From: Lepidodermella squamata | Taxonomy: Eukaryota; Animalia; Gastrotricha | NCBI GenBank assembly: GCA_047495785.1 | Contig: JBLDXI010000007.1 | Span: forward strand, 3,658,001-3,722,000 | Length of the DNA: 64,000 nucleotides | Direction: 5' to 3' | Shown here: positions 1 through 64,000 of the stretch, one piece after another | Numbering within the stretch: the first letter of the stretch is position 1 | Layout of the letters: every line of letters starts with the position of its first letter | The notes under the pieces: generated by a model | The model's input: the letters and a program-made list of their open reading frames with translations, nothing else | Database searches by the model: none | Told to the model about the DNA's origin: nothing | Position numbers and translations under genes: made by a program

Positions 1-2340
1 CGGAAGTCGCGAGATTGGCTAGCAAAGTCCGGCCCGGTGCGGAAAACCGGCTCTTGAATGACGGCGCCATATCGCGAGAATGCGTCCTCTTGTTCGTCGT
101 AAACCATAGCCGGCTGAGTTGGGACGAAAGGAGTGGCAGGCTGATGGCGCTGGTAAGAACGAGCTCGAACTGGAGGCGAGAACCATGGTATCGAAGCGAT
201 TGAGTTGACCATTATACGCTTATAGCAGAAGCAATTGCAGTTCCTCTGGTACTTCCAGTACGAAAAGTTGACCACAGGCTTCGGTGCAAGCATAGGTTTC
301 ATACACTAATAAGGAAAATCTTAAAAATATGTATTCATTCACTCGCAACAAACCTCTCTGCCGCAGCCATTGAAACTAGGAACATGAAAAACATGAACAC
401 CAGAGGAAATCAATTAACAAATTAAGGATAGACGCTACACCCTAGCAACGGTTGCTAAAGGGATGAACTGAATTTACGGAATTTTCATCGGGCACGAGGC
501 CGAATTGCCATCTGAAGTAGAAAAAACGCCAATCTTAGGGTCCTTGGCAACCGTTGCTATGGTAAAGCGTCGCGTGGCGCCTTGTGGCCATTTTCCACCA
601 AATTGTCACAAATCACTTACCAGCACAAAGACAGCTCACCCATATTTCGCTGGCATTCGTAGTCCCGTCTGCAGCGTATCGCGCAAGACCCAGACTGGCC
701 TGGAACAACCGGCGGGCAACGTGGAGCCTGGGCGAACTCATCTGCCCGACCGTTCGCAATAGAAACAACAGGTGGTGGCTGTTTCGCGCAAGTCGGCCCC
801 ACAGTCCACGCAGCCCCAGTATCAGGGTTCGATTGGCACCGAACATGTGCTGGTCCAACCAGTCTATGCCCGGCCTGGCAGCCGTATTGGACGTAATCGT
901 TGATCTCAGCATGGGCGCCGTAAAACGTCTGCATAACGATAACAGCTTTGTCTGGGAGTAGCAAATCCTGCCTCGCACAAGTCCAGTAGTTAATGTATAC
1001 TAGACTCGTGGCGCTTGTAGCTAGGGTAGGAATCGCTGATGAAGATCTTCGAATTGAAACCGTGGTCCAATCTGAGGATTGGCTAATGGTAGAGGGCGAA
1101 GTCGAATCTGCGGCGGTTGTTGCCGTAGAAGGAGAAGTCATTCGCTTTGTCGTCCTTCTGAACCTTGTTGACCGCCTGGTTACACGCCGTTTTGTAGTTG
1201 TAGTCGTTGGTTTTGTAGTTGTTGTCCTGAGGCAAAAAATCATAAAAATCCAATTCGATACCAGGTATATTCAAACCGCGTAGTGGTGGTGGTTGTCGGA
1301 GTGGTTGTTGTAGTGGTCGTCGTTGTTGTTGTACTGTTATCAAACAGTTCTGTAGGACATTAACTTGAAGAAGCATTACATCTGCCTTCTCACCTGGCTG
1401 TAGTGGTAGTAGTTGTAGTCGGAATAGTGGTCCTGAGTCAATAAACTATTTCCTTGCACGAAGCTATAGGAGGTTTCAAACTAACGTTGTGGTTGTCGTT
1501 GGGCTAGTCGTAGTCGTCGTAGTCGTAGTCGATGTTGTTGTAGTGCTATACAATCATCACCATCAAATGAGCTTCCTTAGTAATCTAAAATATATAATTA
1601 ATTACCTAAGAGTAGTCGGGGCAGCTGTAGTCCTGGAAGCAAAAAGTCAAAATGATTAGGAAAATTTCAGGCTAAACTTGCGTTGTGACAGCTCTTGTGG
1701 TAGTAGTTGGCATCGTTGTTGTAGTAGTCATCGGATTCGTTGTTGTAGCTGCAGTGGTTGTAGTCGTTGTTGTAGGAGCCGTGGTAGTGGTAGTAGTTGG
1801 TCTGGTCGTTGTGACGGTTGTAGTAGGAATTTCCGTCGTAGTTCGGCGCATCCTACCCGGCCTCGGTGTTTCCATCGCCGTCAAATTCATCAGCTGTTCA
1901 ACGGTAACATTCGCCGATAAAATCGCCTGGAGTAACTCGGAAACGGTGGCGTTATCCATAGCATCAATTGTCACGTTCCATAATTCCGTAAAATTATTAT
2001 GCGCCATGTGTAACAGCCAAAGCGTTTGAGTGTGATTTGCCGAGTTCAGCAGTTTCGCGACCAAAGGTGTGTATAACTCAGTGTAATTCAGCCATGAGGA
2101 CTGATTGCTGATTTCATCCCAATCTGTGTCCCAATCCATTTCGGTATAATCGGAAGTTACGTTGTGAGTTACGTTCATCAAATGAGTAAATTCATCTGTT
2201 GTATTATGCAGCACGAGATCAGCCTGAGTGGTAGCTTCCGGGGTGGTCATATTCTGACCGTAAGTGAGATCCGAGAAAATTGAGAACGTGAAAATTAAAG
2301 AAAATGGGGTAGCCCATAGCAGCCTTCTCTCCAATTTCAT
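1..2340 (-). CDS. Secreted Thr-rich mucin-like protein with Sushi/CCP and WAP domains (3' end runs off the window)
   Basis: Exons (minus): 2340-1682, 1632-1606, 1545-1486, 1432-1394, 1333-1277, 1226-621, 375-354, 305-<1; phases join. Signal peptide (MKLERRLLWATPFSLIFTFSIFSDLTYG), many N-x-S/T sites, RMRR furin-like site, poly-Thr stalk, CCP motif (C..VQYGCQAGHRLVGPAHVRC..W..PTC) and 8-Cys WAP motif (CPPVVPGQSGSCAIRCRRDYEC..LCCFNGCGREC) completed across two small exons. Confidence 0.8.
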
Positions 2341-3306
2341 TGCTGAGTAGCAACAGTTTTCGGCGCCGCTGGACAAATTTTAGCTCGCAACACAAAAGAA
2401 GAGCGTTAATTGACTTGAACCAAGTTCCGGTAGATGACGTGTGCCGCATGTTGTTACTTAGTGAATAAACAACTGGCACTATCTCTGCTGTCATCTCATT
2501 TGTCATTTGTTTACACTTCAGATAATATACACACTTTGTCAGGCCGCGGTGCGAATGCATTTAGGAATCAAGATGTTTTGCAGTGCTAATAGCTTAGACG
2601 ACAGAAAACACAGGGCAAACCATGTTTTTTCGACATCGGGAAGCGAAATGTTTAAAAATATTCTCGCTGTGCGGCATCTGACAACTCAGCAAGGACATTT
2701 CAGCCCACGACATTGTGAATTTTTTGTTGTGAATATGTAATTCCGGGGCCAACCGTTTCACATCTACCTGAATTATGTGCCCATTTTCGCTGAAGGCTTC
2801 TTAACACACTGATTTTCTTATTCAATTGAGTTTTTGCTAGTTTTGCAATTTTTTACAAATGCACTTTGGTTTTTCTTCAAGACAAACAAAAAACAACTGT
2901 TTTTTAATTTGCACTCATGCGTTGCCATTTCGTCGCAGCACCTTTTCTAGTATTTTTACAATAATTCAATAATAAATAGCGTCCTTGAAGCAATTCATGC
3001 AATCAAATTTGGCTGCGTTGTTGTTGATGACAATGGATATGAGATCGTTATTTACGAACTCTGCAGCAAGAATCAATTATCATCCAGAATCATAATAAGG
3101 CAATACCCTTTTTTAAGAAATTCTTTTATTTGATTAAATTGCTGAGCTATGACAAGTGAATATTGGGAATCAGAAGAACTCGTGAGTCTCAACTATTTTC
3201 AATGTTTGCATCGGATCAAAAACCGTAAATTATTCATTGGAAAATTATTGAATTCTTCAGACCCAACTTTCACTTGTCGACGGCTTCTTAATATTTTTGG
3301 TTACAA

Positions 3307-4388
3307 CTACGCTTCTTGAGTAATTTCAACAGCGCTATTCACATTTGGCAGTTCACTTGCGCTCATGTTAGGCGCGGTTAGTCCAAGACTCGCGTCATGT
3401 GTACCCTGCGAGACCGGCATGAACACAGCAGAGTTGGCGCCAGTGACTGTCGTAGTAATCGCCGTCGACCGCCGCCAAGTCCGCCGGCTGCTCTCCATCG
3501 GCGACGGAAGGGTCCAAGTTGGGACCTCAGGAGCAAACATGCTTTTGACAAAAGTATCGTCATGAATTGTCCGCCGTTGTTGCTCCTTCGGCCGTAAGAA
3601 ATCGCGACGAGGTTCGATGTCACCGCGTAGAATTCCGTTGCACAGCGCTGCTTTTTCATTGGCGTAGATGTTGCCGAGAACGTGGGCTGATTGAGTCGCG
3701 GTTAGACCCACCTGACCCAGGCCGATTCTTTGAGCCCTCCGACCGCAAATGTTGAGGTCGAAAACAGGGTCAGGCACTGGATGCCGCTGGCTTCGAGATT
3801 CGCGGCAATGAGATGAGTTGTCATTGCCCAGCAAACGTTGTCGGGGTAAAACTGCGGATGGGTGGCATAAAGTTGCCGAGGAAGGTGATAGCGCCCATGG
3901 AGATTTGTCTGGTAATTTGAAAGGCGGTGGTGGCTTACTGAAAGGAACAATAGAAACTTTGAAAGGAAGTATTTTCGAGCAATTGAACAAAGAATTTTGG
4001 AAAAGGTTTATCTCTAAGTTTATCCGCAAAAATACCAGTCCGAAAAATGGGCTCTCGAATTCTCGCACCGGTCAAACTGTGGATTTTTGTGTGTGGAAAT
4101 AGTAGAAGCTTATTTGGGGAATTGAGAGTCAAAAGGGTTGTTTAAAGAGTGTTTGCGGGGAGTTCACAGAGAGACAATGGTGTTCTCTCAGAATTCCATA
4201 TGACTAACATCAAAACAAATTAAAAACCAACGGGCAAAACTGGTTTCGGAATTATTAAGCCTAAATTTCTCAATACTTCAAATTGAACAGGAATCGAAAG
4301 TGTTTAGGCTGAGAGCTAACCTTCTGAGGTAAACCGGCAAATGCTTGGACTGCCCAAGTTCGGTGAGATCCATCACCTGCAGCGGCAT
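3307..4388 (-). CDS. Two-exon gene, uncharacterised protein of about 232 aa
   Basis: Exon 1 4388-4321 (MPLQVMDLTELGQSKHLPVYLR, donor AG|GTTAG, phase 2) joins the acceptor TTTCAG at 3937 in frame with the 3307-4068 ORF. No family recognised. Confidence 0.6.
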
Positions 4389-5217
4389 CTTCCTAGTTTT
4401 CTTCGATTTTGTATTGATAACGATATCGAAACTAAGAGTTAGTTCGTGTGCCTTAATGCTAGCAAAATGCCCGTATTGCGAAGCTCACAGCATGGCCGCA
4501 CGTTTTAAGCGTCGCCTAGCAACGGCCTTGACACGCCGCGCTACCGCGACAAAAGCAATGCGGCGTGACCATTCATTCACTCGCCGCCTAACTAATAGCG
4601 CATTGCTCAATACTCACACCGGTCGTGCTCGGCTGCCAATAGCGTAGTAGTAGCATTAGTAGTATAGCTTGTTATGCTCAAAACTACACGCCGCATTGTA
4701 TTATACGTTTTTACTTGTGTTGAGTAATATATTTTCCTCTATTGTGACGAATTGAGCAGCAAAACAACATGCTTACAAGAATTTTAAGTAATATCGGAAG
4801 GCGTTAACTTGGCCAAAATGGGGAGACAAAAAACAAGGATACGTCTAGAAATGGGGCAAAAAACGGATTTTTGAAATGATTTCGATTATTTTCATAATTG
4901 TTCGTGCTGGCTCGATCTCCGACATGTTAACGAAAAGAAAAAAAATATATAAAATTGTAGCTTTATTTCATCGTAGGAATATAAAATAAAAGAAGCTGTA
5001 ACACAAATGCAATGCCGCGTGTATAAGTGGCACACAAATACCGGGCATATTAGAATTCATTCGAAGTGAAACCACCAGATACTTTCTCTCTCCATTATGC
5101 TGGGTTTTACCGAAAACCCTTTGAGGATCTCCGGCTTACGAAAAGATTGGCGCCTGAATCTCCAGATGCAGGCTGACTGAAAGACGTAGATCGCTCGTGC
5201 TGCAGTTCAAACCAGGG

Positions 5218-7071
5218 TTAGCGCGAGCTTGAATCGTTGTTATCACTGCTGCACGGCGAGCTCGGCAAGCAGTCTGATGATTGCACCTTGTTGCCTGCAG
5301 ACATTTTCAGAACATCGTCATACGACGGCGGTAGGCCTGTCATAGAATTTGTCTCAGGTTGTTCTGGTTCAGCTGGAGGCGTCGCGCCCGGAGGTGGGGG
5401 AGGGGGTAGCGGGGGTGGAGGATGCGACTGGTAAACTGTTGACACGTTACCAGGATTAGCAGATTGATACACGGTAACAAAGCTCTCTGAATCATCTTCA
5501 TGCTCGTCGACCGTTGTCAGCCTCAACTGCTGGCGTGATTCACTTTGCCGCATTGAGCGTAGGCTGGGAGGATTAGGAAGCGGGGTTGCTCGTACGGCAG
5601 ACGAGCTTGTTTGCCGGGAAGTCGACGGCACGTCCGCTATTGTGAAAACTACATTTGACGACCGAGTTGGCGGTGGATTAGCAGATCTGGGCTCGACAGC
5701 TGAAGCCCAACGTGCCGCCCGAGATGAAAGAAGCTGGTCAACAGGTGGCGCTGGCACCTCCTCAAAAACACTCCCTTCCACGGGAGATTTTCTCCGTGAC
5801 TTATGCCGGCTGACAAAGGTCGAATCTGGTGGTGGGGCTTTTCTATTAAAACGGCGACCAGTGCTAGGCCCAGGAACAGCAGGAATAATCTGGTCTTCAC
5901 TAGAGCTCGATCCGCGAAATTCTCCATCCGGACTTGGGCTCGGGGGCGGAGCTTCCTTATCCGACCTCAGTTTCATCCGTGACAGACGTCTCTTCAAAAA
6001 AATTGCGAATAACGCAATAAAAACGGCTAGGGTAAAAATTGTCCCAACAACAATGCCAGTGATCGTTAATGTATTCATTTGGTTCGAAGACGGGCGGGGA
6101 ACAGTTCCATTTTCCGCCGGACCTAAAATGTCCTCCAAAATTACGGGACCTCTCCTTGGCGTTGACGTAGTCGGAGATGTTGGGACAGACGTTGTAATTG
6201 TCGTAGTCGTGGTCGTAGTTGTTGTTGTTGATTGCGGTGTCGTAACTCGTTTTGTCGTCGAAGTTACAGGACTCCTTGAAGATTGATTAGGTGATGTCGT
6301 ATTTCGGCTAATCAAATCGTTCCAGAATGCTGGCAGCCTTTTCGGCTTCAACACGCCCACGCATTCGAAAACAAAGAAACGAGGACGTAGTTCCTCCTCA
6401 AAATACTCCGTGAAATTCGTGTACAAATAAATATCGCTCAGGCTGCTGAGGGTGCTTCGGAAAGCCTGAGCATCGAAGGGTAGATTATTGAAAAGGGCTG
6501 AAAAATCGGCGTGGACAATCTGCCGTTTTGCCCCTTGGGTAAAGTTCGTGTAAATTGGGAAGTAAGCCGAGTCGAAATCTGGTGGGCTGACTTTTAGTGG
6601 GTCAACTTCCGGTAGGTTAAGGTCGATACTTGACGGGTAAGCTCCACTCGAACCTAGCGTCATCATGGTTTTCAAAGGCAAGCAAGTTGCGTTCATGGAT
6701 GTAGCACTCGGGAAACAGCCGAGTTGAACAGTGCCTGCCAAACCTTGCCAGAAAGTTGGCTCGATGATGCGCAGTTGGATTGAAAAATTTCCGACTCGAC
6801 CTTCGTAAGGATTCTTTAATTGCTGGTCGAGTAGCAGCGAAACTCGCGGCTCCTCGGTAAAGGTGCATCTTTTAAAAGAATTATCGCTCGGCACTGAAAT
6901 TCCTAGGTAATAGGTCCATTTCGGCCCAGCTGAGTCCGGATCAAGAGTTGTTGCCTGGGTCGCATAAGAAGTTACGACTTGAAGCTGCTGGTCATTGTTA
7001 GCCGATGAAACAACGGCAACGACCCAGGTCAAATAAGCAAAAGGAGATCGGAAGCAGTTCAGTGGTAACAT
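5218..7071 (-). CDS. Single-exon type I membrane protein (617 aa) with Thr-rich stalk and Pro-rich PPxY tail
   Basis: Long ORF with N-terminal hydrophobic signal, Cys-containing ectodomain, poly-Thr stalk, TM segment ITGIVVGTIFTLAVFIALFAIFL followed by KRR, poly-Pro and LPPSYDDV. Confidence 0.8.
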   Translation of the reverse strand: MLPLNCFRSPFAYLTWVVAVVSSANNDQQLQVVTSYATQATTLDPDSAGPKWTYYLGISVPSDNSFKRCTFTEEPRVSLLLDQQLKNPYEGRVGNFSIQLRIIEPTFWQGLAGTVQLGCFPSATSMNATCLPLKTMMTLGSSGAYPSSIDLNLPEVDPLKVSPPDFDSAYFPIYTNFTQGAKRQIVHADFSALFNNLPFDAQAFRSTLSSLSDIYLYTNFTEYFEEELRPRFFVFECVGVLKPKRLPAFWNDLISRNTTSPNQSSRSPVTSTTKRVTTPQSTTTTTTTTTTITTSVPTSPTTSTPRRGPVILEDILGPAENGTVPRPSSNQMNTLTITGIVVGTIFTLAVFIALFAIFLKRRLSRMKLRSDKEAPPPSPSPDGEFRGSSSSEDQIIPAVPGPSTGRRFNRKAPPPDSTFVSRHKSRRKSPVEGSVFEEVPAPPVDQLLSSRAARWASAVEPRSANPPPTRSSNVVFTIADVPSTSRQTSSSAVRATPLPNPPSLRSMRQSESRQQLRLTTVDEHEDDSESFVTVYQSANPGNVSTVYQSHPPPPLPPPPPPGATPPAEPEQPETNSMTGLPPSYDDVLKMSAGNKVQSSDCLPSSPCSSDNNDSSSR

Positions 7072-7865
7072 TTAACATTGCTGTTGGTCCGAACAGTTTT
7101 AAAACATGAGTAATAACACATCTAAAGGTTAAACAAGTGTAAAGAATCGTGTTCGGGCATTGCAGCAAAGGTAAGGAAGTCGAACAAAATGCTATTATTC
7201 TTTCATGAAATTTCTTATTTTTTTAACTGTGTGAATCGTTATTTTCAACTTTTTAGGAGAAAAACCGCCCCTATACATGTGTGTATCGTGTGTTGAACAC
7301 AAAGGCCTATGACGCCTCCTCCTAGAATATGCTACATGCTGCCTCCATCATACGTCGCAGCCCGCGCTCCCCAAAAAGCACACATACACATATATACATA
7401 CTGCACACAGTAAATTCGTGATCATGCCACTGATGTTCAAGTTTTGAATGTGGCGCCACACGTTTGTGAATATGGTGGATTATAGGTGATCATCGCCCGT
7501 GACTGCGCTTTTCTTGCAGGAGGCGAGAGATGTCTTTTATTTTGTTATCAATTAACTTTCCACGACACGAGGTTTTATGCACGCATCTTGCTTCAGATTA
7601 GTATCTATTATAATAATTAGTTGAGCAATAATTATCAACATCCACTGCCGACAGGACAGTATGGTCTTTTGCCTAAGACGAAAACAATTAAAGAGCGAAT
7701 GTTCAGTTTGATATCAATTAATATATACTATTAATATATCTCCAACTGTTAGCACGGGAAGGCGCAAGAATGAAATGTCAAGATCATTCTCCAACCAAAA
7801 CTCTTACTCCCAGGGAATAATGGTGACATTCAATTACGACTGTCGGCCTTCGGCCTTTGACAGTT

Positions 7866-7972
7866 GACGGGGAACTCCCCGTTTTTTAAGCGGGCACTCA
7901 TATCCTCCTTGACGTACGCACCGAACGAACGAACGACGGAACACGGCCAACGACAACTGGGAGTTCCCCGTC
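7866..7972. repeat. Short inverted-repeat (MITE-like) element
   Basis: TGACGGGGAACTCCC near 7866 and its reverse complement GGGAGTTCCCCGTCA near 7958-7972; no clear TSD. Confidence 0.35.
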
Positions 7973-8515
7973 ACACGATTGATCGCGATTTACTTTTTTC
8001 ACAAGATCCACCGAGATCCACGAGTTTTTGTAGTTAGCGGAAAAATGGCAGTCAGCAAAGGTCTCAAAGCCAATTCAGCAAAGATTACTACTCGAAAATC
8101 GAAACGAATAGAACCTTGCCGATGATGCAATACTTTACTGGCGGTGTTTTCAGAGCTTCGGGCATATATTAATTATTATATTAAACGTTAATTTGGGATA
8201 TAGACCAGTTTTATTATCATCCGTTTGGATTTTATACCTTATTTCTGATTAGAATTATATGGAGAATTATTATATGGAGTACATACGATTAAAGCCATTT
8301 TTACGATTATGCATAAGCTAGTTAATCGTTACCACGATTTTAATGTCAGAAAAAAGCGAGAAGGGGTGATTAATTAGAGCCAAATCAAAGTCAAATCAAA
8401 TTTGGAAATGTGACACCACTGGAACTGAGGATTAAGCGTACGGTCCCCTAGTAAAATGCATAACTTCCAGTTCTCAAGTTTAATTTTCTGTGTCTTCATA
8501 AATTATTGCTTCTGT

Positions 8516-11500
8516 TTAATCCTGCATGCGACCCATGTTGAGCTCGCAGAAAAACCAGCGCCTCGTAATAGGCGATTTTGTGACCCACAGACCACTTGCA
8601 CTGACACTAGAGACAGTTGTCGAAAAGAGACCTCGCATGTTTGCCGTCGTTGTAGTAACGTTGGGGTTCCAGTTCGTGAAAGTCAGCGGATCACCAGATT
8701 CCCATGCCCATGTACCACCAGCATTCGTAAGACCAAGCCACGAATACTCTAGAGCCCCCTGGTCACGTCGACCTAAAGATTATATATTTACGCAATACTC
8801 TGAAAAGGGTGAGTATTGAGTTACGAGCAACAGAGCCGATATGCGAATGCATGAAGTACTGCTCTGAAACCGAGTTGATTTCCAACAACTGCCATCCATT
8901 CATTTGACAGATTGATTTCGCCTCATCGTAAGTTGCTGGGAGCGGGAAATGCTTGTAGCAACTCGCTTTGAATGAAATCTCGCACAACTCTTGCATAGCC
9001 ATCTGGCAAACTGGGCGGGCTGTCCACCACTTGCTGTAGGGGTACCAGTTGAAATCACCCGATTGGTCAGGATTCGGTCGCATAACCGCATAGCCCATGT
9101 ACAGGTCATTCAGCAGAGCCAACGTCGACGGTTCCCAATCAGATTCGGCTTTTTGGAATATAAGATCAGCGGATTAGTTAACGCAAAAATGGAAGACTTA
9201 CGGCACATTGGTATGGATGGACAAAGTGTTGGCACATTCGTTACCGAATCATAACACCACGGCTCAGGGAGGACACTCGGATCTGGGTTGCGGCAATAGT
9301 TGTGCGCCGTTGAATACTCCACAAAGAGCGAAGTGGATGAAGCAAATGGAGTGGTGCTCCATTGTTTGCATGAATTTCCGTTCACAGTTTGCGCGGCAAA
9401 ACCCGCAAATTCGCGGCCAGCCGGCGTGAAACGGCAGTTCATAGGCCAGTTGCTGTGGGCCGCTGAATAATTTTGTGTTTTTTGCTCGTGTTAATTGATA
9501 AGAAGCATTATGATATTTTATACTCACGGTATTCGCAATGAACGCCGTAATTAGTTGCATCAGTTTGCAGAACTTCACTATATGTCAGGCGGAGCCCTCC
9601 GCTTGCCGATTCAGAGATCCCACTCCCAGTCAAGGCCATGGCGTAGCCGGCAGTATTTAGGGCTGACCTGTGACAAGTAAAAGCACCTTCGCGAGAGATA
9701 AACTAGCAATCAAAGCATACGATGTGAATGGTATTGAATCGTTCAGGGGAATGCCGTAACTGGAAACATAAGCTGAAAAAGGTTACACGGATTAAATATG
9801 GCTGGTCTTGTTTCTTGAATACTACTTGAGCCATTGTAATATCCGCCAACCCAACCGTTTGTTACTACGCCGATTACTGCAGGTCCTGCCAAAGTATTTG
9901 TTTTGCGCTCACCATCTTCGGGGCTGAGATGGCACAATCCAAAGAACAGAATGCACATTTTCTGGCCCGTCTGTGTTTCCTCCGCGCGCGCGCTCCTATT
10001 GGTTGACGCGTAAATACACCTCGCTGCCATTATTGCGCAACAAATAATTGCAGCCTTCCTCGCGCGCGCAGCAAAATCTCAACGAAAAAGTCAAAAATTC
10101 AAAGTAACGGGGCATTAGGTGCTGATTGGCGTGGAGTGTATTTACTCCATTCCTCCATTCCGAAGGACTGAAAGCCGACATTTTCGTTGTTCGCGTTTTC
10201 ATAGGTATTTCAAGTTGAATTAAAATTTGAACAGAATTTTACAGAATTGTTCAACATGACGACGCGCGGGTATTTTAGGCTATTTTAGGCCCCAATTTCT
10301 AGCTTTTTAAAACTGAATAATTTTTCATGTAAAAGCGTGTTCTCCGAAAAAATCGCATTCTTTTAAATCAATATTTTTTAATGTTTGCAGCCGGTATTTT
10401 ATCGATAGGAACTGAAAAGGTAGAGGTTTATCAGATAAGGTAATGTGGGCCGCCACGATGCAGTCGTAATTTTTTGTCGATTATCAACAATACAGCCCGG
10501 CATTTTCTTCTCCTTTGACAAGCATGCAGCAGATTTGTCGCTTGTCTCGGACTTAGCGCGCTTGGGGGAGGCTATAATTATCTTAAATTGTGGCGCAACG
10601 AGCCCCAACCAAAAGGAGAGCGCGCGCGGAGGAAACACCGTAGGGCCGGACAATTTGCGGAAGGAATAAATAGCAAGGTGAGACTGGTTACATTGCCATG
10701 CGGGCTCCCATATCACGGCATTTGCCCTCCGCTTTGTCGTACACGTCTTTTGACAAAGGCCACGTATAACGAAAGCATACATCGCGATACCTTGTGAATT
10801 GTCCACAAGTATTTCCCGGAATCGAATCTAGCAAAACTTAGATTTACGAGTCAAGTAGCTAATTGTAATATTCCAGACCGTTAATTATATAAGTATCCGC
10901 TGTAACATTATTCCCGCTGCTGGTTCCACTGAAATATTTTGGCGTACACTGGTTTCCGGCGAATTCCACAGCGACACAGTTAAGCCGGCTTTTTAATAAT
11001 ATTCAGGGTGGACTATTCTTTGTTTTTAAGTTTTCTGATTTACCTCAGACATAGTTGCTTGCACTGATAAGCAGATGATACTGAGAACGGCGAACCAGGG
11101 AAGCTGTTTCCGGCAAATATTGTATCTGCAAGAATTGTCATTTTCGGGCGCCCAGCTATTGCGAATTTTCACAAGGAAATAGTAAAACACAAGAAAGCAT
11201 AAGGTCTTACTAATTTTGAGATAAGTCCAATTTTGCAACATCCCGGTGTAACCTATTCCAAACGTCGATTGTAAAAACCAACAATTTCGCGTCGATGCTC
11301 CCCAAACAAACCCGGTACATTGATCTTTCAAGCTACCGGAACAAATCGTCGCGCATTTTTCGGGATTATTGACATTTTGAAGAGAACGTTCAGTAATAAA
11401 AAAACGGGTGCTTGAAGGGCCACCGTAACCCTTTTTGTAGCCCGGTATTTCGTCGACTCTCCGGACCCAGTGAGACATAGTAAAACGGTAATAGCCAGTC

Positions 11501-12086
11501 CAGAAGATCTGGGAATTTAACGAGCCAAAGTTTGCGTCCAAAATGCTGTAGAGATTATCGCGTTGTTGCTTAGACTCAAACATGGCCAGCCGCGACATGA
11601 AACGCTTTTCGCAGGTATCCCAAGCATTGGCTCGATTTACGACTGCTGAATCAACAAAATAGCATTGCGAAGTTTCGTAATCCGGCATCCAACCAGGTGG
11701 GCAAAATTTGGCCTAAATTACGGCAATCTTAATTTAAGCACAAATTAGTTGCGTTCATTAGTTACCTTGTAGTACAGCTGATGACCTTGGTCGATATCTG
11801 AGACCAGGCTACCATTACCAGGTATGGGCGTAACCTGAGAGTCAGGATGCGAGAAAAGCTTGCAAGATTTTGACCTTTCACTGAATGCAAACGAGTCACA
11901 TTCTTCATAAGCATCGTTTTTGTAGCAAGCCAATACACATTCTGACAGCTTATTCGTCTTAATTGTTGCGTAAGCAGACACATTATAGGGTAGAACGTTC
12001 TTCAAGTGATCAGCAGTGCTCCAGGAATCGTCGATGGCGATGCATCCTTCTATCAGCGCAATGATTAGAAATATTACTCCTGCCAT
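8516..12086 (-). CDS. Secreted multidomain PAN/apple, C-type lectin-like and kringle protein (about 760 aa, 11 exons)
   Basis: Exons (minus): 12086-11766, 11712-11211, 11125-11044, 10988-10879, 10827-10692, 9923-9826, 9772-9721, 9667-9528, 9462-9202, 9148-8825, 8772-8516. All introns are GT-AG, phases are consistent, and the sum is 2283 nt. Signal peptide MAGVIFLIIALIEGCIA; PAN motifs (ECVLAC..CDSFAF..C); CTLD motifs (CPPGW..CYF, FWTG, WVGG, WLGL..W.W..G..L.FTNW); kringle (CKQW..HNYCRNPD..PWCY). Confidence 0.85.
9953..10658. mobile_element. Non-autonomous TIR element in intron 5 of the lectin gene
   Basis: About 53-bp imperfect inverted repeats (9953-10005 and 10606-10658; core GTGTTTCCTCCGCGCGCGC). 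The element explains why this intron is about 770 nt while the others are about 50-85 nt. Confidence 0.6.
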
Positions 12087-13796
12087 CTTAGCAGAATATT
12101 TGTTTTTTTCATTCGAAATGCGATAATTCCGCTTAGATGTCGAATGTAACATGGTGTATACAACTGTCAGTCATACCGTCAGTCGATTTTTTGATAAGGC
12201 TCTGCGTTGATTATTGGTGCTTTTTGCCTTTACGAAGACTTTGATTCTCTTTCTTCGCAATTCTTCTCTCCGTTAAATATTTTATTACCTAAACTCACCG
12301 ACGCCCTGCTCAAAATGAAAAATAATTTCTAGGATGGCTGATTTTTCCACATGATAATTATTAATTTTTAACGCATTTTAAACGAAGGCTGCTGTTTCGA
12401 ACTTCTGAATTGGAGTCTATATTTCAGCACCGGAATCAAGAGTCTAAATGAAAATTAGGGAATCAGAATCAAAGAATTGAGAATAGCGAGCATTGGGAAT
12501 TTCCCCAAGGCTGTCTGGATGTGAACTGTCGCAGCATTCACCGTTATGAAAATCATAGCATAATACACTGGCTCGAGCTTTACTAAGGCTGTAACCGGAA
12601 AAAGCTTAAGCTCATTTGCTCATTTGTGCAATTACCTTGCTTTAAATCTTTACGTGAATGAAACACTTAAATAGCAGACGAATCGTCCTCTACTTTCGGT
12701 CATAACATGTCCGGCTGTTTTCTTGGAAAGTGTACTCATGTATCGCCAGGTCAAATTTTGTCGCTCTTTGCTGGAATTACTCATGCATTTTCACCGGAAT
12801 TGTCAAAGGTAGCATCTTCAATGTCACGAAAGCTTTCATTTACTTTTTTCTCTTCCGAAGAATAGATTTAAATGCAGCACAAGCTGATTCGGGGAGCTGC
12901 TAATCATATGAACAGCGATCACGGAAATTTTCGCACCAAGTCAGCTCTAGCTCATTAAATTTGCTAACAGTTCACAGCATTGCTGTCTTTTAAATATTTG
13001 TTTCCAATAATCCATAATCCTTTGTTTGGATTTTCGCCAGAAGTTCACCTCAGAATTGATTATTACGCTAAATAAAATCCGCGTGTGCCTCAAAGTATGT
13101 TGCATGGGAACGCAGGGTGTGAAAAATTCACTCAGAACCTATATCAAACAGCCAACAGCCAACTGCCTACATTCATTGACAATCAAGCCATGCCAAGAAG
13201 AGAAATATTCCTCATCCTTGAAAGGCTATGACGGGAACTGTTGGAAAAAACCTCTAATGCTGACCCGATTATGCTATACGACACTTTGTTAATGATATAT
13301 AATACGTTGATTACGTCACGTTATTGGTGGTATCACAGCCGCCTCGCCTAAATAGTAAGGAAAAACGTTACATGAGAACAAAAAACGACCGGTTGCAGTC
13401 GAGTGCGTTGCGTCATCACTGCTAGGGGTAGTCGGCGTAGTAATAAGAACATGTAGACGCATGAGGCCGTGTCGCCTTTGACGAGCCTCAAGTTTTTTAG
13501 CATGAAAAAATGTATTGGCATTACACGCAACGTATATTCCTCATCTACACAGAGGCGCATACGATAAAATTCTCGCTTCTCACGTATAAAATAAATATAC
13601 TACACCTAATAAATGGCCGTATGGCCCGACTGCTTGCTGGCTCAACCGCTATAATTTTCGCTGTGCAGTCTTGAATAGTGGGCAGTGCCTCGCTTCAGTC
13701 ACTCATTCAAGAAAAGAAACCGGTACAATTTTCAATTTTCCGACCCATATGCCATTCGAGAAAATCATCACTCAATAGACTAAAATAATCGAGAAA

Positions 13797-14920
13797 ATGG
13801 CCTCAATTTTGAAAAAACATGGAATATTTCTAGTTACCACTTGCCTTTTGTGCTCTTTCAGTCCACTAACTTGCAACGGTAGGTTTCTGGACATTTTTTC
13901 ATCAGTTTCTTTACCAATTTATTAAAAATAGATTTATGGCCCGGACCAGTAACGCCGCCCATCAAAAAAGTTCAGCCAATAGATAGTCTACCCGAGGTCA
14001 CAACGCGAGCCAGTCGGGTTGTGTTATCTCAGGAGAAAAGATTAGTCACAATATCAGCAATAGCTACTCAAGCGACAACAACAGAATCGCTGTTGATCGA
14101 AAGTCGTTTTGGAAGAATTTTCAATGGCCTTTACGACGGTGGCTTTGACTCTTTGCGTGAATTCGATTCCACAACTCCGCTATCTTTCAGCATTAGAACA
14201 GTAGCCTTCATAGCGCCAACAGGCGATTATAATTACAACCGCGGTAACCCTGCATTTTCGGATCGTTACGGTCCGATGTCTGTCAATATTCCGCCGTCGC
14301 TTGGTACGAAAAATCTAAGGAATCCAAATGACGCCATGGTACCTACCGAGCCTTCCACGAGCAGCAGCGATGATAAGCCAACAAAGTTTTTGCTTGCCTT
14401 CAGTGTGTTGGGCTTGGTCATTGCTATGTCGCTGATTATTATGGCGATGATGCTTTGCAGGCGTAGAATAAGATCTGCGTATTTTTCTCGCTTGATGAAC
14501 CCAAGAAGACGACAGCCTCATCAGCATGTTGTTACTCTTAGCGGTCAGGCTGTTTACACAGTTCCCGTTCAAGCCGAGCCGCCACCGAATTACTCGGAAT
14601 TTGAAACTCCAACCAGCGAATCAGCTTTGCCAACTTACGTTCAATTTGTGGAGTACGTAAAATCAACAAATGATAGTCGCGACGATGAGCCAGCGGAGGA
14701 AATGCTGCCTTCTTGGCAGGCATGCACTGTGACTATCTCCACGTCACAGTCACACCAAACAATTGAAATGACATCTCGCGCTACTCCCGGTGCAAATAGC
14801 AGCGATGAATCTCAAGTCGTGCAATCAATTGCTGTTGATAACCTTGTTGCGCATCGCGAAGATAATGAGACTTCTGGAACTTCTCCCGCAAGTGGCGAAG
14901 TTCCACCATTGCCGTCATGA
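13797..14920 (+). CDS. Two-exon type I membrane protein (about 356 aa) with PPxY/LPxY tail
   Basis: Exon 1 13797-13878 encodes a signal peptide (MASILKKHGIFLVTTCLLCSFSPLTC; donor G|GTAGGT). Exon 2 13932-14920 is in frame with the 14021 ORF. TM FLLAFSVLGLVIAMSLIIMAMMLC then RRR; motifs PPPNY and LPTY. Confidence 0.8.
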
Positions 14921-15601
14921 TGTTTCTGCTCCCAAGGATGTCATTTGAAGTCTGCTTGTTCACATTTAGCTTTTTAAAAAATAAAATGAATCTGCCTTTT
15001 ACAAGGACGTTTCAACTGATGTAACTGATTCGACCGTATGCTTATCATGTTCGGAAGGCTCAGTCACTTCAAACAGAGTTAGATTAAATTACATAATTTG
15101 TTTTTATTGGCTTGCGGTATAATGAAATATTTGTCCAAATTGTCCTCGGATTGTGTCCTCAGGTCAAAGTGTGGCAAAAAAATTAGCCGCATTCTTGCTA
15201 GAAAAACTATGAAAACATCTGAAGAGTTTCAGGTGTCTGGCACCTGGTAGAGCAGGCCTAATGAACTGGCTCAAGGTCACTCATGATTGACTAGAAGATA
15301 GAGATCAAGGATCAGATTAACAACTAGATAATGGCGTCGATTGAGACTGGTTCACCTGAGGCCTGAGCATTACAGGAGTATGGCGCCGCCCGCGCCTACG
15401 CCCTTACGAGGCGGCTATATGCGCGGTTCCATCTTAGAAGCTTGAAATTAAAGCCATATCAGATCAGCTCGAATAAAGACCGGTGCGACACCGGCCGATT
15501 TCCAAAAATCATTTCTCGAAAATCGATTTTCCGAATTTTGCGGAAATCGCCATTTTTTGCTCTGTCTATTTTTATTTAAGATTTTATCATAAACTCTGTT
15601 A

Positions 15602-16565
15602 CCCAAGGAAAAAAAAGGGATCATCCTGGCCTGATGTAGATGTCATCTATATGAGACCGTCACATGTCGGCTGCATGTAAGACACATGTAAGATGCATGT
15701 CAAACAAGTGTTCTAGATGGGTACAAGATGCATCTTACATGTCAACTCCATCATTTAGGAATCATGAAAGATGAATTGTACATGATGTATAGATGTGTCT
15801 TAGATGCAACCAAGTCTACAGCAATTTATTTGATTATTTCCAAAATTGTGCATATGCAAATCAATTTAGCTGTTGTTTCAATTCTCACTCAAAGAGGTGG
15901 TCAACCCAAAATTTTTTCCAATTAATTCATATTCAGACGGTTTTTGACGAGACTGGGCGTGGGTGAGTTTAACCTAAGCGTTCACTCCCTGCCTTCGCGA
16001 GCTGAGGGGAGCGCCATTGTAACCCAGAGCCTAAAGGGTCGCCCCAAGGCTTCTCGTGAAATTATTTCAATTTAATACTAATAATAATACTAATAATACT
16101 AATTAAGAGTTCAATGGGTTAGAAGTCATGTCGACTGAAAATTACCCATAATCTTAAGGTGTTTATCGATACGACATCTTTATGACATGATTTTGTCAAA
16201 TTATGTAGTGCACATCTACATGAAATGTAGATGCCATGTAGATGAGATCTACATGTCATGTAGATCGCATCTACTTGTCATATAGATTTCATGTAGATCC
16301 CATCTACTTGTCATGTAGATGTCGTGTAGATCGCATCTACTTGTCATGTAGATCGCATCTACTTGTCGTGTAGATATCATGTAGATAAGGCCATGTATCA
16401 TCATGGCTTCATGTTAAGATGATGCTCGGATGAATTGTACATGAAGCTTAGCGATCATCCACGATTCATGTAAGTTACATCTAAGATGCATCCTCGCACC
16501 AAAAAAGATCACATCTGAATGACATCTACATCGACTGTCGATCTATCCTAATTTCTTTCCTTGGG
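15602..16565. mobile_element. Non-autonomous DNA transposon (CCCAAGG...CCTTGGG termini, TA duplication, internal tandem repeats; CMC/EnSpm-like architecture)
   Basis: Termini CCCAAGGAAA and TTTCCTTGGG, each flanked by TA; subterminal GATGTAGATGTCAT is inverted at both ends; tandem CATCTACTTGTCATGTAGAT units around 16210-16385. No transposase ORF. Confidence 0.7.
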
Positions 16566-19415
16566 TACTTTTTTCTACAAATTGGAGCAATAAAATAATG
16601 TTGACCTTGAAGTTTCAGTGCGCGGTAAAAATTCAAACGTGTCTATTTTCGCGTTGCCACAAGATCTCATCTGCCCAATGTATTTATTTGCTTCCTTGGG
16701 ATCCGTGGGCAGGCAGGCCACCAGAGCGGCATGACATCCCTCATCACGCAGAAGCTGGGAATGTGGCCTATGAGCACATAAGGCATAAGGCCATGCTATC
16801 TTCCCGTTAAAATTAAGTCATTTGAAGTTTCTATTTTCTTATATGCAGGCTCTCCGCCAGCCGCCTGTTGAACCTCATTCAAATTGACTTGGGATTTTGG
16901 GATGCTTGATACCGGAAAAATGTATCGCGATTCCTTCATTGAAACCTCCCACCATTCTGTTCATTAAATACTTATCTTCAACATTCTTATGGTTGCTTTG
17001 AAAACTTGAACAGTCGCAGCCGTCCGGCTTGATTGCATATAAACAGCTCTATTGATGACCATTATGCGTAATTTGACTTTTGCCCGGTCAGTTTGAAGGC
17101 TAATAGTGGTATTTTTCAAGTTTTCATTGGATTCTCCCGACTATATATGATTTCTCCGAATGGCATGGCTATGTAAGGTGTAAAGCATTAACATTTCGAC
17201 GAGTTTTACCGCCACACTCAGTGTCATGGTCGTCCATGAGCCACCGACTGTTGTGATATGGCTGGCCACCGTGCAACCTTAAGCTCCAGATGTGAGTACA
17301 TCCGTGCCGATGGCCCTGATTTTCAACCAAAAAAAATGGCTGTTGGATTGAACATCTTTTTATCGATTCGGTCCCCTAAAATCTTTGTGATTTTTCTGGA
17401 TTATTTCATTGACACTTGCCATTTGTATTTGAGATTCAAGGCTGAAGTGTGTTAGCTTGAATCATTTCCTCTCCGCTGTAACGCTTTTAGCTGAGAATCG
17501 GTGGCCAAAGCCGATAGATCATAATTAATACCTATCTCTAGCTGCATGATGAAGCAATGCGTTGCATAACGCGCATCAAGAGCTTTGAGAGTTTCTTAAT
17601 CGCGGCTCTAATGACTTCCGATTCATATCTCCTCGATAATTAGACGCATTTCGCGGCGCGTATCAATAGATATTGACACCATTAGCATCTGCTCACAATT
17701 TGCAGTCTGCATTTTTTCAACGCCAGCGTTACGTTTCGCGTAAACAATCACAGCTCATCTAGTGTTCACTCCGTTTTGTAACAATAATAGTGTATAATGA
17801 CGATTACAATAAAAGAGCACGAATAAGCGGCGATTTTAATCATTATCACAATCATCAACACACACGCGCATAGGCTAAACTTGGTTATTTTATGCTATAT
17901 CCCGTATAACCGAGGGTGGGCAGGCCGGCCGTTTTGCTGTTATAATGGGCCGTGGCCATTAAGCGAGTTATGTATAGAGGTAGTACCTAGTACTATATAT
18001 ATTTCCATGCGTATAAGGTGGCTGTTCATACTCGCCAGATTTTGCGGTAGAGACGGTAAACACGCACGCTGGATTTCACGCGCTCAGGGCCTGATGCTGC
18101 TCATCCGCATGCATGCAGGCCGTCATGTTCTGGACGGTGCGATAAGGAGGCGCATTTCAAGCCCGCGCTCGTTTGTTATTACGCGCGCCGGCCGGCCGGT
18201 TCTGCGCGCATACGCGAGCGCCTATTATCAAGCAGGCAAAAAAGAACGTACTGAGGCTGCCGCTGATTTCAGCAAGCAGCCGCGCCGAACGATCCAGCTT
18301 ATAACTAAACGAGGCAGAGGGATGTCTTAAGCGTGTATGGTTGTATTGCTGTTATTATTATTATTTTTAGCCCCGCATCTTCGAACCGGCCTGCCTGCCT
18401 ACCAACCTACCTGCTTACTTCGCTAGTAATAAAGCTACGTAGTATGTAGTAGTGAAGCCTTCGAACCTGTACCAATACCGGGTAGTATAATAGCCTTTTC
18501 TCTTTTCTACTTTTCTGCCTATTACTATTATACCTTCAAGCTATCTATCACTGCTCGCCGTGTTTTGAGGCTGGTGCCGATCAGCGCCACCCTCCTCCTC
18601 CTACTCCTACTCTTCGCTGGGAAAATATTTAGATTGCCTTTACTACAACCCGGCTTAGCTACGGCTGAATTTAAAACTGGGCCATTTCTCGCTTCAATAG
18701 TAAATTTGCCTACTATTTGTTTTTCGCTGATAGAATTCAGTGACAGATCGGTTGAAATAATTTTCGGCCGATTTTATTAATTGATTTAATTAATAACTCA
18801 TCCATCAAAATGCGTAGCAAAGATCATTCATATTCACTATAATTGGATGAGATTTACTTACTAGGAAGCAAATTTCGGAATAATCGATTTTCTGTAGCAG
18901 TTTCATGAAGCCTAGAAAATAAACCCGTTATTTCTTTCCCCAATTTTTATAATCGAATGGAATTTTTTTTAATTTTACCGTTTGCTATTTTCGACTTTGA
19001 TTCCTTGTAGGATATATATTGATTTACAATTTCCGCGAATTCGCCCTGTTAATTATTTGGGAATTATAGGGTTAATGAATTCAATAAACTTTTTCATTAA
19101 ATTTTATATACAAAGATTGACCTAGAAACAGACAAGTATGTTAATTTTGCGGGGAAATGTTAATATAATATTAAAAAATTTATGTGTCATTGACCTGATT
19201 TTTTTCAGTGAAATTTCAGGATTTTTATTGATTTATTGGTGGGATTTTTATCGACCACATTTTGAATTTTTATGATTTTTGCCTATTAATAGAATTTGTT
19301 AATTTTTGAAATTGAGGTGTTGTTGTTGAAGCGGCAACACGCTCAATTTAGCAAATAGCGGCCATTGACGCGCCGGCTCTATTAAACAAGCTGAGCCGCT
19401 GAAGTCGCAATAACA

Positions 19416-22400
19416 ATGGCCGACGAAGCCGGCGGCCTTCAGGCCGAGGAGGTTTCATTCCTCCGCACCGTAAGTCAATTGAATTTTCTAGAGAAAACCC
19501 ACCACTCAATTAACACATTAAATGGCCCGTTTTACGTCATTTAAAATTTTTTTTCTATTTTTTATTACTTTTTCAAAATGCGACAGGGTGATCACATATC
19601 GCTGAGCACTGGCCATACAGGCGAGCGCATTGCCCTGGCGGCCGAGGCGTTTGGCAATCGAATTTGCTTCCTCGAACAGCTGAATTTGAAAGATTTCCCG
19701 CCAGATATAGCGCTATGTTCTTTTGTCCTCGAACAAGCGCTGTCAGTCCGCGCCTTGGAAGAAATGATCATGTCACCAACCAAATCAGCCGTAAGTTTCA
19801 CTCGATTTCAATCTTTCTATCAGATCAGTGGAAAAAAATCAATCGATGAATCTTACTCTCCGGGGTTCTGGGAATTCATATGAATATTATGGCCAAAAAT
19901 GGAATGTATATCATCGATTTTCAGTTTCAACGGGAAATCAAATTAACAAACTTAAAAATATATATTTATTGCGCCTATGAAGTTTGCGAATAATTGCGAG
20001 AAATATATCTTTCTTCAATTTTTATTCATGGATTTATCGGCTTTTTATGCCGGGCTTTGCTCTTTTCGAAATTTTTGAAACCAAGTTTCCTCCTGAGAAA
20101 ATTTGTTTATTTTTCAGTTTTCCAATTTTTCAGGCTGAAATGAAATTTTTGTGTTAAATTATGTAATTTATTCCTGATTTTAGAGTGGTCTTGGCGGTTC
20201 AAAAACACTGCTTTACGGCCACGCTGTTCAGCTGAAACACCTTTACACATCCATGTTTCTCGCGTGCCTGCCAACAAATTCATCGAAGGACAAGCTCGCC
20301 TTCGACGTTGGTCTGCAGGAGTCGTCCGAGGGCGAGGCGACGTGGTGGACCATCCACCCGGCGTCGAAGCAGCGCTCCGAGGGCGAGAAGGTGCGCTGCG
20401 GTGACGATTTGATCCTCGTCAGTGTTGCTACGGAGCGTTATTTGCACATTGGCAGCGGCCACAAGGTCATTGCCTCGTTCCAGCAGACGCTGTGGACTGT
20501 CCAGCCGATTTCAACGGGCCAAATTCGCCAAAAGGCTATTGGTTAGTTTATTGAGAAACTAGAATCTGGCTGGTTTAAATATTTTAGAAATCTGAGATCA
20601 ACTTTTTGAATTTCACGTAATTTAAAATAGAAATCTGATCAAAACTAATAATTGGGAGCGGATCAAACGATAGATCAAATGGATCAAAATTGATTCAAAA
20701 GTTGATCCTTGAATTTCTGATACTTATTTGATCAAATAGTCAATTTAAGATAGAATCAGAATCTGATACGCTTTTCGCATGAAGCTGAAGATAAACTCTG
20801 TTTGCGCTTCTTTTGAGACGCTGGATTAATTTTTCGCTATTAGAATGTAGAATACGTTAAAAAATGGATAATTTTCAACGAAAATTTGCAATACTAGACT
20901 AGAAATTGCTTGGTTATTAAAGGTTTTGAATTTAATTTTCGCATTTTTATTGGGACAAATTCTCTCTGTTTCTCTGAATTCCAGCGTTAAAATGTCAGAC
21001 TAGCATTAAAATAGTTCCTACTACATTTTTTCTTGTTTCTCTTCTGAAGGCTTTGTTTTCGGCTATGACGTTGTGCGTTTAATGCACGGTCACATGGACG
21101 AATGCCTAGTCATACCGCCTGTGTCACAAGAAAACTGCACTCAAGTCGTCATGTACGAAACGGGCAGCGTGTGCCGATCCGCCCGCTCGCTCTGGCGCAT
21201 CGAACACATCAAAACCAAGTGGTCAGGCGGCTTCGTTGGCTGGGGCACCCCGGTGCGCCTGCGCCACATCACCTCAGGCCGGTACCTGGCCGTAGTCGGC
21301 GACCAAAACGCCCTAGCAACGGTACATCGGCGCGACGCTTCCGACGTCGCTTGCACTTTTGTCGTGCGGAAAGACAAGGACGAAAAGCAGAAGGATAAAG
21401 AAATGTTAGAAATCGAAGGCATGGGCCCGGCTGATATCAAATACGCCGATTCTATCATCTACATCCAGCATTTAGACACCTCGCTATGGCTGTCTTACCG
21501 CACTTTCGAGACTAAGAAAAAGGGCGTGGGTCGTGTTGAGGAGAAGCAGGCGACCATGTTAATTGAAGGCCACATGGACGATGGCTTATCGCTGGCTAGG
21601 GCGTTGGATGAAGAGGCGAAATCGGCGCGTGTTATTCGAAAATGCACGTGGATTTTTCACAAATTTATCGCGGCTTTGACGCATTTGCGGAAAGGCCCTG
21701 GCGAGGATGTTTGGACGCGTGTCACTCTCGGCGAGGTAAATTTTCAATTTCAATTTTTCAGGAAATTTCACCGATAGTTTTTAAGACCCCGCTCAAAATT
21801 AACCCGATTTTTCCCTTGAGAATTAAATTAAGGATGCTTAACATGTTCGGTTTAATTTCGTACTGAATAAAATTATTATCTAGAAATTCAAATTTCCCCC
21901 ATTTCAACTAATAATTTTCTTATACTTTGTATTTTTCATGTGACTAACCATTTCACATTTTTGAATTTAGCACCGCAAACATTCCCAATATGAATCCCGT
22001 ATGGAAATTCTGTTAAAGGTCCCTAGTCAATTTTCAATATTAATGCTATATTATAGCGTGTTAGTTTTATTGTGCAATGCGGGTGTAGATCAAAACCTTA
22101 TGCTTTCCCTATCATTTAGATGCAGATTAATTTCTCTCCTCGCAATATTTCCCCACTGAGTTTGTGTTGTCAAAATTTGCCGATTCATTCAAAAAAATTG
22201 AAATTGTTGCAATTTTGGAAATCATTTAATATCTACTGCTTCCTACTACTTGTTAGCTAGTAACTTCTCAGTTTGAAAAAATTGTATTAATTTTTTACAA
22301 ATCCTTTGCATATTTTTTGGCCTTCAGATTTTGGTTCTGTTGAAGTGATGGAGTGTTGAATTTTTGTTTCATAACAGGTCCAACGTTGTTTGGCCGATCT

Positions 22401-25400
22401 TATCGAGCTATTCTCGCCCCCAGCTGATACAGACGCTCACGAAGAGAAGCAGTTGAAACTGAAAATTTTACGCAACCGCCAAGATTTACTGCAGGAAGAA
22501 GGCATGATCCCACTGATCATCGAAACAATCGACACGCTGTCTTGCTTCAAAACCGGCGCTCAATTCGCGCTTTACATGGGCTCGGAGGATGCTGCCGGCA
22601 TTTGGGACTCGATTTCAAATTCGCTGTACCTACTTCTCGCCTCGGTTATTCGCGGCAATCGAACGAATTGTAACGAATTCGCCCAGGCGGAACGTCTCGA
22701 TTGGCTGGTTGATCGGCTGAAAAATTCAACATCGACCAGTGTCCTCGATGTGTTTCATTGCATTTTGATCGGCTCACCCGAGGCGCTTAACGTCATTCGC
22801 GAGCAGCATATCGAAACAATTATCGGCCTTATCGATCAATCAGGTCGAACACCGAAAATTCTTGAGGTAAGCTATTGGCGAAAGTTCTATTAGAAATCTA
22901 ACCGAATCGGATTCTGATTCTATCTTGAATTGAGTACTTGATCAAATCTGTATAAAAAAATCCAAGGATCACTTTTGATCAATGTTGTTGATCCATTTTA
23001 GATCTTAATTTGATCCGCTTCCGAGTTTTGATCAGATTTCGATCTAATTTCTGTATTTTTGACTTGCTTCATTTTCAATTTTTCTCATTTTTTAGGTCCT
23101 GTGTTCGCTTTGCGTTGGTAACGGCATGGCCGTGCGTTCTAACCAGAACTTGATCTGCAACAACCTGTTGCCCGGCCGTGATCTGCTCCTTCAGACCGAT
23201 TTGATCGACTACGTCAACTCAGTGCACCCTAACGTCTACATTTCGGTCGCCGAGGCTTCAGGCACGTACCGCAAATGGTACTTTGAAGCTGTAGTCGACC
23301 AGTTGACGACCGTCTCGCATCTTGAGCCGCATTTACGCATCGGCTGGGCGAACACGGCTGGTTACATGCCGTACCCAGGCTCCGGGGCGAGGTGGGGCGC
23401 GAACGGCGTTGGCGATGATTTGTCGTCGTGGGGCTTCGATGGCACGCGAATTTGGACTCAAGGTCGAGATTCCTATGTTCGTGCTATTGACGCCCGTTTG
23501 CAGAAGGGCGACGTAGTCGGGTGCTACCTGGACCTCAACATTCCCAAGATCTACTACACTGTTAATGGAATCAAGGTATAGGAAACATTTTAATAGTGAA
23601 ATTGCATTAATTTAATCCACAGATGAATTTCTCGCTCGTTTTTACAATTTTCGAATAAAAGTGACAGTTTTTCTAGCATTTTTAATTAAAGTGAGTATGG
23701 ATCAAAATTATATTGAATTTTCCAAAATTTCATTGCCTTAAATTCTATTTTTTAATACACGATTGATCGAAATCCGATCAAATTTTTTATTTATTTTTTT
23801 AATGTCTTTTTTTATCTCTCTACGATATGATGTAGCATCACAATTTAACCTCAACTCGATTTCCTTAGTGATGAAATTTTGATTTGGGACTGGATGAGAA
23901 AAATAAGCAAGGAATTTTCAACTCAACTTTAAAATAGCCCTAATTTTCGACAAATATTTCTCGCAATTTCTAGTCACTTTGACCTCATTCTTTGTACATT
24001 TCCAAACGTTCCTCGTTTATCTAATTTGTTTACTTTCAACAGGTTCGCGGCTATTTTACGAATTTCAACACTGATGGACTGTTCTTCCCGGCTATTTCGA
24101 TGTCGGCCGAAGTGTCGTGCCGCTTCCTGTTCGGCGGCGAGCACGGCCGATTGAAGCACGGCCCAACAGACGATTTCTCGCCTGTCTGCGAACAGTTGCT
24201 ACCCAGCGAAGAACTTGTCGTTCGTACGATTTTCTCCTTCGGCACCCTGCCGAAAAATACCTATCAGGGCCCGGATGACATGCCGTCGAAGCCTCGCCTC
24301 ATTTCAGCGCCCATCGACACATCGGGCACACTTTTCCCTGTCTATTTGGACCAAGTTCGTGACCGATTGGTCGAGAATATTCACGACATTTGGGCAGCGG
24401 GTAAAATCGAGCAAGGATGGATGTGGGGCGATCGGCTAGATGAGCAAATGCATCTCAATCCATTTTTGACAGGTGATTTTCCACATTTAACTGTCATGGC
24501 TTAATTTATTGGTGCGATTTTGCTTTTTGAAATCTTTTTTCAGCATTCGAGCAGTTACCAGATGGCGAACGAGCTTTGAAACTGAAACAATCTACCGAAA
24601 TTGTTCGATCAATTCTAGCTCTCGGCTATCATTTCACCGCTGATACGGCTAAACAGCAAAATTTGCGGTTGAAATACGCCAAATTACCGAACACCTTCCT
24701 ACAGGCAAACGGTTATAAACCCAGCCCATTGGACACTACATCAATCGCTGTTCCCGAGGCGTTATCGCCTTTGGTCGAGAGAATGGCCGAAAATTTGCAT
24801 AACGTCTGGGCACGTGATCGCATTAAATTAGGCTGGACTTATGGCCTGAGTGAGGACGCAACTGCTAGGAGAACTCCCTACTTAGTGCCGTATAACCTGT
24901 TGTCGGCTGATGTTAGACAGGCGAATTACGACACGGCTTCGGAGCATATTCGAACGATTTTGGCCTACGGATGGATCATTGAAAAGCCGACTGCTGATAT
25001 GGCTGAGGCAAATACGGGCCCGGATGATACGGCTATCACGAAGGTTAAGCGGACTTATTGCGGTCAGTCGACCTACGCAGTCACCGAGGGAAAATGGTAC
25101 TACGAGGTGAGTCTATTCAAATTTCAAATTTGAGATTATTTCCGACTTTTTTGGAATTTTTAGGTTGAGTTGTTAACCGCTGGACCAATGCGTATTGGCT
25201 GGGCTCGTACCTCAATGACACCCGATTCGCTCGTTGGCGCTGGTCCAGATTCGTTTGCCTTTGACGGCTCAGTCGCCCTGCGCTACAACGGCTCAGCCCA
25301 GCCCTACGGCAAAGTTTGGCAGGCCGGCGATGTTCTCGGGTGTATGCTCAACATCGAGGATAAATCCATCATTTTCTCGCTAAATGGCGAACTTTTGATG

Positions 25401-28400
25401 GACGCTCGTGGTCAAGAAATCGCTTTCCAGGTACGATTTCAGTTTTCCTTCAATTTTTTATCAAAATCGAATCGAATTTCTTCGTTTGATCAAAATAAGA
25501 TTTTCAAATTCTGATTAAGATCTAATTCAAAGGTAGTCTGATCGAATTCCGATCTAATCTAGATCAAATTAGCTGTGCAACGCCATTTGTATTTCAAAAC
25601 ATCTAGATCTCAATAACCTAATTTTCTGCTCGTTCCTTTTTATAGGACATTGAAGTTGGTCCTGGTGCGTGCTTCGTGCCAGCTTTCACCCTGGGCCTAA
25701 ACCAGCGCATCCGTCTCAACTTCGGCCATGACGTTAACACACTGAAATACATCACCTCATTCGGTCTGCAAGAAGGCTACGAACCCTTCTGCGTTAACAT
25801 GAGCCGCCGATTGCCGCTGTGGTACGGCCAGGCTCGAACGCTGTTCCGCGACATCACCGAGGACGATCCGAAAGTCGAAGTCAACCGCGTTCAAGCCGGG
25901 TCTGGGGCACCGCCTGTTCTTAAAGTTCAGTCACGGCTGTTCGGAGTTGTGCCCAAAGTCGGGCTATCATACCTTCGCCTTTCGCTACCAGTTGTCTGCA
26001 AACCGGAATTTGCGTAAGTTTAAATAGCCCTTATTCTTAAATTTTCCATTTCATTTTTTATTTCAATTTATTTCATTATTTATTATATTTTTTTCTTAGT
26101 GAGGGTGTTGGTATGGAAGCTATGCGCAGTCCCAAGCCGCGTCTCGCGAAGAAGGGCCAAACCGGGAAAGACACGGGTAAGAACCGCGATCAAGCCGCGA
26201 AAAAGCGCCAGGCCTACAGTGGCCGCGGTGGGACGTCATCAGGCGAAGGCCCGGCCATCGGTGGAGAGCCACAGCAAATGGTTCGCATGGTCGATACGCT
26301 ATCAGCCTTTGGCATGGGCGGCGGAACGGCGCCCAGGGCCCCCTCAGCCGACCCGCAGTCACCCAGACCGGCTGCAGTGCCGGCCCCATCAACTCTTCCG
26401 ATCAAAGCAGCGGACAAGAAAGAGTAAGTCTTTCATGGAAAAATCTGGAATATATGGCAGCTTATAACACTCACTCATTTTTCCACCTTAATAATTATAC
26501 ATTTTCCCTTAATTAAAACCCCAGAAAATTAGCTGCAATGTGCTATGAACCCCTAATGAACACCTATTGACTTAGCTTATTCATCTAAGCAGAAAAGAAT
26601 GAAGCAAATTTCAAAAATTCATTTCAGATAGAAAATTGAGAGAATTTTTCATTTTTTTTTAGTTTTGAAATTTGTAATGAATTTTCAATTTTTTCTCAAA
26701 TTTTTGCTGTTTTGATAATTCTTTCTAAATTTTCAAAAAATTGAAATAATATCTTGGAATCAGTTTTACTAGAAATTTGCTTCATTCTTATTCTGCTGTA
26801 TATTTTTATCTCAGCTCTTAATCGCTATGAAGCACCCTGTTACTTGTAACTTAAATTCTAACTTCTGTATTGTGTCACCCTGTGTGATTTCCCTCTACCT
26901 TCACCTGTCACTATCGAGTAGTTACCGCTTCATGAAACGGCCTTCAATGCCGCAGAGCGCCCTGGCCGCGGCTCTCGCAAAAGCTGCCTCGTCAAGAGAC
27001 ATCGACGCGCCTCATCGGTCACCCGAGAAAACTGTTGCCTCGCACGTTTTGATGGGTAGCGGCGCGGTGACGGCGCCAAATTCACCCATGCCGGCGCTCA
27101 AGTCTAAATCAGTGCGGGTAAATTCAACGCCCACGCCTGATTCGGATGTTGAGCGGCGGTTATTGCCGCGCCACTCGTCGCCGGTTGTCGGCTCATCGGC
27201 GCCGTCTTCGGCGAAAAACACGCCTGAAGTTGTGCGCAAATTTGCGGCCGAAACTGCGCGCACCCTCACAGCGTCGCCGCAACAGTTTGTCGCGCCGCCG
27301 GAGAAGAAAAGGTCCCGAGGATCTGCCCACATTTTTAGCACCCACTAGATACGTAGTATTTTCAGTTTTCAGTGGTAATCTAGAATTTACCGAATTTTCC
27401 GAAGTTTGACCCGGTAATACCCGATTTGACCTGGTAAAAACCGAAATTTCTAATTTTTGAATTTTGTTCGGAATCAAATTCCTAAACTGACTACACAAAT
27501 TCCTTCCTCTCAAGAATCAAGAACATAACCTGGTAATACCCGGTTTCAAAATACCCGATTTAACCCGGTAATACCCGGAAATATTCGTTTTCAAATATTT
27601 CAATCTCAAAGCCCTCATCAGTCAAATTGGATTTTTATACAAAAACCAGTCTTACCCGGTAAATTCCGAAAATTCCATTTGCTAAATTTCGTATCGAATC
27701 GGGTCTTCCAGTTCGGTCTAACTCGGAAATCTATTTCGGCATTGGTAGCAATTAGTCCGTAGGGTTTCTCTGTTAGTTTATTAGTCCTTAGTCCTTAGTT
27801 AATCGTAAAAATGCACCTTGACAAATTGCATGGATTGTGAAATTTAATTTTTAATATTTTTGTTGTTGAATTGTGAATTTTCAACGCTTTGGAGACATAT
27901 ATAGTAGCGCATGGCTGATTTAACGTTATACCACGTGGAGAATACCGTAGTCATAATGGGCTTCGTTACACTTATACAGGTCGGCTTTGGACAAATTTAA
28001 AAGCAAGCGCTTGATGAACAGCATATTCAGCAAGAAGGGCCAGTCGCGCGAAGGCTCGCCAAGCAGGTAAGCTTAACCGCTTCTATCATGATTTATTAAC
28101 TATTTAGCTAACCAATTTCAATATAATACAACTAAACGTAGTGGCTTCGGCTGCTTGAAATTAAAATGATGTAAAAATCACTACTTCCTAACTCCCCTGA
28201 CTCGCTTCGCCTGACTCGTACTGAATGACCAATAATCGGTGAATTATTTGTAAACAATTTGATGAGAATTAATTAAATTGGAAATACTTGAAATTTGAAA
28301 GATTTTCACAAAGAAAATAACATAATTTTGAATTTTCGAAGATCAGTTATTTTTCAATATAAAATACTGCCTCCAAAAATGTAAAATCATTGAGGTTTCA

Positions 28401-31400
28401 GTTACCAAATGAAATTCACAGTGAATGGCTGGCAACTGAAATTCACAGTGAAACTTGAAAAACTTTCGATCGAAATACTAAAATTTTGGGAATTTGTTAT
28501 TTTCCGGCGAGATTTCTCTGCCTTATGAATTGTTTCAAATCTCTTGAGAGGAAAAAAGTCTAGTTGTCCCAAATTTTCAATTAATTTTGGATATCAAATG
28601 CGAAATTTTATTACATATTTCCGTCTCGAATCCTCATCAAAGAGCATCTCGAAATTTGCCAAAGACCAAAACGTTTTTTCGAAGACCTCGGCAAATTATT
28701 TATCGACTAGTTGACATTTTTTATTTTCTTCAAATTTTTCAATTTTGTGAATTTTTTTATAAGTTTTATTCGAATTTGAAATGTAATGCTTGCGTGTGAT
28801 CGTTTTCAGACTCGCTGCCGATGAGTTGCTGCTAGCCGGCCAAGCCTCGCCAGACGGCGACCTCCTAGCCATGGCCGACAGTGTCCCACCGGAATTTCGA
28901 GCCACCCTGGGCGAACAGGCCCTCGCAGCCGCCGAGTACGGCCTCACGCCCGCCGACCTCGAGCCGTCACGCATCGCCGAAATGGACGAGTACTACTACG
29001 CCATCCGCGTGCTGCCCGGCCAAGAACCCGGCAAAGTCTTCGTCGGCTGGGTTTCATCCGAGTTCAAGCCAACCAACGCCCAGGCGCCGGAATTCGACGT
29101 GAAAGCCGTTCGATCGTGCACGATACAATCCTTAGACGGCGATTACAAACCGTCACGCTGCGCCCTGCGTCAAGATTGCTACGTCGTCTCGGTTGGCGTG
29201 CTGTACCACAGATCCGAGTCGATGCGCCGCCAGGCCGTCGCCCAGCCGACCCAGCGCACCCAGCCGGGTATTCATATTGGGTGCTCTATCAACACGGCGA
29301 CTGGCAAATTGACGTTTTTCGTCAACGGCGAGGAGGCGCCGAATAAGTTCTACGTCGAACCTGGCACGCGCCTGTTCCCGGCTGCTTTCTTCGAACCGAC
29401 CTGCAAAGAGGCGATTCAGTTTGAACTCAGCCGAACCAAGGTAAAATTTCAAAAAATCGATAAAAAATTTGGTGTTAAAACGTTATGAAAATTTCTAAAA
29501 TTTCCTAATTTCAAATTTGAGTCCCACTTTTAGCTGAACCAAATATTGGGTGAAAATTTCGGCAAAACATTTTCATAATTTTCGAGAATTTCAAGATAAT
29601 TTTGAAAAAATTTGAATTTTCACGTTTAAAACGCGTTGTAATGAATATTTAATGCTCGAGGCCTATTTCCGAAATTTTGTTCCGCTAACAGATTATATCC
29701 CTGTTTTCGATTTTTCTAGGTTTTTAGGATTTTCGAGTTCAAAAATTGTGAAATTTAAATTGTTATGATTTCACACTTCTCATCTGCTTCTTCTAGCATT
29801 TTTTTAGGAATAATTTGAAATTTCGCCCCTATTTTCTATGGTGCAATAATCTGCATCCATTATCTAATACTATTTTTGTTTTCCTTTGGTATTTTTGCTC
29901 ATTTTTGTCTGTTTTCTAGAACGCGTTGCCTCTGTCTGCTGCTCTGTTCCGAACCGGCAAGCACGGCCTGCCGCAGTGCCCGCCGCGACTCAACCTGCAA
30001 TCGCTTCAGGCCTACCGATGGGCCCGCGTCGCCAATCGCCAGCTGCGCGTCAATATCCTCAAATTGTCGGCCATCCGCGGCTGGTCGCTGCTTTGCGACG
30101 AACCGGGTAAGTACACAAATTACCAGGCAAAAAAATCAGCCATTTTATGCAATAAAAATTGAGGCCAAAAATAAAGCGCTTTTAACCCTAATTAAATCCA
30201 GGGTTTTATGCATAACATTTTTATTTTTTTTTTATTTAACATCAAAATAATTTATAGCTGTTCTAGTTTTTATTTAAACAGAGTCTAATACTGTACCCGT
30301 TGTCTCGGTAATTTTTCTAAAATTATCCCAATTACTAAAAATTTATAATTCAATTTTTTCAATTTCTGAAGATTCAACTTTAATCGAGAATTTTTGAGAA
30401 TTAATTAGATTTTTAGATTAATTGTGTAAAAAATCTTGAAAATTTAAAAAATGTTTGCCCTGAGCAATTACACACATGCCGAAAGTCGCGATTCGTCGCG
30501 TCGATCATCGCAAGAGCGCCGCCGCGCCACCGTCATGGCCGGCGTGCGTTGGATAAACCAGCCCCTCACCGGCTCAACCGCCCATTTACCCGGCCCGTTA
30601 CCCTCGGACCTATTCCACGTAGTCGCACTAGCTCGCTTCGAAATGTGCGGCCTATTCGAGCCGGAAATTCACGTAGTCGGCCGAACCCAGTTCAATAAAC
30701 ACCTTGCTAGCCCGGCGTATCGCCGAACTGTAGGCGACGCGTTGACGGAACTGTTAGAACGGGCTCATTTAAACGCATCGTGGCATTTCACGCTACAACC
30801 CCTCTTCACATTAATCGCACTTTGCTTCACCCTGTCCGGCATTTTCGGCGTTTTAATGATTGGCGGGTTCAGGTCAAAGGTCGCCATTGTCTCATTAGCC
30901 CTCATTCTACCCGCTACGGCGTTTTTCTCGACTATGTACCTGTTGCGGCTACGAAATGCCGCGTTAATTAGAGCGACTAATTACCTATCTCAATGGGCGC
31001 TGGTTCATAATGCTCGAAATTTAGTGTCGCCCAAGGAGTTGTTCATCACATTAGGAAATGACCGATTCGCGACGATAACCATTCAATTTTACGCCCTGGC
31101 CACTCATGCGTGTATACCACCCCTGGCCGCGTTGTCAGTGCGTCTAGCTGGTAAGCCGAGGTTGAAGATTTTCCTAGCCCGAACTCTGGAGCAGTTGTGC
31201 GGGTCTTCTTCGATTTGGTTTGCGTTGCTAATGCAGGAGTTGCCGTATTGGCGGATTGTTACTGCCACGCTGGTTACGTTGTGGTTGGCTGCGTTCGATG
31301 AGCGGCTTGTGACTGCCGAGTATCGACATGTCTATGATAAGTTGTGCCTTTGCCAGCTAGGCGCGAGGGTTGAGAAAATGGTTGCGAATCCGTCGACGCT

Positions 31401-33051
31401 GTGCTCGCCGAGGTCGATAATTACGCAACCCACCTGAGCGCAGAAAAAACTATAGGGAATCGAAGAAAATTCCTGAAAATGACTGAAATAGCCTGAATAT
31501 TTTATTTGAATAATTCCTAATTATGGAAAATAAAAAAATGACATTTCTATTCAAGTGAGTAGTGTATAATACCTGATATTTTTTGTTAGTTTTTATAATT
31601 TTTTTGAATGAAAACCTGAGAATAATGAATAATCTCTATTTACAGCGTGTCTCAGAAGTAATGCAAGCAAAAAAACATGCACGAAAATGGGTTCATAAAC
31701 TCTAAAATTAGAGAAGATGTCCAGAAATATTTTAGAAAATTTCAAAAAAATCACTAGAATTCCAATCAATTATGTTTCTTGTTAATGGGATTGAAAAATT
31801 CCGGAGCAATTTTTTTTTCAAACGGGTAAATTACCGAAAGTTTCCGAACCAGTATTTTCGGGGCTTTCCGGGTTTTCTCCTGTAACCTTTTAATTTCTTC
31901 TTTTAAATCGCGTGTTCTTTTAAATATTCTTACTGCTGTTTTAATTAAATTAAATTAACTGAATTTTCTACAAAAAGATGACAAATTGAAAAATACTTCA
32001 GCAACTTGTAGGAAACGCTGTGCTATCAATTTCTCAAATTTCAAGCTAATATTTGCTTTACTATCGGATGTGTCAAGTGAATTCACCCTAAATTTCACCA
32101 CATATATTATTTTTCGAGTTCATATTTCTCCTCAATTTGTGTATCATTGAGCCAATATCGATTCCAAGTATTGATTTCACAAATTACTGAATTTTCCGAA
32201 ATCAGAAGTCTTGAAAGCCACAATTGAAGATGTTTCCACCTTGCTGATAAAACCTCGAATGAAAGATGAAAGATTCATTGTTTACGATATCTTGTTTATC
32301 TGGTTCAAAATTCCGAAAATTCCTGCAGTTTAAAAATTTTCTTTTTTTTGACCGTTAAATGGATGATTTTCTAATATTTTCCTACGGTTATTTGCTGATT
32401 TTTTTATTATTTCCCCATTTTAACTCGATTTTTTATTGAATTTTCGTCAATTTTTCTAGTTCAAATGCTGGCAATCTACATCCCGGAGGAAGATCGATGC
32501 CTCGACATTCTCGAGTTGGTTTACGACCAGCCGCTGCTCGACTTCCACACGAAAACGCTCGAGCTGTACCAAGCTCTCTGCTCGCTGGGCAACCACGTGG
32601 CCGCGCACTGCCTCGCGCAACACGTCACCATCCGCCAGCTCATCTACTGCACGAAAGAAGAATCAATGTCCGGCAGTTTGCGCCGTGGATTTTTCGACCT
32701 ACTCCACTCGATTCACTTGAATGCGCATATCGCCAGCCGAGCGGTGACGCGGCAAATTTTCATCGCCCCGTTGGATGCAAATGCGGAGGGCGAACCGCCG
32801 GGCGATGATGAGTTGGTGTCGATTGGCATTTCGCAGCCGATGACAATTTTACCGCCGCTGCCGTTGACGACGGGCACGTTGGCGAATGGCGAGTTGACGA
32901 GCCCGACGTTCCCGTTGGAGGACTTGAAGACGTACATCATGTCAGACTTGTACTCGACTGTTGAACTGGCGGCGGCGAAAATTCGCGACCCGATCGGCGA
33001 TTCTTACGCTCACATGATCGTGCCGCTGCTACAGGTTTGTAAAAATCTCTG

Positions 33052-33084
<33 letters not shown>

Positions 33085-36000
33085 TAAAAAATTGGAAAGC
33101 ATATTTGTAATGGTGATTTTTTATGAAAAAATTCGAAACAAATTAGATGATGCCAAAACTGACCTTTCAGAAAAATCCAGTTTCGATAATATTTTACAAT
33201 TTCAAATTTTTATAATTTCTCATCACCGCCTAATTTTCATTTGCTCTGAAATATGCCATTGCTAGAGAGTTCTTTCTCAGGTGGTCTTGTCAATAATGTT
33301 ATATCGGGTTCATAAATGGAGGAGCTAAACCTTGAGATCTTGCCGTGATTTTGGGGTTGATATTCAGGTAGTTCGCGTGTTCTTCGAGTGAATGCCTTTT
33401 CAGACTTGATCAATGACGTGGAGAAGAAATGTTATTATAAGGCAGCTTTCTGCTAATTATTTCATATTTAACTGCCTTGGTCTTATAATCTTATCTATAA
33501 AATTATTAAATTATAATATAATACAATATCTGAAGCGGATTTTTTTGATGGTATAGCGATATCATAGTAGATAATACTTCAAAATTAAGGCCAAGGAACC
33601 ATGGTGTATGGTTCCTTGGCCTTAATTTTGAAGTATTAAATACAATATCTATAATATTATAATCGAACGGAATATCAGTAAGCAAGTCCTTCTTACAGCA
33701 ATTTACAATAACTCCAGTAACTCCGCCTTTTCGATGTTTCATTCGTTGAGTTCTCCTCACTTGCGTGGTTCGTCAGATCTGGGTGCGATTTCTGTGACAA
33801 ACATTCAGTTTTTGGATCAACAGCAGGATCTTTCGTAGGTTTAGCAGCGTTTCGCAGTTGTTTCAAGAGTGAATTTCGACACTCCCTGTACTCCTCACTT
33901 CCCGGTATCATCATCATCATAGGAATGATCACTTCTTCGCCGACGAATGGCCATGGTTTGATCCTTTCCCGCCATTCCTGTAGCCTTTCCCTTTCCCAAA
34001 CCATTTTTTCATCAAAAACATTCGTGACAATGAGGACTGTGTTTGTAAGTCGTGGCCAGCTTGCACGTTCAAATTTGTCAAGTACACGATCCAGAAACCG
34101 AGAATGAACAACGAATAGAACAACATCCGGTTCGCCCGCTGAAACCAGCCAATCGTCTAATCGCGCAGGCCACTTGGGATCGAATTTATGATAAGGCCCA
34201 TCAATGATCAATGAGATGGTCGACCAGCTATCACTTGATGAACTGCCTGCTTCCGCAACTGGCCATTCTTCGTCTTCTTCAATTAGCAATTTACGAACTT
34301 CGTCCGTCTCCTCCTGGTCTATATTTTTCAAAAATATTTACTATTTTAAAGTATTAAATTATCTTAACCTTCTCCGATCAGCAACACCGTTGTTTTGTTG
34401 TCTTCTAAATCTGGCTTGCGCAAAGTTTGGCCTTCAAGTTCCTCGAATGGTGTTAGCAAAACGTCGCCCCCACGAGCAAACCTACGAGCAGTGCAATACC
34501 TCGATTTTAAAGGGTAGTATTATAACAGGCCTAGCCAACGGGGTCAAGGTCACTACAAGCCACGCAAAATTTAATTTTCGTTATTGCGCCCCGGTCGCTC
34601 AACCGATACGGATTAGTTTCATATCGAAAGATTTCCCGTGTTTCAATGTACTATTTCCCCAAGTTTCATGAAATTTAATTGAAATCTGAGAGCACATTGG
34701 CATTTCGAAAATTTTGAGCTGCTCTGGCTAATTAGCCAGGGTTGACTAGGCCTGTATTAGAAGTTCAACTCACTCTTCGCGTCTCGATAACTCCATACCA
34801 TCCCTACGAGCAGTGCAAGATTTAAACTTAGAAGGGGAGTATTAGAAGTTGAACTCACTGGTCCATCTGTAAAAACCCATTGCATAGTTCGGGTACCATA
34901 TCACCATCTGAGATGCATAGCAAATCAGAAAGCTCATCAGAAAAGCCCGCCCTAATTAAGAATTAAGGAGAGAGTAATTCTGACCGGTATTCTGTTAATT
35001 GAACTTGGAACAAACGAATTTTCGGCTGTGATTTGTAGAGCTTGGTTGTACCATTCATCTGCCTTTCGTTTTATTTCATCTTTATTTTGCAAGTTGCCCT
35101 CGTCATCCTGCAAAAATTACGGTAAAAAAAATGTTCAAATCCGGTTTGAACTCACGAATATTTGCAAATATTCTTCATTCGGAAGCAAATCCAACTCTTC
35201 AATGATCAGCCTCTCGCTCAGTTGCTCGTAAAAGGTAGTAACATCCATTGTTTCGCCATTCAATTTGGAAGTTGCAAAAACCACATTTTGTCCTCGAAAT
35301 TTTGACTCGAATGAACGGAGTAGGGCCAGCAGTTGCTCTCGGAACACCTCCTTTTCCACCTTCTCCCTCAGGTAAATGATAATGGAACCACGCCTTAAAC
35401 CAATAAACATTGGCATGCTTTCCAATAAACTTGGGGGGTCATCATGGGCCTTGATAAAAATATGTGCGGCCAGAAAGAGAGTAGCGCCATACACGATATG
35501 GCTAGACAAATTGAAGAGTCCTTCGTTGATGCGAGGAGCGATTTTATTATAAGTTTGAAGTAATTTATCCGTTTTTTCACAGACGTCTATAAGGCCGTCA
35601 ATAAACACCTGATAGCGTTGAGCAGCCATTTCTAGAAAATCACATATGCTTAATAAAACTTGGTTGAATTGTGAAATAAGGATAAAAGGCAATAAATGAA
35701 GTCTTGCCGTAATGCTGCAAATACTAATCCGGGCTAATGCGAAATTAGAAGGCGTCATATTAACGAAAAGTGGGCTTCTATAAGAGACTAAGCTTGTTCA
35801 ACCTGAATGTCGACGGTATGCGGTGTACTGTATGCCCCTCTCTCACTTGAAGACAATGTAAACCATTAGCATTAATTTTAGATTAAACTTAAATTCTACG
35901 CCAGACGTCACCTCCGACATGTTTCGGCTTTATTGGGCCATCTTCAGGGTTTAACAACAAATTTGTACTATCAATATACTGTTCAAGTGCAAGCGTCAAG

Positions 36001-39000
36001 GCAAGTATTACCTGCTTTAAGAAAGTTTACTCTAATGATTTCGCTTTTCCACCAAACCGTACGCTTCAAAATAACAAAATTAAGGTTTGAGGAGGGCAAT
36101 ATAAACTATTTGACTTGATTATTGTGAGAAAACGATGGCAGGCAGTAAACATATTTAGACTCATACAATTACGAAAATGTGAAGAAATAATCTCGGCAAT
36201 ACCAAAAATGTAAGGTGGTTTGGTTTTTATTTTGCTATCCAAAATCGTCGGCCCTCTTTTGGGTGACATCAAAAGGTTCGGCCTAGAGGGTTCACAGTTG
36301 AATACAGTGAAAGTTGTCAAAGCCGGGCCAGTCTAAACCGGACGTTATCGGGTAGGTCGATCCAAAATTGTGGACTTAACATTATAATTTTATTGTCTAA
36401 ACCGGACTGGTGGTATAAACCGGACGGATTTTGGGGTCAGAGTCCGGTTTGCGCATGAAAAAGGTCAACTGTGTAAAGTTTTTGGGGGAAAATGCAGGCA
36501 CCTGCCTAGCATGAGACACCTCGAAAAATTTTGAAAATTGTCAATCGGCCAATTATCCCGGATCTATGCATCTATGGTCTATGTAGTTCAATTATTTATA
36601 TGGAAAGGTATGACTTGAATGACTTCAAAGTTCGTAAAATATGAAAAATCATGAATTTTACATTATATTTCGCGTATATTTCCTAATCCGGGCTCAGTCC
36701 GGTATAAAATAATCCGGACTTCGTCTAAACCGGACCATTTTGCCTGGCGCGACCCGTTGGCTGAATTATATTATACAAGGCTTTGTATAATAGTAGCAAA
36801 GCTATTCGTTGAGTTGCCATTGAAAGGCGCCTTTTGACGGTCACTCTTCCAGAGTCCAAGGTCCAAGGTTATCAAATACGCCGATTAAATGTTTCGGGAT
36901 TCAAAAAGTCTACTGCAATTTCTAAAATCTTATGGTCTTGGATATTTCAAATCCCATGCTTGTGAAAAGCCGAAGAAACTAAGTTGAATCCGGAAAATAT
37001 CTTAAATTGCGTACTTACCTGTTTCCAACAATACTGGTTTTCACTTTAAGGGATATACGACATGTTGTTCCCAGTCATGAAAACTTCCAAAAATACGAAA
37101 GAATGACCGCTAACAAGTGAAAAGTGGGGCTTCACGACATTTTTAACATCGTGATATTTGGATACCGCTTTCAACATCAATGAACGAGGAGTCGAACGAT
37201 ATCAAAAAGAGGTTGATAGGTTGATCAGGGTTGCTGAGAAAATTAGCTTCAAAGATTATGGTTGTAAATTGCTCATTTTAAAAAATGTGCGCCCAAAAAA
37301 TTGTTTTTTTTATGGAAGTGGCTATTTACACCCCCCAGTGGGTGCTGTTAAGTGACTATTTACACCCACCTGCTGGGTCGCGTTAACTTGCAATTTACAC
37401 CCACCCGTGTACAGCTAATCTTCAGCTATTTACATAGGGTGGCTATGATTTTAAGCTGTGTCTTTTCAGAGAGACTGTTTTCGTTTTTGGTTTTGTTTGG
37501 AATGGTGATAAATTTCTTCCGTCTTCAGAGAGTACATGTGATACATGCCTGTATAACAGGAAGTGGTTACAGCAAAGTGATGCAAAACAGATGTTTCTTT
37601 TCTAACTTCTAACATTTAATATTTTAGTACAAAACTCCTCACTCGTCATCCGCCTTAAGTTAGGTTATTCTTATTTCTTATTATATTCTGATTATTAACT
37701 TCATAAATTTACTTCCAGCTCTATAAGTGTCGTTAGCCGTTAATCGCCATATCGTTGGCATCGTTGAATGATTTAGGCTTGTTTATGGTGACAGGTGTAA
37801 AAAGTAGTGTTTTTTGCTTCAATTCTGAGGCAAAACAAGTTAATTTTTACGCCACCATTAAACTGATAAAACCCAAATCCGAGTTATTCAAGACGATAAC
37901 AATGTATATAGTATAGCAAATTGACGTTTAGCCCAAAATTGAGATGTTGATACCTCCTTGTGTGGTAAAAAAAATTACTGGCAACTTATACCAAAACTAG
38001 TATAACATCTATCGCTAACAAGTGATTTCAAGTGGAAATGGCCTCAAAGCCCATTAGTCACCCCACAACTCGCTTATAACCGCTTATAACTCACGTCACA
38101 CGTTGATGCGCGTCATCTGTAATTTGTAAGCGATAAATCTCTCTACAGGGTGGCCACAAAATGCCGCAGAGGGCCAGGAAAAACCCCAGAAAAAGCGCCT
38201 GGTTTTAATCCCGGTTCGGTTCGGATCGGGTCCAGCTTCGTCCTCTGCGGCTTTTTGTGGCCACCCTGAATTTTTCTCCGAAAAAGCTTCCCGAAATGTT
38301 GATAATTAATTATCCTGGTATAAATGATAATTTCGCCGATTTTTTCAGTGAGCCGTTTCCTTAAATTGTTCTTCGAAATCTAACGTCTAACTTCGACTAT
38401 CTCTAACGTCGCCTGATCAATGACCCCACCAAAATGTACTCCCTTGCTCTTATTTTCGGCGAACAAAAGCTGGTCTAGCCGCGCAATATTGATAACCGCG
38501 AAACAGCCTATTTAATTTGTGTTTTCTGCTTTACCTATTTCATTTTGCCCTCAAGCAACGTTTTTTCTTTGATGCACTGCATTTAATTCCATGTAGGTTT
38601 TTGTTGACTAATTTCACCTTGGAAAGAGGAAGAACTCCAGCGCGATAACAGCGCGATAATTGGTGTAAAAATGTCAAGAACTTGAATTCGAAATTCCAGC
38701 AAAATCTTATAAGACTTCTTATGCCGGTTTCCTATGTGTTATATGCTGCGATTTTCAGTTTTTACTTGATGAAATCCTGAATTTCGGCTATTGACTATAC
38801 TTATGAAACTTATTTAATCGCATGAAATAAGAAATCGGCAATACGGGTTATTGCTACCTCTTGAGGTGTTTTTCACGTGCCAAGATAGCAGAATCGCAGT
38901 GAAGCAGATAGCAGAAATGAGTAGTGAATGATGCTGGTCGCTTCAAGAATTATTCGGAAAGCAGATAGCAGATAACAAGCCGATAACTAGCTCACATTAT

Positions 39001-42000
39001 AGCTCAACTTTGAATGACCAGCTCAAGTTTGACATTATTGCACTCTGAAAATCGCAAATTATGTTGGGCCCATAATATTTAAAAAACTAAGGTTATTTCC
39101 ATTTCAACAGTGAAACGCAAATTCTCTTTAACATTATTGCCCTCAAAACTTACATTTTTACTGTTTTCTGAGCTAAAACTAAGGTAAAACCGGTGGGTGT
39201 AAATAGCAAGTTAACGCGACCCAGCAGGTGGGTGCAAATAGCAAGGATTAGACACCCACTGGGTGTAAATAGCAAGTTATCGACACCCAGTGGGTGTAAA
39301 TAGTCACTTATTGACACCCACTACGGGGGGTGTTGTTGGCCTCGACCTTTTTTTATTGCATAAATTAATAATTCGGCGCACATTGATTTTTGTACGCTAT
39401 TTCCTTACGTGCAGCCGAGGTTTTAAGGGGGTAGTCTAAGTTAAATCTAAATTCATAAGCCTTTTCGGCAACAATTTGGGGTCTCCCATCTTTTATAAGG
39501 ATGGGGGCCTCCTAGAGGTCAGAAATGTAAAAATTCATTATCCTCAAGAACAACTGAGTAGGAATATTTAGGATTCAAAGAAGTCACGTCACGAATCACG
39601 AGTCACGAGAAGTCACGAATCGCCCCTCTTCACGTCAACACACTTTTTGGAATTTGCTGGAAAATACAGAAATAACGCCAAACGGTCAAATTACAAACTC
39701 GAACAATGTCTTATTCGGTCTCATTCTGTTTTGATCTCATAATGTATCTTTGAATGGAATATCAGTAATTGCAAGTCCTTCTCACAGCAATTTACAAGAA
39801 CTCTGCCTTTTCGAACTTTCATTCGTTGAGTTCGCCTCACTTGCGAGGCTAGTTAGATCCGGGCGCGATATCTGTGGCAAACATTCAGTTTTTGGATCAG
39901 TAACAGGATCTTTCAAAGAGTTAGTAGCGTTTTGCAGTTGTTTCAAGAGTAAATTGCGGTATTCTCTGTACCGCTCACTCCCCATAACCATCATAGGAAT
40001 GAACAGTGCATCGCCGACGAATGGCCATGGTTTGGTCCTTTCCCGCCACTGATGTAGCCTTTCCTGTACCATTTGTTCTTCTTCAATAATGCCAGTGACG
40101 ATGAGGACTGTGTTTGTAAGTCGTGGCCTGCTCGCGCCTCCGAATGCTTGAAGTACAGTACGCAGCGCAGTGTAGTGACAAGTGAATAGAACAACATCGT
40201 GTTTGGGCGCTGAAACCAGCCAATCGTCTACACGGGCCGGCCAGTCGACATCGAAATTCGAAATCGAAGGCCCATCGATGAGGTGCAACTTCTTCACTAC
40301 GGTCGACCAGCTATCACTGCCTGCTTCAGTAACCGGCCGTTCTGTTTCTTCAGTCAACAAACTATGAACTTCGTCCGTCTGCCACTTTCCTATACATTTT
40401 GAAAGGGCAATCGATTATTAAAGCTGTAACATGTTAGATCATCTTCACTCTGTCCGATCAGCAACACCATTGTTTTGTTATCTTCAAGCTCGACTGGTCG
40501 ATTCGACAACATTTTGCTTTCGATGTTTGATGTTGACACAAAGTACGAGCAGTGCAATATTTCAAGTTTGATGTGGAGTATGTATAAAGTGCAGAGTGCA
40601 GTAAGTAATACTATTCCTTCTAAGGTCGAGTTAGATGGCCTAAAATTATTGGAAAGCGCGCTTTTAACACTTTACCAGCCAAAAATTGACTGCGAGATTC
40701 GATATTTAGATCTAATTCCTGGGTCTGGCAAAAGTCCTTTTTTCTGGTCAACGATGCGTCGTAGGGCAAAATGCCTGACGGCAAAATGTAGGCCGAATAG
40801 AGCCCGGCGATTCTTTTTGAATTTGGGGCCACAAGGTCCGAGCAGAGGCCTTTGAAAATGACCGTGAAAAAACGTCGAAATTTTGGATTAGAGCCAAAAA
40901 TCATATCCAAGACTTGGATCTAATTATTATTGGATCTCGCAGTCTATTTTTGCAGTTAAAGTGTTAATTTGGGGTGGGCTTACACAACCTGAATCATGCC
41001 CGGGTCAATGGTTTTCTCTTCCGGAACTTGCAGCCGAGTTAAAATATTTCATTTTCCTGTTGCTATATCAGTTTCCTTATCGCAACATCGGTATGGCGGT
41101 ATATCGCCATGGCAGCGAGATAATGTGCTATCTACCGGAGTGTAGAACGAAGCAAGGCAGGCAGCAAACAGTTACGATTTACGATGTACGAAATTTATTG
41201 GCTGAAATGCGTAGAAAGAAGCCTAATTAAAGTAGGCCTCACACAAGCAAAAACAGAAAAAAACACGACTCACTAAGATGACCCAAGAAGGACGGGTCAA
41301 ACTCGATTGAAATAATAGTAGAAGACGCGGACCGGCACGCCACAGAATTAACGGCATTACATATTACGTAGAGCTTCAGGCTGGATATATCTACAGCATT
41401 ATTAAATATGAATTTCGTCCAATCACAACAGTACACAGCGGAATTATCAGAATTAGCGTCATTAATTCATCACTGAGAGAATTCAGCGGCATACTTTAAG
41501 CCTAATATTGCAGGTAAGACGGTTCAATTTTCGAAGCGCCTAAAATTCAAGCCCAAGTCATTTATGATGAGTAAAGTGGCATCCGGTTTCGGCACCGAAC
41601 CCAGCCAATCGCCTAGTCGTACCGAACGCGTGGGATCATAATTTCAAGCGTTGATGAGACGCAATGAGATTGTAAATACAAATTGAGCGAAAATTGAAAA
41701 CTCGCTTGTGCTTGTATTAGGCTTTAAGGATTTATTTGCTAAATTTATCTCATTGTATCGTGCAACAGGTATGCAACAGCCTGCTGACAATCGGCCTATT
41801 CACCGAAGAAGACCTCAGCAAGCTGCTAGCCGTACTCGACCCGAAATCGTTCCCATACGAAACGTTCGAATTCCACTGCACAAAGGGCCTCGTCGAGATG
41901 CAAATCGACGAGCCAATCAAATTCGAACTGTGCCGCATCATGTCAACGCTGTGCGACATCCAACTGCGGCGGCGAGTCGAAGCGCTGCTGAAATTCTCCA

Positions 42001-45000
42001 ACGTCATCGTCGAAGAGCTGAAAAACGACCAACAACGCCGGTACACAGAAATTCAAGAGGCGAACCTGCCGCCAGTCATCGCCGCGAAGAAGACGAAAGA
42101 ATTTCGTTGCCTACCCTTGGAACAAATGAGGGCGTTGTTGGCGTTTAAAGAAGGCGCCCAGGAGGAGTGCCCATGCCGGCCTGATATCCAGGGCTTCCTG
42201 CACTGGTTCCACTACAAATTACGAGTCTGCTGCGCGTTACCAGCTGGTTTAGACGAAAACGGCTCGGACGGCGATTCGTCGGGTTTCGGCGATTCCGACG
42301 GCCAAAGGCCGAATATTATCAAGCGAATCTTAAGTTCAATCGCTTCGATGACTGAAATCGCCGAGTCTGACGAGGACGGCGCGTCGGCGGGCGGGTCTTC
42401 CCTTGACCTTGTCCCAATCGACGGAATTCCGCCTCTCGTTGTTGACAAGGCCCTGCAGCGGACTGTCGTCGAGAATGTGAAGCGGTGGTCGACCGAGTCG
42501 CATATTTCGAATCAGAAACTGGTGACTGAGATGTTTTCGCTGATTCATCGGCAGTTTGATGAGATTGGCGAGATTATCAGGTCGCTGAAAACGACTTACA
42601 TGGTGTCGCGGGCGTCGGAGCGGGACATTGTCAAGCTGTTGGATAACGTTGTTCGCGTCAAGTGCCTGTTGGATGTGCAGGTTTCGACCGAGGAAGAGGA
42701 ACTGCTGCGCGAGTGCTTGCGGTCTATGATGCAGAACAAGGTGAGAAAAATGCCTCATAGAGATTCCTATCAGTTTTTAAAAATACAATTAAGATTGAAT
42801 TTCTTCCAGGCAAAATAGCAAATTTTTGAGGAAATTTAAAATCTTAACATTTTAAAATTGAATTTGTTCATTTTCTGTTTGTTCTGTAATTTCTCTTTAC
42901 TCTTTTAATTATGTTTGAAAATTCACAAAAATTCATAAATTATCCGAAATCTAAGTCTTTTTGATAATTTTTCGAGATTTAGGCTAAACTTTCAAATTGC
43001 GCGTAAATCGAACCGAATTAATTTTCAGCCATAAAAGAATTTCCAAATTTCATGGGAAATCTCACGGAGGTACCAAATTACATTTAATTCAATACCTGAC
43101 CATTTTATTCGATTTTTAACTGGTTACGTTAGGGCTAGAGGTTTAAAATTGGGGATATGGAACTGATTGGAATAATTTGGTACTGAATTCAATAATTTGG
43201 TAATGAATTCACTGTAACCCGATTTCATTATCGTTACGATTAACCAGAAATTTCATGGCCTTCAAAAGTTTTTGGAAATTTCATCGAAATTTGAAGACAT
43301 TGTGTAGTTCTATAAAAATTTCAAAGAATTCTTGTCATAAAGCAATCATTTTTTATCCCGACTAATTCGATAAAAAATCACTTGAATACAAGCCTAATTT
43401 TTCGAGGTTAAAATCTAATAGGAAGCTAATTTAGCCAAATCACTGATTTTTTTATATTTTTTATCGAGCCAGTTTCTGGTTTATGTTTGTAATTTTTCCA
43501 GGTCTTTATCAACATTTTAATCACCCAAATATTTTTCTTATTCCTCATGATTTGTTAACACTTTTTGGTATCATATTGTCGTATTTATTTTGTCTGTGAA
43601 TTTTCAATATTTCATTATTTTTCTCTAATTTTTTCTCAATTAAGGTGTTCTTCCAACACCCTGACCTCATGCGAATGCTGAACGTCCACGAAATCGTCCT
43701 CCAGCTGACAGTCAACACGCTAAACAAAGCCGCCCAGCAGGCGCAACAGGGCGTCGAAGGCACCTCTGCCGAAATGGTTGTCATGTGCTCGCGCTTCCTG
43801 TGCTACTTCTGCCGAACTAGCCGCGAAAACCAACGCGCCATGTTCAACCATCTGACTTTCCTACTCGAAAATTCAACCATGCTGCTGTCTCGGCCGTCCC
43901 TACGAGGCTCGTGCCCGATTGACGTTGCTTATTCGTCGCTGATCGACAACAACGAATTGGCTTTATCACTTCGAGAGGCTCAGATCGAAAAAGTTGTCCA
44001 GTATCTAGGCCGATGTGGTGTTCAGTCCAACTCGGAGCTTACGGCGAAAGGCTACCCTGATATCGGCTGGGACCCGGTTGAAGGCGAGCGTTTCCTCGAC
44101 TTTCTCCGCTTCTGCGTCTGGGTCAACGAAGAATCAGTCGAAGAGAACGCCAATTTGATCGTGAAATTGCTGATTCGTCGCCCTGAATCGCTAGGCCCTG
44201 CCCTAAGGCCCGAGGGAGGTGGTCTGCTGAAGGCTATTCGAGACGGCCAGCGCATGTCGATGCAAATCGCCTTCGCTAAGGGAAATACTGGCTTTTTGAC
44301 GGCGTTGGGTGACGAGAATATGGATCACGATTTCATTAAACAGTCGAAATATGACTACAACGCGTTGCCGCCGGATTCCGATGACGACTATATCGATATG
44401 GGATCGGCCATTCTTTCGTTTTATGCGTCACTGGTCGACTTGCTGGGCCGCTGTGCTCCGTCTGAGGAGACTGTTCAGGTAAGATTGGTCCTAAAATGGT
44501 TGAAAATGGGGTAATTAATTAGCTTAATTAAAAAATGTCCCAATTTCAAACATTATCCAGTAAAGAGAGAAAATTCATAATTAATTAGAAAATTGAGTGT
44601 TAAATTATTTTTCAGGTAATATTGGGAATAATTTCGAAATAATTTAATTCATATTCATGTCCAGACTGTGAGCTAGAATTTTTATTTTATTTTTTCAATT
44701 ATTTTTATTTTTCTTAAAGTTTTCAAATTTTTGAAGTTGTTTTTTGGAGTTCGATTTTTATGATTGACGTCAGTAGATTGAGACCTGTTGTGTATTTGTC
44801 GTTACATTGTAAACCCCGTAATTGTTACACCCCCTTGATTATTGTATATAATTACCCCCAAACAATTGTGAGGTTAACTAATAGTGTTACTACCCCTTTG
44901 ATGTTGCCTTTCATGCCGTTTTTATTATGTTTTTTCTTCGTAATAAGTTTTCCAGATTGTGCCGAAACCCCCTTACAAAATGTGTTATTTGACTTCTATG

Positions 45001-48000
45001 CTAAAACAGGACGTTGAAACCGGTGCCTTAGTCAAGAAGAATGTATGCCTATCAAACAAGTTTATCTCGTACAGATTTAGATCACGGTTTGATCTTTGGT
45101 AGTCTAATTTTTGGCGTTCTATAGTAGTCGTATAGCTTCGTCTAACTCAGATAGTTTTCTGCCTCAAAAGTTTTTAAACTTTCGTCTGAAATTTACTGAA
45201 AATTGAAAATTTGATCCATTTTTGATCTGAAAATTTGAAGATGCATGACTTTGATGCTAGAGCTTAGCGATTGGAAAGGATATTAAGCCGTGCCTTCCTG
45301 AATTTAAAGATATAACCAACTAATATTTTTTCTAATAATTCCTGGATTTTTTGTGATTTTTCGTGATAACGTTGTTGTGTGAAATAGTTTCATCTTAGTG
45401 CGAAAAACAAGTCTCTGCGAAACAAAGCTCCGTCGAAGGAAACACCTAGTCGACGCTCGAATGTGGTAGTATAGATTTGCAGTTTTTTCTAGAAATCATC
45501 TTCTGAATTATTTTTTCACACTGAATATATTTTAAAATTTCACATTAACACAATTTCACAAGTTTTTTGCGTGTTTTTCTTACACAAAAAATATAACAAA
45601 AAAGCGTTTGGAATTCACGTTGTGATTCTGCATCAATTAATTTAACCAGCGGGATGAAGTATTTAGAAAAATATTGATAAAAAATAGAAAATTCGAAAAA
45701 TGCATCATCTCGCTGGTTACTTTATGCTAATTTCAAGGGTGATTTTTGCCATTGAAACTTCGCACACGTTGTTCAGAAATTTTTCGAAATTTGCCGTCAT
45801 CTCATTTTCCGCTCTTTGTCATTTTTTATCGATCGATTTGTTGATTCGATTTTTCTGTAATTTTTTGACAACAGCAAGGCAAACCTGATTCGCTGCGATG
45901 TCTCGCTATTTTGCGGTCTTTGATCGCGCTGGAAGACCTCGAAGGCGTCCTCGCCCTCCGCTTCATCCTGCCCGTCCACCGGGTCGGCGAAGTCGCTGCC
46001 GAGGCGCCGTCGATGCCGCCTGGTCTGCTGCCCCAACACAAGGCTAACATCGTCCTATTTCTGGAGCGTGTCTACGGCATCCCGGACCAGGCCATGTTCT
46101 TCCGCATGCTGGAGGATGGCTTTTTGCCGGACATGAGAGCGGCGACTACGCTGGAGAACGCCTCGGCGTCGGAGGGCGACATGGCCCTGGCGCTGAATCG
46201 CTACCTGTGCAATAATGTGTTGACCTTGTTGAGCAAATACGCGCATTATTTCTCAGGGGCGGATAATCAAACTGCTTTGATTGATGCAACTCTTCACACA
46301 GGTAAACCTTTGAATTTTAAATTTATCGATTTTATTAAACAAGCAATCAATTTCAAAAAATTGGGTTTCATTTCAAAAAAATTGAAATTTTGAGAGAAAT
46401 CAGAAATTATTTAAAAAATAGAAAAAATGGGAAAATTCAGTCAATACTTGAAGAAATAAGAAATTGAATTCTGAGATTTATTTGGCAATTTTTTTTAAAT
46501 TGTGACCCATTTTCCTGGGCTTGTGGTTCCAGCACTAAATTTCCCCCAATATATGGGGTTTCGAGCCTAAATTTTTGGGGTCTATTTTAAATGAGTCGAA
46601 AATTGTTGCTTTCATCGTCCACATTTTTAATATAAAATGTTAGCTATTCAGTGACTCAATTTGTTTGCTCACCAATCATTTTGAAATTATTTTTATGAAA
46701 AATTACGATATTTTACAGCCTATCGCCTGTCAAAGTGCAAATCTCTGACGAAAAATCAGAACGAAGTCGTATCGGAGTTTTTAGTCGCCCTGACCTCACA
46801 ACTGCGCCCGTCGATGATCAACCGCCTGCTGCGAAAACTGACCATCGACGTGCCTATGCTGACCGAAAACACCCTGGTCGCCCTTCAGGTGCTAACCAAC
46901 CACTACGAGCGATTCGGGCCGTACTACTCGTCCTCGGGTATGCCCGGTCAGGGCATAGCCTCGGACGAGCAGCGACGACTGACCGCTGTCCTGTTTTCTG
47001 GGCTATTCGACGCCCTGGCGAATAAACCCTACGACCCTGAGTTGTTCTCTAAGGCTCTGCTTTGCCTGTCTGCGATTGGCTGTGCCCTGCCGCCGGACTA
47101 CACGCCGACGGCTCGGGAGGACTCGTTGTTCCAGTTGATGCCGGAAGGCGAGGCTGGTTACAACCCGGCGCCGGCTGACACGGCGGGAATCACCATTCCG
47201 CCGACGCTCAAGGACGTGGCGGTTAAATTTGCCGAGCACTACCACGACGCGATGGCTGTTAGACAGGTAATTTATGGTCGAATTTGCTCATCAAAATTTG
47301 AAAAAACTTAAACAGCTGCAAATCATTCGTCCGAGGCGTTATTCCAACTAAATTCCAAATCTAAAATAATGAAGTTAATTTTTGAGAAATATTTAAAAAA
47401 ATAGAAAAACTGAAATATCAAATAATTTGGAAAAATAAATGAAATTTTTTGAACATTTTGATAAATTTGTAAAATTACATTTCTTTTTCATTCAAATGTT
47501 GTGAAAATTTAAACTGCCTTTCAATTTTTCAAATTCATCATGATTAGGAATCTGGCATAAGTAAAAAATTTTGTTTATAAAAATTCTGTATAAAGTGATC
47601 AAATATTTGGAAATTAATGAGATTGTGACCTGAAATTTGTCAAATTCGGACGAATTTTTTCGAGTTGTTTCTCTGAAAATCCGACCTCGAATCCTGAGGT
47701 TTTACGATGATTAGCCCTGTGTTGTTGTTTCGCCTCATTCCCCGCCTTAAAAAAATTACATCTACTTGTACAATTGTTGTTCTTGTGGCTTGAATACATT
47801 CTACCCCGTTTTTAATGCGCTTTTGCTGCTATTTTTCACCTGTAATCTAAACCCTACAACCAATCAATAGCTGGAACAAAATTGGGGCACTGGTTTTTCG
47901 AAGCCCTCACCGAAAAAACGACAATACGGAAACGACGATGATGACGAAAATAACGGCGGCGACGTCGAAAGCGAAGGACAGCCGGCAGTGCCCGCCCACG

Positions 48001-51000
48001 TTATAACCCCATACGCTAAACTGTCCGCCAAGGTCGAGTCTCAAGCATCGCTTATAAATTGCGTAGAAAAAAGCCGAAAGCACTACTTGTAAAGTGTTGG
48101 CTTTGAGGAATGCCTTTAATTCTGAGCCTATATTAATCTATCTAGTAGTTTATCGATTCAAATTCTTATGCGGCCTTTTGAATCTTTGAAAAGCTCTACT
48201 TCCGTTGGTGTGCTTACCTGCTGGCGTAAATCGCTTTACAATGGCATCGCAGGAAAATTTGAAAAAAATATTCATGGAAAAAATTTAAATTTTACTAAAA
48301 CGAAATTTTTTCAAATTTAATTGCGAGCCTGAAATGTAGGATTTCGCTGCACTTGTGGCGAAGTGTTTTCTCCGAGTGAAAATTAGCCATACAAATTATT
48401 CTCGAATTTTAATTTTTTTTATAACTTTCAATATAGGATCGCGATCGATATCTGGAACCTGTAGTCGAGTCACTCAAAGCTCTAGTTGCTTGGGGCTGGA
48501 AACTCGAACTCGACGATACGAGGACTACTTTCGTCGGTGGAGGTGCTACTTCGGCTCGTCCAGACGCTGTAAGTTTCAAAAATTGAATTTTTTGAAAATG
48601 TTCAATTAATTTGTTTTTACAGAGCGACTCGAGGCCAAAAGCTTCAGATCTGAGCGGCTTCAGCTTAAACCGCGACTTGCAAGTCTTAGCTGATAAATTG
48701 GCTGAAAACGCTCACGAAATTTGGGCAAAGCGGAAAAAGGAGGAGCTCGAAGCCATTGGCGGCGGTATCCACCCTATGCTGGTGCCTTACGACATTCTAA
48801 CCGAACGCGAAAAAGGCAAAGACTGCGAACGCGCCCGCGAGTTGATTCGCTTCCTGTACTCTCAGGGCTATCGGCTGATCAGCCGTGAGCAGCAGAACCA
48901 ACTCGCTAAAATGGGCTCGATGGGCAAGGAGAGTGAAGACTCGGGCCTGGGCGGAGGTGGTAACATCGCGCTGCTCGAGAAGCATTTTGCTTCGTCTTTG
49001 CTCGAGAAACTGCTCGACTACGTCGATAAAGCTTCGATTAATATGCAAAAACTACAGCCTTCATCGATTTTCACTCGACGAAATTCCTATTCACAGGTAA
49101 GGAAAATTGAAAATTTTTATTCAATTTTGTTTGAAATTATTTTGATTTTTTTCCGACGATAAATGAATTTCATAATTCATCAAAAACTTTTTCATTTCAG
49201 AATTTTTTCGAAACGAATTTCAAAAATTTGAAAATTTCAATTTAGAATTCAAAGTGAAATTGAAGTGATTTTAAAAATCCGCTATTTTTTCCGCTATTTT
49301 CCTATCTTTCGAAAAATTTGATAACAGATTATGGGCTTGAATTTCAACTTTTTTTATATTTTTCAAGGCTACCGAAGACGTCAAATTTTTCGGCAAAGTC
49401 GTACTGCCGCTGATCGAGCGTTACTTCAACGCCCATAAAGCTTACTTCCTAGCCATTGGCCTAGTCGGCGCAGCCTCAGTCAAGGAAAAAGAAATGGCCG
49501 CAACCCTATTCTGCCGGCTAGCCGCCATGCTTCGCCGCAAATTGACCGCATTCGGCCCAGATATCGCCATATCAGTCCGCTGTCTGCAAGTCCTCGTCCA
49601 GGCCATCGACGCGAGATCTGTCATTCGCAACTCGCCCGATGTCGTTCGAACTTCGGTGGTGCCATTCTTCGCCGAGGCTGCGGAGGATTTGTCGACTCTG
49701 GTCGCCTTGCTTCAGGACGGGTCGTTTTCGCACGTCAAGGGTACGATATCGAGAGGTGCGGTTTCGGTCGATTACGTTCACATGGTCCTACTGCCGGTTA
49801 TGCTGAGCATGTTCTCGCATTTGGCTCGATGTGGCTACGGCGCTGATGTCTTAGTTGACGATATTCAACTCGCCTGCTTCAAGGTAAATTTTTCTTGAAT
49901 TTGGGTTTATCGCAGCTGAAATTTTGAAAATTCGAAAATTTGATGTTGAGGGTGAAATTGCTAATGTCTTCAAGGCGACAATTTAAAACCGCTTATTTTT
50001 ATGTAGTGAAATTTCAAAAATTCAGGGAATTTCAAAATACTTTGGACAATTTTTGAAAGCCTCCTGGATTAATTTCTAATTCTTGAAAAAATTCTCCAAT
50101 ATTTTGAATGAATCAATTTTATAACCAGGATGTCCCATTTCAATTTTCGATATTTTTGGGAAATTTGTAATTTTTTCCACATTAAATTTATTTTCCGCGA
50201 TTGAACCGAGAAATCTCGAAATATTACCAGAGAAAACCCAAAAGAACCCGGTCGTAAAAGATTCGGTAATTATCGGTATTTTACCAGATTTCTGAGAATT
50301 TTTTTTTCAATCAGCATTTTTATGGCATTGCATCTTACTTTAGGCTCTATGATCCCTTTTCTATCTCATTTGAATGCTTTAGTATTGGGAAATTGGTAAA
50401 ATTTGACGCAAAAAGTTTTGAAATTTTGAAATTTCCTGGTAGCAATTTTTTTCGGAACAATTTTTTATCTGGAATTACACTGATACACTTAAGAATTAAT
50501 TCAATTAATTACAGCAATTTGTAATTAAATCACACTTTTTGACTGACAGATTTTGAATGCGCTGTACGTTCTCGGCACAAAATCGCACTCGTTCCCGCAA
50601 CGCGATACAATTCGCGACGAACTCGACCGCCACCGGCCACGCTTGGGCGAGTGCCTCGCCGCCTTCGCCGGCACCTTCCCAGTCGCGTTCATGGAACCAG
50701 ACACATTCTTCATCAACCGCGTCTCCCTGCTCTTCGGAAAAACGTCCTACGAAGACCACTCCCGAGAAGCGTCGGAAGTTCTCACAGCCCTCGGCCAGAA
50801 CGTGCCTAAACTCGATGATATGAACGCCTGCCTCGAAGACCTCGCGTTAACAGGCGGCGTGACGCAAGAATCGCAGCATCTAATCGAAGTCTCGATTTCA
50901 ATGCTATGCTCCTACCTCGCAGCCTGGTGGTCGAAAGGCCCGGACAACGTGAAAGAAGGCCAGCCAGTGACCAACGTCCACGCCGATATGATGAACGCAG

Positions 51001-54000
51001 TCCTAACGAATGTCCTTCGCCTCATCGAGGCGAACATCGGCAACGCTGATGCGGCGTGGATGAAGCGAATCGCCGGCTACGCCCAGCCTATCGTGTCCCA
51101 ATCCACGCCGGAAATGCTCCGCGACAATTTGCTGCCAGTCGCGCTGAAATTGCGGGACAGAGCCGTTGCCCTGGGCAAGGCCGAGGAGCAGTATAATTTG
51201 GATAAGCGATACGGCAACGACGTGTCTGATACCGAGCTGGCCCTGGTCGAGCAGTTGCAGCTGCTTGTTCGCGACTTGTTCGCGTTTTACCCGATGCTGC
51301 TGAAGTACATCGACCTTCACCGCTCGGCTTGGATCTCCCAGCCGCGGCCTGAGGTTGAGGAGTTGTACAACGCCGTTGCGGATGTGTTCAATTTCTGGAC
51401 GCAGTCGAATCATATCAAGCGCGAGGAGACGAATTTCGTCGCTCAGAATGAGATTGACATCATGGCTTTGATTATGCCGGTCCAGGCCAAGGGCCTCGCC
51501 TCGGCCCTCGCCGCGTCTGAGTCGGGCGGGGATGATGCCAAGGGTTCGCGGTCTGGGAAGCGCGAGCGGCGGAAGAGGTCGGAACAACAGACGTCGATTG
51601 TTGTCGCGTGTTTGAAGCGGCTGTTGCCTGTTGCGATGAATATGCTGTCCGGCCGGCAGCAGGAGTTGGTCCAGGTCGCCAAGGTCAAGTTCCTGCAGGT
51701 ATGTTTTGTCTTTTAGAATAAATTCCCAATCATGTCTCCCAATCAATTCCCACATACTCAGCAAAGAAAGGTTTCAAGTTTTATATTGTGAATATTGGAA
51801 TTTATATTGGAAATTATATTGTGAAATTGAAATTTTGATTTGAATTCGAAATTCTAAGCCCATTATTGGCCAATTGGCCAATTTCAATATAACGCTGATA
51901 TTGAAAAATATTGAAAGAAATATCCTGCAGATGAAATATTGGTATTTAGGAATTGGGTTGCGAATTTCGGAAAAAAATAACCGGAAATTCGGGAATTTGA
52001 AACATACAGAAAATTACCGAATTCGGTTTTTTCTATTTTTTGGCCCCCAAGTTCATTTTTAATCGAGTAGCCTATAAGACACCCTATATCTCAATTGTAA
52101 TTTACCAAAGTCATGGCGATTCCATAATAGGGATTAAGTATTAGGCTAATTTCTGGAATTATGGAAATTTGAAATTTCGTTTTTTTACAAAATGAAGTGC
52201 CTATTTGTACATCATTTTTTAAAGTGAATTTTGGTATTTCAAGAATTGTTTGGGTTTCCCTGGTTAGGGTTAGGGTTAGTTTTGAACAAAGGAAAAAAGT
52301 ACCACATAATTATGTACAAATAGGGGCACCTTTTACAAAAATTGTAAATTGAAAATTCGATAAGAAGCCCTCAGTCTATCTAATTCGCGCTGAAAATTTT
52401 ATTTGAAGAGTCGGATTAAACTTATTTAATATATTTTGTAGTTTAAGTCTAGCTCTGCCACTATCATCTAATTCTGCTAAAATAGGCAAACACTCATAAT
52501 GTGCTTCTAGACGGCTTTTTAGATAGAAGAACTACCCACCTAGAATCTGGAAAAATTCAGCAATATTTTATTTTATTATGCTAAAATGAAAGCAAAAGGT
52601 CTGCATATATTTTTGAAAAATTCGGCGATTTTTTGCCGATTTTGTGTCCCAATTTCCACTGAAAAAATACGTATAATTTAAAAATTGATTGCAACGACAG
52701 TCGATTGACATGTCTTTGGCGCCGCAATCGTCGGCGCAAGCCAATTGGTTTCCTGTTATCGGCGTAAGCGCGTGATCATAATACTTTGTTGTTTTTTGTT
52801 TTTCATTTCATCTTCCATCCATCTCATCCTCCTCATCCTACTCTTTTCATCTCCTCCTACTACTACCTTGATCTCATCAATCTCCCAACCCTCTCTATGT
52901 TCGCATGTGTTTGCGCTTGCTTTGCTTGCTTGGTTTGACTTACGGCTTGGCTTTGCTCACACCTCAAAACTCTTCTTCCTAACTTGGCCCAATCACGACA
53001 CTCAAAAATCGACGATTTCGCACACGTTCTAGCTCTGCGGATTGCGAACTTTCGAAGTGCTGGTAAGGTTTTATGCTACATTTGTAACTCCGCGGCCTCG
53101 GCTGGCTCTTGCCGCGGCTGCTTTCAGTTTTTTTCGATTTGTACCGCCCTCCCAACTTGGATTTTATTATAAGTCAGTTTTGCTATAACTCGTGTTTCGT
53201 TTCGATCGCATCTATTGAAGAACAAACCAAAAGCCTCGATAACAGTTGGTTTTGGCTATCGTTTTTTGCGTTGTTTATGGCAAGATGATGATAAAAAAAT
53301 ACCGAAAATTAATGCGCACTTTTTTGACATCGCCTTGCACTTGTTTAGCTTAATTTTTTGAACAGATTTTATTAGTAAAAAATGAATGCGCATAGCTTAG
53401 GGCTGGTTTCCGTGGGGTGATTACTAGACCGCATTAATATAAGACAAAAACCTTGAAAAATTTGTGTGATTTTTTTGGAAATTCGTTGCTAATTTCGGGG
53501 ATCGCATTGGGACTCGCGTGTGATTTAACGCTTATTTTAGTCGTCGCGTGCAAAAAAATCAGGTGTTGGTGTTTTTTAAATAAAATCGCAAGGTGTTTTA
53601 ATTGCTAATTTTATTGTTGCATTGCATAGTAATTGTTGTCACATATATGTTAGAGCGATTAGTTTTATTAGGCTGCGATTTAACGCTAATAATACTATTG
53701 TGATGGGCTTTATTAATCGATGCAAAAACGTGTAGGTTTTTGCGAAATCGCCGATTTTCTCCTTGTCTAAAACTTCTTACCCTCTCTCAACAAAATATCA
53801 TCCTTTAGTCATACAAATCAGAAGCGAACTAAAATTCAGAAAATATTAAATTAATCGAAAATATAAGAATTAGCGCTTCTGATTTGAACTGAATGTGTCC
53901 TTGAACTCTCGCCTTGCTTGGTTCGACTCTCATTTTCGTGATACGCATGCTCCTCGTTATCTGTTTTATTCCGATGCGACCCCGCTGCCTTTGTTGTTCC

Positions 54001-57000
54001 TAATGTTTCCGAATTTTAATGAATAATCGCCTGTCCTTTCAAAGCATGATACTGAGAAAGGCGCCCTTGTATGGATTTTTTTTTTGATGAATGTCAAAAA
54101 TCCTAGTTAACAGTCAACTTTTTGTGTCGAGCAAAGGTTCTCCGAAAGCTTCTGAATTAATTTGCGATTTTTTCGAATCTTTACAGAAAGAAACCGAAGT
54201 CGAAGTCATCGACCACATCAAGGTCCTGCTGGCCAAAGAAGACGAGGTGAGATTTTCTGCCTAATGACCTGAATCGATAAATTATATAAATTTCATTTTT
54301 TCGGAATTTTCCGATATTTGATTATTGATTTATCGATAATTTTTCGATTTCCCATGATCACATTTTTTATCTAATTTTTTTGCTTATTTCAGCCCACCGA
54401 TGACAGCCAGAAATGGCAGAAGATTCTGTACAAGAAAATCGGCGGTTCGTTAGGCGAGGACAACCCGGCGCTGGTCGCCAACAAGGACGCGCGGTACGCG
54501 TGGGGCGCCACTCGCGTCTGCTCCGTCGCCAAGGTCGTCTACGGCATGCACGTCGTCGACCACCCGCAGTTCTTCGCGAAAAACGTGTGGAAGAAGGTGA
54601 TTTCGGTACAGCGCCGTCGCGCCGTGATGGCCTGCTTTCGCATGGTGCCGCTCTATGTGCTACCGCGGCATAGAGCCATCAACCTCTTCCTAACGTGCTA
54701 CTCGACCATGTGGCTAGAAAACGAGCTCCTCGAGACGAACAAACTCATCGAATACCTCACCGGCGATACGGCGACCGGCGAGGACGAGGCAGCCGCGGCC
54801 GCTGCTGCTGCTGCGGCTGAGGCGGCCGGCGGCCCGAGCGCCCAGAGCTCGGCGCCCTCCGAGGCCCCGTCGGCTGCTCCGGCCGCTATTGAGGCGCCGC
54901 CGGGTGAAGGCGCGCCGAACCCGGACCAGGGTGCCGATGCCCCGGCCGAGGAAGAGGCTGAGAAGCCGGATTCGTTGAAGCAGCTGGTTGCAGCTTTCAG
55001 CCGCATTGCGACGGCCGAACGCTCCGATCCGTTGCCGCCGGATGATTTGTTCATGAAAATGGCGAAAATCATGTCGAAATCGTGCTCGGTCGGCGATGAA
55101 GGTGAACCTTTAGAACGAATTTAGAACGACTTGAAATAATTGATCAATCATCAATCAAAAAATTTGATCCACACAAAAAGAAATCTAAATTGATCAGAAC
55201 TGATTTTGATAACAATGGATCAAATTTAGATCAATCATGAGCTAAAGTATCAGAATGTTATCAATTTGATTCACTTTCGATTCGATTAAGCTGATGAAAT
55301 TCTACGGATAATTATTTGTGGATCAAAAAGTTGAATCATTGCAAAGTTTGGATCAATTGAATTTCTCGTTACATTCGGCCGTGTTACAACTTTGTTATTC
55401 GGGTAGGGGCAGAGTATGTATGGATCAATTTGGATTCAAATTTCATAAAGGCGACAAAAAATTGATTGAAAAAGAATTACGTGGAATGCATCCGATCAAA
55501 TCAGGAAAATGAGAAATCAATCGTTGATACGACTGTAATTTCAATCGCGTGAAATTCCAACGCTACTCTCCCAACGGAATTTCGGTCTACTTCTTAAATG
55601 AAATGAATTGCTCTCAGTTTCTCGAAATTCCTTCTGTTTTAAATGTTCATTAACTGTTGTTCCTGCTTTTGCAGGTGATGATGACGGACCGACAGATACG
55701 CTGGAAATGGACGCTGAAGAACAAGCTCGTCAGCTCGAAGAGGACGAACTCGCCAGGCAGAGGTTGTTGGCTGAACAGCGGCGGTTAGCCGAGCGCAGCG
55801 TCGCCGAAATGGTCATTCAGTTCATTGCGGCGTCGCGAGGCGAAATCGGCGACATGGTCATGACGGCTGTTGAACTGGGTATCGCACTGCTAACTGGAGG
55901 CAATGTCGATGTCCAACAACGCATGCTTCAGCATCTCAAGGTTTGAATTTGAAAAATCTCGAGTCTCGATTAAAAATGTTGAGCAATTTTAGAATTTTAG
56001 TTCTGCTGAATCATGAAATTAAGCTTGAATTTTTTATTAATTTTGAAATTTTAAATTTTAAAATTTTGATAAAATTTTAAATGTTTTATATTGAATTGTT
56101 TATTTCGATTTTTCTAGGATACGAAAAATGTCGATTTCTTCCAGTCGATTGCGACCATTCTCGAACGCTCGTCTGTCCTAGATTTGGACGCTTTCGAGCG
56201 TTGCAACAAGGCGCAGGCCCTGGGCATGTCGACCGAGTCGAACCCTGAATTGCAAAATCTGCACGATAAGGACTCGACTTGCCAGTTGTTCCGCTTCTTG
56301 CAGCTTCTCTGCGAGGGCCACAACAACGACAATCAGAACTACCTGCGATCTCAGACTGGGTCGAACGCCTCCGTCAACTTGATCATTTGCACTGTTGATT
56401 ACTTGCTGAGGCTTCAAGAGTCTATCATGGATTTCTATTGGTTCTATTCGAATAAGGAGAGCATCGAAGAATCAGGCCGTGATTGCTTCATGAAGGCTAT
56501 CGAAGTCGCTAGTCAGGTAAAATATTAAAAAATTTATAAGTTTTGAAATTAAATTTAAATTTTAAATTTTAAAAATATTGAAATTTGAATTTTTCATAAT
56601 TTTTGAGTTGAATAATTGAATGCTAATTTTAACAAATTTTAACAGGTTTTCAATACTCTGACGGAGTTTATTCAAGGCCCATGCGTTGGCAATCAGCTCG
56701 CTCTGGCTCATTCGCGTCTGTGGGACGCCGTGGGCGGTTTCTTCTACATTTTCGCTCACATGCAAGAGAAATTGTCGAAAGACCCTGAGCTTATCGACCT
56801 GCTGAAGGAATTTATGGGCCTGCAAAAGGACATGATGGTCCTGCTGCTGTCCATGCTTGAAGGCAACGTCGTCAACGGCGCGATTGGCAAGCAAATGGTA
56901 GACACTCTGGCTGAATCTTCGAGCAATGTCGAAGTAAAAAAACACGAAAAATTCGTTTTTCAATGATTAAAATAATTTCAATATTTTTCAGTTGATTTTG

Positions 57001-60000
57001 AAGTTTTTCGACATTTTCCTGAAAATGAAGGATCTTACCTCTTCTGAAGCTTTCATGGTACGTTTAGACCTAATTTTTTTCTGGGAAGTACCCGGGTCGG
57101 TTTTCGGGAATTTTTGGGACCCTGGGAACATTTTCTTCGATTTTATTGCGAAATTTCGTCGCAGATGTTCGCGAAACAAGGCGTGTCTTGTATGACGCGC
57201 GGTGAGTTGAAGCAGGCGCTGAAAGCTACTAAATATTATGAGAGGTAATAAAGAAAGATAATGACGAAAAATGTGGGAGCGGGCGGACTGATATTTTGGT
57301 TTCGACTAGTTGCTCGCGAGTGGTTCTTAGTTGGTTTTCTTCTGTGCTTGGATTGACGATGAACAAATATTCACAAGTTTTATCGGGCTATTTATTCGTA
57401 AAATTTTTCCTATTTCCGAATCGCACCGAAAAATTCGCCAAATTATACTGCTTGCTCGCCTTTAGTAGCATTATTTTTGTTTTTTATTTATTTTTATTTT
57501 GCTGATTTTCGCTTGATCGTTGTATTGTGTCTTGCCGCCTTGGTGTTGCTGCTGTATAGGAAATCGACGGTGATGGTAATGGGGTCGTATCGGGCAAAGA
57601 GTTCCGAACTGCTCTAGAAAATCAGAAAGTCTACACCAAGTGAGTAAAATCGAAGGCCTGCTTCTTAGCAGCTGGAAGGCTTTTGATGAAAAAAATACTG
57701 ATTGAAAGCTGAAAAGTATTAATATCAGCTTTCATCCACTCATTTTTAGCCCTAGCAGCCGCTGAATATAAAACCTGCTTATAATGAAAATTTACATCGA
57801 ATGAGGCAAAAAACCAGAAACTACTGATTTTATATATTTTCGACGTTTTTTGCCTCATCGTAAAATGGAGCTTCTATAAGCAAGGTTTCACGGCTTTTTT
57901 CGCTCCGACTAAACAATCTGCTTTACAATCGAAGAGATAGTTATAGGTTACACTAACCTTTTTTCTTGATATTTCTTTCAAATTAAAAAATGTAAACATT
58001 TTCTGTGACGAAGGGGAATTGAGAGTTTGGAGTTTGGATTGAAAATGAAATTTCATTAAATAAATTTGAAAAACTATAAATCCAAAAAGATTTGAGAGTA
58101 TCGGGCAACTCTCAACTCCCTGTGTCACAGTTTCTTCACTGATCTCTTAATTTACAAACATTCATGGCTAATTTTTAATGATCTGTAAACTAGCTAGGTA
58201 ATCTTTTCTGGAACAACAACCTTAATTAATGTATAAATTCATAAAATTCCGACACTTTTTCATTCGCATCATTATTTGAATTAGAATTAGTAGAAGATTT
58301 TGCTTTGTTACTGTCAATTTTCCAGCAATTTCTATCGCGGCATTTTATTTACTTTCAATTTTGTCTTTTTTCACTGAATCTTGACGCATGAATTATTCTT
58401 CAGTTTTAACCATTTAGTTATCGATTTTTTAGAATTTTCGATTTCATTTTCTGTTAATTATTTTATTTTGCCTATGTTAGTAGTGACCTGTAACTATCTC
58501 TTTAGCTGATTTTTTTGCGTGTTTTTCTAACTAACCCTAACGTGTGTGAGTGATCAGTCGTCCGCCCCAAATTTGCATGTTTCAGTCGTAGAAAAAATCC
58601 CCTATTAAAAACCTTTCTCAATTTTCCCAGGGAAGAAATCGATTACGTCATGCGGTGTGTCGACGTGAACCAGGACGGCAAGATCGATTTCATGGAATTT
58701 GTCGATCGATTCCACAACCCGTCGAAAGAAATCGGCTACAATTTAGCCGTTCTTCTCACAAATCTTCAAGAGCACATACCCAACGACGTCCGGCTGTCTC
58801 GCCTGTTGGAAAAGGCGAAATCGGTGCTGGAATATTTCCAGAAATACCTCGGCCGCATCGAAATCATGGGCTTGACCGGGCGCGTCGAGCGGGTTTACTT
58901 TGAAATTTCGCAGATCAACATCGAGCAGTGGGAGAAGCCGCAGATTCGCGAGTCGAAGCGGTCTTTCCTGCACTCGGCCGCGGGCGAGGACGGCGATAAG
59001 GAGAAGCTCGAGATTTTTGTCAATTTCTGCGAGGATACCATCTTTGAAATGCAACACGCCTCGTCGCTGTCCAGCGAGGAGCAACAGGGCCCGACGAAAG
59101 CGTCCAAGGACTCAGCGGACGAAGAGGAACAAGGTACGAATTAACGAAAAATTCTCAAAATTTCTGCGGAAAAACTGTTTACTTCTCGAAAAATTCTAAT
59201 TTTTAAGAAATTGAAAAAATTGAAAAATTGAAAATTTGAAAGTAATAAATGAAAAATTAAGCAAAATAATATAAAGTAAAAAATAATTGGTATAAATCCC
59301 GAGATATTTTAAAATTTCGATTTCAATTAAATTTGAAATTCCAATTTTTTTTTAATTTTCGGAAATTTTCTCAATTTTTATTCTGATTCGATTTCCCGAA
59401 ATTATTTTAAAGCCGGAAATTTCTTGAAGCCAGTGCGAAAGTTTGATGTTTTTAATTATTCGCTGAATTTGTTAATAAATTGCAATTTTTTGCTTTCCAA
59501 GGTGCTGAGAAGGATGTTTCACCGGCGCAAATGCTGCTCGGCGTTCTGCGCACGCTGTACGACTTCATCTGGCTGATAGTCGGCCTAATCATGGGCATTT
59601 TCTCGGTGCTGACGTGGCAGAATATCAAAACCGCCTATCTCACGCTCAGCTCCATGACCCCGGGTGACATGGCCCTGGCGGCCGGGCGCCTCCAACTGCG
59701 CCTTCTCATGGCCGGCCTAGGCTATATCGAACTAATAGCTAAAACTCTGGGCCTATTTATCCTAAATATGATGCGGGGCCCGGTGAAGGACGACGAGTCT
59801 ACAGTAGCGCCTGAATCGGTGGCGCCCAGCCCGACGATCCTGAGCAGGGTGCGCCTAGCCGGCCAGCCGTCACCCACGCAGCTGATCCGGCTCGATGACG
59901 ACGATTCGAACGGCGACGAGGAGGAACTGGCTGTTTTCGGCGTGAAAATGCGCAAACGCGATGACGGGTTTGTAGTCACCCCTGACGAGAACGCCCTGGA

Positions 60001-61911
60001 TCCGACGGCAGCGGTGACCGCAACACCCGCAGCACCCACTCCATCGGCTCCGAAGACTGATACAGTCTCGGGCATTTCAATCCCAGGCCCGGGCGGGTCG
60101 AAGTCACTGCCTCCGCCGCGTATTTTCAAGGACGCCCCGGATCCGGGTGTTTTCCAGCAGGCGGCTAAGCCTGAAGAGGCGGCAACCAAGGCGTCGTGCA
60201 AGAAGGGCTTCGACTATACGAAATTCATCGCTGGGATGTTGGCGCGTAACTTCTACAGGTTCAAATTCATCGCCTTGGCTTTGACTTTCTTGATCAACGT
60301 CATTCTGCTGTTCTCGAAGGTCAACCAACAGGTTCGTTTTTTTCGATTTTTCTTCTAATTTCATCTCAGAAATCGCCTGAAAATGTTGGAAAAATTCATT
60401 TTGAAATTGGATAATTTTTTTAGTATTTCTAGTTATGAGATTTTTATTAATTGAAATTATTAACAATTTGAAAAAATGAAAATTAAATTTAAGAAACTTC
60501 AGACACGTTCCAACTTTCAATTTTGAATTCTAAATTTAAATTCTAATTTTTTTAATGAATTTAAGTTTGAATTTCAAATTTTTTTAATTTTAATTGTAAA
60601 TAGCGATGTGAAATTTTGCCGTGAATTTTTCATTTAAATTGTCCAATATATGTTTTCAAAATTTATGATATTTTTATTAGGTGGTTGAAGAGCCAGAATC
60701 AGCCGGAGATGACGAAGCAGCCACTGAGGCAATTGCAGACACCATCGCCAACATCGCTAGCGAAATCGTCTCAGAAATTTCCAACGCCACCGAGTCATTA
60801 ACCGAGGGTGGCGAAGAAGGCGCCGGGGGCGAGGAGGGTGGCGAAGAGGCCGAACCCGAGGTCATTGAATGGGTCACCCTATCACCGGAAATGTCCTACC
60901 TCGAGACCACCCTGCGCCTGCTCGCCCTCCTCCACTCATGCGTAGCCTTCGCCCTTCTAGTCGGTTACTACTTTCTCAAAGTGCCCCTCGTCATTTTCAA
61001 ACGCGAAAAGGACGTAGCGAGGCGGTTGGAATTCGACGGTCTGTGGATCGCCGAACAGCCGGCCGATGACGATCTGAAGGGCCACTGGGACAAACTCGTC
61101 CTAGCCACGCCGTCGTACCCGAAAATCTACTGGGACAAATTTGTCAAGAAAAAGGTCATTGGCAAGTACGCGGAGCAGTTCGACCGCGCGCAAATCGTTG
61201 AACTGCTCGGCTACGACAAGGTCCAGCCCACCGGCCCGTCGTTCATCCCGTCATTTCTACGCTCGATCGACTGGCAGTACCTTGTCTGGAAATGGGGCGC
61301 GATTTTGACGGATCAGAGTTTCTTGTACATCCTGCTCTACTTCGTTCTGTCCGTTGTCGGAAATTTCAAATACTTCGCGTTCGCGTGCCATCTCGTCGAT
61401 ATTGCCGTGTCGATCAAAACCCTGCAGACCATTTTGTTGTCAGTCATGCAGAACGGCCGGCAGCTGATGCTGACAGCCATGCTGCTCGCCGTCGTCGTGT
61501 ACTTCTACACGGTGATTGCGTTCAACTTCTTCCGCCAGTTCTACATCATGGGCGAGGACGGCGAGGAGAAGGATGCGAAATGCCATGACATGTTGTCGTG
61601 CTACACCTTCCACTTGTACAAGGGTGTGCGCGCCGGTGGTGGTATCGGTGATGAAATCGAGTCGCCCGACGGCAGCCCGGTCATGGTCTATCGTATGATC
61701 TTCGACATGACCTTCTTCTTCTTCGTCATCGTCATCCTGCTCGCTATCATGCAAGGTTCGTTTTTTTACAAATTTCGGCAATTTATTTGACATTTTCTAG
61801 ATTATTTTAATATTTGATCCTAATTTGATTCGATTTGAGCTTTCAAGTTCATCTGATCTCAGTTAGATTCAGCCAATTTCTGGAGTTGATCTTTGATCAA
61901 GTCCTCTAAAT

Positions 61912-61959
<48 letters not shown>

Positions 61960-62924
61960 ATACTTGGTGATAAATTTGTGATAACATCTTTGAAAATGTG
62001 CGAACAATTCAGAATGCCAAATTTTGCAGCAAATTTATATATATTTCTAAAATTAAACTTTCCGGAACCTCCCTTTTCATGGTGGACCGATGAATTATTC
62101 AATTTACCGGAAGAAACCTGGAAAAAGCCGATGGCAATTGGTTTGATAATTTTCGGAATTTTACCCGGTGGTTTGATCTTGGTTTGATCTTTTAAAAAAA
62201 CTCCGTTTAATTTTGATTAAAAATTAGTAGATCATTTTCCTCCGATTCAAGGTTCCACATTGTGGACTAGTCCTCGTTTGATCTGACTTTGACCCTTCTT
62301 TGATCCTCCGAAGATCTCGATGTGATACCAATTTTATACGACTAAATACCAGAAATTCAAGGAGAATTCCGACAAAACATTGGAATTGAAACGTTGGGTT
62401 ACTTTGAAAATGTTAGGATTTGGGATTTTATTAATTTTTCTGAACATCCATTGGGATTTCTGAATTTTCCAATGTGATTGGAATTATTGTTAGTTAGTAT
62501 CAAATACGATACAGTATCAATTACTCCTGATTTGAGCTACAATTGACCTCTTTCTATTCCGCTTTCAGGTTTGATCATCGACGCCTTCGGTGAACTTCGT
62601 GATCAAATGGAGCAGGTGCGCGAGGACCTTGAGTCCAAATGCTTCATCTGCGGCATCGGCAAAGACTATTTCGATAGTGTCCCACACGGCTTTGAGGAGC
62701 ACACAACACGCGAGCACAACTTCGCGAACTACATGTTCTTCCTGATGCACCTCATCAACAAGGATGAGACCGAGTACACGGGCCAGGAGACGTACGTCTG
62801 GAACATGTACCAACAGCGCGTGTGGGACTTTTTCCCGGCTGGTGTCTGCTTCAGACAGCAGTACGAAGTCGAACTCGGCTACGGCGGCGGCGGGGGCGGT
62901 GGCGGTGGCGGTGGGGGCGATTGA
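19416..62924 (+). CDS. RyR: Ryanodine receptor (intracellular Ca2+-release channel), complete gene, about 5,312 aa
   Basis: Exons: 19416-19469, 19587-19790, 20184-20541, 21050-21735, 22378-22866, 23096-23575, 24043-24472, 24544-25106, 25164-25430, 25646-26013, 26100-26423, 26922-27311 (optional), 27980-28066, 28810-29440, 29920-30106, 32460-33034, 41769-42740, 43645-44478, 45875-46301, 46719-47266, 47871-48032, 48437-48568, 48623-49096, 49368-49883, 50550-51698, 54187-54246, 54393-55101, 55675-55940, 56118-56516, 56646-56933, 56992-57057, [57165-57244 or 57560-57639], 58631-59133, 59502-60331, 60681-61755, 62569-62924. Sum 15,939 nt, in frame. Hallmarks: N-terminal SFLRT and [31 protein letters not shown] domains, RyR repeats, CaM site [27 protein letters not shown] and TEFIQGPC Ca2+-site residues, EF-hands, pore [25 protein letters not shown]-terminal CFIC/H/H zinc site. 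Confidence 0.97.
26588..26797. mobile_element. MITE-like inverted repeat in RyR intron 11
   Basis: AGCAGAAAAGAATGAAGCAAATTTC at the left end matches the reverse complement of GAAATTTGCTTCATTCTTATTCTGCT at the right end. Confidence 0.5.
26922..27311 (+). CDS. RyR: Candidate optional RyR exon in divergent region 2 (390 nt, phase 2-2)
   Basis: Pyrimidine-rich acceptor ...GAGTAG|, GC-rich coding-like Ser/Pro/Arg-rich frame, weak donor AG|GTCCCG; symmetric and skippable. Confidence 0.6.
30451..31437 (+). CDS. Intronless TMEM268-like membrane protein nested in RyR intron 15 (same strand)
   Basis: 328-aa ORF with two adjacent TM segments. Motif order matches my recollection of TMEM268: YRRTVGDAL (YRSLAESAL), [17 protein letters not shown] (VIQLWFVYFDLENCVQFL), C-terminal [12 protein letters not shown] (RH..PCPCQL). 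RyR exons 15 and 16 join without it. Confidence 0.7.
   Translation: MFALSNYTHAESRDSSRRSSQERRRATVMAGVRWINQPLTGSTAHLPGPLPSDLFHVVALARFEMCGLFEPEIHVVGRTQFNKHLASPAYRRTVGDALTELLERAHLNASWHFTLQPLFTLIALCFTLSGIFGVLMIGGFRSKVAIVSLALILPATAFFSTMYLLRLRNAALIRATNYLSQWALVHNARNLVSPKELFITLGNDRFATITIQFYALATHACIPPLAALSVRLAGKPRLKIFLARTLEQLCGSSSIWFALLMQELPYWRIVTATLVTLWLAAFDERLVTAEYRHVYDKLCLCQLGARVEKMVANPSTLCSPRSIITQPT
33052..33084. repeat. (ATT)11 microsatellite
   Basis: Perfect trinucleotide run just after the RyR exon 16 donor. Confidence 0.9.
33693..35629 (-). CDS. Nested antisense gene (about 457 aa): unknown N-terminal domain, degenerate P-loop (AIG1/GIMAP-like) domain and CaaX box
   Basis: Exons (minus): 35629-35156, 35107-34985, 34866-34859 (8 nt), 34803-34774 (30 nt), 34481-34369, 34318-33693. 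All GT-AG, sum 1374 nt, in frame. Motifs [14 protein letters not shown] (G1 position), LIIDGP (G3), [15 protein letters not shown]; ends CKLL. Confidence 0.72.
34526..34754. mobile_element. hAT-type MITE in an intron of the nested gene
   Basis: 14-bp TIR CAGGCCTAGCCAAC / GTTGACTAGGCCTG (1 mismatch) flanked by an 8-bp target duplication TATTATAA / TATTAGAA. Confidence 0.75.
35914..35949 (-). ncRNA. Degenerate minimal type I hammerhead ribozyme motif (Penelope-like element type)
   Basis: Minus strand reads CC-CUGAAGA-U-GGC-ccaauaaa-GCC-GAAAC-AU-GUC-GG: both core boxes, a 3-bp stem II, palindromic ACAUGU stem III and a GUC site. Stem I is only about 2 bp. Confidence 0.45.
36313..36472. mobile_element. 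Possible pogo/Tigger-like MITE remnant
   Basis: TA-CAGTG... start, repeated AAACCGGAC / GTCCGGTTT motifs, ...TCAACTG end; TIRs degenerate. Confidence 0.3.
37320..39330. mobile_element. About 2-kb element with long inverted subterminal repeat arrays (non-autonomous DNA transposon)
   Basis: TATTTACACCCACCTGCTGGGTCGCGTTAACTTGCAATTTACACCCACC (about 37357-37405) is mirrored by GGTGGGTGTAAATAGCAAGTTAACGCGACCCAGCAGGTGGGTGCAAATA (about 39192-39240), with tandem GGGTGTAAATAG units. Exact ends are uncertain. Confidence 0.6.
38146..38268. mobile_element. 123-bp MITE
   Basis: 27-bp TIR CAGGGTGGCCACAAAATGCCGCAGAGG with one mismatch to the reverse complement of the right end; no clear TSD. Confidence 0.7.
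39782..40512 (-). CDS. Second, 5'-truncated paralogue of the nested pseudo-GTPase/CaaX gene (about 223 aa)
   Basis: Exons 40512-40449 and 40389-39782 (672 nt, in frame): [29 protein letters not shown]...LIDGP...HDVVLFT...LTNTVLIVT...SSCKLL. Clearly homologous to 33693-34481, with the same intron position. Confidence 0.65.
40668..40963. mobile_element. piggyBac-like MITE (TTAA target duplication)
   Basis: TTAA-CACTTTACCAGCCAAAAATTGACTGCGAGAT ... ATCTCGCAGTCTATTTTTGCAGTTAAAGTG-TTAA; about 50-bp imperfect TIRs. Confidence 0.7.
53033..53062 (+). CDS. RyR: Candidate 30-nt cassette microexon of RyR ([10 protein letters not shown])
   Basis: TTCTAG| acceptor after a long pyrimidine tract, donor TG|GTAAGG, phase 0-0 matching the host intron, no stop. 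Confidence 0.5.
57165..57244 (+). CDS. RyR: RyR mutually exclusive exon 32A, degenerate EF-hand 1
   Basis: CGCAG| ... AG|GTAATA, 80 nt, phase 0-2; encodes [26 protein letters not shown](R). Confidence 0.8.
57261..58589 (+). promoter_or_regulatory. Predicted long-range intronic RNA duplex (splicing switch): 57261-57292 paired with 58553-58589
   Basis: GGGAGCGGGCGGACUGAU pairs with AUCAGUCGUCCGCCCC (16 bp, two bulges), extended by AUGACGAAAAAUGU pairing with GCAUGUUUCAGUCGU. Both arms are GC-rich islands in AT-rich introns and bracket exon 32B. Confidence 0.65.
57560..57639 (+). CDS. RyR: RyR mutually exclusive exon 32B, canonical EF-hand 1
   Basis: TATAG| ... AA|GTGAGT, 80 nt, phase 0-2; encodes [26 protein letters not shown](K). 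Confidence 0.9.
61915..61956. repeat. (CT)21 microsatellite
   Basis: Perfect dinucleotide run in the last RyR intron. Confidence 0.95.
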
Positions 62925-63572
62925 GCTCGCCTCGCCTTTTACTCAACTTCGCCACACCTGCCTTTCATCAACTCGTGACGCCACTGTTTGTTTCAAAGTA
63001 AGTTGAAACTTGGACAATTTCAAAAATTAAGATTTCGAATTTTCTACAAATTTTCAGCCCCGTGTCGAAATTCCGCCGGCTTACAACAAAAATGACGTGC
63101 TATTATCACTTTATTTTGACCAATCGCTTTACGTTATATTCTGATGTAAATTATTCCCTAAATTATGTATTTATTCGAGAGATTCTATTGTGCGAATTTG
63201 ACGTTTTCTGTGTGTTTTTGTTTTTGATCTTTCTCAAAAATCGCCTCAATTTTAATCTGCAAGTATTTTTCCTGTTTCCTCGTACCAAAATACTCTTACG
63301 TGTGACGGCAATCTGATATTCTAAGTAATATCCGAAGTTCTCAATGTCTATAGCCAAGTTGAAAAGTTATGAGTAAATTCGATTTACTGCTATTATTTAT
63401 TATTATCGTTGCGTGCGAAAAAATCACTATGCGAAACAATCAAACTTCGATAAAAAAATTGTTGGAAAAATGCCTGTATAAAAACCAGAAAATAAACAAG
63501 AAATTTGTTAACTGAGAGGTTGCAATTTTTTCCTGATTGAAAAACTTTCATGTCCCAGAAATGGTTCCGTTT

Positions 63573-64000
63573 TCAGTGTTTTCTGACGCGGCGTCGTGTT
63601 GACGGGACAATGCACTTCCTGATGAGTAGCGGTGACGCGATTAAAAGCACATTTCCCATAGCTAAAATGCAAGACACAGAGGCCATTAGCATATACAGAG
63701 CTGGATTGTTGTCGAGAAATAACAGTCCCATCAAAATCGATCCTATAAGGATAATATAGGCTGCTATGAAATATCGAGACCACCAGGTTAGGTTTGCTAA
63801 TTTGAGCTTTGCTTCGCCGCTCAAGTGCAACCTATACCGGCTTCTTTTATACGATTTCAGGACCGATTTGATGAAAACTGCAATGAATAGGGTCCTCAGG
63901 ACGACCAAAGCTATCAAGGTAATTGAAACACAGAAGAGTCCTAGGGCCACAGCGGAGGATGTGAAAGAAGTGACAAACAAGCAATCTAGTCTTAACACCT
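63573..64000 (-). CDS. 3' end of a multi-pass membrane protein gene convergent with RyR (possibly the last helices of a 7TM protein)
   Basis: ORF of at least 141 aa open to the window edge, with three hydrophobic segments separated by a basic loop and ending in a basic tail. Confidence 0.5.
   Translation of the reverse strand, partial: VLRLDCLFVTSFTSSAVALGLFCVSITLIALVVLRTLFIAVFIKSVLKSYKRSRYRLHLSGEAKLKLANLTWWSRYFIAAYIILIGSILMGLLFLDNNPALYMLMASVSCILAMGNVLLIASPLLIRKCIVPSTRRRVRKH

Follow-up and report, generated by a model that had tools for sequence, protein, structure and literature searches.

The ryanodine receptor (RyR) gene in the stretch of Lepidodermella squamata DNA that we analysed (the window, 64,000 nucleotides) has two neighbouring exons, 32A and 32B, that on balance we think are tandem-duplicated alternative coding exons, one used per mRNA, the A form having lost divalent-ion sensing at its first EF-hand (EF1). 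The exon numbers 31, 32 and 33 are labels from an earlier sequence-only reading of this DNA. Each mRNA would carry exactly one of the two exons, and mRNAs with both or neither would meet a premature stop, give no full-length channel and probably be degraded. The A form would retain the residues of the EF fold and the Lys that touches the neighbouring subunit at its S2-S3 loop, so that its EF-hand domain would still dock while divalent ions were no longer sensed at EF1, and inactivation of the A channel by Ca2+ and Mg2+ would be weaker or right-shifted.

The host gene and its proposed pair of alternative exons

To judge by its product, the host gene of both exons is a ryanodine receptor. The RyR-specific domains are present (Pfam RYDR_Jsol at 1.5e-45, RR_TM4-6 and Ion_trans), solved RyR1, RyR2 and RyR3 chains match at E ~1e-115, and the pore motif GxRxGGGxGD is found. 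The nearest RyR fragments are from molluscs, flatworms, arthropods and rotifers, at about equal distance. No second RyR copy was found in the 121-Mb genome; the gene is thus single copy, and isoform diversity must arise by splicing. The paired EF-hands follow the central domain and precede the transmembrane region, and exons 31, 32B and 33 together align without a gap to RyR1 4055-4165 (by way of P0028 and upstream strings).

All features are on the forward strand. The constitutive exon 31 (56992..57057) encodes the entering E helix of EF1, with the Glu of SSEAF aligned to rabbit RyR1 E4075, and ends at base 57057 with the donor ATG/gtacgt. It is conserved in L001, a metagenomic contig belonging to a distant, deeply diverged relative, in loci L003 and L040 and in about 30 further loci. 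Exon 32A (57165..57244, tcgtcgcag/ATG...GAG/gtaata) is followed by an intron of 315 nt with 37% G+C (57245..57559) and then by exon 32B (57560..57639, ctgtatag/GAA...CAA/gtgagt). Both are 80 nt long, have AG/GT splice sites, start in phase 0 and end two bases into a codon (phase 0 to 2). The first base of the constitutive exon 33 (58631..59133, acceptor ttcccag/G) finishes the split codon, giving R after 32A and K after 32B. The sequence-only reading had already described two exons of equal length and phase between exons 31 and 33, and the splice sites and peptides matched when rechecked.

It had also held that including both exons or neither breaks the frame, and the stops are there: with 32A and 32B in one mRNA there is a stop inside 32B, and with both skipped there is a frameshift and a stop after 90 codons. 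The lengths of the alternative exons are all 2 mod 3, being 80 and 80 nt here and 77 and 80 nt in L001. From this frame logic and the homology of the two exons we infer that they are used one at a time. With regard to the mechanism of exclusion, steric exclusion was rejected as the intervening intron, at 315 nt, is too long, and exclusion by U12-type sites was rejected as all sites are GT-AG. A search for intron-intron RNA pairing gave inverted repeats that are short and AT-rich, with crude duplex energies (a coarse method) no better than those of shuffles, a result that lends pairing no support without refuting it.

The resemblance of 32A to 32B is beyond chance by the comparisons made. The ungapped BLOSUM62 score of the two is 18 (shuffle p = 2.6e-4), and 32A ranks 6th for likeness to 32B among the 38,545 stop-free 27-mers on both strands of the whole window. 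In L001 the corresponding A and B exons score 25, which was reached by 0 of 20,000 shuffles. The splice sites and open frame of 32A are by themselves weak evidence, as the 1.57-kb interval holds eleven frame-keeping AG..GT candidates, one other of which is also 80 nt, and it could be argued from these that both the open frame of 32A and its splice-like dinucleotides arose by chance. However, given the significant similarity of 32A both to 32B and to the A exon of L001, with position and phase equal, we consider this highly improbable. The shuffle test and the frame stops thus agree with the earlier view of homologous tandem duplicates to be used singly.

No RNA run came up in searches of sequencing runs with 8.5 kb and with 3 kb around the exons. 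Run X1, which is possibly RNA, has zero depth over 56640-57639, leaving exons 31, 32A and 32B uncovered. It has low depth on some 3' exons and on part of the intron after 32B, and the only joints are odd strand-switch ones. As L001 keeps the pair as well, the "dead" A version is probably a real isoform.

Ligands of EF-hand 1 and the contact with the neighbouring subunit

A canonical EF loop (PROSITE PS00018) is 12 residues long; oxygen ligands are supplied by positions 1, 3, 5 and 12, and position 6 is Gly. We scored loops by their match to the PROSITE pattern. The 32B EF1 loop (57566-57601) and the constitutive EF-hand 2 loop in exon 33 (58662-58697) fit the pattern, and the latter also reaches the Pfam EF-hand_1 threshold. 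The 32A loop (57171-57206) does not fit: positions 1, 3 and 5 are A, Q and V, which leaves no ligand there, and position 6 is S in place of Gly. Exon 32A retains the fold-defining positions 8, 9, 12 and 13, and in the exit helix, which both exons also encode, the hydrophobic residues and the K-x-Y motif. The sequence-only reading is upheld on these points. Its full EF loop in 32B (D1, D3, N5, G6, S9, E12) is canonical by pattern match, its constitutive EF-hand 2 is likewise canonical, and the codons confirm that 32A is without ligands 1, 3 and 5 but keeps E12, the following helix and K-x-Y. As part of the main reading, and with the same guarded preference, the A form is predicted to lack Ca2+ coordination at EF1 and the B form to have a complete loop for coordination of Ca2+ or Mg2+.

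The EF1 loops of vertebrate RyR1 and of insect RyRs themselves stray from the strict consensus, which makes a non-canonical EF1 less unusual than had been implied. What the EF-hands do in RyR gating is a matter of debate, and whether they are the sensor for low-affinity inhibition by Ca2+ and Mg2+ has been argued from mutants and cryo-EM. With non-canonical EF1 loops elsewhere and the role of the domain under debate, the functional effect of the swap could be small.

The part that is exchanged matches residues 4079-4105 of rabbit RyR1, the whole EF1 loop together with its exit helix; both forms have the same entering helix (with E4075) and the same EF-hand 2. The Lys aligned with RyR1 K4101 is at 57231-57233 in 32A and at 57626-57628 in 32B. 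In RyR1 the partner of K4101 in the S2-S3 loop is D4730, and K4101E and K4101M reduce the affinity for Ca2+/Mg2+ inhibition (PMC10832476). Alignment to the solved RyR chains, with a derived offset, puts a Glu at the D4730 position in the cytoplasmic S2-S3 loop (61173..61175), so that this partner position is acidic here also. The same alignment, with codons checked, puts a Gln at the position of the partner residue R4736 (61191-61193).

Scrambling the charges of the RyR1 EF1 loop also makes the channel less sensitive to inactivation by Ca2+ (PMC11096358). The changes in these engineered mutants, at 4081-4092 and at 4101, fall within the swapped segment and reduce Ca2+/Mg2+-dependent inhibition (PMC11096358, PMC10832476), as we predict for the A isoform. 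However they are laboratory constructs in a mammalian paralogue, whereas the change proposed here would be natural, genetically encoded and open to choice by splicing, and it leaves K4101 in place.

Conservation of exon 32A in a second species

The suggestion that 32A be looked for in relatives led to a second species. L001 has an A-type exon between the same flanking exons (L001:4943-5019) that is open and spliceable, with the phase of 32A, a CAG/ATG acceptor and a GT donor. At 77 nt it differs in length by one codon, in frame, and its loop is one residue short. The two A exons are identical at 11 of 26 residues (42%), and 32B and the B exon of L001 (L001:5201-5280) at 24 of 27. Aligned globally, the two A exons score 43, a value that none of 20,000 shuffles attained and that exceeds every A-B score. 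The A exons are thus closer to each other than to either B exon, from which it follows that the duplication is old and that A has been under selection, looser than that on B.

The divergence of the two species is considerable. A, B and exon 33 have reached saturation at synonymous sites, and introns cannot be aligned, including that between 32A and 32B; alignment at the DNA level is found in exons 31 and 32B only, and CAGATGTT is the sole 8-mer common to both A exons. The dN is 0.53 for A and 0.13 for both B and exon 33, to be read as rates and not as dN/dS, which is not computable with dS saturated. Over such a divergence an unconstrained stretch of 80 nt would lose its frame, its splice sites and the 42% identity, and the data point to 32A being constrained, but less so than 32B, with change at non-synonymous sites about four times faster. 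The Lys equivalent to K4101 is kept in all four exons, A and B in both species. Within the species, DNA run X2, from another strain or haplotype, has only one variant in 32A, the synonymous 57179 A>G, and three indels, of 3, 7 and 1 nt, in the intron between 32A and 32B.

The conservation of 32A in L001 argues against its being a decayed relic. A related proposal would make 32A a vestige or a duplicate with a regulatory role only, rarely included or acting with 32B as a poison exon, with no stable A protein made. The premature stop when A and B are included together would suit this, as would the high dN of A and the acceptor of 32A, which has a poor pyrimidine tract and is weaker than its neighbours. 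However a poison exon requires neither an open frame nor the residues of an EF fold, and after saturating divergence A is still open, its length change is an in-frame 3 nt, and loop positions 8, 9, 12 and 13, the exit helix and the K4101 position are conserved. We think this proposal unlikely.

The distribution of A-type exons also has to be weighed, as their absence from the proteins and transcript-like contigs examined counts for a vestigial or poison exon. None of the 264 RyR proteins with the EF1 region has an A-type EF1, all being B-type. They come from a set of 150 representatives, 120 short fragments, 120 full-length insect isoforms and 120 mid-length fragments, the insect isoforms being the best-ranked of those listed, so that A-type forms may still occur among lower-ranked ones. 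The transcript-like contigs examined are likewise all B-type, and neither they nor the 264 proteins include any from the host lineage. Among the 44 related loci searched an A-type exon was found in one, L001. In L003 and L040 the intron positions are the same and the B exon is 80 nt, but an A-type exon is missing; some relatives lack the intron that would house one and so cannot carry it. On these comparisons the A/B pair is lineage-restricted, with both copies in L001 and A absent from L003 and L040.

The acceptor of the A exon raises another possibility. In both species ATG follows directly on the acceptor AG, as the first codon of the A exon, which would be expected if 32A were an alternative first coding exon, transcribed from an internal promoter or joined to a spliced leader by trans-splicing at the CAG acceptor. 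Translation from this ATG would yield a RyR cut short at the N terminus, about 900 residues long and made up of a dead EF1, EF2 and the channel domain; truncated RyR transcripts of the C-terminal part occur in vertebrate brain, which can be counted in favour. However, 32A shares its phase and length class with 32B and joins exon 31 in frame, none of which a first exon needs, its homology to B spans the whole exon, and the Met may just fill the variable position 4079, where B-type exons have E, A or D. We therefore doubt that 32A is a first exon and prefer to treat it as the alternative to 32B. Counted against this main reading are the Gln at the position of R4736, the weak acceptor of 32A, its faster non-synonymous change, the B-type EF1 of every protein and transcript-like contig examined, the zero depth of X1 over the exons and the presence of A in one other species only.

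Comparison with known exon swaps

The switch had been put forward as possibly undescribed. That stands for RyR, in that we found no description of an EF1 switch of this kind in the RyR literature, with fly exons 22/23 the ones that could not be placed; it does not stand for the principle, which is known from alpha-actinin and CaV2. In alpha-actinin (ACTN1/ACTN4) mutually exclusive EF-hand exons give Ca2+-sensitive and Ca2+-insensitive isoforms (PMC9741552). As with 32A and 32B, tandem-duplicated exons swap part of the first EF-hand and one version has the calcium-binding residues. Alpha-actinin differs in being an actin cross-linker and not a channel, and its isoforms have been shown experimentally, whereas the RyR pair is known from sequence. 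In CaV2.1, CaV2.2 and CaV2.3 exons 37a and 37b (EFa/EFb), a mutually exclusive pair, are of the same length, and the swap alters Ca2+-dependent feedback (PMC7235277). Here too the E helix is kept, and the loop, F helix and next residues of an EF-hand-like domain are swapped. However that domain relays regulation by calmodulin and does not itself bind Ca2+, and CaV2 is a voltage-gated channel of the plasma membrane whose exon pair is ancient and widespread, in contrast to the RyR pair, which was found in two species only.

Splicing of RyR genes is itself well known, with insect SPRY2 exons a/b, fly exons 10/11 and 22/23, and the DR2 and alternative first exons of C. elegans unc-68, and RYR3, Ryr and unc-68 are listed with tandem exon duplication events (PMC9741552). 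The known invertebrate RyRs resemble the present one in being single-copy genes with alternative or mutually exclusive exons, which in those cases are stage- and tissue-specific. The described RyR sites lie in SPRY2 (~1135-1165), DR2 or the 5' end, and we did not find exons of the EF-hand domain described.

We suggest tentatively, and with less assurance than we attach to the exons themselves, that this is a natural on/off splice switch for the divalent-ion inhibition sensor of RyR, selected in two deeply diverged species, by which Ca2+-dependent inactivation may be tuned, also through mixed tetramers. If so, the pair, differing only in 4079-4105, would provide a ready-made test of the EF-hand sensor with and without the EF1 ligands, in one channel whose interface lysine is unchanged. 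RyR would then join alpha-actinin and CaV2 as having independently evolved EF-hand exon swapping, which would suggest that such swapping is a recurrent way of tuning calcium feedback.

The exon pair and its reading frame

The greater part of a ryanodine receptor (RyR) gene lies in the window, on the + strand at about 19.5-63 kb, and it is the only copy in the 121-Mb genome. Its long exons give Pfam matches to RYDR_Jsol, RR_TM4-6 and Ion_trans, solved RyR1, RyR2 and RyR3 chains are matched at E of about 1e-115, and the pore motif is present. The intron preceding the last coding exons contains a CT-rich simple repeat (61906-61965), one frame of which reads LSLSLS.

Constitutive exon 31 (the exon numbers are those of the sequence-only reading) ends at 57057 (ATG/gtacgt) and constitutive exon 33 starts at 58631 (cag/G), and the 1.57 kb between them holds two exons, 32A at 57165-57244 (cgcag/ATG...GAG/gtaata) and 32B at 57560-57639 (tatag/GAA...CAA/gtgagt), all on the + strand. 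We reproduced the peptides first given for the two exons, and the claim of equal length and phase holds, as both are 80 nt and begin in phase 0, and the last codon of each is split, two bases lying in the alternative exon and the third being the first base of exon 33. Inclusion of both or neither was said to break the frame, and indeed double inclusion leads to a stop within 32B and double skipping to a stop after 90 shifted codons. The G+C content is 47.5% for 32A and 46.3% for 32B, and 32-43% for the surrounding introns. The intron after 32B has a 20-nt inverted repeat (57932-57951 and 58483-58502, 90% complementary, 531 nt apart) that could mark the two termini of a small insertion, and which brackets neither alternative exon.

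Splice dinucleotides and an open frame are little proof, and it is homology that counts; there are 11 frame-keeping AG..GT candidates in the 1.57-kb interval, one also of 80 nt. 32A aligns with 32B without gaps (BLOSUM62 score 18, shuffle p = 2.6e-4), and ranks 6th among the 38,545 stop-free 27-mers from both strands of the entire window.

Conservation and distribution of the A exon

With exon 33 as query against 1.8 billion protein representatives there was one clearly closest match (P0001, 82%). It comes from L001, a 9.5-kb contig of an ENA metagenome assembly carrying a compact RyR gene, with four exons in the window's order: exon 31 ending at 4839 (CAG/gtatgc), an A-type exon of 77 nt at 4943-5019 (aatcag/ATG...CTG/gtaact; MFTNDLTKMTLKELRLGLRATKFYT(C)), a B-type exon of 80 nt at 5201-5280, and exon 33 starting at 5491. 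Conservation in relatives had been proposed as a check on 32A, and L001 provides a same-phase, open and spliceable counterpart, which keeps the position and both splice sites, differs in length by exactly one codon and has 11 of 26 residues identical. Aligned globally, the two A exons score 43, a value not attained in any of 20,000 shuffles, and the A-B scores are 16 to 25. As the A-A score exceeds any A-B score and the anatomy of A is kept, the duplication is older than the divergence of these species, and A has since been maintained as a coding exon.

The conservation of A at the protein level also argues against 32A being included mostly in unproductive transcripts, as it otherwise could be. 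Another possibility comes from the ATG that directly follows the acceptor of A in both species: 32A could open the coding sequence of a truncated, channel-only RyR, either as an alternative first exon or as one that receives its 5' end by trans-splicing.

The two species are widely separated. Synonymous sites are saturated between the window and L001 in A, B and exon 33; as DNA, exon 31 and 32B can be aligned, but nothing else, introns included. dN is 0.53 for A and 0.13 for B and exon 33, and selection on A is looser. In X2, a DNA sequencing run from another strain or haplotype, 32A has one synonymous change (57179 A>G, CAA to CAG) and the intron directly after it has three indels, a pattern that agrees weakly with constraint on A. 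In L001 a single uninterrupted exon (5510-7729) covers the C-terminal 739 residues of RyR, beginning with EF2 (the second EF-hand) and stopping shortly before the channel domain ends. Three or more introns break up the counterpart in the window (58631-62921), and the two species thus differ strongly in intron content.

Among the sequences compared the A/B pair is lineage-restricted. Two other contigs, L003 (NCBI GCA_002269645.1, a genome that we take to be from a macrostomid flatworm) and L040, have an 80-nt B exon and intron positions as in the window, and neither has an A-like open frame. In several further genomic contigs exon 31 continues into the segment for EF1, the first EF-hand, without an intervening intron, and the transcript-like contigs, with exon 31, EF1 and exon 33 contiguous, are all B-type. 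Among the matches listed, none of the 264 RyR proteins covering the EF1 region has an A-type EF1. In L003 a CAATCAATCAG-like short tandem repeat, reading SINQ/PTNQ in each candidate frame, takes up the intron that precedes the EF1 exon (17845-18277), and an A-type exon was not found there.

The EF1 loop and its contacts

The loops of 32B and of EF2 in exon 33 both match the PROSITE EF-loop pattern and are thus canonical as the sequence-only reading had it; the 32A loop fails the pattern. The suggestion that 32A retains the fold and has lost the ligands fits the residues conserved between 32A and the L001 A exon, namely loop positions 8, 9, 12 and 13 (M, T, E, L), one helix Leu, A-T-K and one Tyr, which are builders of the EF fold and exit helix and not ion ligands. 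The L001 A-type loop is shorter by one residue. In vertebrate RyR1 (VTDPRGLISKKD) and in insect RyRs the EF1 loop likewise falls short of the strict consensus, so RyRs tolerate EF1 variation. Among matched RyR proteins P0014-P0486, loop position 9 of insect EF1 is Leu or Tyr and vertebrate RyR1/2 EF1 has Val/Arg or Lys at ligand positions, the 32B loop being more canonical by the strict pattern than either; in some lineages the EF1 loop is constitutively degenerate, as in DKKGTGWVTAKD and DKRGIGWVTATD.

Rabbit RyR1 numbering was obtained via a vertebrate fragment, ungapped against the window region and mapped onto residues 4055-4165. The alternative exon is equivalent to residues 4079-4105, the EF1 loop (published as 4081-4092) and then the exit helix, and the E4075 equivalent falls in common exon 31. 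B carries the K4101 equivalent as the Lys of an NQK triplet and A as that of ATK, and it is kept in all four alternative exons of the two species. K4101 pairs with D4730, and E4075/Q4078/D4079 with R4736, the partners being in the S2-S3 loop of the neighbouring subunit, and K4101E/M reduces the affinity of Ca2+/Mg2+ inhibition (PMC10832476); charge scrambling of the EF1 loop gives less sensitivity to Ca2+ inactivation (PMC11096358). In the S2-S3 loop encoded in the window a Glu (61173-61175) aligns with D4730 and a Gln (61191-61193) with R4736, a RyR1 disease position, so the lysine contact is plausible and the other one is less likely. Of the two EF-hand/S2-S3 salt bridges in the literature, only one thus looks conserved in L. 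squamata.

Proposed exon choice and known systems

We propose that a single exon, 32A or 32B, would be spliced into each mRNA, the reading frame eliminating other combinations. In a B channel divalent ions would be sensed at EF1; in an A channel EF1 would be structurally intact yet ligand-poor, and weaker or right-shifted Ca2+/Mg2+ inhibition would be expected. That the two exons are expressed and exclude each other is inferred, as are a tissue pattern, mixed tetramers and an effect on gating. Steric hindrance and spliceosome incompatibility are ruled out as mechanisms of exclusion, as 315 nt of intron separate 32A from 32B and every splice site is of the GT-AG kind, and simple searches for intron-intron pairing around 32A and 32B gave nothing beyond chance. 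The acceptor of 32A, the upstream exon, is weaker than that of 32B, which suits regulated inclusion. Searches for sequencing runs matching the exon region listed none of RNA. X1, a sequencing run that is RNA only by guess, has low depth on some 3' exons (60840-61840) and part of the intron after 32B (57640-58440) and zero depth on exon 31, 32A and 32B. Nearly all of its joints change strand, with about 100 nt between the two sides, and the run has the look of an artefact of the assembly or the library.

Invertebrate RyR splicing on record involves SPRY2 in insects, DR2 and first exons in C. elegans, and exons 10/11 and 22/23 in the fly. A 2021 insect RyR review does not mention an EF-hand alternative exon, and a tandem exon duplication survey lists RYR3/Ryr/unc-68 with the site unspecified. 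The principle of an exon-switched EF-hand is already established outside RyR: in ACTN1/ACTN4 mutually exclusive exons make Ca2+ binding possible in one isoform only (PMC9741552), and switching between CaV2 exons 37a and 37b exchanges the loop and F helix in an EF-hand-like domain, keeps the E helix and alters Ca2+ feedback (PMC7235277). Like 32A, exon 37a is the upstream member of its pair and has the weaker acceptor. The interest of 32A/32B hinges on RNA and functional confirmation, and the pair is a credible conserved site of RyR isoform diversity, apparently undescribed in the RyR literature (fly exons 22/23 being unplaced).

Follow-up and report, generated by a model that had tools for sequence, protein, structure and literature searches.

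The 3' half of a ryanodine receptor (RyR) gene was located on the + strand of the window, by which we mean the whole 64-kb stretch of gastrotrich DNA analyzed here, from the translation of exon 33 and its neighbors. The translation of exon 33 (from 58632) showed 55-75% identity with RyR orthologues, and the relatives retrieved with it in a protein search included proteins labelled ryanodine receptor by their sources. Exon boundaries were re-derived from the sequence, independently of an earlier sequence-only reading of the same DNA. Constitutive exon 31 (56992-57057, + strand; 66 nt, phase 0), read from the sequence, ended at the donor ATG/GTACGT, and its 22-residue translation was 62-91% identical to orthologues in nearly all loci and 48% identical in the most distant one. 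Downstream of it on the + strand were the candidate alternative exon 32A (57165-57244; 80 nt; acceptor ...cgcag/ATG and donor GAG/GTAATA), the alternative exon 32B (57560-57639; 80 nt; donor CAA/GTGAGT), which encoded the canonical EF-hand 1 with the loop EIDGDGNG...E, and exon 33 (58631-59090; acceptor ttttcccag/G), which encoded EF-hand 2 and downstream sequence and whose 3' end as given is provisional. The 32A donor, GUAAUA, had no G at position +5 and was weaker than the 32B donor, GUGAGU. The introns were 107 nt (31-32A), 315 nt (32A-32B), and 991 nt (32B-33) in length. The latter two were AT-rich, with GC contents of 0.37 and 0.32, in keeping with the earlier description of them as very AT-rich.

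Two EF-hand exons in tandem

Exons 32A and 32B lay in tandem and were equal in length (80 nt) and in phase. The three forward frames of the 64-kb window contained 20196 windows of 27 residues free of stops; when these were ranked against 16 orthologous EF-hand-1 peptides, 32B was the best, with a profile score of 63.7, and 32A was the second-best. Because 32A ranked second of 20196 windows, after 32B, it is, judged by its sequence, a genuine EF-hand exon paralogue and no accidental open stretch. The segment encoded by 32A was an EF-hand-1 paralogue without the ligand residues of the Ca-binding loop. Exon 32B had 42-59% identity with the orthologous exon at about 25 loci.

An exon similar to 32A was found in 0 of the 39 loci compared, and the exon duplication therefore looks lineage-specific. 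The genomic relatives, with at most 69% identity on exon 33, had one EF-hand-1 exon and introns of about 50 nt, which are too small for a second exon. The closest relatives, detected in a metagenome scan with 71-75% identity on exon 33, were intron-less, cDNA-like contigs in which exons 30-33 were contiguous and only the B-type exon was present. The protein search with exon 33 returned nothing above 69% identity, and there was no exact match on record to the product of the exon-33 open reading frame. Searches for sequencing runs turned up none with transcription of this locus. A near-identical 2015 run, X2 ('RNA?'), yielded intron pieces at low depth, in chimeric contigs whose strands alternate, and contained no splice joints; X2 probably represents DNA, and so it is silent on exon use. 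In the literature, mutually exclusive RyR exons were found only in the SPRY2 region of insects, for example in Cnaphalocrocis medinalis, where they lie at residues 1136-1168 in the second SPRY domain (PMC3342285), whereas the gastrotrich pair lies in the EF-hand region. The literature search found neither RNA-structure control of RyR splicing nor an account of splicing control in gastrotrichs.

When exons 31, 32A, 32B, and 33 were joined, a stop appeared at codon 67, and when both alternative exons were skipped (31 joined to 33), a stop appeared at codon 112. Double inclusion or double skipping of the two 80-nt exons thus led to a premature stop, and therefore the reading frame alone bars productive aberrant mRNAs. 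Exclusivity at the mRNA level does not need an RNA helix, since the reading frame suffices, and nonsense-mediated decay of the out-of-frame products presumably adds to it. The sequence-only reading had proposed that a long-range helix provides the exclusion mechanism, which is too strong a statement in view of these two stops. We agree with its argument that the 315-nt intron between 32A and 32B is too long for steric exclusion.

A predicted helix around exon 32B

Two complementary intronic arms had been described, one starting 17 nt into the intron after 32A and the other ending about 40 nt before exon 33, and both were recovered at the same positions. Arm 1, the selector-like arm (57261-57292, + strand), started at intron position 17 past the 32A donor and consisted of a distal part (57261-57274) and a GC-rich core (57275-57292). 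Arm 2, the docking-like arm (58553-58589, + strand), consisted of a core (58553-58568), a 6-nt internal loop (58569-58574), and a distal part (58575-58589), and its end was 41 nt upstream of exon 33. The arms were about 1.3 kb apart. RNAduplex analysis of arm 1 with arm 2 gave an energy of -34.1 kcal/mol and 29 pairs (15 G-C, 11 A-U, and 3 G-U), which agreed with the previous count of about 29 pairs including G-U over this distance. The core duplex (57275-57292 with 58553-58568) had 16 bp with two single-base bulges and an energy of -25.5 kcal/mol. The A/U-rich distal duplex (57261-57274 with 58575-58589), separated from the core by the 6-nt internal loop, contributed -8.9 kcal/mol. When 57245-57330 was paired with 58500-58630, a looser duplex of -47.6 kcal/mol was obtained, in which an extended zone on the arm-1 side (57251-57327, + strand) paired with 58507-58619; the extra pairs were broken by large loops and were given no weight.

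The helix was part of the minimum free energy (MFE) structure of both 57245-58630 and 56992-58700. In whole-region folding its pair probabilities were mostly 0.8-0.997, with a mean of 0.83; in the prediction it is the dominant structure of the region. The two arms were reciprocal best partners inside the exon cluster by a margin of 6-7 kcal/mol, and the next-best partners of arm 2 were weaker by at least 7 kcal/mol. The geometry claimed for the helix was reproduced in the predicted fold: it closed a 1.26-kb loop around exon 32B and placed the exon 33 acceptor beside the donor of 32A. Arm 1 fell just beyond the stretch of the 32A donor bound by U1, and arm 2 lay 5' of where the branch point and polypyrimidine tract of exon 33 are likely to be. 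The 1.7-kb region was also predicted to contain other helices, 21-22 bp long, with probabilities of up to 0.99 and no obvious role.

The kind of competition between docking site and selectors that operates in Dscam and 14-3-3, which had been invoked as the precedent, found no counterpart at this locus, where neither a competing selector nor a stem I above chance was detected. For a stem I, pairing of the 31-32A intron with the 32A-32B intron was examined, and the observed energy was reached by 199 of 500 shuffles; for pairing of the 31-32A intron with the 32B-33 intron, it was reached by 282 of 500. No second selector, that is, no partner for arm 2, was present after exon 32B, and the intron starts after 32A and 32B showed no paralogy beyond a 10-nt match.

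No second copy of either arm was present in the 64-kb window when up to three mismatches were allowed, and within the window the octamer GGGCGGAC and its complement were confined to the two arms. In X1, a run of DNA from this organism that is about 1% divergent from the window, contig depth at each arm was at the single-copy level. No Rfam family matched the arms; the sole Rfam match was a sub-threshold one to SNORD51, elsewhere. Strong inverted repeats of probable transposon origin occurred in the window, such as 9952-10069 with 10556-10659.

Pairing strength and variation of arm 1

The site of the arms had been picked by eye after inspection of the sequence, and the nulls described here are to be read accordingly. 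The statistical verdict varied with the choice of null, and therefore all of the nulls are given. With whole intron against whole intron, the observed energy was reached in 3 of 300, 42 of 1000, and 32 of 1000 dinucleotide shuffles, and when the comparison was confined to 60 nt downstream of the 32A donor and 100 nt upstream of exon 33, it was reached in 8 of 1000. For the same near-splice-site regions (60 nt and 100 nt), real sequence with the same spacing reached it in 72 of 1190 cases overall and in 2 of 235 GC-matched cases. When the arm-1 region was paired with unrelated real 991-nt segments, 23 of 364 segments reached the observed value, and among those with a GC content below 0.38 there were 2 of 55; the corresponding counts for the arm-2 region with unrelated real 315-nt segments were 104 of 770 overall and 5 of 304 at a GC content below 0.40. 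The strongest long-range helix in MFE folds of 1386 nt was matched by none of 60 dinucleotide shuffles and by 2 of 46 real low-GC windows. Real sequence in the same geometry as both introns, with exon and intron sequence mixed, reached the energy far more often (233 of 596; low-GC, 13 of 78; lowest-GC, 5 of 23). The mean best duplex of the shuffles was -28.6 kcal/mol, stronger than the core alone (-25.5 kcal/mol). Duplex formation between a 50-nt window and a whole intron was a poor null as a metric, because GC-rich exons dominated it.

Run X1 spanned 57130-57624 as a single well-supported contig with a depth of 92. Compared with the window, it left out 3 nt at 57254 and 7 nt at 57260, had a G>C change at 57273, and had a T inserted at 57334. 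The 7-nt gap removed the 5' end of arm 1 and the change at 57273 was also within arm 1; this arm thus took two of the four changes by which the two versions of the 315-nt intron differ. Arm 2 was identical in X1 (contig 58409-58858), and therefore the changes in arm 1 were uncompensated. In the exons, X1 differed in 32A only at 57179 (A>G) and in 32B at 57625, each difference being synonymous. The core of arm 1 was unchanged and paired with a probability of about 0.99 in the context of the rebuilt X1 version. Evidently, the distal third of the helix either can be dispensed with or is under no constraint. At 1% divergence, an unchanged core and an unchanged arm 2 carry no weight. The best duplex of the X1 version was -33.7 kcal/mol and was reached by 116 of 1000 shuffles. 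Whether it is a natural variant or an assembly difference, the X1 version does not stand out from chance.

Taken over all nulls, the helix stood out to a moderate degree: it was in about the top 1-5% of comparable sequence in most matched nulls and in the top 12-40% with the X1 version or in the looser real-sequence nulls. The pairing was thus modestly stronger than background in most of the matched comparisons and unexceptional in the looser ones. A position in the top 1-5% is suggestive and falls short for a site chosen by eye.

Possible role in splicing and comparison with known systems

The interpretation of the helix as a splicing element is plausible, partly supported, and unproven. Our preferred reading, to which we give a probability of about 0.45, is that the helix acts as a one-sided counterpart of Drosophila serpent (srp) stem II, a fidelity or bias element which would favor the joining of 32A to 33. 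In transcripts in which exon 31 is joined to 32B straight away, arm 1 would leave with the intron and the helix would have no role. Where 31 is joined to 32A instead, arm 1 would be kept in the transcript and could pair once arm 2 has been transcribed. The pairing would enclose 32B and its splice sites in the 1.26-kb loop, and no more than about 60 nt would then separate the strong acceptor of exon 33 from the weaker 32A donor (GUAAUA). Exon 32A would then join exon 33 and not 32B, so that less of the out-of-frame 32A+32B product would be made and an EF-hand-dead isoform would be possible. On this mechanism the helix would raise efficiency, cut waste, and set the ratio of the products; it would not create exclusivity.

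In srp, the two partners of stem II (Us-Dd) lie in the intron that separates exon 4.1 from exon 4.2 and upstream of exon 5, respectively (Yue et al. 2016, PMC4691838). Stem II has been proven by experiment to be required for the proximal, weaker exon 4.1, and it acts by approximation of splice sites together with suppression of the exon in the loop (PMC4691838). The arrangement in RyR resembles that in srp in that a two-exon cluster is combined with pairing between the inter-exon intron and a site just upstream of the next constitutive exon. In both cases the distal exon is looped out and the proximal donor is brought to the constitutive acceptor, at RyR in the predicted fold. The proximal exon is also the weaker one in both, through the weaker 32A donor in RyR, and skipping of both exons is out of frame. 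The two systems differ in that srp has an upstream stem I that competes with stem II, whereas RyR has no stem I above chance. Furthermore, compensatory mutations have proven the srp elements, which are conserved in different Drosophila species, whereas the RyR helix is known from the sequence of one species, within which part of one arm varies. On the splicing order outlined above, we infer that a competing stem may not be strictly necessary for a cluster of two exons.

Competition between a docking site and selectors in mutually exclusive splicing has been described for exon 6 of Dscam1, 14-3-3xi, and Mhc (PMC6071210, PMC4691838). In these genes, as in the role proposed for RyR, intronic RNA pairing picks a member of a set of tandem duplicated exons; they have one docking site and several competing selectors, whereas arm 2 of RyR is without a rival partner and there is no selector after 32B. 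In the duplication model of Ivanov and Pervouchine, paralogous selectors are expected after each exon, whereas the intron starts past 32A and 32B share just the 10-nt match. [quoted passage not shown] ATE1 is like RyR in being an exon pair outside arthropods with a long-range intronic helix, and the ATE1 pair is mutually exclusive and controlled by pairing. It differs from RyR, which has a single helix and no competitor.

A role like that of srp stem II must be weighed against fortuitous complementarity, which we consider nearly as likely. In that case, a GC-rich 18-nt patch in an AT-rich intron would have met a chance match 1.3 kb away, and the helix would either remain unformed in vivo, owing to co-transcriptional splicing, proteins, and helicases, or would form without a selected role. 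Splice-site strength and trans-acting factors would then decide between the exons, and the reading frame together with nonsense-mediated decay would account for exclusivity. The frequency with which real sequence of the same geometry reached the energy (233/596, and still 13/78 and 5/23 at low and lowest GC), the 116 of 1000 shuffles that equalled the X1 version, and a core weaker than the mean shuffle best (-25.5 against -28.6 kcal/mol) are consistent with this explanation, as are the uncompensated arm-1 changes (2 of the 4 intron differences). The absence of a stem-I analogue (199/500 shuffles) and of a second selector and the presence of comparable 21-22 bp helices nearby point in the same direction, and the premature stops after double inclusion or skipping mean that no RNA device is required. 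However, most matched nulls put the helix in the top 1-5%, and both arms adjoin exactly the two splice sites that the model needs, for which the chance is about 1%. Moreover, without a device the 32A donor would normally join the nearest acceptor, that of 32B, and every 32A transcript would be wasted.

Circular RNA formation is usually driven by inverted repeats in the introns around an exon, and because the arms flank 32B they might promote back-splicing of this exon into a circle; this is very improbable, as an 80-nt exon is far shorter than typical single-exon circles. Still less probable, and already largely refuted, is an origin of the arms as a mobile element or dispersed repeat (for example, as terminal inverted repeats) unrelated to splicing: probable transposon inverted repeats do lie elsewhere in the window, but the arms are unique in 64 kb at up to three mismatches and at single-copy depth in X1, have a conserved coding exon between them, and match no Rfam family.

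The srp-like reading can be extended to the evolution of the gene, in a form that we regard as rather unlikely. In this extension, a gastrotrich lineage-specific duplication of the EF-hand-1 exon would have come with its own single, competitor-free helix, which would enforce the joining of 32A to 33 only in transcripts that retain 32A. It would extend mutually exclusive splicing guided by RNA structure, for the first time, beyond arthropods and vertebrates, and through it a Ca2+ release channel would be made with either a Ca-binding EF-hand or a ligand-dead one.

If the helix is fortuitous, it serves as a warning that a 29-bp, -34 kcal/mol helix beside splice sites can be found by eye and yet be only in the top few percent of what chance gives in AT-rich introns. 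Should the helix work, a little-studied phylum would have independently evolved control of mutually exclusive exons by RNA pairing, alongside a young exon duplication, and one stem acting after the first splice choice would suffice for a two-exon cluster with no competing pair. A working helix would also provide a handle on how the animal toggles the Ca2+ sensing of its ryanodine receptor.

Duplication of the EF-hand-1 exon and the closest relatives of the gene

The RyR EF-hand-1 exon was present in two copies, a canonical exon 32B (57560–57639) and an exon 32A (57165–57244) that lacked the Ca-ligand residues. An exon resembling 32A was found in none of 39 related loci, and therefore the duplication of exon 32A/32B looks lineage-specific from these sequence comparisons. 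In insect RyRs, the known alternative exons are located in SPRY2, not at EF-hand-1 (PMC3342285).

The closest RyR relatives found were the metagenome contigs Ga0123360_1101566, Ga0115594_1127196, Ga0123370_1041863, and Ga0123366_1068344, which showed 71–75% identity in exon 33. Exons 30–33 were contiguous in all four, indicating that these contigs probably represent transcripts from small, related invertebrates in environmental samples. The source contig of one of them was 16.7 kb in length and may contain a near full-length RyR message.

The RyR coding sequence also had two low-complexity segments: an alanine-rich insert with about ten Ala in a run (54546–55124), and a stretch of about thirteen Gly that closes the C-terminus, beyond the conserved final motif (62571–62924).

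Predicted pairings and inverted repeats in RyR introns

Within the 32B–33 intron, a 21-bp helix between 57931–57951 and 58483–58503 was predicted with a probability of 0.99; the same segments were detected in the repeat search as 20 nt with 90% complementarity, and no relation to splice sites was obvious. This predicted helix shows how easily long-range helices emerge in this region in the folding model. In the predicted ensemble, the donor of exon 32B was mostly base-paired, at a mean unpaired probability of 0.15; here, 57638–57649 paired to 57482–57493, a U-rich tract in the intron upstream of 32B. The pairing was A/U-rich and of low complexity, and, as modeled, it might reduce the use of 32B.

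Two very strong inverted repeats were located in other parts of the RyR introns, 9952–10069 with 10556–10659 and 40664–40728 with 40901–40967, having compact duplex energies of about −89 and −74 kcal/mol, respectively. Both resemble mobile elements of the foldback or terminal-inverted-repeat type.

Sequencing runs aligned in and around the exon pair

Contigs of X2, a 2015 run labelled 'RNA?' and near-identical to the window, aligned at 57828–58355 and 58649–58815 as chained 45–60-nt pieces with alternating strands and a spacing of about 50–70 nt, and contained intron sequence. This pattern appears to be an artefact of assembling short paired reads from DNA and not to reflect transcripts.

A contig of X1, a DNA run from the same organism differing from the window by ~1%, covered 57130–57624 and carried a second version of the 32A–32B intron, with changes within 57254–57273 and at 57334. 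Compared with the window, this version had a 3-nt and a 7-nt deletion, a G-to-C substitution at 57273, and an extra T at 57334. The exonic differences, 57179 A>G in 32A and 57625 G>A in 32B, were both synonymous in Gln codons. The X1 intron version provides a natural test of the predicted 29-bp helix that pairs 57261–57292 with 58553–58589 and encloses exon 32B.
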